Shown here: positions 1 to 35,629 of the stretch, piece after piece | Layout: every line of letters starts with the position of its first letter | Position numbering within the stretch: position 1 is the first letter of the stretch | Virus record (IMG/VR): IMGVR_UViG_3300012667_000473 | Span: 1 to 35,629 of that record | Origin: a virus | Taxonomy: Duplodnaviria; Caudoviricetes | Length of the DNA: 35,629 nucleotides | Reading direction: 5' to 3' (one strand) | Position numbers and translations under genes: made by a program | Notes under the pieces: generated by a model | Seen by the model: only the letters and a program-made list of their open reading frames with translations | What the model was told of the DNA's origin: nothing | Database searches by the model: none

Positions 1-38
1 GTCAAAGCTGGTTTCAGTTTGGAAAACTGGAGCGAAAA

Positions 39-671
39 ATGCCTGACCAGCAATGGCCTGCCGATACTGTCACGCGCCGAAAGGTGTCGGATCTTGTCCC
101 ATATGCTCGAAACAGCCGCACGCACAGCGAGGCGCAGGTCGCGCAGATCGCAGCGTCGATCAAGGAGTGGGGATTCACCACACCGATCCTGATCGACATC
201 GACGGCCAGGTGATCGCCGGTCACGGGCGACTGCTTGCGGCTCAGAAGCTGGGCCTGGATCAGGTGCCGACAATGACTGCAGTCTGCTGGTCTGAAGCGC
301 AGAAAAAAGCCTATGTCATCGCCGACAACAAGCTGGCGCTAAACGCTGGCTGGGATGACGAAATGTTGCGAATCGAAATCAGCGATCTCAGAGAGTTTGA
401 TTTTGACCTGACGCTGACCGGCTTTGAAATCACAGAAATTGACGCAATTTCTTTCGACGATGATGCCGAAGCACCGATGCCTGCGCTGGCTGATGGAGAC
501 AGAAAACCATTCCAGCAGATGACGTTCACCTTGCACGACGATCAGGTCGAAGAAGTGAAGGCCGCGATGGAAAAGGCAAAGGCGATGGGTGCGTTCATCG
601 ACACCGGAAATGAAAACGGAAACGGCAACGCGCTCGCCAGAATCTGTGAGATGTTCAATGGCAACTGCTAA
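39..671 (+). CDS. ParB/Srx N-terminal-like domain protein of the phage packaging locus
   Basis: Motifs LVPYARNSRTHS, SIKEWGFTTPILID, IAGHGRLLAA and YVIADNKLALNAGWD are typical of phage ParB-N proteins found next to DNA-modification genes and terminase. Confidence 0.9.
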   Translation: MPDQQWPADTVTRRKVSDLVPYARNSRTHSEAQVAQIAASIKEWGFTTPILIDIDGQVIAGHGRLLAAQKLGLDQVPTMTAVCWSEAQKKAYVIADNKLALNAGWDDEMLRIEISDLREFDFDLTLTGFEITEIDAISFDDDAEAPMPALADGDRKPFQQMTFTLHDDQVEEVKAAMEKAKAMGAFIDTGNENGNGNALARICEMFNGNC

Positions 672-1467
672 AGAAATCGTCGTCAAGCCGATCACGGCAC
701 AGGCCGCGACCAAGTTGGTGCGGGCAATTCATTACAGCGGGAAGGTGGCTGCGAACTCGCAGCTTCACTTCGGGGTCTTTCTGCATGGCAAGTTAGAGGG
801 GGCAATGCAGTTTGGCCCGTCTCTGGACAAGAGAAAGACGCAGGCACTGGTCGATGGCACAGGCTGGAACGGATTTCTTGAACTGAACCGCATGGCATTC
901 TCTGATGTCTTGCCGAAGAACAGCGAGAGCCGGGCGCTCGGGGTGGCGATGCGGCTGATCAAAAAGCACTATCCGCACATTGAGTGGGTTGTCAGCTTTT
1001 CAGATGGGACGCAGTGCGGCGATGGCACGATCTATCGGGCAAGTGGGTTTGTCCTGACAGGCATCAAGAAAAACACCAGCATCTGGGAAGCGCCGGATGG
1101 CAGCGTTTCGACAGACTTGAGCTTGCGTCTCGGATCGCAGGCAAAAGCCCCAAAGATTGTGAACGCGACTTCAATGACGAAAGGCCCAGCAATTTCTCAG
1201 ACTGGCGCGGCGTCGATGCGCCCCTTCCGGGATGCTGGGTATAAACCAAAAGAAGGGTTCCAGCTTCGGTATGTTTACTTCCTAAATCCAGATGCGCGCC
1301 AACGGCTGACGGTCCAGATCCTGCCATTCAGCAAGATTGACGAAATGGGGGCTGGAATGTACAAGGGCGAAGCGCGTGTGAAGCAGGCAACCACCGAGGT
1401 CCACTCGGCAGGGCGATGGGGCGGAACCAATCCACACGCTCCACCATCAGATGGGCAGCCGTTGTGA
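658..1467 (+). CDS. mom: Mom-family (GNAT fold) DNA adenine hypermodification enzyme
   Basis: Start taken at ATG 658 (MATAKEIVV), overlapping the ParB stop. Motifs IHYSG, LELNRM, NSESRAL and VVSFSDGTQCGDGTIYRASGF match the Mom-like pattern. Family-level call only. Confidence 0.8.
   Translation: MATAKEIVVKPITAQAATKLVRAIHYSGKVAANSQLHFGVFLHGKLEGAMQFGPSLDKRKTQALVDGTGWNGFLELNRMAFSDVLPKNSESRALGVAMRLIKKHYPHIEWVVSFSDGTQCGDGTIYRASGFVLTGIKKNTSIWEAPDGSVSTDLSLRLGSQAKAPKIVNATSMTKGPAISQTGAASMRPFRDAGYKPKEGFQLRYVYFLNPDARQRLTVQILPFSKIDEMGAGMYKGEARVKQATTEVHSAGRWGGTNPHAPPSDGQPL
1374..1443 (+). tRNA. Non-canonical tRNA-Gly(TCC)-like element, D-arm reduced, inside the mom-like ORF 3' end
   Basis: Acceptor stem GCGTGTG 1374-1380 pairs with CACACGC 1433-1439 (7/7), then discriminator T1440 and CCA 1441-1443. 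Anticodon hairpin CCGA-GGTCCAC-TCGG has TCC at 1400-1402. T-like arm is GATGG-GGCGGAA-CC(A)ATC. Confidence 0.7.
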
Positions 1468-1485
1468 ATCGGCTTGCGTTGTTTT
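1455..1485 (+). terminator. Probable intrinsic terminator between the convergent mom-like gene and the small reverse gene
   Basis: GC-AGCCG/CGGCT-(T)-GC stem followed by GTTGTTTT. Confidence 0.5.
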
Positions 1486-1694
1486 CAGGCGTTGATGATG
1501 TGGGCGCTGGATCCAGATTCGGTCACGGCATAAATCATGGTGCGACCATCGCCCTGCTCGGCGGCGTATTCTTTTGCTTCAGCAAAGGTCGAGAAGTCCT
1601 TGCGGATGCGCTGTGCGCCGCGACCGCGAACTGCACTAAAGCTGGCAGCGGCCATCAGGCAATTCGTTTCGTGGGTGGTCTGTTGCGTTTTCAT
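1485..1694 (-). CDS. Small hypothetical protein (moron-like, antisense to the packaging operon)
   Basis: 69-aa ORF filling the gap before terS, with RBS AAGGA and a sigma70-like promoter upstream. Confidence 0.75.
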   Translation of the reverse strand: MKTQQTTHETNCLMAAASFSAVRGRGAQRIRKDFSTFAEAKEYAAEQGDGRTMIYAVTESGSSAHIINA

Positions 1695-1698
1695 TTTG

Positions 1699-1750
1699 CG
1701 TCCTTGTTTGCTAGTGCCTTGTTTCTACAGGACAAGTTGCTTGAGGCAAT
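1699..1750 (-). promoter_or_regulatory. Early-type promoter and leader for the 1485-1694 gene
   Basis: Minus strand reads TTGCCT-16 nt-TAGAAA, then ACTAGCAAACAAGGACG, a 17-mer identical to 27985-28001. Confidence 0.55.
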
Positions 1751-1756
1751 AGTAAA

Positions 1757-2251
1757 ATGACGCGCGGCAGAAAACCATCACCGTCCGCGATCAAGATCGT
1801 GACGGGGCGCGACCGCGCTGACCGAATGCCGAAGAGCGAGCCATTGCCGGTGATGGTGATGGAGGCCGCGCCAGAGCCGCCGGAACATCTGGACGCCTAT
1901 GCGCTGGAAGAGTGGCATCACATCTGCGGTGCGCTGTTTCGTTGCGGCGTGCTGACCGAGATCGACGGGCGCGGGCTGGCGATGTATTGCCAAGCCTATG
2001 GCAGATGGCGGAAAGCCGAGGAGGCCATCCAGCAGATGGCGAAGGCCAACCCGGCCAGCGGCGGGCTGATCATCAAGACCAGCAACGGCAACATCATTCA
2101 GAATCCGATGGTCGGCACGGCCAACACCGCTATGCGGGATGCCATGAAATTCGCGTCGGAATATGGCCTGACGCCATCAAGCCGAGTGCGCCTCGGCGTC
2201 GAAGCGGATCGAGCCAACGAGAAAGATCCAACGGCGGTATATTTCACATGA
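1757..2251 (+). CDS. terS: Terminase small subunit (P27 family)
   Basis: MTRGRKPSP start, PEPPEHLD..ALEEW, LAMYCQAY, QNPMV and EYGLTPSSRVRL motifs; directly upstream of terL. Confidence 0.93.
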   Translation: MTRGRKPSPSAIKIVTGRDRADRMPKSEPLPVMVMEAAPEPPEHLDAYALEEWHHICGALFRCGVLTEIDGRGLAMYCQAYGRWRKAEEAIQQMAKANPASGGLIIKTSNGNIIQNPMVGTANTAMRDAMKFASEYGLTPSSRVRLGVEADRANEKDPTAVYFT

Positions 2252-3972
2252 CCCACATCGTGCACGAATACGCGCGCCGCGCGCTGGCCGGGGAGATCAG
2301 CGTCGGTCCGCACGTTAGAAATCAGTGCCGCCGACACCTCGCCGACCTCGATCGCGACGACATCTATTTTGACGAAGCCGCAGCGGATCGTGCCATCGGT
2401 TTTTTTGAGAACGTGCTGAAACTGAGCGAGGGACAATTCGAGGGCATCCCGTTCAAGTTGCACATCAGCCAGGCGTTCATCGTCGGCTCGATCTTCGGCT
2501 GGAAAAAACCAGATGGGCTGCGGCGCTATCGGCGTGCCTACATTGAGATGGGCAAGGGCAACGGGAAAAGCCCACTGGCTGGCGGGATCGGTCTTTATGG
2601 GCTGATGGCTGATGGCGAGGCGGGCGCGCAAATTTATGCGGCGGCTGCGAAGAAGGATCAGGCAATGATCCTGTTCCAGGACGCTGTGAAGATGGTGCGG
2701 CAATCACCGGCGCTGGAAAAGCGGATCACGCCATCGGGCGTCAACCCGGTTTGGAACCTGGCATATATCAGCGCCGGGGCATTCTTCCGCCCGATCAGCC
2801 GGGACAGCGGCAAGAGCGGATCTGGGCCGCGTCCGCATTTCGCGCTGTGCGATGAGGTCCATGAGCATCCTGATCGCGGCATAATGGAAATGCTGGAGCG
2901 CGGTTTTAAATTCCGCAACCAGCCGCTGCTGTTGATGATCACCAACAGCGGATCCGACCGAAACAGTGTTTGCTGGGAGGAGCACGAACACGCCTGCGCG
3001 GTGGCCGCTGGCGACATGAAGGATGACACGACATTCCCATATGTCTGCGCCCTGGACGAGGGCGACGATCCTCTGACGGAACCAGGCTGCTGGTCAAAGG
3101 TCAACCCGCTGTTGGGCGTGATCCTGAAAGAGAGCTACCTGCAAGGCGTTGTGGATCAGGCGCGCGCGATTCCGGGCAAACTGAACAGCATCCTGCGCCT
3201 GCATTTCTGCGTCTGGACCGACGCGGATGCAGCCTGGATCAGCCGGTCAGCATGGGAAGCCTGCGAAGATCCGGCCATGTCGATCGATGATTTCGATGGG
3301 CAGCCGTGTTATATCGGCCTGGACTTGTCGGCGACCAAAGACATCACCGGCGTGGCCTATGTGTTTCCTGATGGCGAAACAGAGGACGGCAGGCCCAAGT
3401 TTGCGCTGTGCGCGCGTGGATACACCCCTGGCGATACGGTCAGCCAGCGCGAGCTGACCGACAAAGCGCCATATTCTGTCTGGGTGCGCGATGGCTGGCT
3501 GATCGCGCCGCCGGGCAAGGTCATCCGATACGACCAGATCGCATATGACCTGATCGAGGCAGCGCAGCGGTTCGATGTGCAGGCGGTGTCCTATGACCGC
3601 TGGCTGATCAAGACGTTTGAGAATGCGCTGGATGAGATCGGCGGCGTGCTGCCTCTGATCGAGCACCCGCAAGGCACCAATCAGCGCAAGGATACGCCGC
3701 TCTGGATGCCGCAGAGCGTCAACCAGTTCGAGGATCTGATCTTGGAGCGCAGGCTGCGGATCGAGGTCAACCCGGCGCTGCGGTCTGCCGTGGCGTCGGC
3801 CTGCTTTTGGACATCGCCAGCCGGGCTGCGCCGATTCGAAAAGCAGCGCGCCACAGGCAGGATCGACATGGCGCTGGCGGCCACGATGGCGATCGGCGCG
3901 GCGATGGGCGGCGAGGCATCCAAGCCGCCATCCTCGCCCTGGGATGACCCTGCGTTTACACTGAGCGCCTAG
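2248..3972 (+). CDS. terL: Terminase large subunit (HK97/cos type)
   Basis: Start at ATG 2248 (ATGA overlap with terS). Walker A MGKGNGKS, Walker B LCDEVHEH, nuclease GLDLS and RID motifs. Confidence 0.96.
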   Translation: MTHIVHEYARRALAGEISVGPHVRNQCRRHLADLDRDDIYFDEAAADRAIGFFENVLKLSEGQFEGIPFKLHISQAFIVGSIFGWKKPDGLRRYRRAYIEMGKGNGKSPLAGGIGLYGLMADGEAGAQIYAAAAKKDQAMILFQDAVKMVRQSPALEKRITPSGVNPVWNLAYISAGAFFRPISRDSGKSGSGPRPHFALCDEVHEHPDRGIMEMLERGFKFRNQPLLLMITNSGSDRNSVCWEEHEHACAVAAGDMKDDTTFPYVCALDEGDDPLTEPGCWSKVNPLLGVILKESYLQGVVDQARAIPGKLNSILRLHFCVWTDADAAWISRSAWEACEDPAMSIDDFDGQPCYIGLDLSATKDITGVAYVFPDGETEDGRPKFALCARGYTPGDTVSQRELTDKAPYSVWVRDGWLIAPPGKVIRYDQIAYDLIEAAQRFDVQAVSYDRWLIKTFENALDEIGGVLPLIEHPQGTNQRKDTPLWMPQSVNQFEDLILERRLRIEVNPALRSAVASACFWTSPAGLRRFEKQRATGRIDMALAATMAIGAAMGGEASKPPSSPWDDPAFTLSA

Positions 3973-4013
3973 CGTGTTATCTTCCCGACAATCGCTTTCA
4001 TAGGTCGGGTCCG

Positions 4014-5234
4014 ATGGCACTGTTTGATCGCTTCCGCAAAGCGGAAAAACGCAATCTTGAAAACCCAACAGCGCCAGTATCTGCGAATGATTTCTTGCAG
4101 ATCATGGGCTGGGGCGATCTTTATGCGTCATCTGGTGTCACGGTCAACGTGGACACCGCTCTTGGCGTTCCTGCGGTCTGGGCGGCGGTCAATTTCATCG
4201 CCGGGACCATCGCTGGCCTGCCTCTGCAAGTCTACCAGAAAGAGGCAGACGGCGGGCGCAAGAAGGTCAGCAGCACGATCTCGCAGATGCTGCACGAAGC
4301 CGTCAACGACGATATGTCGTCGTTCGAATGGCGGAAATACTCTTTCGAGCAAGTGCTGACCGGCGGGCGCGCCGTGACCTATATCGAGCGCAACGGCGCT
4401 GGAGAGATCGTCAATCTTTTCCCGCTGGATCCGACCAAGGTGCGCGTGGAGCGCCTGATCGACGGTCGCAAAATCTATCGCGCCAGCTCGCGGGTTTATG
4501 AATCCAGTGAGATCCTGGATCTGCCGTTCATGCTGAAGGCAAACATGACGGATGCGCGTGGCCCGATCTCGCAGAATCGCGATGCTATCGGGATGGCGAT
4601 CGCCGCAAGCCGCTACGGCTCGAAGGCATTTCAATCCGGCGGCATCCCGCCTGCCGTGCTGCAAGGGCCGTTCGCGTCTGGCGCGGCGGCCAACCGGGCA
4701 TCTGAGGATGTCGCGGCCACAACGCTGAAGCTGGCAAAAGAGGGGCGCTCGATCATGGCGCTGCCGCTCGGCCATGAGCTGAAAACGATCGGCCTAGCGC
4801 CCGAAGATATGCAGCTGCTTGAGTTGCAACGCTTCAGCGTGGAACAGATCGCGCGCATTTACTCGCTGCCGCCGGTGTTCTTGCAGGATCTGACGCACGG
4901 CACATTCTCCAACACGGAACAACAGGATCTTCATTTTGTGAAGCACACCGTGAAGCGGTGGGTGGAGCAATTCGAGCAAGAGATGAACCTGAAGTTCTTC
5001 GGACGCGGATCCGAATTCTATGTCGAATTCAACGTGGACGGCCTGCTGCGCGGCGATCTGAAGAGCCGGATGGAAGCCTATGCGGTTTCGATCCAGAACG
5101 CGATCAGGACGCCGGATGAGATCCGCGCCATCGAAAACTTGCCAGCCAAGGGCGCCGACAATCTATTGATCCAGGGCGCGACCGTGCCGCTTGGATCCCA
5201 GCCGAATGGTTCGCCAGATGCCGCAACCGAATGA
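4014..5234 (+). CDS. Portal protein, HK97 family
   Basis: ALGVPAVWAAVNFIAGTIAGLPL, QIARIYSLPP, TFSNTEQQ, VEFNVDGLLRGD and TPDEIRAIENLP motifs. Confidence 0.96.
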   Translation: MALFDRFRKAEKRNLENPTAPVSANDFLQIMGWGDLYASSGVTVNVDTALGVPAVWAAVNFIAGTIAGLPLQVYQKEADGGRKKVSSTISQMLHEAVNDDMSSFEWRKYSFEQVLTGGRAVTYIERNGAGEIVNLFPLDPTKVRVERLIDGRKIYRASSRVYESSEILDLPFMLKANMTDARGPISQNRDAIGMAIAASRYGSKAFQSGGIPPAVLQGPFASGAAANRASEDVAATTLKLAKEGRSIMALPLGHELKTIGLAPEDMQLLELQRFSVEQIARIYSLPPVFLQDLTHGTFSNTEQQDLHFVKHTVKRWVEQFEQEMNLKFFGRGSEFYVEFNVDGLLRGDLKSRMEAYAVSIQNAIRTPDEIRAIENLPAKGADNLLIQGATVPLGSQPNGSPDAATE

Positions 5235-6531
5235 TGGCATGAAAGCAGAGGCCCAGCGCGGCCTTGATTGGCGCAGCGAATTCGGGCGCGGCGGCACCGA
5301 GATCGGCATCGCCAGGGCGCGTGACATCGTGAACGGCCGGGATCTGTCCGACGAAACCGTGCGCCGGATGAAGGCATACTTTGATCGGCATGAGATCGAC
5401 AAAGAGGCCGAGGGATTCCGGCCTGGAGAAGATGGTTATCCGTCCAACGGGCGCATTGCGTGGGCGCTGTGGGGCGGGGATCCTGGCCGGTCCTGGGCGA
5501 ACAAGCACGCAAAGGCCGATGCAATAGACGAGGCAGCCCGAAACGTGATACAACCTGATCAGAAAGCGGGGGCCGATATGTCTGAACGTGAAATCCGCCG
5601 GGGCGTTCCTGTCGAAATCCGCGAGGATGAGGCGGGCGAGATCAAGGTCGCAGGTTATGCCGCCGTTTTTGGCGAGGAAACCAACATTGGCGGAATGTTC
5701 ACCGAAAGCATCCAGCGCGGCGCGTTCAAGGCAGCGATCAAGCGCGATGATGTCGTTTTCCTGATCAACCACGAAGGCCTGCCGCTGGCCCGCACCCGAT
5801 CCGGCACGCTGAAGTTGGCCGAGGATGAGCGCGGACTTTACATGGAGGCGACGCTGGATCAATCGGATCCTGATGTCCGCAGCATCGTGCCGAAGATGAA
5901 GCGCGGCGATCTGGACAAAATGTCGTTTGCATTTCGGCCTGTGCGCCAGATGTGGGATGACAGCAAGCCGATCCCGCGCCGGGTGATCCAAGAGGCGCAG
6001 CTGTTCGATGTGAGCATCGTGACGACGCCTGCTTATGACGGCACCGAAATCGCGTTGCGATCGTTGCAGCAATTCCGCGATGAACAGGTGAAGTCTCAGG
6101 CGGCGCGCCGGATGCGGATGAAGGCCAAGATCAGCGGCGTGGAATCGCGCAACGAATATCTGTTGCCGCCGGTGGAGCAGCCAGAGATCGGGACCGGCAC
6201 CGAAAACCAGATCAATATGCAGAACGCGATTGAAAACTGGAATCTCGGTCCAGAGCTGGCGTCGGCGGATCCGGCAGCCAACCCAGAATTCTGGGCAAAA
6301 ATGGCCGATGTCTGGAGCGTGAACGAGGCCGAGGCGCGTCGGCAGCTGTGCGCAAACTGCGCCTATTTCAACAACACGCCCGAGATGCTCAAGGCGATGG
6401 AGGACATCCCGCTGACCGCATTCGACGCTGATGGCGGCGGGCGCGGCTGGTGCGAGAAACTTGATTTTATCTGCCACAATCTGCGCGTCTGCCAGGCATG
6501 GGAACGCAAGGATTTTGTGGCTGACGAATAA
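5218..6531 (+). CDS. HK97-type prohead protease fused to an extra N-terminal domain and a C-terminal Cys-rich domain
   Basis: Protease core (GYAAVF, FLINH..LPLART, MSFAF, LFDVSIVTTPAY) starts at the in-frame ATG 5578. N-domain has IAWALWGG; C-domain has CANC...C...C...C..W. Confidence 0.88.
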   Translation: MPQPNDGMKAEAQRGLDWRSEFGRGGTEIGIARARDIVNGRDLSDETVRRMKAYFDRHEIDKEAEGFRPGEDGYPSNGRIAWALWGGDPGRSWANKHAKADAIDEAARNVIQPDQKAGADMSEREIRRGVPVEIREDEAGEIKVAGYAAVFGEETNIGGMFTESIQRGAFKAAIKRDDVVFLINHEGLPLARTRSGTLKLAEDERGLYMEATLDQSDPDVRSIVPKMKRGDLDKMSFAFRPVRQMWDDSKPIPRRVIQEAQLFDVSIVTTPAYDGTEIALRSLQQFRDEQVKSQAARRMRMKAKISGVESRNEYLLPPVEQPEIGTGTENQINMQNAIENWNLGPELASADPAANPEFWAKMADVWSVNEAEARRQLCANCAYFNNTPEMLKAMEDIPLTAFDADGGGRGWCEKLDFICHNLRVCQAWERKDFVADE

Positions 6532-6556
6532 CGGCGGTCCCGCTGTTGGCCCATCT

Positions 6557-6587
6557 CCAGCCCTTGGGCAAGGCAAACAGTAGGAGG
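6557..6587 (+). promoter_or_regulatory. CTTGGGCAAG hairpin motif plus RBS in the capsid gene leader
   Basis: CCAGCCCTTGGGCAAGGC then AGGAGG; a near-identical copy lies at 9820-9837. Confidence 0.55.
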
Positions 6588-6592
6588 CCGAT

Positions 6593-7846
6593 ATGGCTGA
6601 TGTGAAAGACCTGCGGGAAAAGATGGCGCGCCTTGCCACCGAAGCCCGTTCCAAACTTGCCGAAGTCACCGACAAGACCGACGAGACCCGTGCTGCCGAG
6701 ATCGAGCGCGAGTTCGACACCATGATGGCCGAGCATGACCGCCTCTCTGGCACCGTGCAGCGCATGGAAAAGGTCAACGCGGCTCTGCGCGCGTCGAGCG
6801 CCATCGACACCTCCAAGCGCCCGGTCGCAGAGCGCACCTCGGCTCCTGCCGTTGATGCTGGCGCGGCTGTGGATTACCGCTCGGCGTTCTACTCGATGAT
6901 CGCCAACGGCGGCGTTGAAGGCCTGGATGCCGAAGTGCGTCAGGTCCTGCGCGGTTCTGAGCTGCGCACGCAGACCGCTGGCACCAACTCGGCTGGCGGC
7001 TACACGGTCCCGACTGAGCTGGCAACCTTCATCGAAAAGGCGATGATCGCCACCGGCCCGATGTATGACTCGAACCTGTTCACCGTGATCAACACCACGG
7101 GCGGCAACACGTTCAACATCCCGACCGTTGACGACACCACCGTCGCGGCTGTTGCCCACACCGAAGGCACCCAGCCGACCGACGATGGCGGCTCGGATGT
7201 GACCTTCGGCCAGAAGACGCTGGGCGCATATGCGTTCGATACCGAGTGGGTCCGCTGGTCCTATGAGCTGGCGAACGATTCCATCCTGAACATGGAATCG
7301 CTGCTGGGCGAGCTGCTGGGCGAGCGCATGGGCCGCATTGCCAACTCCAAGCTGACCACCGGCTCGGGGTCGTCTGATGTCGAAGGCATCGTGACCAACT
7401 CGGCGCTGGGCAAAACTGCTGCGGCGACTGCTGCCGTGACCGCCGACGAGATCATCGACCTGGTCCATTCGGTCAACCCGGCCTATCGGTCCGCGCCGAA
7501 TACCGCTCTGATGATGAACGACAGCACCCTGGCCGCTGTTCGCAAGCTGAAGGACGGCCAAGGCAACTACCTCTGGCAGATGGGCAACTATCAGGCCGGG
7601 ATCCCGCAGAACATTCTCGGCTACAATGTGGTCGTGAACCAGGCGATGGATTCGCTGGCCGCCGCGAAGAAGGTCATGCTGTTCGGCGACATGTCCAAGT
7701 TCTACGTCCGCAAGGTCGGCTCGCCGACGCTGTTCGTGGCCCGTGAGCGTTTCGCTCCTGACTACGGCATCCTTGGTTACATCCGTTTCGATGGCGTGCT
7801 GACCAACACCGCAGCGATCAAGCACCTGATCACCGCTGCATCGTGA
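6593..7846 (+). CDS. Major capsid protein, HK97 fold
   Basis: Coiled-coil delta domain, GGYTVPTE, LKDGQGNYLWQ, ILGYNVVVN, MLFGDMSKF and RFDG motifs; strong RBS. Confidence 0.97.
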   Translation: MADVKDLREKMARLATEARSKLAEVTDKTDETRAAEIEREFDTMMAEHDRLSGTVQRMEKVNAALRASSAIDTSKRPVAERTSAPAVDAGAAVDYRSAFYSMIANGGVEGLDAEVRQVLRGSELRTQTAGTNSAGGYTVPTELATFIEKAMIATGPMYDSNLFTVINTTGGNTFNIPTVDDTTVAAVAHTEGTQPTDDGGSDVTFGQKTLGAYAFDTEWVRWSYELANDSILNMESLLGELLGERMGRIANSKLTTGSGSSDVEGIVTNSALGKTAAATAAVTADEIIDLVHSVNPAYRSAPNTALMMNDSTLAAVRKLKDGQGNYLWQMGNYQAGIPQNILGYNVVVNQAMDSLAAAKKVMLFGDMSKFYVRKVGSPTLFVARERFAPDYGILGYIRFDGVLTNTAAIKHLITAAS

Positions 7847-7854
7847 TGACAATC

Positions 7855-7880
7855 GGGCGGGGCTTCGGTCCCGCCCACTT
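7855..7880 (+). terminator. UUCG-tetraloop hairpin after the capsid gene (weak terminator or mRNA stabiliser)
   Basis: GGGCGGGGC-TTCG-GTCCCGCCC, followed only by ACTT. Confidence 0.6.
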
Positions 7881-7896
7881 CCATGAGGAGCAAGAC

Positions 7897-8091
7897 ATGG
7901 CAAAAGTGCGTTTCCTAACGTCGATGGCTGGCATTGATTTTGTGCATAATGTTGGCGACATCATTGATTGCACCGAAGAGGTCGCGGCCCGCTATATCGC
8001 GGCGGGCATCGTGGAGGGCTTCGCTGATGCGGAACCGAAAATCGAGCGCGCCACCAAAAAGGCCGCAGTCGAAAAAGCCGTGAAGGTCTGA
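7897..8091 (+). CDS. Small head-associated hypothetical protein
   Basis: GAGGAG RBS before ATG 7897; typical position between capsid and connector genes. Confidence 0.8.
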   Translation: MAKVRFLTSMAGIDFVHNVGDIIDCTEEVAARYIAAGIVEGFADAEPKIERATKKAAVEKAVKV

Positions 8092-8093
8092 AA

Positions 8094-8687
8094 ATGCTCT
8101 CGCCGCAGTATGCTCTTGTCCGCGTCACCGCGCCGACCGTCTCGCCGATCTCGCTGGCCGAGGCCAAGGCACAGATGCGCGTCGAGGGATCTGACGACGA
8201 CACGATCATTCAGCGTTATATCGACGCGGCCATCTCTTTTGTGGATGTGCAAGGCGCGCTTGGCCGGGCGATGATGACGCAAACCTGGGGGCAGTGGCTG
8301 TCGCCAAACCCTGGCACCGTTCTGCTTTTGCTTGGCCCGGTTCAATCCGTCTCGGCCATCAAATATTACGACACTGACGGCGCATTGCAGACTGCAACGC
8401 TGGCCGACTTCGATGTCTTCGGGACGCCAAACAGGATCACCGTCTCGCCGAAATCAGGCAAGGCCTGGCCGACCACCCAGACCCGGGACGATGCGATCAA
8501 GATCGAATATGTCGTCGGCTATGGGTCCTCGCCGGTCAACGTGCCGCAGACGATTCGGCACGCACTGATGATGCTGGTCGCGCATTGGTATGAGAACCGC
8601 GAGACGACATCCGAGAAGCAGATGCTGGATCTGCCCTATGGTTTCACCGACATGATCGGCATGGAACGGAACCAGTGGTATGGCTAA
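8094..8687 (+). CDS. Head-tail connector (gp6-like / phiE125 gp8 type)
   Basis: PISLAEAKAQMRVE..DDD and VPQTIRHALMMLVAHWYENRE motifs. Confidence 0.92.
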   Translation: MLSPQYALVRVTAPTVSPISLAEAKAQMRVEGSDDDTIIQRYIDAAISFVDVQGALGRAMMTQTWGQWLSPNPGTVLLLLGPVQSVSAIKYYDTDGALQTATLADFDVFGTPNRITVSPKSGKAWPTTQTRDDAIKIEYVVGYGSSPVNVPQTIRHALMMLVAHWYENRETTSEKQMLDLPYGFTDMIGMERNQWYG

Positions 8688-9018
8688 GGCGGCGTCGTTT
8701 GGAGAGCGGGCGACGTTCCAGCGGCTCGATCAGAGCGCTGTCGATGCTTATGGCAACGTCTATACTGGCTGGTCAGAATATGGCGTGCGCTGGGCCGATA
8801 TGCGCGAGCGCACCGGCAAAGAGATGATCGAGGGCGGCGCGCTGGCCGATGTGGCAATGGCGACGATGCGCTGCCGTGCAGACGCAGTGACAAAGGCCAT
8901 CACCGCAGCGGATCGGGTGATCATTCGCGGGAAAACCTGGGCGATCAAAAACGTGACCCAAGTCGATTCCAAAAATTCGCTTGTGGAATTCCTGCTGGAA
9001 CGCGGGGTGGCGACATGA
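8680..9018 (+). CDS. Head closure / head-tail adaptor (SPP1 gp16-like)
   Basis: DAYGN...W...WA pattern, ITAADRVII..KTWAI; gene order. Confidence 0.85.
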   Translation: MAKAASFGERATFQRLDQSAVDAYGNVYTGWSEYGVRWADMRERTGKEMIEGGALADVAMATMRCRADAVTKAITAADRVIIRGKTWAIKNVTQVDSKNSLVEFLLERGVAT

Positions 9019-9407
9019 GAATTGACGGCGCGAGACGGCTGGCCCGCCAGCTCGAAAATATGCCAAAGGCAGTCAAGTCAAACCTGAAAAAGGCTATTCG
9101 CCTCAACACCGAGCAAGCCGCCAAAATGGCACGGCGGATGGTCCCGATCAAATCCGGCGAATTGAAGGGCTGGATCTACACTCAATATGAAGCCGACGGC
9201 ATGATCGGATCCGTTGAGGCTGCGCCGCCAACTAAGGCAGCGCAGATCAAGGCGAAGGCAGTAGAATTCGGGCGAGAGAAAGGCGAGCGCGGCAAGACGG
9301 CAGCGCAGCCTTACATCCGTTTGGCTCAGAAACTGCAAGCGCCGAAATTTCAGCGCAGCGTAAGATCGGCTGTGCGGCGCGGGATGAAGGAGGCAGCCGG
9401 TGGCTGA
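9015..9407 (+). CDS. HK97 gp10-like neck/tail component
   Basis: PIKSGELK, AVEFG and AQPYIR motifs; basic composition. Confidence 0.85.
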   Translation: MRIDGARRLARQLENMPKAVKSNLKKAIRLNTEQAAKMARRMVPIKSGELKGWIYTQYEADGMIGSVEAAPPTKAAQIKAKAVEFGREKGERGKTAAQPYIRLAQKLQAPKFQRSVRSAVRRGMKEAAGG

Positions 9408-9816
9408 CGGGTTTGCTCTTGCGCTCCAAAAGGGTCTGCGCGCTGCATTGGCCGCAAACGATGGGGTCGTTGCGACGGTCGCTGGCCGCATCTATGATGA
9501 GCCACCGCAGAATGTGGTTTTCCCATATCTGCGGTTTGGCGACATCAGCCCCAGCGCATTCGACACCGACAGCACGATCGGCGCATCTGTGGACATCACG
9601 ATGGAAGCGCACAGCCGATCGGCATCTGGCCGGGTTGAAGCTGTGCAGATCGTGGAGGCGGTGAACGCGGCGCTGCACCGGCAGGAGACCAGCGTGACCG
9701 TCACCGGCTTTACCCTGGTCGAATTGATTTTCGAGACCCATAATGTTACAAGGGATCCTGATGGCCGAGGTTATACGGCTGTGATCGCACTTCGGGCATT
9801 GCTCGAGACAGCCTAG
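9400..9816 (+). CDS. Tail completion/terminator protein (DUF3168-like)
   Basis: ALQKGLRAAL, GRIYDEPP..FPYLRFG and V.AALH motifs. Confidence 0.88.
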   Translation: MADGFALALQKGLRAALAANDGVVATVAGRIYDEPPQNVVFPYLRFGDISPSAFDTDSTIGASVDITMEAHSRSASGRVEAVQIVEAVNAALHRQETSVTVTGFTLVELIFETHNVTRDPDGRGYTAVIALRALLETA

Positions 9817-9819
9817 AAA

Positions 9820-9847
9820 CCAGCCTTGGGCAAGCTGTAACCGGAGG
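9820..9847 (+). promoter_or_regulatory. CTTGGGCAAG hairpin motif plus RBS in the tail tube gene leader
   Basis: CCAGCCTTGGGCAAGCTG then GGAGG; matches the 6557-6574 motif. Confidence 0.55.
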
Positions 9848-9849
9848 CC

Positions 9850-10281
9850 ATGATGCCTAAACAACTTGGACGCGCCCTGCTTGTCAAAATCGGCGACGGC
9901 GCAACCCCGACCGAAGCGTTCGCCAATCTGTGCGGTCTGAACAGCAAAACGCTGACGATCAACAACTCGCTGATCGATGTCACGACGCCGGATTGCACGA
10001 CGCCTGAAGGCGCTCTGTGGCGCGAAAACCTGAACGGTGTGAAGAACATCACCATTTCGGGTGACGGCTATTTCGAAGACAGCGTCACCGAATTGCGGAT
10101 GAACACCGTGGCGATGCTGGCCGATCCCAAAGGCAACTTCAAAGTGACGGTCCCGGCATTCGGCACTTATTCTGGCTCGTTCTATATCGAGTCGCTGGAA
10201 TTCGGTGGCGAAACTGAGGGCGGCGTGACCTATTCGCTGTCGCTGACCAGCAACGGCATCGTTACGTTCACGGCGGTCTGA
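9850..10281 (+). CDS. Major tail tube protein (GTA/TP901-1-like)
   Basis: GRALLVKIGDG, CGLNSK, IDVTT, WRENLNGVK and YSLSLTSNG motifs. Confidence 0.9.
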   Translation: MMPKQLGRALLVKIGDGATPTEAFANLCGLNSKTLTINNSLIDVTTPDCTTPEGALWRENLNGVKNITISGDGYFEDSVTELRMNTVAMLADPKGNFKVTVPAFGTYSGSFYIESLEFGGETEGGVTYSLSLTSNGIVTFTAV

Positions 10282-10658
10282 TGACGATCACCGCTGAAGC
10301 ACCGCGTGGGGGTGTCGTCGAATATATCGGCGGCACCTCATACGTTTTCCTGCTGCGAAACCGCGAGATCGAGCGGTTCGAGGACAAACACAGAGGCATC
10401 TTTGATTTCTGGGAAGGCGTCTTTGGCCGAGGCACAAAGCCGACCAGCACCGAGATCCGCAACCTGCTGGCGCTGGCGCTGGTTGGTGGCGGGTTGAAGG
10501 ATTCAGAGGCCGACAAGGTGATGGCTGCGGCAACGCCTGCCGATCTGATGCGGCTTTACCAGATCGCCCAGGCTGTTGTCGGCGTGGCGTTCATGCCGGA
10601 TGCGGTTGAGGACAGCTCAAAAAAAAAGCCGAGCGAGGACCAAAACCTGACAGGCTAA
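10281..10658 (+). CDS. Tail assembly chaperone (gpG-like, GTA-gp10-like)
   Basis: Lies between tube and TMP genes and ends in an A9G slippery run. Confidence 0.82.
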   Translation: MTITAEAPRGGVVEYIGGTSYVFLLRNREIERFEDKHRGIFDFWEGVFGRGTKPTSTEIRNLLALALVGGGLKDSEADKVMAAATPADLMRLYQIAQAVVGVAFMPDAVEDSSKKKPSEDQNLTG

Positions 10659-10891
10659 ACGTCCGAGGCATGATCGCGAACGGGATCGTGATTGGTTTAC
10701 GGCCAAACGAGATCCGTGATATGGTTCCCAAGGACACCTGGCTTGTTTTCCAAGGATGGCAGGATGCTCATTCTGCGCCAAAGCCAGGCTCAGGTGCAAT
10801 GACGGCGGATGAATTCCGCGCCTTAGTGGAGCAAGTCGATGGCGATCAGCGCGGAACAGTTGAACATCATTCTGGCCGCGAAGGATCGTGA
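10619..10891 (+). CDS. Tail chaperone gpT-like segment reached by -1 frameshift
   Basis: TCA AAA AAA AAG at 10617-10628; the -1 frame is open (KAERGPKPDRLNVRG-MIANG...) through 10891. Confidence 0.75.
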   Translation, partial: KKKAERGPKPDRLNVRGMIANGIVIGLRPNEIRDMVPKDTWLVFQGWQDAHSAPKPGSGAMTADEFRALVEQVDGDQRGTVEHHSGREGS

Positions 10892-12689
10892 GTTTGCCAA
10901 GGCGATGGCCGAAAACGCGCGCCGGATTAAAAAATTCGAAAGCGATGCGAAAAAAAATCTGAGCGGCGTTTCGCAAGGATTTGATTTTCTCGGATCGGCA
11001 GCCAGCCGCCTTGGGTTGACGATGTCGGTCGGCGCGCTGGCGACCGGCATGATGCACGCCATCAAGTCGGCCATCGATGTCGGCGCGCAGATCAGCAATC
11101 TCGCCCGCATCGCTGGGACCGGCACCACCGAGTTCCAAAAATTTGCCATTGCCGCGCAGACGGTCGGAATTGATCAGAGCAAGCTGGCCGACATATTGAA
11201 GGATGTGAACGACAAGTTTGGCGACTATATGTCCACGGGGGCAGGCCCGCTGGCCGATTTCTTCGACAAAATCGCGCCGAAGGTTGGGCTGACCAAAGAG
11301 GCGTTTATTGGGCTGTCTTCGGACCAGGCTCTGGGGAAATATGTCAAGGCGCTGCAAGACGCTGGCGTAAACCAGCAGGAAATGACGTTCTATATGGAGG
11401 CGCTGGCATCTGATGCCACTGTCCTCAACCCGCTTCTGGCCGACAATGCTCGCGTCCTGACATCGATCGGCGACAGCGCCGAAAAAACAGGGCGGATCCT
11501 GGACGAGAGCATGATCGCCAACGCGAAGGCAATGGAAACCAGATGGACCGAGGTCTTGGGCGTTATGACGACGCACTGGAACAATTTCTGGCTGACCGTG
11601 GCGATGGGGATCGATGAGCTGTTCGACATTTCCACAGAGGCCCAGCTTGGCACGGCCATGCAGGAGGTGGATCGTCAAATCGGCGCGCTGCAACAGGCGC
11701 AGAAGGATTTCGAGACGTTCGCCGACCCGCAATACAAAGCGGACTATGCCGAGTCATATGGCATGGAAGAATTCACACGCGCACAGGCAGAGGCACAGGC
11801 CGAGCTGGATAGGACAACCGCATCCTATGAGGCAGCGGTCCAAGCCGCCAATGATCTCAAGACGGCAATGGACACTGATGTGATGAACCTGCCGCCGATC
11901 CTCGTCAACGATCCTGGGGCTGGTGCCAGCACGACACCATCTGCGGGCGCTGGGCAGACAGACCCGAGGCAAAAGGCAAAAGAAGCTTATGACAGCCTGA
12001 TGGGTTCCATCGACAGCACCAAGCGGGCGACGAATGAGTTTGGCGCCGCGCAGAAGGTCGTGAACGATGCGCTGGCCCAAGGCGTCATCACTCAGGCGCA
12101 AGCCGACAGCACGCTGATGATTTTGGCGGATCGGCTGAAGGCTGCGACAGGCGAGATGATGGATCTGTCGAGCGTGGCGAGCATTCTTGACAGCGGAATG
12201 ACCAACGCGTTCATGTCGATTCTTGACGGCACGCAGAGCGCAAAAGATGCTTTCCGCTCAATGGCCGTGGACATGATCAAAGAGCTTTACCGGGTTCTGA
12301 TCGTGCAGCGGATGGTCGGAGCGATTGGGACGACAACAAAAGCCGGGTCCGGAATCCTCGGCGCTATCGGCAACGCATTTCCTGCACTGAAATCCAACGC
12401 GTCGGGCGGTGCTTTATATGCAGGCCAGCCGTCTGTCGTCGGCGAGCATGGCCGCGAATTGTTCGTGCCGTCCAGTGCTGGCCGGGTGCTATCGGTCCCG
12501 CAGGCCAAGGCGGCGGTCAGCGGCGGCGACGGGGTGACGGTCGTCCAGAATATCAACATCTCCACCGGCGTGCAGCAGACCGTGCGAAACGAGATCAAGT
12601 CTATGATGCCGCAAATTGCCGACAACGCAAAAGCCGCCGTCTTGGATGCGCGGCGTCGGGGTGGCAGCTATGGGAGCGCATTCGCATGA
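10839..12689 (+). CDS. Tape measure protein
   Basis: 616 aa, Ala-rich and helical; lambda-like C-terminal ASGG...VVGEHGRELFVP motif. Confidence 0.92.
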   Translation: MAISAEQLNIILAAKDREFAKAMAENARRIKKFESDAKKNLSGVSQGFDFLGSAASRLGLTMSVGALATGMMHAIKSAIDVGAQISNLARIAGTGTTEFQKFAIAAQTVGIDQSKLADILKDVNDKFGDYMSTGAGPLADFFDKIAPKVGLTKEAFIGLSSDQALGKYVKALQDAGVNQQEMTFYMEALASDATVLNPLLADNARVLTSIGDSAEKTGRILDESMIANAKAMETRWTEVLGVMTTHWNNFWLTVAMGIDELFDISTEAQLGTAMQEVDRQIGALQQAQKDFETFADPQYKADYAESYGMEEFTRAQAEAQAELDRTTASYEAAVQAANDLKTAMDTDVMNLPPILVNDPGAGASTTPSAGAGQTDPRQKAKEAYDSLMGSIDSTKRATNEFGAAQKVVNDALAQGVITQAQADSTLMILADRLKAATGEMMDLSSVASILDSGMTNAFMSILDGTQSAKDAFRSMAVDMIKELYRVLIVQRMVGAIGTTTKAGSGILGAIGNAFPALKSNASGGALYAGQPSVVGEHGRELFVPSSAGRVLSVPQAKAAVSGGDGVTVVQNINISTGVQQTVRNEIKSMMPQIADNAKAAVLDARRRGGSYGSAFA

Positions 12690-13306
12690 CGATCACCTAT
12701 CCACTGACCATGCCGACGCACACCAACGTCAGGTCATTCGATCTGCGCGCCACCAATGCTGTCGCATATGGGCGATCGCCGTTTACGTTCGCTGGACAGG
12801 TGTTCGCCTATTCCGGCCAGATGTGGCAGGCCGACATCACGCTGCCGCCGATGAAGCGAACAGCGGCAGAACAATGGATCGCTTGGCTGGTCAGCCTGCG
12901 CGGGCAATATGGCACGTTCTTGATGGGGGATCCTCGAGGCTGCACGCCGCGTGGCGTTGCGACAGGCACGCCGCTGGTGAGGGGCGCGAACCAGACCGGC
13001 GGGTCCCTGATCCTGGACGGCGCGACGATCAACGTGACGGGATGGCTAAAGGCTGGGGATTACATCCAGCTCGGTTCTGGCACCACTTCACGGCTCCACA
13101 AGGTTTTGACCGACGCATCCAGCAACGGCACGGGCATCGTGACGCTCGATCTCTGGCCGCACATTAGAACCGCACCGGCAGACAATGCCGCAGTCACAGT
13201 CACCAATGCCAAAGGGCTGTTTAGGCTGGCGTCCAATGAAACATCCTGGTCGGCGAACGAGGTCAGCGTTTATGGGATCACGTTCGGCGCGATGGAGGTG
13301 ATCTGA
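12686..13306 (+). CDS. Distal tail (Dit-like) protein
   Basis: Immediately after TMP; SPFT..Q, W...ITLPP and WL.SLRG motifs. Confidence 0.7.
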   Translation: MTITYPLTMPTHTNVRSFDLRATNAVAYGRSPFTFAGQVFAYSGQMWQADITLPPMKRTAAEQWIAWLVSLRGQYGTFLMGDPRGCTPRGVATGTPLVRGANQTGGSLILDGATINVTGWLKAGDYIQLGSGTTSRLHKVLTDASSNGTGIVTLDLWPHIRTAPADNAAVTVTNAKGLFRLASNETSWSANEVSVYGITFGAMEVI

Positions 13307-13896
13307 TGGCGCGGACAGTTCCTGCCGCGATTCTGACGGCGCTAACCCAGCCAGAGGTGGCCCCATTCTATGCCGTAGAAATGCTGTTCGACGTTCGGAC
13401 CGGCACGGATCTGGATGGCAACCCGTTCACTTATGGGCCGATCAGATTGTGGACCGGATATGGCGACCGCGTGATCGACGGGCAGACATATCAAGGCGCT
13501 GGGGATCTGCTGACCATCAGCGGGCTGGAGGAGGTCAACGATCTGTCGGCAAAAGCCGCATCGATCACGATCTCGGGCATCCCGAGCGAATATGTCGCGC
13601 TGGCTTTGAAGGAGCCATATCAGCGCCGCACCTGTCGCATCCTTTGGGGCGTCACGAATGTCAGTGATTTTGTCGAGGTCTTCAGCGGCAAAATGAACCA
13701 GATGCCGATCGAGGACAGCGGCGAAAGCTCTGTCATCACGATCCTGGTCGAGAGCAAACTTGTCGAATTGGGGCGGGCGCTGGTGCGCAGATATACGCAC
13801 GAAAGCCAGCAGTCGCGCTATCCTGGCGACACATTCTTCAGCTTCGTGGCTGACATCCAAGACAAGGGCATCCCGTGGGGTCGGAAAGAAGAATAA
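13306..13896 (+). CDS. Minor tail / hub protein (lambda gpL-like position)
   Basis: RLWTGYG, Y.GAG.LL and RRYT.ESQ..RYPGD.FF.FV...WG motifs. Confidence 0.72.
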   Translation: MARTVPAAILTALTQPEVAPFYAVEMLFDVRTGTDLDGNPFTYGPIRLWTGYGDRVIDGQTYQGAGDLLTISGLEEVNDLSAKAASITISGIPSEYVALALKEPYQRRTCRILWGVTNVSDFVEVFSGKMNQMPIEDSGESSVITILVESKLVELGRALVRRYTHESQQSRYPGDTFFSFVADIQDKGIPWGRKEE

Positions 13897-14315
13897 CCGC
13901 GCTCAATGCGTTCCTGCGCGAGGTGGCGGATCGTCCGTTCCAGTGGGGCGTGTGGGACTGCCTCACATTCACCAACGACGCATTCCGGCGGATGCACGGC
14001 GCTGGCTGGGCCGACGATTGGGTGGGCCGCTATATCGCGTCAGGCGGGCTTCTGACGCGGTCTGAGCTTCGCATGGAATACGGGCACCAAAACATCGAGG
14101 ACGCGCTGGCAGAGCGGCTGGCGCGGTCCTACGGGGTGCCGCCGCGCGGGGCGTTGGTGATCGGCGGCAAGGATGTGGTCGAGGCCGGTTATCTGGGCGT
14201 CGGCTTCGGCATTTCTGTCGGGACGCGCGCAGCATTTCTTTCACGGGATGGTGTGGTATATTGCGACATTGAAATGATCGAAAGCGCATGGGTGAGAAGC
14301 GATGACGCCACTTAA
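13875..14315 (+). CDS. NlpC/P60-like tail assembly protein (gpK-like position)
   Basis: PFQWGVWDCLTF motif; upstream of the tip protein. Start codon uncertain. Confidence 0.7.
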   Translation: MGSERRITALNAFLREVADRPFQWGVWDCLTFTNDAFRRMHGAGWADDWVGRYIASGGLLTRSELRMEYGHQNIEDALAERLARSYGVPPRGALVIGGKDVVEAGYLGVGFGISVGTRAAFLSRDGVVYCDIEMIESAWVRSDDAT

Positions 14316-16857
14316 ACGGCTTCTGACAGGATCCAGTTCGCTGTCTGATTTTTCCCATGTGCCGCGTGATCCTGGGACGATCGGCGCATGGCTCTTGTCT
14401 ACGGTCGGGGTCACTGTCGCCGCAACGGCAACGGTTGCGATTGTCGTCGGCTATATCGCCACGACGCTGGTCACTGCATGGCTGACATCGGCTCTGTCGC
14501 CAAAGTTGCGGTCATCTGATTTTGGGATCAGGGGGACGCTGGTCAACAGCCGCGAGGCAGTCGCGCCCCAGGAATATGTCTATGGCACTCTGCGCAAGGG
14601 CGGATCGGTCACCTATATCGAGGCCACCGGCGCAAACAATCAATTCCTGCACATGATCATCTGCCTGGCCGGGCATGAGGTTTCGTCCATCGGCGACATC
14701 TACATCAACGATGAGGTCGTGACTCTGGATGCGAACGGATTCGTGACCAGCCAAAACTGGAATAGCAGGATCCGCATCAAGAAATATACCGGCAGCCAGA
14801 CTGCAGCGCCCGCCGATCTTCTGGCTGAAAGCAGCCAGATCGACGCCACCTTTATTGGCAGGGGCATCGCATATCTTTATGTCAGGCTCGAATATGATCC
14901 CGACACTTTCCCGAATGGGATCCCGCTCTTCACCGCCATTGTGAACGGGAAAAAAGTCTATGACCCGCGCACCGGCACAACGGCATTCTCATCGAATGCT
15001 GCGCTGTGCATCCGCGATTACATCACCAGCAATTATGGGCTGGCAGACTCCAGCGTAAATGACACCGCGTTCTCAGCATCGGCCAACGTCTGCGATGAGA
15101 ATGTGACTCTGTCGGGCGGCGGGACCGAAAAGCGATATACGATGAACGGGGTCGTCGGCGCGGAGCAAACGCCAGGCGAGGTTTTGCAGCAGATGATGAC
15201 CAGCTGCGCCGGGACTCTGTTCTGGGGGCAGGGCAAGTGGCAGCTCAAGGTCGGCTATTACACGGCACCTGTCAAAACCTTGACGCTGAATGATCTTCGT
15301 GGCCCGATCTCTCTGCAAACGCGGCAGTCGATGGCCGACATCTTCAATGTCGTGCGCGGCACATTCAACGACAAGGCGCAGGATTATGTCACCGTGGATT
15401 ACCCACAAGTGGACAGCTCTGTTTTCCTCGCTGAAGACTTTAACGTCTCCACCCCGATTGATCTCACGCTGCCGTTCACCACATCGGTTGCCAGCGCACA
15501 GCGCATTGCGAAACTAAGCCTGTATCGAGGCCGCGAGCAGATGACGCTGTCGGCGGATTTCGGCATGGCAGCGTTCAACGTCCAGGTCGGTGACATTGTC
15601 GCATTCACGAACAGCAGATACGGATGGACGGCAAAAGAGTTCGAGGTGATCGGCTGGACGTTCTTTGCCGACAGCGATGCCGGTGACCTTCGGGTCAAGC
15701 TGACATTGCGCGAGACATCGGCGGCGGCATTCGATTGGGCTGCCGAGGAAACAGCGATCATTGCCAACAATTCGAACCTGCCGTCCGCTTGGGATGTCGC
15801 AGCGGTTGGCATCTCGATCACATCGCAGACCCGCGTGATCTTTGAAAAGCTCACCAACGTGATCATCGCAAATGTCACCGCAGCGGCCAGCGCGATCGGC
15901 TTTATCGAGCGGGTTGAGGTGCAATTCAAGCTGCACAGTGACACGCTGTGGAGTTCGGTCGGCATCGGCAGCCCAGGGCTGTTCGAGATCCTGGACGCTG
16001 GCGATGGTCTATATGACATTCGTGCGCGGGCATATAACCACCTGGGCGTTCGCGGGTCTTGGGAGCTTTACGAGAATTATCAAGTCGCCGGTCTTGCTGT
16101 CCCGCCCCAGGATGTGACGACATTCCACGGCCAGGTCTATGGCGGGACGATCGCGCTTGAATGGACGCCGGTCCCGGATCTCGATCTGTCGCATTACAAG
16201 ATCCGGTATGCGCTGGAAGAGTCCGGCGCGACTTATGCCAATGCGACCACATCGGTCGAAAAAGTGCCGCGTCCTGGCACGAACATTGTCGTCCCGGCTC
16301 GGCCCGGCACCTATATGATCCGCGCCGTGGACAAGACCGGCAATTCCTCGACAAATTACTCATCTGTCGTCATCCCCGAGGCGGCATTCGAAACCTATGC
16401 GAACACTCTGACGCTGACCAACAGCCCAACCTTTGCAGGGACCAAAACAAACTGCACGGTGGTCTCAGGCCAGTTGAGGATCACCAGCGGCACATCGGCG
16501 ACATATGAAATGACGGCGGCAATCGACACGACAGCAGCCCGCAGGGTGCGCGCTCGATTGGATGTGAACACAAACCGGTATGACCCGACGCTCGGCACAT
16601 TCGACACATTGTCAGGCAATTTCGATGCACTGGCTGGCCTGTTCGATGACTTCACCGGCGGCACAAATATCGCCGACACCGATGTCCTGCTTTATATCGC
16701 AGTGTCGCAAGACGCAGTGACCTATGCGCCGTGGCAGCTCTTCAAGGGCGGGGACTTCTATGGCCGCGCTTTCAAGTTCAAGATTGACCTGAAAAGTGAT
16801 ACAAGCGGCGTCACACCGAGCATCTCAGGTCTGACAGCCCGCGTTTGGTATAATTGA
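14302..16857 (+). CDS. Tail tip / central fibre protein (gpJ-like) with FN3-like domains
   Basis: VYG..RKGG, GIAYLYVR, GKKVYDPR, SSNAALCIRDY, VGDIV and YDIRARAYN motifs. Confidence 0.9.
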   Translation: MTPLKRLLTGSSSLSDFSHVPRDPGTIGAWLLSTVGVTVAATATVAIVVGYIATTLVTAWLTSALSPKLRSSDFGIRGTLVNSREAVAPQEYVYGTLRKGGSVTYIEATGANNQFLHMIICLAGHEVSSIGDIYINDEVVTLDANGFVTSQNWNSRIRIKKYTGSQTAAPADLLAESSQIDATFIGRGIAYLYVRLEYDPDTFPNGIPLFTAIVNGKKVYDPRTGTTAFSSNAALCIRDYITSNYGLADSSVNDTAFSASANVCDENVTLSGGGTEKRYTMNGVVGAEQTPGEVLQQMMTSCAGTLFWGQGKWQLKVGYYTAPVKTLTLNDLRGPISLQTRQSMADIFNVVRGTFNDKAQDYVTVDYPQVDSSVFLAEDFNVSTPIDLTLPFTTSVASAQRIAKLSLYRGREQMTLSADFGMAAFNVQVGDIVAFTNSRYGWTAKEFEVIGWTFFADSDAGDLRVKLTLRETSAAAFDWAAEETAIIANNSNLPSAWDVAAVGISITSQTRVIFEKLTNVIIANVTAAASAIGFIERVEVQFKLHSDTLWSSVGIGSPGLFEILDAGDGLYDIRARAYNHLGVRGSWELYENYQVAGLAVPPQDVTTFHGQVYGGTIALEWTPVPDLDLSHYKIRYALEESGATYANATTSVEKVPRPGTNIVVPARPGTYMIRAVDKTGNSSTNYSSVVIPEAAFETYANTLTLTNSPTFAGTKTNCTVVSGQLRITSGTSATYEMTAAIDTTAARRVRARLDVNTNRYDPTLGTFDTLSGNFDALAGLFDDFTGGTNIADTDVLLYIAVSQDAVTYAPWQLFKGGDFYGRAFKFKIDLKSDTSGVTPSISGLTARVWYN

Positions 16858-16867
16858 GGAGACCAGC

Positions 16868-17761
16868 ATGGCAACGCATGACTATGTGATCGACAACCAG
16901 TCAGCGCCAGCATTCCGCGCCGATCTGAACAACGCGCTTCTGGCGATCGTCAGCCAGAACAGCGGATCCTCTGCGCCTGGCACGACCTATGCCAATATGC
17001 TTTGGTATGACACCGGCACCAACCAGGTCAAAAAACGCAACGAGGCCAACAGCGCTTGGATTGTCCTCGGCACGGTCGATGAGGGCCTGGGGACATTCAC
17101 CCCGACCGGTTTGCCTGCGATTGCATCTCAGGCTGAGTCTGAAGCCGGGACCGATAACGTCAAGATGATGACGCCGCTGCGTGCGGCGCAGGCCATCGCG
17201 GCACTTGGAGGGCTGGGCGGGTTAAAGCTCGCAGGCTTTATCTCCTCTGGGACATACACGCCAACGGCAGGCTATAGATATGCCTTGGTGTTCGCCACTG
17301 GCGGCGGCAGAGGTGGCGGCGGGGCGAGCGGGGGCAGCGGCGGCGGCAATGGCGGCATCGCTGGCGACACCTGCATTTCCGCGATCACCATCTCTGGGCT
17401 TGGGTCGCAGACGGTCACCATTGGCGCAGGCGGATCCGGCACCACTTCAACCTTTGGAAATACTGGCGGTGATACATCTTTGGGGACTCTTGTTGTCGCC
17501 AAAGGTGGAAACTCTGCAACGTCAAATGTCGGCGCATTCCAAATCCCGAGTTCACCGGCGGGTGGATCCGGCACCTATGTCGGCGGAATGGGCGGCGGAT
17601 CGTTCTGGGGATCTGGGGGTGGAAACTCAGGAACCAGCGGGACCGCCGGGTCTGCGGCTCTGGCTTATGGCGCTGGTGGCGGGGCCGGTTACAACACATC
17701 AGGCAGCACATCCGGCGGGGCGGGGCGCAACGGCGCTATATTCATCGTGGAGTTCAAGTGA
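16868..17761 (+). CDS. Tail fibre / receptor-binding protein with glycine-rich C-domain
   Basis: N-terminal HDY.I.NQ...FRADLN.AL, EAGTDN.KMMTPLR linker, poly-Gly C-domain ending GAIFIVEF. Confidence 0.8.
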   Translation: MATHDYVIDNQSAPAFRADLNNALLAIVSQNSGSSAPGTTYANMLWYDTGTNQVKKRNEANSAWIVLGTVDEGLGTFTPTGLPAIASQAESEAGTDNVKMMTPLRAAQAIAALGGLGGLKLAGFISSGTYTPTAGYRYALVFATGGGRGGGGASGGSGGGNGGIAGDTCISAITISGLGSQTVTIGAGGSGTTSTFGNTGGDTSLGTLVVAKGGNSATSNVGAFQIPSSPAGGSGTYVGGMGGGSFWGSGGGNSGTSGTAGSAALAYGAGGGAGYNTSGSTSGGAGRNGAIFIVEFK

Positions 17762-17958
17762 TGCAAAAGGTCGATGTTCGTGGCGGAATGATCGTCAACA
17801 TCATTGAGGTCGATCCCAACGCCATCCCGGATTGGTGCGCTGACTGGCCCGATTGGAGGCCGCAGGATGCCATCGGCTGGCCGTATATTGAGGACGCGCC
17901 AGCGGATCCTGATGTTTCCGCGTCGGTCACTTCATCGGATGATCCATCCGTGCTATGA
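17761..17958 (+). CDS. Small fibre-associated protein (possible chaperone)
   Basis: G.IVNII...AIGW.Y pattern; coupled to the fibre stop codon. Confidence 0.6.
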   Translation: MQKVDVRGGMIVNIIEVDPNAIPDWCADWPDWRPQDAIGWPYIEDAPADPDVSASVTSSDDPSVL

Positions 17959-17990
17959 TCTGACCAACCCACAATCCAACGGAGGCCAAA

Positions 17991-18362
17991 ATGGCATTTT
18001 TGAACGATCTGGTGTTCGACAGCGGCCTGTCGCAGCTGACATCGCTCGGCAACAAGATCACGATCACCTCGCAGGAGGTCACGACATTCACCCAGGGCGA
18101 TGTCACCTATGCTCTCGGCAGCAAGACATCCGTCACGATTGGATCCCCGGCTGATCGCACCGGCGGCGGGCGCAAAGTGACGGTCCCGGCAATCACCGGC
18201 GGCACGGTCTCGGCCACCGGCACTGCCACGCATTATGCGATCCTGGACGTCGCCAACAGCCGCCTACTGGCGACGGGTTCGCTGACAGCATCGCAGGCCG
18301 TGACCAACGGGAACACCTTCACGCTTTCCACATTCGACATCGGCATCCCTGATCCCGTCTGA
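17991..18362 (+). CDS. Putative virion structural protein (beta-rich)
   Basis: GGAGG RBS; Thr/Gly-rich with GTATHYA and GNTFTL..FDI motifs. Confidence 0.7.
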   Translation: MAFLNDLVFDSGLSQLTSLGNKITITSQEVTTFTQGDVTYALGSKTSVTIGSPADRTGGGRKVTVPAITGGTVSATGTATHYAILDVANSRLLATGSLTASQAVTNGNTFTLSTFDIGIPDPV

Positions 18363-18373
18363 GGGCTGACGCC

Positions 18374-18580
18374 ATGACCACCGGCTATTTTGCACAGGTG
18401 ACTGACGGTGTGGTCACCGATGTCAGACGCGTGACGAAAGAGCGCATCGACCAGAATCCTGATCTCTATCCCGGCCTATGGGTGGAGGTGCCAGACATGG
18501 ACCAATATCCAGCCATTGGCTGGCTGTGGACGCCTGATGGCGGGTTTGTTCCACCACCTGAAGAGGTCCTGGCCGAATGA
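18374..18580 (+). CDS. Small fibre-associated protein (possible chaperone)
   Basis: YFAQV.DGVV..V...W......YPAIGW.W....F.PP pattern; directly before a Gly-rich fibre gene. Confidence 0.7.
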   Translation: MTTGYFAQVTDGVVTDVRRVTKERIDQNPDLYPGLWVEVPDMDQYPAIGWLWTPDGGFVPPPEEVLAE

Positions 18581-21048
18581 CAAAGGCGACCGGCGGATCG
18601 ATCAGCTATATCTGGGACGCCGGGAAACTCTGGCGGCTCCATACGTTCACGGCTGATGGAAATTTCGTCGTCACTACCGGCGGGGCTGACGTTGAATATT
18701 TTATGGTTGGCGGTGGTGGTTCTGGTGGCCGCACTGCTGGCGGTGCTACCAGCCCGGGCGGCGGCGGTGGCGGCGGGTATCGCGCAAACATTGGCAGCCC
18801 GATCACTGTCACAGCGACAACTTACCCAGTGGTCGTTGGTCAAGGTGGCGCTGCCAGCACTGGCGTCGGTAATGACGGCACTGCGTCAACATTCAACAGC
18901 TTGTCGGCCACTGGCGGCGGTGGCGGCTCCGCTGGCACGGCAGCAGGTCGCACCGGGGGCTGTGGTGGTGGCGGTGGCGGCGCATCGACCGCTGCTTTCC
19001 GTGTTGGCGGCACAGGGACTTTAGGCAGAAATGGCGGTCCCGGCAGCTATGTGAGCGCCACCAGCCACAGCGGCGGCGGCGGCGGCGGTTTGGGAGCGAC
19101 AACACCCAACAACTTCAATGGCGGAAACGGGCTTACATCCACTTTCTCCGGGGCATCGGTTGTCTATGGCGGCGGCGGCGGTGGGGCATCTAGGGCCAGC
19201 AGCACATACACTGGAGGCACGGCAGGAACGGGTGGCGGTTCGGCTGGTGCCAATGGTGATTCAGCGGCAGGCACGAACGGGCTTGGCGGCGGCTCTGGCG
19301 GTTCAATTAAACTAGGCACTGCGTCTGGCGCGGGCGGCAGCGGCGTCGTTATGATCCGCTATCCAGCGGAGTTTATTCCGGCATCAAACACGACCTTTGA
19401 TGAAACCATCTCAGGAACAGCTTGGCGCTACCATATCTTTGTCACCGACGGCACGTTTACCGTTTCAGGGGCTTCGATCTCTGGCGTTGAATACCTGATG
19501 GTCGGCGGCGGCGCGTCTGGCGGCAGGACAACATCCGGCGGGACAAGCGGCGCTGGCGGTGGTGGTGCGGGCGGGGTCCTAAGCAACATTGGATCACCCA
19601 CCACATTGTCGGTCGGGTCTTATTCCATTGTCGTGGGCGTCGGCGGCGCTGCGACCACTGGCACAAACGTCAATGGGAACACCGGCACCAGCACCACATT
19701 CAACTCTTTGACGGCCACCCGTGGCGGCTATGGCGGCTGGATCAACTCCGGCCAGAGCGGTGGCTCTGGGGGTGGTGGCGCTACCAGAACAACCGGCACT
19801 TATGCTGGGGGCGCAGGAACCGCCGGTCAGGGAAACAGCGGCGGATCGACATCCGGAAGCGGTGGCGGTGGTGGCGGTGGTTCTGGCTCAGTCGGAGCAA
19901 ACGGCGCATCCAACATCGGCGGCGCTGGCGGAACCCCGGCGCTCTATGCAATTTATGATTCCTCAGTCCCATTCGCTGGCGGCGGCGGTGGCTCTGGGGG
20001 GACCAGCAGCGGTATCGGCTCGGGCGGCGGCTCAAGCGGCGCAAGCGCGGCGTCATCACTGGCGGGGGCAAATGGTTCCGGCGGCGGGACAGGTGGCGTT
20101 ACCACGGCCACTACCGGCATGGTCGCTGGGAAAGGCGGCGACGGCATCGTCATCATTCGTTATCCTGTGCCGCCAGTGGCCTGTTCTGCTAACTCAATCA
20201 CCACAGGCACGCCGGTCGTCGGCGCATCGTCGGTCGGGCAGGATCACAGCATTGCCGCCACCGGCGTTCTAACCGGTGCGCCTAGCATCGGCGCATCGTC
20301 GGTCGGGCAAGATCACAGCATCACCGCCATCGGCATCACGACCGCTACGCCCAGCGTCGGGGCGCCAACGGCGGCCATCTTGGGCGGCCTGAGCGCTGAC
20401 GGCATCACGACCGGCCAGCCCACGGTCGGCGCGTCGGCCATTGCCCAGACGCACAACATCGCCGCCACCGGCATCACGACAGACCAGCCCACGGTCGGCG
20501 CATCCAGCATCACGCAGGCGCAGTCGATCACGGCGGGATCGATCACGACCGGCCAGCCGACAGTTGGCGCGGGCAGCATCACGCAGACGCACAGCCTGCA
20601 AGCCGCGAACATCACGACAGCGCCGCCGACGCTGGGGCAGCCCACCGCCCAGGCGCAGGCCAGCCTCACTGCGGATGGCATCACCACCGGCCAGCCCACA
20701 ATCGGCGCGGCCAGCGTCACGCAGGCCCACGCGCTGGGCGCTGTCGGCATCGCGACAGGCCAGCCGTTGGTGCAGGCGGCGACGGCAACCATCACGTTTG
20801 CTCTGCTGGCCGATGGCATCCTGACCGCAGCGCCAGAGGTCGGGGCTGGGTTCCTGAACGGCAGCATCGAGCGCGAGGTCCATGTCAGCGCGCCGTCCAA
20901 CAACGTCGCAGTCACCGGCGGGAAAAACAGTTGCGAGATCGCCAACCAGCCCAACAGCGCCAGCGTGACGTTCGGCTCAAACTCATGTATCGTCGATGCC
21001 AACACGCCCAACATCACCATTGTCCAACGCGCGAATGAGGCAGCCTGA
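18577..21048 (+). CDS. Fibre/adhesin-like protein with two tandem glycine-rich domains and a 23-aa repeat shaft
   Basis: Two units of H.F..DG.F.V...VEY.MVGGG...GG.G.V.IRYP, followed by about 10 ITTGQPTVGA-type repeats. Confidence 0.8.
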   Translation: MTKATGGSISYIWDAGKLWRLHTFTADGNFVVTTGGADVEYFMVGGGGSGGRTAGGATSPGGGGGGGYRANIGSPITVTATTYPVVVGQGGAASTGVGNDGTASTFNSLSATGGGGGSAGTAAGRTGGCGGGGGGASTAAFRVGGTGTLGRNGGPGSYVSATSHSGGGGGGLGATTPNNFNGGNGLTSTFSGASVVYGGGGGGASRASSTYTGGTAGTGGGSAGANGDSAAGTNGLGGGSGGSIKLGTASGAGGSGVVMIRYPAEFIPASNTTFDETISGTAWRYHIFVTDGTFTVSGASISGVEYLMVGGGASGGRTTSGGTSGAGGGGAGGVLSNIGSPTTLSVGSYSIVVGVGGAATTGTNVNGNTGTSTTFNSLTATRGGYGGWINSGQSGGSGGGGATRTTGTYAGGAGTAGQGNSGGSTSGSGGGGGGGSGSVGANGASNIGGAGGTPALYAIYDSSVPFAGGGGGSGGTSSGIGSGGGSSGASAASSLAGANGSGGGTGGVTTATTGMVAGKGGDGIVIIRYPVPPVACSANSITTGTPVVGASSVGQDHSIAATGVLTGAPSIGASSVGQDHSITAIGITTATPSVGAPTAAILGGLSADGITTGQPTVGASAIAQTHNIAATGITTDQPTVGASSITQAQSITAGSITTGQPTVGAGSITQTHSLQAANITTAPPTLGQPTAQAQASLTADGITTGQPTIGAASVTQAHALGAVGIATGQPLVQAATATITFALLADGILTAAPEVGAGFLNGSIEREVHVSAPSNNVAVTGGKNSCEIANQPNSASVTFGSNSCIVDANTPNITIVQRANEAA
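20197..20850 (+). repeat. Degenerate 69-bp (23-aa) tandem coding repeat, about 10 copies
   Basis: TCGGCGCATCGTCGGTCGGGCARGATCACAGCAT occurs at 20219 and 20288 (offset 69); the protein period is 23 aa. Confidence 0.9.
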
Positions 21049-21371
21049 TGACATTCTACATCAAGCAGAACGACACCAGCCCGGCGATGCTGGCGACATT
21101 GCAGGATGCCACCGGCTCTGCGGTGAACATCACCGGCGGCTCTGTCCGATTCCATATGCGCCCGGTCGGATCCACGACTGCAAAGGTCAGCACGACCGCG
21201 ACCATCGTGACCGCGAGCACTGGATCGGTTCGCTATAGCTGGGCATCCGGCGACACCGACACGGTCGGCGCATATCAGGCTGAATTCCAGGTCACATATT
21301 CAGACGGAAAGATCGAGACGTTTCCGAATGACGGATATATTGCCGTCGAAATCACCGACGACATTGCGTGA
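21048..21371 (+). CDS. BppU-N-like Ig/beta-sandwich structural protein
   Basis: FYIKQNDTSP, G.VRY.W...DTDT.G.YQAEF.VTY.DG.IETFPN motifs. Confidence 0.75.
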   Translation: MTFYIKQNDTSPAMLATLQDATGSAVNITGGSVRFHMRPVGSTTAKVSTTATIVTASTGSVRYSWASGDTDTVGAYQAEFQVTYSDGKIETFPNDGYIAVEITDDIA

Positions 21372-21622
21372 TGCTGTCGATGGAGCCGGATACCCTATGG
21401 AGCGCGCTTCTCACTGCCGCCATTGGCCTGGTCGGCTGGGCGCTGAAATCATTCGCCGATGAGCAAAAGCGCCAGCAGATCCTGTTGAACAAAACCCGCG
21501 AGGAGCTGGCGCGAGAATATGTCACAAAGGCCGAGGTGCACGCTGACATCAATCGTGTTATCATCCGGCTCGAGGCGCTGGACGCCAAGATCGACAGGCT
21601 GATCGAACGCACGACCAGATGA
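21368..21622 (+). CDS. Small membrane protein (1 TM plus coiled coil), holin/antiholin candidate
   Basis: N-terminal TM WSALLTAAIGLVGWAL, then YVTK.E...I.RL..LD.KIDRL. Confidence 0.65.
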   Translation: MMLSMEPDTLWSALLTAAIGLVGWALKSFADEQKRQQILLNKTREELAREYVTKAEVHADINRVIIRLEALDAKIDRLIERTTR

Positions 21623-21828
21623 TGGGGATGGGGATGCAGGAAAAACTGACTTGGCTGGCCGTCTTGCTTGTCATCGCGGCAGTGTTCTACATCTCAGGCG
21701 ACGGATTCTATCGCTACCCGTGCCAAAACCCAATCAATTGGACCGAGGCCGACTGTCAGCCGCCGATCTGCACGGCCAACAAAACCTGTCCGCATGACCT
21801 GATGGGAGATATGAATGTCTCGGAATAA
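21619..21828 (+). CDS. Small membrane-anchored Cys-rich protein in the lysis cassette
   Basis: TM helix followed by YRYPCQNPINW...CQPPICTANKTCP. Confidence 0.65.
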   Translation: MMGMGMQEKLTWLAVLLVIAAVFYISGDGFYRYPCQNPINWTEADCQPPICTANKTCPHDLMGDMNVSE

Positions 21829-22081
21829 TTTGAATGTGATGGAAGCCCGCCTGCGGTATTTCATCGGCGTGGCGCTGACCTTCATCCTCGGCGGCACGAT
21901 TTTCTTCATCCTGTATTCGCTGGTCTTCGTGACCCAGCCGCTGGGCGAAACATCCGAAAACGACCGCAAATTTTTCGAGCTTCTGACGCCTATCGCATCG
22001 TTCATCGTCGGCGCGCTGTCTGGGGTGATGGCCGCCGGGAACAACAAAGATCGCAACGAGCCGAAGGATGATGACGAATGA
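21815..22081 (+). CDS. Two-TM membrane protein, holin candidate
   Basis: TM1 FIGVALTFILGGTIFFILYSLVFV, TM2 LLTPIASFIVGALSGVM, charged C-tail. Confidence 0.7.
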   Translation: MSRNNLNVMEARLRYFIGVALTFILGGTIFFILYSLVFVTQPLGETSENDRKFFELLTPIASFIVGALSGVMAAGNNKDRNEPKDDDE

Positions 22082-22254
22082 TCGGAAAGCTGATTTCGAT
22101 GTTCATTGGCCGCAAGGTCAAGGAACAGGTGGTCGATGCGGCACTGTCCAAGGTCGATCTGCCTGACCCAATCGAGGCGTCGATCAAGGCAGCGGCAACC
22201 GGCAATGTCGGCGACTTGGTGGCCGATCTGACCAAGAAGAAGCCCAGGAAATGA
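22078..22254 (+). CDS. 58-aa hypothetical protein (not in the ORF track)
   Basis: MIGKLISMFIGRKVKEQVVDAALSKVDLPDPIEASIKAAATGNVGDLVADLTKKKPRK; ATGA overlaps at both ends. Confidence 0.75.
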   Translation: MIGKLISMFIGRKVKEQVVDAALSKVDLPDPIEASIKAAATGNVGDLVADLTKKKPRK

Positions 22255-22661
22255 TTAGGCTGGCCGCCATCTTCGCGCTGTTCGCGTCAGCGGCGGCTGC
22301 CGAAAACTATCAGATCACCCGCGTGATCGACGGCGACACGGTCGAGATCGCTGTCGGCTTCCTGCCGGATCCGCTGCCGCCTAAATTGTCGATCCGCGTG
22401 CTCGGCATCGACACGCCAGAAAAAGCGCCGCGCGCCAAATGCGAGGCCGAGGCGGCCAAGGCGAAAGAGGCCAGCGCATTCACCAAAGCCGCTGTCGCCA
22501 ATGCGCGGGCGATCGATGTGCAGATGACCGAGTGGGACAAATATGGCGGCCGGGTTCTCGGGCATCTGATCCTAGACGGCCAGAGCCTGGCCGATATGCT
22601 AATCCGCGCAGGCCTGGCCCGCCCATATCACGGCGAGGCCAAATCCTCTTGGTGCGAATAG
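22251..22661 (+). CDS. Thermonuclease (SNase-like) with signal peptide
   Basis: RVIDGDTV, IRVLGIDTPE, DKYGGRVLG and GLARPY motifs; N-terminal MIRLAAIFALFASAAAA. Confidence 0.9.
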   Translation: MIRLAAIFALFASAAAAENYQITRVIDGDTVEIAVGFLPDPLPPKLSIRVLGIDTPEKAPRAKCEAEAAKAKEASAFTKAAVANARAIDVQMTEWDKYGGRVLGHLILDGQSLADMLIRAGLARPYHGEAKSSWCE

Positions 22662-22671
22662 GAGATCCTAA

Positions 22672-23526
22672 ATGCCGTTGCTGACCGAGGCGCAACTGTG
22701 CGCCATGCTGCCGTCGAACAAAGATGCCGGATCCTGGATCGATGCGATCAACGCTGGCCTGCCAAAGTATGAGATCACCACGCCGCACCGCATCGCCGGA
22801 TTCATCGCGCAGTGCGCCCATGAAAGCGCTGACTTCAAGCTGCTGGAGGAAAATCTAAACTACAGGGATGCCACTCTCCTGAAGGTTTTCTCGCGCTATT
22901 TCGGTCCCGGCAAGGAAAACCCAGCAGAGTATGCGGGCAAGCCTGAGAAGATCGCGAATTACGTTTATATGGACAAGCACCGCAGCGCCGCCGGTGCCTT
23001 GGGCAACGTCCAGGAAGGCGACGGCTGGTTGTTTCGCGGCAAAGGTCTGAAACAGGTCACAGGCCGCTCCAACCATGCCGCATTCGGCAAGACCATCGGC
23101 ATGACGGCGGAACAGGCGGCTGACTATCTGTTGACCAAGGAGGGCGCGCTGGAATCGGCTTTGTGGTTCTGGGGCAGTCGGAATCTGAACACCATCGCCG
23201 ACACCGGCGACATCGTGAAGATGACCAGGGTGATCAACGGCGGCGACATCGGGCTGGATGATCGGCGATTTCGATATGTCCGCGCGCTGACGATCCTGTC
23301 CATGCCTGCCGGTGCGACCGTGACTGCCGACGCGCCGACGCATGAGACGCTGCGCCGGGGCGACAAGGGCGATGCGGTTTATCGCCTGCAAAAGCGCCTT
23401 GGCATGGCACCAGACGGGTCGTTCGGCCCAGCCACCGAGAGCGCAGTCAAGCGCTGGCAGCAGGCCAACGGTCTGGCGGCTGATGGTGTGGCTGGCCCGC
23501 AGACGCTGGCAAAGCTGTTCGCATGA
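22672..23526 (+). CDS. Endolysin: GH19 catalytic domain plus C-terminal peptidoglycan-binding domain
   Basis: FIAQCAHES, EENLNY, GDGWLFRGKGLKQVTGR, INGG..GL.DR; LRRGDKGDAV..LQ...DG.FGP.T...WQ...DGVAGP.T. Confidence 0.93.
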   Translation: MPLLTEAQLCAMLPSNKDAGSWIDAINAGLPKYEITTPHRIAGFIAQCAHESADFKLLEENLNYRDATLLKVFSRYFGPGKENPAEYAGKPEKIANYVYMDKHRSAAGALGNVQEGDGWLFRGKGLKQVTGRSNHAAFGKTIGMTAEQAADYLLTKEGALESALWFWGSRNLNTIADTGDIVKMTRVINGGDIGLDDRRFRYVRALTILSMPAGATVTADAPTHETLRRGDKGDAVYRLQKRLGMAPDGSFGPATESAVKRWQQANGLAADGVAGPQTLAKLFA

Positions 23527-23696
23527 CCGACGGGTCTGCAAAGCGTGTCGCGTGGAAAGTCACCGACGACGGCTTTTGCATAGACATCGACGGCGACCAT
23601 CAGGTTCTGGTCGCGGTCGATGATTTCCCTGATCTGGTTTTACTTTTGCTCAGTGCGCTGAAAGAGCAAGTCGTGAGGGACGCTAGATTGAGTTGA
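23523..23696 (+). CDS. 57-aa hypothetical protein (not in the ORF track)
   Basis: ATGA-coupled to the endolysin stop; MTDGSAKRVAWKVTDDGFCIDIDG... Confidence 0.6.
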   Translation: MTDGSAKRVAWKVTDDGFCIDIDGDHQVLVAVDDFPDLVLLLLSALKEQVVRDARLS

Positions 23697-23776
23697 TGTG
23701 CCGTGGCGCAGTCATATCAGCTTGACCATGTAAGTAACCGACCGCTTTCGCGAACAGGTTCCTGCGTCCCTCGCCA
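23673..23776 (+). ncRNA. Candidate structured RNA (three-way junction) at the late/early convergence
   Basis: 11-bp closing stem 23673-83/23764-74, 13-bp arm 23688-700/23713-25 with several G-U pairs, second arm 23736-60. Confidence 0.45.
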
Positions 23777-23782
23777 ACATTG

Positions 23783-23950
23783 TTATCGACCGATTCCCCG
23801 ATCCGCAACCGGCTTTTCAGGAATCTTTTGGCGGTGGTCTTCGATGACTTCATCCCACGGCGCGCGTGGCATCGTCACCTGGACTGTGTGCTGGGCCGAC
23901 GTGCTGAAGCTGGCTGCCACTTTCGCCACCGTGACTGTCTTGGTCTGCAT
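23783..23950 (-). CDS. Small hypothetical protein
   Basis: MQTKTVTV...VTMPRAPWDE from ATG 23950; overlaps the upstream ORF. Confidence 0.5.
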   Translation of the reverse strand: MQTKTVTVAKVAASFSTSAQHTVQVTMPRAPWDEVIEDHRQKIPEKPVADRGIGR

Positions 23951-24140
23951 GCTGATCTCTGTTCGCTCCCGGTCGTTGCGCCTCGGCGCGGATTTGATTG
24001 ACGATGTCCTCGTTCTGGTGCGCCATATAGGCGACCAGTTCCATCTGTTCGGCAGTGAGCCACCAGCGCGGGCATGGCTTGAAACCAGCCGCCCGCAGCG
24101 CCTTCGCACCCGCAGATTTCAGTTCGCTGCCGTTGCTCAC
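23850..24140 (-). CDS. Hypothetical protein
   Basis: GTG start coupled to the upstream stop, with a GGAGGGGG RBS. Confidence 0.6.
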   Translation of the reverse strand: MSNGSELKSAGAKALRAAGFKPCPRWWLTAEQMELVAYMAHQNEDIVNQIRAEAQRPGANRDQHADQDSHGGESGSQLQHVGPAHSPGDDATRAVG

Positions 24141-24481
24141 ACCCCCTCCCCGCGCAGGGCGGCGGGCGGGCGATGGTTGGGAAACAGCCGCCAGTAATGG
24201 GCAATGGACTGGCCCGACAAGGCGGATGACGCAACCCCGCGCATGTGTGCGTTGATCCAACCAAATTCTTCGCCTTCTCGGTATCCGATCAACTCGATAA
24301 GCCGAAGTGCGCTTTCAAGCTGCGCCTCGCGCACACCCACCATCACGGCGGGCAGGGCGGCGATGTCTTCCAGCGTGTCGCGGCTAATGCCAAACAGGCG
24401 GCTGTCGGGATCGCTGGCAAGCAGGGCGCGAATTTCCTTTACAGCCGCATCCCCACGCCGGATCAGATCGTTGTCAGACAT
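24137..24481 (-). CDS. Hypothetical protein
   Basis: MSDNDLIRRGDA...IAALPAV; AAGGAG RBS; overlaps the neighbouring genes. Confidence 0.7.
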   Translation of the reverse strand: MSDNDLIRRGDAAVKEIRALLASDPDSRLFGISRDTLEDIAALPAVMVGVREAQLESALRLIELIGYREGEEFGWINAHMRGVASSALSGQSIAHYWRLFPNHRPPAALRGEGV

Positions 24482-24743
24482 GGTCGTCTCCTTTCAGGGC
24501 GGCGTCGAAACCCGCCGCCGTCTCAGGACAGGGCTTCAGGTGGCGGGTTGCCTCACGATAGGCTTTCCCTGCCGCCACCAGCCGCTCGGCGCGAATGCGA
24601 TGGCTGGAGGCAAAAGCGCGTTCCCTGCCACACCTCACAATCCACTGATCCCTCTCCTTCACCAGCGCCTCAATCCGGTCGGCGGCGAGGACATGGAGGT
24701 CCTCCCCCATCCGCAACCGTGCGATCAGTTCTTCATCGGTCAT
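24474..24743 (-). CDS. Hypothetical protein
   Basis: MTDEELIARLR...AADRIEAL; ATGA-coupled start at 24743. Confidence 0.7.
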   Translation of the reverse strand: MTDEELIARLRMGEDLHVLAADRIEALVKERDQWIVRCGRERAFASSHRIRAERLVAAGKAYREATRHLKPCPETAAGFDAALKGDDHV

Positions 24744-25099
24744 CCTTTTTTCCTCATCACAAGCGCCAGCACGGCATGCGGCGCGAGTTTCAGTTGATAT
24801 CCAAGCAGGCGGCGGTTCACGCCCAGGTCCAGCGCCATTGCGCTGATGCTCGGCCATTGGTGTGGGCCGACTCGGATGGGCTTTCGATGGTTGCCCAGAC
24901 GGGTGCCAGGCTTGATGCCCTTGCGGACACCACAATGCTCTGCGTCACCGTGCCGGAATAGGGACTGGTAAACGGCACCGCGAGACACTCCCAGTGCGTC
25001 AGCGAGGGCGTTGGGGCAGCGATATGTAATGCCGCCCCTGACCACGCGTCGGCACGATCCGCCCTTGCAGGCGCGAGTGCATGCCACCTCATCCGTCAT
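24740..25099 (-). CDS. Tandem NUMOD1/HTH-like DNA-binding protein
   Basis: Two units: GITY...ALADALGVSRGAVYQ and PIRVG...WPSISAMALDLGVNR. Confidence 0.6.
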   Translation of the reverse strand: MTDEVACTRACKGGSCRRVVRGGITYRCPNALADALGVSRGAVYQSLFRHGDAEHCGVRKGIKPGTRLGNHRKPIRVGPHQWPSISAMALDLGVNRRLLGYQLKLAPHAVLALVMRKKG

Positions 25100-25415
25100 C
25101 CTTGGTCACCTCTGGGTGCGGTGTGCCGATCAAGTGCATGATTGGCACCGCGACAGACTGGCGGCGTGCCTGCTGCATCAGCGCGGGGGCGTCGAAGCAG
25201 TGGCGCATCAGAACCTCCACGGCAGCATCCCCAGCGGCCTTCGCTGCCTCGCGAAACGCTTGATCCCGCGCTTCCTGCACCATCTTTTCAACAATGTTGC
25301 GGCGCACGTATGGCACGCAATACTGTTCGACGGGCTGCGACCATTCGGTATAGACATGCAGTTCACCACCAATCGGGCGTTCGTCATCAATCCAAATCAG
25401 GTCTGGCCCGTTCAT
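25089..25415 (-). CDS. Hypothetical protein
   Basis: MNGPDLIWID...YVRR from ATG 25415, coupled to the upstream stop. Confidence 0.65.
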   Translation of the reverse strand: MNGPDLIWIDDERPIGGELHVYTEWSQPVEQYCVPYVRRNIVEKMVQEARDQAFREAAKAAGDAAVEVLMRHCFDAPALMQQARRQSVAVPIMHLIGTPHPEVTKDDG

Positions 25416-25627
25416 TGGCCCAACCCCTCTGGCCGACGTTTCGGGCGGATCGACCCAGACAGCGTGTGCGTCTCTTCGCACAACAGGTTGTGATCATAGC
25501 CCAGCGTGTCGCTGACGGTCATCAGCGCCGCCTCGCAAGAGGCCAGCGACGGATAAACCACGAACGAGCCTTGGCCGTCGAAAGGCCCGCCCAGCATGGT
25601 GATCCACATCACGGTCCAATAGGTCAC
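25412..25627 (-). CDS. Hypothetical protein
   Basis: Coupled small ORF with YPS...CE and SIRPKRRP. Confidence 0.7.
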   Translation of the reverse strand: MTYWTVMWITMLGGPFDGQGSFVVYPSLASCEAALMTVSDTLGYDHNLLCEETHTLSGSIRPKRRPEGLGQ

Positions 25628-25809
25628 GATTCCACCTCGCTTTCCGCCACGGCGGCATTGATCGCGGCGGCGACGGCGTCGGCCCGATCTGGTTTGAAGA
25701 ACAGGATCACCACCGAGCTGTTGGGCGATTCCGTGTAAATCCTGACAGCCGAAAAGCCGTCGTGATGGACCGCTTCGGCGCGGTCAATTCCATGAACGTG
25801 GCAGTGCAT
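25624..25809 (-). CDS. Hypothetical protein
   Basis: 61-aa coupled ORF. Confidence 0.65.
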   Translation of the reverse strand: MHCHVHGIDRAEAVHHDGFSAVRIYTESPNSSVVILFFKPDRADAVAAAINAAVAESEVES

Positions 25810-26219
25810 CAGATTTCGTCATCCTCGATCAGATCATCAGCCGACAGCGCATAAATGGTGTCATGCACCAGCCCGCCGGTTTTTCCCATTTCCCGCATCT
25901 TGTTCGCCACCGATTCGACGGGGTAACCGATGCTCTTGGCGACCGTCTGGGCGGTGGCCGCGCCGCGTTCCAGATCGACCTTGATTTTGTCGGCCAGCGG
26001 ATCGGAATCCTTCGGCTCGCCGATGAAGATTGCCAGCCACGGCGTCCGATCCGGCATGTGCGTGTTCGGCACCAGCATGGCGTTCACCGTCTGGCCGACC
26101 CGCACGTTCGACGCCTCGGCCACCTTGCCGGGGATAAAGACCGATTCCGGCTTGCCGACCAGCATGCCAAAAGCGGTCTTGGTGCCCAGGACGTTGGTGA
26201 TGATGATTTCAGTCTGCAT
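25809..26219 (-). CDS. Putative OB-fold plus winged-HTH nucleic-acid-binding protein
   Basis: Start at ATG 26219. AFG...ESVFIP...VGQTV..PW.A is cold-shock-like; the C-terminus has LERGAATAQTVAKSIG. Confidence 0.55.
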   Translation of the reverse strand: MQTEIIITNVLGTKTAFGMLVGKPESVFIPGKVAEASNVRVGQTVNAMLVPNTHMPDRTPWLAIFIGEPKDSDPLADKIKVDLERGAATAQTVAKSIGYPVESVANKMREMGKTGGLVHDTIYALSADDLIEDDEI

Positions 26220-26394
26220 TCTTGTTTTCCATGTGATCAAGTTCGTTCTGGGCGGCATCCATATATGCGCCCAGGATGCCGATCTCTTCGCCGACCCACG
26301 CCGGGCGAACGCTGTCGCCATAGGTGAAGCGCAGGTCTTCGATCTGCTTGCGTTTCTGCTCGATGTATTCGCGCAGGTATTCTTGTCTGGTCAT
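26209..26394 (-). CDS. Hypothetical protein
   Basis: 61-aa helical ORF coupled to the MTase stop. Confidence 0.65.
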   Translation of the reverse strand: MTRQEYLREYIEQKRKQIEDLRFTYGDSVRPAWVGEEIGILGAYMDAAQNELDHMENKNAD

Positions 26395-27467
26395 TCGATC
26401 ACTCCACAGAAGGTTTGGATGAAGGCCGCCGCTGCTTGCGGGACGATGGCGTTGCCGTAACCGCGCAGTCGCACCACTCGGGCGGGTAACCCATGAGCCA
26501 GCGGGAATGTGCCGGGTTCAACTGGCCGCCACTTTCCATCCCGGCAGAAGAGCCAGTCAGCATCTGCCCATCCGCCGTGAAGCGCGCTGGGCCGTTCGAC
26601 ACGCTCCATGCCGCCATTGATGGCAGATCGTCCAGGCGGCCTTTCCGCTCCATCTCTGCTTCGCATCCCGCCAGTGTCCTTGCGCCCTTCGATCCGTCTG
26701 ATGCTCTCGGCGTCGGCCAGCCCGCCATTGCCGCCCGTTGCGGCAGCGGGATGCCCGTGTCCTGCGGCCTGATTGTCCCGTTGCCACGGTTCGCATCCAC
26801 CGCTGTCGGCGTCGACCAGCCCGCCGTCCAAACCACCCGGCCCAGCAGCGCATTCACCGGCACGTTTAGGCACTCCTGGCCGTCTTTGTGATCCCGTGTC
26901 GTCGGCGTCGGCCAGCCTGACCGCGCCGAAGAATGTGCGCTGGCGGATGTGGAATGCGCCGACGCCCGCAGCCGGAATATCAGACGTCCCGCAGGCGTAA
27001 TGTGCGGCTTCCAACCGCCCGAATAGGTCATCGATCCACGCCCACTCAGGCTGTCCTGAAGCGCCGTGTTCAGCGCGTTTTGCAGGCTTTCCGAAGACAG
27101 CCGCGCTGGCGACTTGCTCTCCAAAGAGGATGGGTGGCCGTCCAGCGGCAACGAGAGTTGCAAAGTGGGGTGCGAGGTGTCGTTCATCGTCCTGACCTTT
27201 CTGTTGTCCTGCGGTGCTGAACGGTTGGCACGGCGGCGATCCCGTCCAGAACGGCTGATCGTCAGGCCATCCGGCCAGACGCAGAGCGTATGACCAGCCG
27301 CCGATCCCAGCGAAGAAATGGCACTGCGTGAAGCCGCGCAGATCGTCGGCGGTCACATCAAGGATCGACCGCTCATCGACCACACCATCCGCGATGAGGC
27401 CGCGCCTGATCAGCTCGCGCAGCCATGCCGCTGCGCCAGCGTCATATTCGTTGTAATATGCGGGCAT
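26391..27467 (-). CDS. C5-cytosine DNA methyltransferase, alpha polypeptide
   Basis: Start at ATG 27467. Motif I FFAGIGG, IV GSPPCQPFS, VI variant FGEQV, VIII HIRQRTF and X LRGYGNAIVP; motif IX is absent from this frame. Confidence 0.9.
   Translation of the reverse strand: MPAYYNEYDAGAAAWLRELIRRGLIADGVVDERSILDVTADDLRGFTQCHFFAGIGGWSYALRLAGWPDDQPFWTGSPPCQPFSTAGQQKGQDDERHLAPHFATLVAAGRPPILFGEQVASAAVFGKPAKRAEHGASGQPEWAWIDDLFGRLEAAHYACGTSDIPAAGVGAFHIRQRTFFGAVRLADADDTGSQRRPGVPKRAGECAAGPGGLDGGLVDADSGGCEPWQRDNQAAGHGHPAAATGGNGGLADAESIRRIEGRKDTGGMRSRDGAERPPGRSAINGGMERVERPSALHGGWADADWLFCRDGKWRPVEPGTFPLAHGLPARVVRLRGYGNAIVPQAAAAFIQTFCGVIE
26399..27187 (-). CDS. Overprinted MTase beta polypeptide (TRD-like repeats plus motif IX)
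   Basis: 262-aa alternative-frame ORF nested in the MTase, with GWPTPTTRD, GWSTPTAVD, GWPTPRASD and LNPAHSRWLMGYPPEW. Confidence 0.78.
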   Translation of the reverse strand: MNDTSHPTLQLSLPLDGHPSSLESKSPARLSSESLQNALNTALQDSLSGRGSMTYSGGWKPHITPAGRLIFRLRASAHSTSASAHSSARSGWPTPTTRDHKDGQECLNVPVNALLGRVVWTAGWSTPTAVDANRGNGTIRPQDTGIPLPQRAAMAGWPTPRASDGSKGARTLAGCEAEMERKGRLDDLPSMAAWSVSNGPARFTADGQMLTGSSAGMESGGQLNPAHSRWLMGYPPEWCDCAVTATPSSRKQRRPSSKPSVE

Positions 27468-27652
27468 CACGCATCCTCCACGGTGATCGTTGCGTTGCGC
27501 CCAGCGTCGTCGCATTCGACCCGCCAGACGCAGAGGCGCTCAAGGTTGGTGAAGTGCGCAACCTGATCATGCGCGTTGTCTGCCGCCCGTCTGGACGCGC
27601 AGCGGCGCGATGTCCCGCCGCCCGGATAAACATTGATGTAGCTGATCATCAC
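27467..27652 (-). CDS. Hypothetical protein
   Basis: Coupled ORF with YINVYP...RLCVWRVE. Confidence 0.65.
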   Translation of the reverse strand: MMISYINVYPGGGTSRRCASRRAADNAHDQVAHFTNLERLCVWRVECDDAGRNATITVEDA

Positions 27653-27747
27653 AGGCCCAGCCCGTGGCCGATCAGCAGCAGGCCGTAGGCAGCGCCGAAG
27701 ATGCAGGCGACACCGATGGCGTCGGCGATAATGTGGCGGATTTTCAT
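27649..27747 (-). CDS. 32-aa single-TM peptide (not in the ORF track)
   Basis: MKIRHIIADAIGVACIFGAAYGLLLIGHGLGL; AAGGAGAG RBS; stop overlaps the next start. Confidence 0.75.
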   Translation of the reverse strand: MKIRHIIADAIGVACIFGAAYGLLLIGHGLGL

Positions 27748-27776
27748 GTTGGTCTCTCCTTGTTTGCGGTGGTTGA

Positions 27777-27798
27777 GGCCAGCCCGTGACGGCTGGCC
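27777..27798. other. Intergenic hairpin
   Basis: GGCCAGCC-CGTGAC-GGCTGGCC is a perfect 8-bp stem between the first two leftward genes; no U-tract. Confidence 0.6.
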
Positions 27799-27807
27799 GA
27801 TTTCAGA

Positions 27808-27978
27808 TCACTCAGAGCAAATTTTCCAGTCGTAAAATTCGCGAGCGAGCTTGTTCCATTCTGCGCGCGCGGCGGCACACTTGGCCTTGCCGAGCTGCGA
27901 CTCGGCCCCTTCGAGAGCTTCCTCTGCGTGAGGAATGCCGTGCTGTTTTGCGATGCTGCGGATGCGTGCCGGGGTCAT
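27808..27978 (-). CDS. 56-aa hypothetical protein, first gene of the leftward operon (not in the ORF track)
   Basis: MTPARIRSIAKQHGIPHAEEALEGAESQLGKAKCAAARAEWNKLAREFYDWKICSE; AAGGA RBS. Confidence 0.7.
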   Translation of the reverse strand: MTPARIRSIAKQHGIPHAEEALEGAESQLGKAKCAAARAEWNKLAREFYDWKICSE

Positions 27979-28108
27979 TTCGTTCGTCCTTGTTTGCTAG
28001 TTCGTGATCCCACTATACGGCCAGTTTCGCCACGCGCCACAGAAAAATGCGCTGGACAGCAAATTATTTTGACCCTATGCCTGAAGCACCGAAACACAGG
28101 AGGACGCC
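27979..28108. promoter_or_regulatory. Divergent promoter region
   Basis: Leftward -10 TATAGT; rightward TGGACA-17-TATGCC with near-palindrome CAAATTATTTTG (28060-28071) in the spacer; CGCCAC occurs twice. Confidence 0.6.
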
Positions 28109-28327
28109 GTGAAGGCACAGAAACAGATCAGAGCATGGGCAGACAAGGACGGGCGCAAGTTGGCCTGGCTGGCCGGTCATGTGCCGGTCGCCAGCTCCAG
28201 CCTCTCGCGCTGGATGACCGGTCGCGTGATGCCATCGGCGGTCTATCGCCATCGCATCGCCGACATCACCGGCATCGAGGATGCGCGGGATGCGGCCAAC
28301 TGGAACGCGTCGGGAGATCTCGCATGA
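28109..28327 (+). CDS. Cro/XRE-like HTH protein
   Basis: WLAGHVPVASSSLSRWMTGRVMPS...IADIT; AGGAGG RBS with GTG start. Confidence 0.82.
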   Translation: MKAQKQIRAWADKDGRKLAWLAGHVPVASSSLSRWMTGRVMPSAVYRHRIADITGIEDARDAANWNASGDLA

Positions 28328-28593
28328 AGCGCGCTGAGATCTTGGACACCGCCAAGCACATCATCACCGTTGATCGCGCGGCCACGCACGGCGATGCGGA
28401 GCGCAACTTCGGTTTGATCGCCACCTATTGGTCGGCGCACCTGGACGCCATCGTCACGGCCACCGATGTCGCGGTGATGATGGCGCTGTTCAAGCTGGCC
28501 CGCGCCAAAGGCAACATCGGCAATGCTGAAAACTGGATCGACGGCATCGGCTATATGGCCTGCGGCGGCGAGATCGCCACGGAGCAATCCTGA
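28324..28593 (+). CDS. DUF6378-like protein
   Basis: EIL..A..II..DR...HG..E.NF..IA..WS, DVA.MM.L.K.AR and D..GY.ACG.E motifs. Confidence 0.8.
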   Translation: MKRAEILDTAKHIITVDRAATHGDAERNFGLIATYWSAHLDAIVTATDVAVMMALFKLARAKGNIGNAENWIDGIGYMACGGEIATEQS

Positions 28594-29030
28594 TGGCCCG
28601 ATTTCTCGGCATCGATCCCGGCAAAACCGGCGCAATCGCGGTGATGGACGGCGACGACATGTCGGTGATCGTTTACGATATGCCTGCGACCATCGAGGAA
28701 AAGCGCGCCATCCTGTCAGAGATCGGCACGGTGCGCGTCGGATGGATCGAGAAACCGTTTTTCCCGCGCATGATCGGCATCAAAAATGCCGTCACCATCG
28801 CGCAGGCATATGGCGAGATGCGGGCGTGCCTGTTCTTCGCGGGCGTGCCGACCAACGAGATCCCGCCAGCGGCATGGAAAAAGACCTTTGGCCTATCGAC
28901 GGACAAGGACGCATCGCGGGCATACGCATCGAGCGTGTTCCCAGATCAGGCGCACCTCTGGGCGCGCAAAAAAGATGACGGCAGGGCCGAGGCGGCTCTG
29001 ATCGCATATTACGGATGGAGGAAAAAATGA
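28593..29030 (+). CDS. RuvC-like Holliday junction resolvase
   Basis: LGIDPGKTGAIA, WIEK, P..WKK and DGRAEAALIA motifs. Confidence 0.85.
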   Translation: MARFLGIDPGKTGAIAVMDGDDMSVIVYDMPATIEEKRAILSEIGTVRVGWIEKPFFPRMIGIKNAVTIAQAYGEMRACLFFAGVPTNEIPPAAWKKTFGLSTDKDASRAYASSVFPDQAHLWARKKDDGRAEAALIAYYGWRKK

Positions 29031-29233
29031 AGCTCAAGGAGATCAAGGCCATCGTGGACGGCCTGATCGAAACGCACGGCGGCGAGATGGAGACGCGGTT
29101 CAAATACAAGTTTGCCTCTGGTCGCGTCGGGCAGGGGCCGATCACCGGTTATACCGTGCGCCCGCCAAAATCGCCGATCCTCGGCGGATCGGTTGACTTC
29201 ACCATCGATTATGCACGGGGAGATGAAGCATGA
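29027..29233 (+). CDS. Hypothetical protein
   Basis: ATGA-coupled ORF with a GGAGG RBS. Confidence 0.7.
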   Translation: MKLKEIKAIVDGLIETHGGEMETRFKYKFASGRVGQGPITGYTVRPPKSPILGGSVDFTIDYARGDEA

Positions 29234-30045
29234 TCAGAGATCTGACCAACCAGGAATATCACCAGCATCCTGCGATCAGCAGCAGCGATGTCAAAATGGT
29301 GGCGGCCAAGTCGCTCGCCCACTGGCGGCACAAGGTTTACAAGCCCAGCGCCACATTCGCGCTCGGCAGCGCCGTTCACGCGCTGGTTCTGGAGCCGTCC
29401 AAGGATCTGGTCATTCGTGGCCCGGAGGATCGGCGCGGCAACAAGTGGAAAGAAGCCAGCCTTGCCGCTGACATCGACGGCAAGATCCTGCTGACCGAAG
29501 GTGACTATGATCAGGCGCGGGCGATCGCCCAGCCGGTGATCAGCCACCCCGTGATGACCGGCTATCTGAACGATCCGACATTCGTGCCAGAGGCCAGTTT
29601 CTTCGCCTACGACGACGAAACCGACATGAGGATCAAATGCAGGCCAGACGGATTCATGCCGGAATCTGGCATCGTGTTCGACATCAAGACCACCCAGGAC
29701 GCCAGCCCGGACGGATTCCCGCGAGAGATCCGCAAGTATGGATACGATCTCCAAGCGGCATTCTATCTGCGGTGCCTGCGCCTGGCAGGCCAGAAGGCCC
29801 ACACCTTCGTGTTCGTCGCGGTGGAAAAAGAAGCGCCCTATGCGGTCGGGCTGCACATGCTGACCGAGCGGTATCTGGCGGCGGCTGATCTGAGGGTCAC
29901 CGAGACGCTGCACAAAATTCACAGCGCACGCACAGCCAATGTCTTCCCAACCGGCTGGCCGTTGATTAACCATGTCGATCTGCCTCGCTGGCAGATCGCA
30001 GAGCCAGAGGCCGATGCCTTTGACGAAGCCGAAACCGATTTCTGA
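29230..30045 (+). CDS. PD-(D/E)xK exonuclease, RecE/ExoVIII-like (DUF3799 type)
   Basis: YH...AISSS, GSAVH..VLEP, KCRPD...DIKTT, YDLQAAFY and FVAVEKE.PY motifs. Confidence 0.9.
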   Translation: MIRDLTNQEYHQHPAISSSDVKMVAAKSLAHWRHKVYKPSATFALGSAVHALVLEPSKDLVIRGPEDRRGNKWKEASLAADIDGKILLTEGDYDQARAIAQPVISHPVMTGYLNDPTFVPEASFFAYDDETDMRIKCRPDGFMPESGIVFDIKTTQDASPDGFPREIRKYGYDLQAAFYLRCLRLAGQKAHTFVFVAVEKEAPYAVGLHMLTERYLAAADLRVTETLHKIHSARTANVFPTGWPLINHVDLPRWQIAEPEADAFDEAETDF

Positions 30046-30070
30046 CCACTGCCAGAGAGGAGAAAAACCA

Positions 30071-30349
30071 ATGGCGCAGACGAAAGGCGAATACCGTGTC
30101 GGTATCAGCTTCAACCCGTCAGGAGACGATCAGGTGGGACGCATCAAGCGCGCTGCCGCTGACCTGATCGACCTGATCGAAGCGATCAAGTTTCCCGATT
30201 TCGATGATGATCTGGACGGCGACGCTTGGAGCAAGGCAATCGAACACTGCGGCGAAATCGGGCGGCTGAAGGCGCTGGCCCAGGATGACATTGAAAACGC
30301 CGCAATGTTGGCCGTGAAGGCCGCAACGAAACCCGCAATGGAGCAGTGA
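30071..30349 (+). CDS. Acb2/Tad1-hairpin-like small protein (candidate cyclic-nucleotide sponge)
   Basis: FNPS...V..IK..AA.LID.I, then R.KALAQ..IE.AAM.AVKAAT, forming a two-helix hairpin. Confidence 0.6.
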   Translation: MAQTKGEYRVGISFNPSGDDQVGRIKRAAADLIDLIEAIKFPDFDDDLDGDAWSKAIEHCGEIGRLKALAQDDIENAAMLAVKAATKPAMEQ

Positions 30350-30350
30350 A

Positions 30351-31004
30351 ATGGCAAACAACGACGAATTCCTGAAGATCCTCGCCAAGAACGTGACGCT
30401 GCAATATCCGAAGCTGCACCAGACGCACCGGTTCAACACCGCGCAGAAAAAATCCGAGCCGTGCGCGCCCACCGCATCCGGCGCGGCCTGGTCGGTGGCA
30501 TTCAACATGCCCAAAGAACAGGCCAAACCGATCTACGACGAAATGCGCGCGCACTATGAGGCGTGCCGGGGCCGCAATACCAAGCTGCCGCCGTTCAAGA
30601 CCGTATTCGGCATGAAAAAGCTGAAGGATGAGCACGGCAACGAGACCGGCATCGTTCAGTTTGCGGCCAAGCGCAACGGCGTGAAGGGCAGCGGCGAGGC
30701 CAACAAGGCGCCGACCGTGATCGACGGGCAGAAACAACCGCTGGCCGATCTGAACATCTGGGGCGGATCGAAAGGCACCGTCCGGGCATGGGCGATCGCC
30801 GTTGTGGATCCTGATGGCGCTGGCGGGATCTCGCTGCTGCTGGACGCGGTCCAGGTTACCGAAGCGCGCTATGGCGACGGCGGGATGGACGACTTCGACA
30901 CCGTCGAAACCAAGGCGGATCCGTTCGAAGCGGAAAAGGCGCCGCTGACCGACAACAAGCGCGCTGCCATCAAGCAAGAGATGGACGACGAAATCCCGTT
31001 CTGA
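30351..31004 (+). CDS. Single-stranded DNA-binding protein (T7 gp2.5-like OB fold)
   Basis: LQYPKL, P.VIDG, IWGGS.G.V, GISL.L.AVQV motifs; acidic tail ending DDEIPF. Confidence 0.85.
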   Translation: MANNDEFLKILAKNVTLQYPKLHQTHRFNTAQKKSEPCAPTASGAAWSVAFNMPKEQAKPIYDEMRAHYEACRGRNTKLPPFKTVFGMKKLKDEHGNETGIVQFAAKRNGVKGSGEANKAPTVIDGQKQPLADLNIWGGSKGTVRAWAIAVVDPDGAGGISLLLDAVQVTEARYGDGGMDDFDTVETKADPFEAEKAPLTDNKRAAIKQEMDDEIPF

Positions 31005-31011
31005 AAATGAA

Positions 31012-31051
31012 GAAGCCTGCGGGCTGACCACACCCGCAGGCTTCAGTTTTT
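31012..31051 (+). terminator. Intrinsic terminator after ssb
   Basis: GAAGCCTGCGGG/CCCGCAGGCTTC 12-bp stem followed by AGTTTTT. Confidence 0.8.
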
Positions 31052-31120
31052 GGAACAGGGAGGAGTTCGGTTCCATGCAAACAATACATTCCGAAACATC
31101 GCACCGCAAGGACATCGAAT

Positions 31121-33454
31121 ATGTCTGATGTCCGTTTCCTGACAGCACCCGGATCGTTTTTCACGCTGATCGACAGGCCAGAGCAAACCTATCCCGGCAT
31201 CAGCTGGAATGAGATCGTCAAACTGGTCCTGACACCGCAGGCCAAGGAAAAGATCGACGCCGACTTTTTCATCCCGTCCACCTATCGCGCGCATGATGGC
31301 CGAGCGCACGAAGCCCAGCGCGAACGCGGCGCATATCGGGCGCTGGGCGTGGACATCGACCGGGGCAACCCGACCATCGACGATGTGCAAGAGGCCGTGC
31401 AGGCCGTCTGCGGCGAGGCCGGGATGCTGATCTACTCATCCTCTGGCGCATCGCCGGAAAACCGCAAGTGGCGGGTGATCGTGCCGCTGGCCGGTGTGAT
31501 CTCTGGCGCGGAATATGAAGAGGTCCAGACCGCCTTCTTTGACCTGTTGCATGTGAACGGCGTGCATCCAGATGGCGCGCTAGCACGCTGTGGGCAGCCG
31601 ATCTATCTGCCAAACGTGCCGCTGGCGAAGCGCAATCAAGACCTGTCGCCGATCTTCTATCAGAGCCGCATCCTGCGCGGAAAGCCGCTGCGGATCGATG
31701 CCGACAGCCCGATCCAGCAAGAGGTCAACCGCCGCGCAGAACAGCAGCGCATCGCGGCCCAGCAGGCAGAACGGGCGCGGGCGGAACGTGAACGCCAGCG
31801 CGCCGAGCGTCGGCAGAAATTCCCGGACGAAGCCAGCCCGGTCGATGCGTTCAACGCAGATCACAGCATCGACGACCTGCTGGCTCGATACCAATACACG
31901 CGACGGGGATCGTCCCGACACTATCGGTCGCGCTATCAAACCAGCCCATCGTTCGCGACCGAAAATTTCGGCACGCACTGGGTCAGCCTGTCGGGATCAG
32001 ACGCAGCCGCTGGCGTCGGCAGGCCGAAGTCTCTGGGCGAGAATTCCTATTGCTGGGGCGATGCCTTTGACCTGTTCGTCCACTATGAGCATGGCGGGGA
32101 TTTCGAGAAAGCCGTCCGGGCATATGGCGCGGAGATCAACCCGGCTCGTAACGATGTGCCAGACAACGGGATGGATGATTTCGACTATGTGGCCCCACAG
32201 CCCGCGCCAGAGCCGCCTAGCAGCGCGATGGACGCGCCGGAGCATGACGGAGCCGCAGACATCCCAGATGCGCCTGTGGACGCGCCTGACGCAGCGCCAG
32301 ACTGGCCCAGCCTTTACGATATGTTTGACGAGGCCAAGATCGAGCCGCGCCGGTGGATTTATGCCCACCACTATCTGCGATCATTCGTCAGCGTCCTGGC
32401 GTCGGCGGGCGGGATCGGCAAGACCAGCCTCCAGATCGTCGAGGCGCTCGCCATCGTGACCGGCAGGCCGCTCCTGGGTGAAGAGGTCAAGGAGCGCACC
32501 AGCGTCTGGATCGTTAACCTTGAAGACCCGCTCGAAGAAATCCAGCGCCGCGTCCTGGCCGCGATGCGCCACTATGGCATCAAGCCCGCCGATGTGCGCG
32601 GTCGGCTGTTTGTCAACGCTGGCCGAGATTTCAGCCTCAAATTCGGAATCCAGACCCGCGACGGCGTCCTGCCCAACACAAAGCTGGTCGAATATCTCTG
32701 CGCCAAGATTCCCGAAAAGCAGATCGGCTGCGTGTTCATCGATCCATTCGTCGGCGCGCACAACATCAACGAGAATGACAACATGGCGGTCAACGCCATC
32801 GTCGCCGAGATCAGGCGCGTGGCCGACGAAACCAAATCCGCCATCGGCCTGGTCCATCACATCCGCAAAGGCAACGGCGAGGATGCGAGCATCGACAGCG
32901 TGCGCGGCGCAGGATCTCTGATCGGCGCGGCCAGGGCGGCGCGGGTCATCAATCGGGTCAGCGAGGACGATGCCCTAAAGCTTGGCGTCAGCCCGGATCA
33001 GGCGAAAGGCATATTCAGGGTCGATGACGGAAAGGCCAATCTGGCACCGCCAGCCGACAAGGCGGTATATCGGCAGATGACCGGCGTTAAAATAGAGAAC
33101 GGCGAATGGGTCGGCGTCTGCGTTCCATTCGAATTGCCGGATGAATGGAAAGGCATGACCGATAAGGTGGTCAACGATATCCTGCGCCTGATCGATCTCG
33201 GCCCTAAAACCAGCGACGGGTCAGAGGAATATTATTCGATCAGGCCGCAGGACAAGGATCGGTTCGTCGGGCGGGTCATCACCTCCTATGCATTCGATGA
33301 CGCGCAGCACACCAAGACAGACGGGCAGGCCAAGCGGATCATCAAGACATGGCACGAGCGAGGTCTGATCGAGGAGTTCGAATATCGGTCCGAGGCCCAG
33401 CGCAAAGACCGCAAAGGTGTGCGCGCTGTGGGCCGGGTCGGGGACCAGTTTTGA
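31121..33454 (+). CDS. Primase-helicase (AEP-like N-domain plus RepA/AAA_25 helicase)
   Basis: GVDID, YSSSG and KWRVIVPL in the N-domain; Walker A ASAGGIGKTS, Walker B VFIDP, LVHHIRK and RGAGSL. Confidence 0.88.
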   Translation: MSDVRFLTAPGSFFTLIDRPEQTYPGISWNEIVKLVLTPQAKEKIDADFFIPSTYRAHDGRAHEAQRERGAYRALGVDIDRGNPTIDDVQEAVQAVCGEAGMLIYSSSGASPENRKWRVIVPLAGVISGAEYEEVQTAFFDLLHVNGVHPDGALARCGQPIYLPNVPLAKRNQDLSPIFYQSRILRGKPLRIDADSPIQQEVNRRAEQQRIAAQQAERARAERERQRAERRQKFPDEASPVDAFNADHSIDDLLARYQYTRRGSSRHYRSRYQTSPSFATENFGTHWVSLSGSDAAAGVGRPKSLGENSYCWGDAFDLFVHYEHGGDFEKAVRAYGAEINPARNDVPDNGMDDFDYVAPQPAPEPPSSAMDAPEHDGAADIPDAPVDAPDAAPDWPSLYDMFDEAKIEPRRWIYAHHYLRSFVSVLASAGGIGKTSLQIVEALAIVTGRPLLGEEVKERTSVWIVNLEDPLEEIQRRVLAAMRHYGIKPADVRGRLFVNAGRDFSLKFGIQTRDGVLPNTKLVEYLCAKIPEKQIGCVFIDPFVGAHNINENDNMAVNAIVAEIRRVADETKSAIGLVHHIRKGNGEDASIDSVRGAGSLIGAARAARVINRVSEDDALKLGVSPDQAKGIFRVDDGKANLAPPADKAVYRQMTGVKIENGEWVGVCVPFELPDEWKGMTDKVVNDILRLIDLGPKTSDGSEEYYSIRPQDKDRFVGRVITSYAFDDAQHTKTDGQAKRIIKTWHERGLIEEFEYRSEAQRKDRKGVRAVGRVGDQF

Positions 33455-33457
33455 TGT

Positions 33458-33631
33458 GCGCCGCTGGATTTCAAAACAGCATTCCAGCGGCGCGCCAGCG
33501 GCGCAAAATGGCTGCGCCGCTGGAAAGCCAACCCTATAGGGTAAACCCAGCGGCGCACTGCGCGCCACTGCTGCCTGCCTAGCGGCGCAGCAGCGGCGCA
33601 CAGCGCTGGGTTTGCCCTGCCACGGGTTGGC
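33458..33631. repeat. Iteron-like CCAGCGGCGC cluster with palindromes; candidate replication origin
   Basis: At least 7 copies in both orientations, palindrome ACCCTATAGGGT at 33531-33542, and a long inverted repeat 33538-52/33604-18. Confidence 0.7.
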
Positions 33632-33670
33632 CCGGCGCGACGGCGATGACCACGAAAACAGGAGAGAGAG

Positions 33671-34252
33671 ATGGAGCAAAGGCCAAGGCCAATCCGACAG
33701 AGGAAAGAGGATCGGATCCTGCACCAGGGATCGACGGCGGCTCAGATTAGGTGCGATGTCTGCGTCGGCCCGTTCGATCAGGCGATGCGCGAGATGGATC
33801 GCAAATGGGGCGTCGATCGCCTGCCGGAAATCGTCGCGACAGAAAGCGCCGCGAAATGGGGCAAGGCGATGGCCGGGTTAAATGACGCCATCAATTCAGA
33901 GGATCCCGACAAAGTTAAATTCTGGGTCGAGGTCTGCCTGCGCGGCTTAAAATCAATGGACGAAGAGGCGTTCAAATCAGGCCAGCCAATATCGGATCCG
34001 ATGATCTGGGAATATAATTACGAAGGCCAGACATATGGGATCATCGAGGACGGGCGGCATTGGCCCGCAGCATATGCCAAGCGGCCCGGGCTGGTGGTCT
34101 TCACCATGCGCGAGGCCGCCATCGCCATGCACGCCCACCGCAACGGGCTGGTCGAGGCGGTCAAGCTGGCGTTCCCCGGCGCGCAGATTTCTGGCATCAG
34201 GGACAAGGGGCAGAACATGGAAGATGACATCGACTTCGGGGTGACAGAATGA
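33671..34252 (+). CDS. Hypothetical protein following the primase-helicase
   Basis: GGAGAG RBS; MDRKWGVDRLP motif. Confidence 0.8.
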   Translation: MEQRPRPIRQRKEDRILHQGSTAAQIRCDVCVGPFDQAMREMDRKWGVDRLPEIVATESAAKWGKAMAGLNDAINSEDPDKVKFWVEVCLRGLKSMDEEAFKSGQPISDPMIWEYNYEGQTYGIIEDGRHWPAAYAKRPGLVVFTMREAAIAMHAHRNGLVEAVKLAFPGAQISGIRDKGQNMEDDIDFGVTE

Positions 34253-34464
34253 CCGACATCAACATCACAAAAGAAAAGAACGGCATTTTCTGGACGGCTC
34301 TTGCCGACGCCCACAAGGGGGACAGGATCATATACCACATCGGCCAGCACTGCGGTGGCGTTCACAGGAGGGACGCATCGATGGCCCAAGCCAAGGACGA
34401 TGTGTTCCTGTTCTGCAAGCGCATCGGCAGATCCGAATTCGCATACATGGCGATCAAGAGGTGA
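34249..34464 (+). CDS. Hypothetical protein
   Basis: Coupled ORF with GDRIIYH.G...LF.KR...F.Y.A.KR. Confidence 0.7.
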   Translation: MTDINITKEKNGIFWTALADAHKGDRIIYHIGQHCGGVHRRDASMAQAKDDVFLFCKRIGRSEFAYMAIKR

Positions 34465-34814
34465 TCGTGGACAAGTGGCGCACACCAGAGGCCAACGAAT
34501 ACCGGCGGCTCTACCAGACCAAGCAGTGGCAGGTCCTGCGTCGGCGCGTCCTGCTGCGTGACGGCTATCGCTGCCAGCACAAAGGATGCGGCGCGATGCT
34601 GAAGCGTGGCGTGGCCGATCCGAGATCCGCTGTCGTCCACCACAAGATCGCGCACAAAGGTGACCTGGATCTCTTTTTCGATTACAACAATCTGGAATCG
34701 GTTTGCTGGACTTGCCACTCTGGCGACATCCAGCAGACCGAATACTACGGCTTTGACCTGGAGATCGGTGACGATGGTTGGCCCATCGATCCGCGCCACA
34801 GAGGGAACAGATAA
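34461..34814 (+). CDS. HNH endonuclease (HK97 gp74-like packaging cofactor)
   Basis: LY....W..LR..VL.RD.Y.C...C, VVHHKIAHKGD..LFFD..NL..VC..CH, DGWP.DP motifs. Confidence 0.92.
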   Translation: MIVDKWRTPEANEYRRLYQTKQWQVLRRRVLLRDGYRCQHKGCGAMLKRGVADPRSAVVHHKIAHKGDLDLFFDYNNLESVCWTCHSGDIQQTEYYGFDLEIGDDGWPIDPRHRGNR

Positions 34815-35611
34815 TGGAAATCCGCCAGAAAAACAGCCTGCCCTGGTCGCACCATCTGTCGATGGGCAATATGTTCCAGGCCCATGTCCACCATCAATTC
34901 GGGCGCAACGTTGGGGTGACGACCAGCTACACGCCGGTCAGCGATCTCGGCATCTACAGGACGCCGCAGGCGGGCGCTGCAACGCCATTGCGGCTGAAGG
35001 CGGGCGGTAACGCTGGGGACACGGCAGCAGGCGCTGGGGCGCGCTCTGTGCGGCTCTATGGCATGAACGCGGCGGGCGATGAGATCACCGAGGTCATAGC
35101 CACGGCAGGCGCAAGCGCATCGGCCAGCACGACGCAATCATTCATCCGGCTTTATCTGGCCGAGGTCTATGAGAGCGGGACATATGGCGCGCAGTCAGCC
35201 GGTTCGCACATTGGCAACATCACCATCGAGAATGCGGCAGGCACCGAGGACTGGGCGCAGATCCAGCTGAATGGGTTCCCATCAGGCACGACCGGCATCG
35301 GGACGATCACCGTGCCGCGCAATCATGTGGGCCTGGTCACATCAATTCAGATCAGCCCAGAGGGCAGCGGGACCAAGACCACCGATGTGATCATCCTGAA
35401 GCGCGAGGGGATCTTGCAGACCGCCGCGCCTTACAAGCCGATCTCAAAGGTGCAGGAGTTCATCGGGCTGGTCGGATCGATCGTGATCAGTTTCGACATG
35501 CCGCTGCGGTTCCCGGAGCTGACCGACATCGGCGTCCTGGCGAAGTGCAGCAGCGGCACAGGAGCCGTCAGCGTGGACATGGAGGTCATCTTCCTCGAGG
35601 CCGAGGTCTGA
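34814..35611 (+). CDS. Beta-rich hypothetical protein, possibly virion-associated
   Basis: Start at ATG 34814 (TAATG overlap); FGRN, D...GAGAR.V...G and TVP motifs. Confidence 0.7.
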   Translation: MEIRQKNSLPWSHHLSMGNMFQAHVHHQFGRNVGVTTSYTPVSDLGIYRTPQAGAATPLRLKAGGNAGDTAAGAGARSVRLYGMNAAGDEITEVIATAGASASASTTQSFIRLYLAEVYESGTYGAQSAGSHIGNITIENAAGTEDWAQIQLNGFPSGTTGIGTITVPRNHVGLVTSIQISPEGSGTKTTDVIILKREGILQTAAPYKPISKVQEFIGLVGSIVISFDMPLRFPELTDIGVLAKCSSGTGAVSVDMEVIFLEAEV

Positions 35612-35629
35612 CGCAGGGGGGGGCGGGGC
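35612..35629 (+). other. G-rich motif of the presumed cos region; appears to continue into position 1 (GTCAAAG)
   Basis: GGGGGGGGCGGGGC|GTCAAAG resembles the GGGGCGGGTCAAA-type motif between HNH and terS in HK97-like phages. Confidence 0.5.

Follow-up and report, generated by a model that had tools for sequence, protein, structure and literature searches.

The Mom protein of phage Mu moves glycine from Gly-tRNAGly to the N6 of adenine, forming 6-NcmdA; it accepts all three E. coli isoacceptors and rejects Gly-tRNAAla, and the authors of that work speculate that it reads mainly the acceptor end (PMC13219725). This is the report of Mom using Gly-tRNA-Gly that had been mentioned in a sequence-only reading of the DNA described here, and it is real. 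A second system in which tRNAGly is reserved for an enzyme is found in Staphylococcus aureus and Staphylococcus epidermidis, where the tRNAGly species NP1-NP3 are the donors for FmhB, FemA and FemB (PMC7826273).

The stretch of DNA analyzed here (the window) comprises positions 1 to 35,629, 35,629 nucleotides in all, of IMG/VR record IMGVR_UViG_3300012667_000473 (Duplodnaviria; Caudoviricetes). A ParB/mom/RNA cassette heads the packaging module of this 35.6-kb tailed phage record. The features of the locus, with one more distant gene, are:

39..671, plus strand: ParB-like gene (phrog_620, E 1e-52), directly upstream of mom and overlapping its start
658..1467, plus strand: predicted Mom-family GNAT DNA-adenine aminoacyltransferase gene (PF25680, phrog_1384, PDB 8BV8)
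1374..1443, plus strand: D-armless tRNA-Gly-like RNA, 70 nt (sequence, covariance model R1, family covariation)
1457..1484, plus strand: weak hairpin of terminator type with a T-rich tail, separating mom/RNA from the convergent small gene
1485-1694, minus strand: convergent gene of small size and unknown function (phrog_21360), separating the RNA from terS
1757-2251, plus strand: terminase small subunit gene, part of the packaging genes at 1757..3972
about 2248-3972, plus strand: terminase large subunit gene
26391-27515, minus strand: separate DNA methyltransferase gene (phrog_363)

The ParB_N match of the 39..671 product falls just below cut-off (E 1e-5). The last ~31 codons of the mom ORF (658-1467) overlap the RNA and extend beyond it. 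An insert similar to the 1485-1694 gene is also located 3' of the RNA in three relatives (L001, L003 and L017). The terminator-like hairpin of the sequence-only reading is present at 1457-1474, although it is weak (z -0.45) and, with six terminator-like sites in 2.3 kb vs 2.2 expected, not statistically distinct. A conserved terminator 3' of the RNA was rejected as a feature of the family, being weak here and absent from the relatives' flanks that were examined.

The window Mom scored 180.9 bits against PF25680 (cut-off 27.1; E 3e-53) and matched phrog_1384 and PDB 8BV8 (E 9e-27). Mu residues H58, Y59, R111, S124, D149 and Y159, of which R111 and S124 are catalytic, correspond to H25, Y26, R78, S91, D116 and Y126 of the window protein, and the equivalents of these residues are invariant in 80/80 relatives. 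The Mu-essential R151 is unmatched, the aligned residue being T118 in the window and T, A, C or S in the 80 relatives, where a local register shift is possible.

The RNA within the 3' end of mom has the following parts:

1374-1380 / 1433-1439, plus strand: acceptor stem GCGTGTG/CACACGC (sequence)
1440, plus strand: discriminator U73, followed at 1441-1443, plus strand, by an encoded CCA (sequence)
1381-1392, plus strand: 12-nt strand replacing the D arm, with an unpaired A in addition (mutual information, A2 pair counts)
1394..1408, plus strand: anticodon hairpin CCGAG-GTCCA-CTCGG (folding, A1 pair counts, mutual information)
1400-1402, plus strand: anticodon TCC, with G33 in place of U33 and an extra 32-38 pair
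1415..1432, plus strand: T arm GATGG-GGCGGAA-CCA[A]TC, with loop GGCGGAA and, between positions 63 and 64, an A (1430) that bulges out

The acceptor stem, U73, CCA, TCC and bulged-A T arm are all where the sequence-only reading had placed them, and its estimate of about 13 nt at the D-arm site agrees with the 12 nt plus unpaired A. Its description of the anticodon hairpin holds for the TCC but not for a 7-nt loop, as G32-C38 covaries as a pair and leaves a 5-nt loop. The GlyRS identity set that it had named (G1-C72, C2-G71, G3-C70, U73, C35 and C36) is complete in the window RNA and is fixed across the family. Relative to a canonical tRNA, the window RNA has no D arm, has A8 and G33, pairs position 32 with 38 and is without TTC; its T loop has GGC at the TTC position, vs the TGC or TGT common in the family. 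Three further contacts given by the family model fit the window copy by inspection: G1386 with C1422 (G19-C56-like), G1387/C1388 with G1413/C1414, and C1392 with G1411.

Folded alone, the window RNA is not significant (MFE z = -0.87; 40/200 shuffles fold equally well). Its MFE is a competing fold in which the CCA end pairs with 1417-1423, and the tRNA-like model lies 4.5 kcal/mol above it in this copy (-20.6 vs -25.1); an MFE without the acceptor stem is found in 3/57 unique copies, including that of the window. ARAGORN made no call on the window RNA, a miss that had been anticipated. The Rfam 15 covariance models gave 0 matches in window 1200-1700 at E up to 10, and none for the D-armless RNAs of L001, L020 and L202. 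A canonical tRNA-Gly (four arms, U8, U33, TTC and an unbulged 5-bp T stem, detected by ARAGORN or Rfam) was found at 0/55 loci. With the window copy kept out of the training set, a covariance model (R1) built from 32 other sequences, all gapless 69-nt copies, gave that copy 62.1 bits (E 2e-12), against 18.9 for the second-best site anywhere in the 35.6 kb.

Covariation was assessed in two alignments. A1 contains 43/47 short copies, the four omitted being two mini-D forms and two near-duplicates; 99.1% of its cells pair (slid controls, 33-45%) and 8/13 pairs have two-sided changes, with compensatory changes flanking the T-stem bulge on both sides. Under the full model, 97.9% of the cells of A2 (32 rows) pair and 16/22 pairs have two-sided changes (0/500 shuffles), where the rows were picked by length and CC position, some of them from a motif that fixes the T arm, and the shuffle statistics ignore kinship of the rows. 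Slid controls over A1 and A2 together were 30-45% paired. The anticodon CC is invariant in 43/43 A1 rows, which were chosen regardless of CC, G49-C65 is invariant in the family, and pair 4 is mostly U-A (31/43 A1 rows). Covarying acceptor stems with fixed GCG/CGC-T-CCA and an NCC anticodon, proposed beforehand as the pattern to look for, were found.

Mutual information, calculated between every two columns for 34 clustered rows, puts the helices at the top and reveals further contacts that were not imposed beforehand. Position d6 of the strand varies with position 56 (G-C 26, A-U 6, U-A 1), the equivalent of G19-C56; d7/d8 covary with the end of the variable region, in a swap that may be one event dividing two subtypes; d12 covaries with the start of that region, and position 54 with position 58 (U-A or G-G). 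This covariation points to a rebuilt elbow with a G19-C56-like pair. The comparative sequence evidence shows window 1374-1443 to be a real, covarying tRNA-Gly-like RNA, far beyond chance.

The anatomy of the family was surveyed in 199 unique copies, 106 short and 93 long. Among the short forms, NCC is at the pairing-defined loop centre in 99/106 (ACC in 74, TCC in 22, CCC in 3); within these 99, U33 is present in 20, C37 in 33 and a 32-38 pair in 97. A8 is found in 95/106 short forms, and their T loops have TGC in 45, TGT in 10 and TTC in 4 of 106. In the long members a D arm persists, sometimes along with TTC; 18/57 long-form loci are called by ARAGORN, six of them as tRNA-Gly, and the RF00005 cut-off is passed by 4/14 loci tested, with the bulged A as an insertion. 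Judging from these near-canonical long members, the RNA family is of tRNA ancestry, and its forms are suggestive of a graded series from near-canonical tRNA to D-armless RNA. In A3, an alignment of the 76-nt forms, the acceptor and T stems are 99-100% paired, the D stem 54.7% and the anticodon stem 72.5%; the D and anticodon stem counts are not used as support because equal-length rows differ in register. The pairing-only anticodon parser mis-registered 8/57 protein-selected copies and 28/93 long forms.

Co-evolution of RNA subtype and Mom was considered and rejected, as the subtypes are scattered over an unrooted FastTree of 141 Moms (49 changes for five states plus "none"), and no order of events is claimed from this tree. 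D arm vs none takes 20 changes on it, both counts being made without a shuffled-label control.

A Mom relative is present in 469 viral stretches, the best 80 of which were taken for a protein-first survey; 79 of these were testable since one stretch (L009) ends before the RNA site. A detector requiring GCG..CGC-T with >=6/7 pairs at <=60 nt from the MYxG codon, and asking nothing of T arm or anticodon, fired in 79/79 testable relatives and in the window, vs 236/9334 control windows (2.5%). All 57 unique copies obtained in this way form a 5/5 T stem only with an A bulged between 63 and 64, and reach at most 3/5 pairs in the canonical register without the bulge. The TCCA end is present in 50/57; 47 copies measure 67-71 nt, and the other 10, which have a D arm, 75-77 nt. 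The RNA starts 14-51 nt 3' of the last conserved Mom motif, and the covariance model hits 77/80 loci, 17 of these being in its training set.

In a sample of 22 of the 71 phage records with a Mom match, the RNA is absent within about 1 kb of mom at 21/22 annotated-phage loci, Mu included. The sole carrier is the cultured Psychrobacter phage vB_PmaS_Y8A (OQ059336), which has two unannotated copies in tandem between the mom stop and terS (L202:2162-2229 and 2234-2302). The RNA lies wholly after the mom stop in this phage, L068 and L074. In Synechococcus phage S-SSM7, mom (L341:586-900) directly follows four annotated tRNAs (Ile, Thr, Arg and Leu); no match to the RNA model was obtained at this locus.

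A reciprocal search used a 3'-half motif that is blind to mom. It returned 120 viral loci from the 5/64 parts scanned, for an estimated total of about 1700, with >=3 of these loci being contigs also in the protein-first set. The acceptor stem, unspecified by the motif, is present in 121/122 viral matches. Of 64 viral matches with full flanks, 62 have a same-strand mom, one is an element without mom and one is not an element, a tight linkage to mom (62/63 full-flank elements). Mom is upstream of the RNA in 52 of the linked cases and downstream in 10, and 86/86 Mom ORFs flagged by HMM pass the PF25680 cut-off. Bacterial and archaeal genomes gave 120 motif matches, 70 with full flanks. Mom is near 0/29 of those without an acceptor stem; of the 41 with a stem, 25 have a same-strand mom, two an opposite-strand mom and 14 none. 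By inspection, four of these 14 are chance folds and 10 are genuine-looking, so that mom within 1.5 kb is missing for about 10 genuine-looking genome copies. Only 1/9 orphan-copy genomes has an above-cut-off mom elsewhere, and that mom carries its own RNA copy. The linkage of RNA and mom is strong in viruses, but not absolute. The earlier term "dedicated" donor has to be qualified in view of the mom-less copies, of Mu, which has no such RNA, and of the acceptance of any isoacceptor by Mu Mom.

The placement of the RNA also varies. It is upstream of mom in 10 viral and seven genome full-flank cases, antisense and convergent to mom in L249 and L278, and in tandem copies in L020, L022, L118, L175 and L202, placements that are as expected of a trans-acting gene. 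At L095 the RNA is opposite to, and convergent with, a weakly Mom-like GNAT gene.

Several copies lie outside the usual setting. Orphan chromosomal copies among housekeeping genes were observed at L215, L216, L224, L237, L247, L258 and L277, and 3' half copies only at L275, L323 and L326; the hosts of these orphans and halves are Acidobacteriota, Bacillota, Chloroflexota and delta-proteobacterial MAGs. That the orphan-copy lineages harbour a resident host tRNA was rejected, as the RNA was sporadic (2/61 and 2/41 genomes, incomplete MAGs, with 83 or 124 candidates scored per genome). In the Acidobacteriota genome G005, a D-arm form (L350:7515-7589, minus strand) is located in a polysaccharide cluster 0.85 kb upstream of a FemAB-family gene (L350:5448-6662, minus strand). 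A general partnership with FemAB-type transferases was likewise rejected, the RNA being found in the flanks, some of them short, of 0/14 FemAB relatives. L240 (minus strand, around 1494-2609) has ParB, a C5 DNA methylase in the mom slot, a decaying RNA copy and terS, an arrangement that looks like a relic left once mom was replaced. Similar ParB/terminase slots with other cargo were seen in L253, L115 and L157.

The peptide that overlaps the RNA is unconstrained and a by-product. The invariant 3' block of the RNA is read in all three phases (31, 16 and 2 copies) and is untranslated in eight (n=57), as would be expected if, as had been suggested, the protein tail results from reading through the RNA. 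Three peptide signatures or short tails cover 110 of the best 120 protein homologues. The mom stop is before or inside the RNA in 8/57 copies, from which it follows that Mom needs few residues past MYxG. It is 3' of the RNA in the other 49/57, and release of the RNA would thus leave a stop-less mom mRNA; each such transcript could then be used as message or as precursor of the RNA, not both. The RNA also moves as a module between divergent Moms: the window and L001 are 88% identical in Mom and 59% in the RNA, and the window and L017 are 67% and 94% identical, respectively.

We consider it probable (about 0.72) that the RNA is a ribosome-excluded, phage-supplied glycyl donor for the N6-adenine DNA modification by Mom. 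A carrier that can be charged but does not decode would lie beside the only enzyme of this phage known to require Gly-tRNA. tRNA precursors are processed by RNase P and 3' nucleases, and the RNA would be cut from the mom transcript by host 5' and 3' nucleases, its CCA being already encoded. Host GlyRS would then charge it with glycine, an expectation based on the contacts of GlyRS with base pairs 1 to 4 (including G4-C69), U73 and C35/C36 and on its charging of minihelices (PMC9908026; the identity set of tRNAGly is also given in PMC9976931). The positions contacted by GlyRS are the fixed positions of the RNA family, pair 4 excepted. The charged RNA would escape EF-Tu and the ribosome, as the bulge lies inside the pairs that set EF-Tu affinity, 49-65, 50-64 and 51-63 (PMC3239215). 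U73, which shields unbound Gly-tRNA from DTD (PMC6097841), would do the same for the free Gly-RNA until Mom transfers the glycine to adenine N6 of the phage DNA. The gain would be a supply of donor that is not in competition with late protein synthesis. Since Mu is without the RNA and its Mom uses any of the three E. coli isoacceptors, the RNA more probably serves to boost the reaction than as a cofactor that Mom cannot do without.

The evidence for the donor reading is the fold, the identity set, the lost decoding features, the bulge, the linkage to mom and the unconstrained peptide. Several observations count against it: the window MFE buries the CCA end; the mom stop would be lost on release in 49/57 copies; 21/22 annotated-phage mom loci are without the RNA, and mom-less genome copies exist; GlyRS contacts G4-C69, where the family has mostly U-A; the T-stem bulge at 51a of tRNASec and selC* tRNACys is dispensable and is compatible with translation (PMC5389517); and the Mu-essential R151 is T in the window Mom clade.

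Other explanations were weighed against the donor reading. One is that the RNA is a tRNA mimic acting in cis, which RNase P and 3' nucleases would cleave and so regulate the mom message: the cut would take away the stop, hold down a potentially toxic enzyme and detach mom from the terminase genes. Its position before the stop in 49/57 copies, so soon after the last Mom motif, and the retained elbow-like contacts are consistent with such a role, but we consider it unlikely: C35/C36 are invariant, and copies also occur wholly after the stop, upstream, on the opposite strand and in duplicate. The processing enzymes are not known to depend on C35/C36. Cis cleavage could nevertheless arise as a side effect of whatever the RNA mainly does. 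We find it more doubtful still that the RNA is a decoy or ligand, charged or not, that inhibits or activates Mom or titrates GlyRS, glycine T-boxes or anticodon nucleases. While a tRNAGly mimic would suit the donor site of Mom, and mom linkage would be equally expected, the full GlyRS identity set and encoded CCA (TCCA in 50/57) are the needs of a chargeable donor, and the swapping of RNAs between divergent Moms argues against a co-evolved inhibitor pair.

The near-canonical members, with their ARAGORN (18/57 long-form loci) and RF00005 (4/14 loci) calls, would fit a phage tRNA-Gly that is competent in translation, supplements or substitutes for host tRNAGly and is drawn on by Mom as any isoacceptor would be. 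This is very improbable for the window form, which has no D arm, has G33, A8 and a paired 32-38 and is without TTC, and in general because ACC dominates the short forms, the bulge is present in 57/57 protein-selected copies and viral copies almost never lie away from mom. Scarcely any weight is given to chance, a coding constraint on the Mom C-terminus, or a decayed tRNA or attachment-site remnant. Such readings might draw on the lack of significance of the single sequence and on the few 3' halves and orphans in bacterial genomes; they are, however, largely refuted by covariation, each helix, the T stem of the window copy among them, having compensatory changes on both sides, and they sit poorly with the three reading frames, the non-coding and tandem copies, and neighbours that are ParB and terminase, no integrase being found among the 25 window ORFs scanned.

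Extending the donor reading to the family as a whole, we think it fairly probable that this is a widespread, unannotated, tRNA-Gly-derived, ribosome-proof glycine carrier that first gained the bulge, which blocks EF-Tu, then lost TTC, and then the D arm with a rebuilt elbow, is released from within mom and acts as a co-substrate of DNA hypermodification. Only recently did the donor of Mom become known, and it was assumed to be host tRNA that Mom scavenges; a large Mom clade appears instead to carry its own. The RNA is missed by tRNA finders; for one strict motif, the estimate is about 1700 viral stretches. If true, the bacterial world would have a D-armless aminoacyl carrier, which would form with its enzyme a two-part system of DNA protection, by which phages can uncouple DNA protection from translation. 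It would also account for the spurious C-terminal tails of many annotated Mom proteins, offer a natural cloverleaf-to-D-armless series for testing the needs of GlyRS, EF-Tu and RNase P, and provide a potentially orthogonal glycyl carrier for enzymatic DNA labelling. The two intergenic copies of the cultured Psychrobacter phage vB_PmaS_Y8A make the family directly testable.

Searches of open-access papers turned up no description of a mom-linked tRNA-like RNA, although supplements and subscription papers may bear on this; the main text of PMC13219725 has no mention of tRNA-like or phage-encoded tRNA, and PMC7824862 refers to Mom and to tRNA-like RNA, but in unrelated settings. The closest enzyme is Mu Mom (PF25680; PDB 8BV8), which is of the same family and shares R111, S124, H58, Y59, D149 and Y159 with the window Mom, R151 being unmatched. 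A glycylated tRNA is the donor in Mu (PMC13219725), and the same kind of donor is proposed here. Mu, however, uses host tRNAGly and has no RNA near mom, whereas the window has the order ParB-mom-RNA-terminase.

Irregular tRNAs offer structural comparisons. The mitochondrial tRNASer(GCU) mentioned in PMC9976931 likewise has its D arm replaced by a short strand and keeps the tRNA shape, but it decodes on specialised ribosomes, whereas the phage RNA has glycine identity and no sign of decoding. The 8/4 tRNASec, the selC* tRNACys with A51a and the allo-tRNAs are bacterial and phage tRNAs that have an irregular acceptor-T branch and are missed by annotation, as is the phage RNA; 8/4 tRNASec and selC* have a 5'-strand bulge and can translate, whereas the phage RNA has a 7/5 branch with a 3'-strand bulge (PMC5389517, which has no mention of tRNAGly).

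The closest RNAs are the staphylococcal NP tRNAGly (PMC7826273), which are set aside for a GNAT-fold transferase, the principle that we propose here. They share with the phage RNA a TGC/TGT T loop, a 6-bp anticodon stem with a 5-nt loop, and an altered EF-Tu-binding T stem, although the alterations differ: A49-U65, U50-A64 and A51-U63 in the NP species vs G-C-rich pairs with a bulged A in the phage RNA. The NP tRNAs are chromosomal, confined to staphylococci and full cloverleafs with a UCC anticodon, whereas the phage RNA is phage-borne, mostly D-armless, mostly ACC and overlaps an ORF; the former feed peptidoglycan and the latter would feed DNA. That a tRNAGly can be reserved for a GNAT-fold transferase is already known from staphylococci; what is new is the RNA family, its D-armless architecture, its location inside the gene of the enzyme and its likely role in DNA modification.
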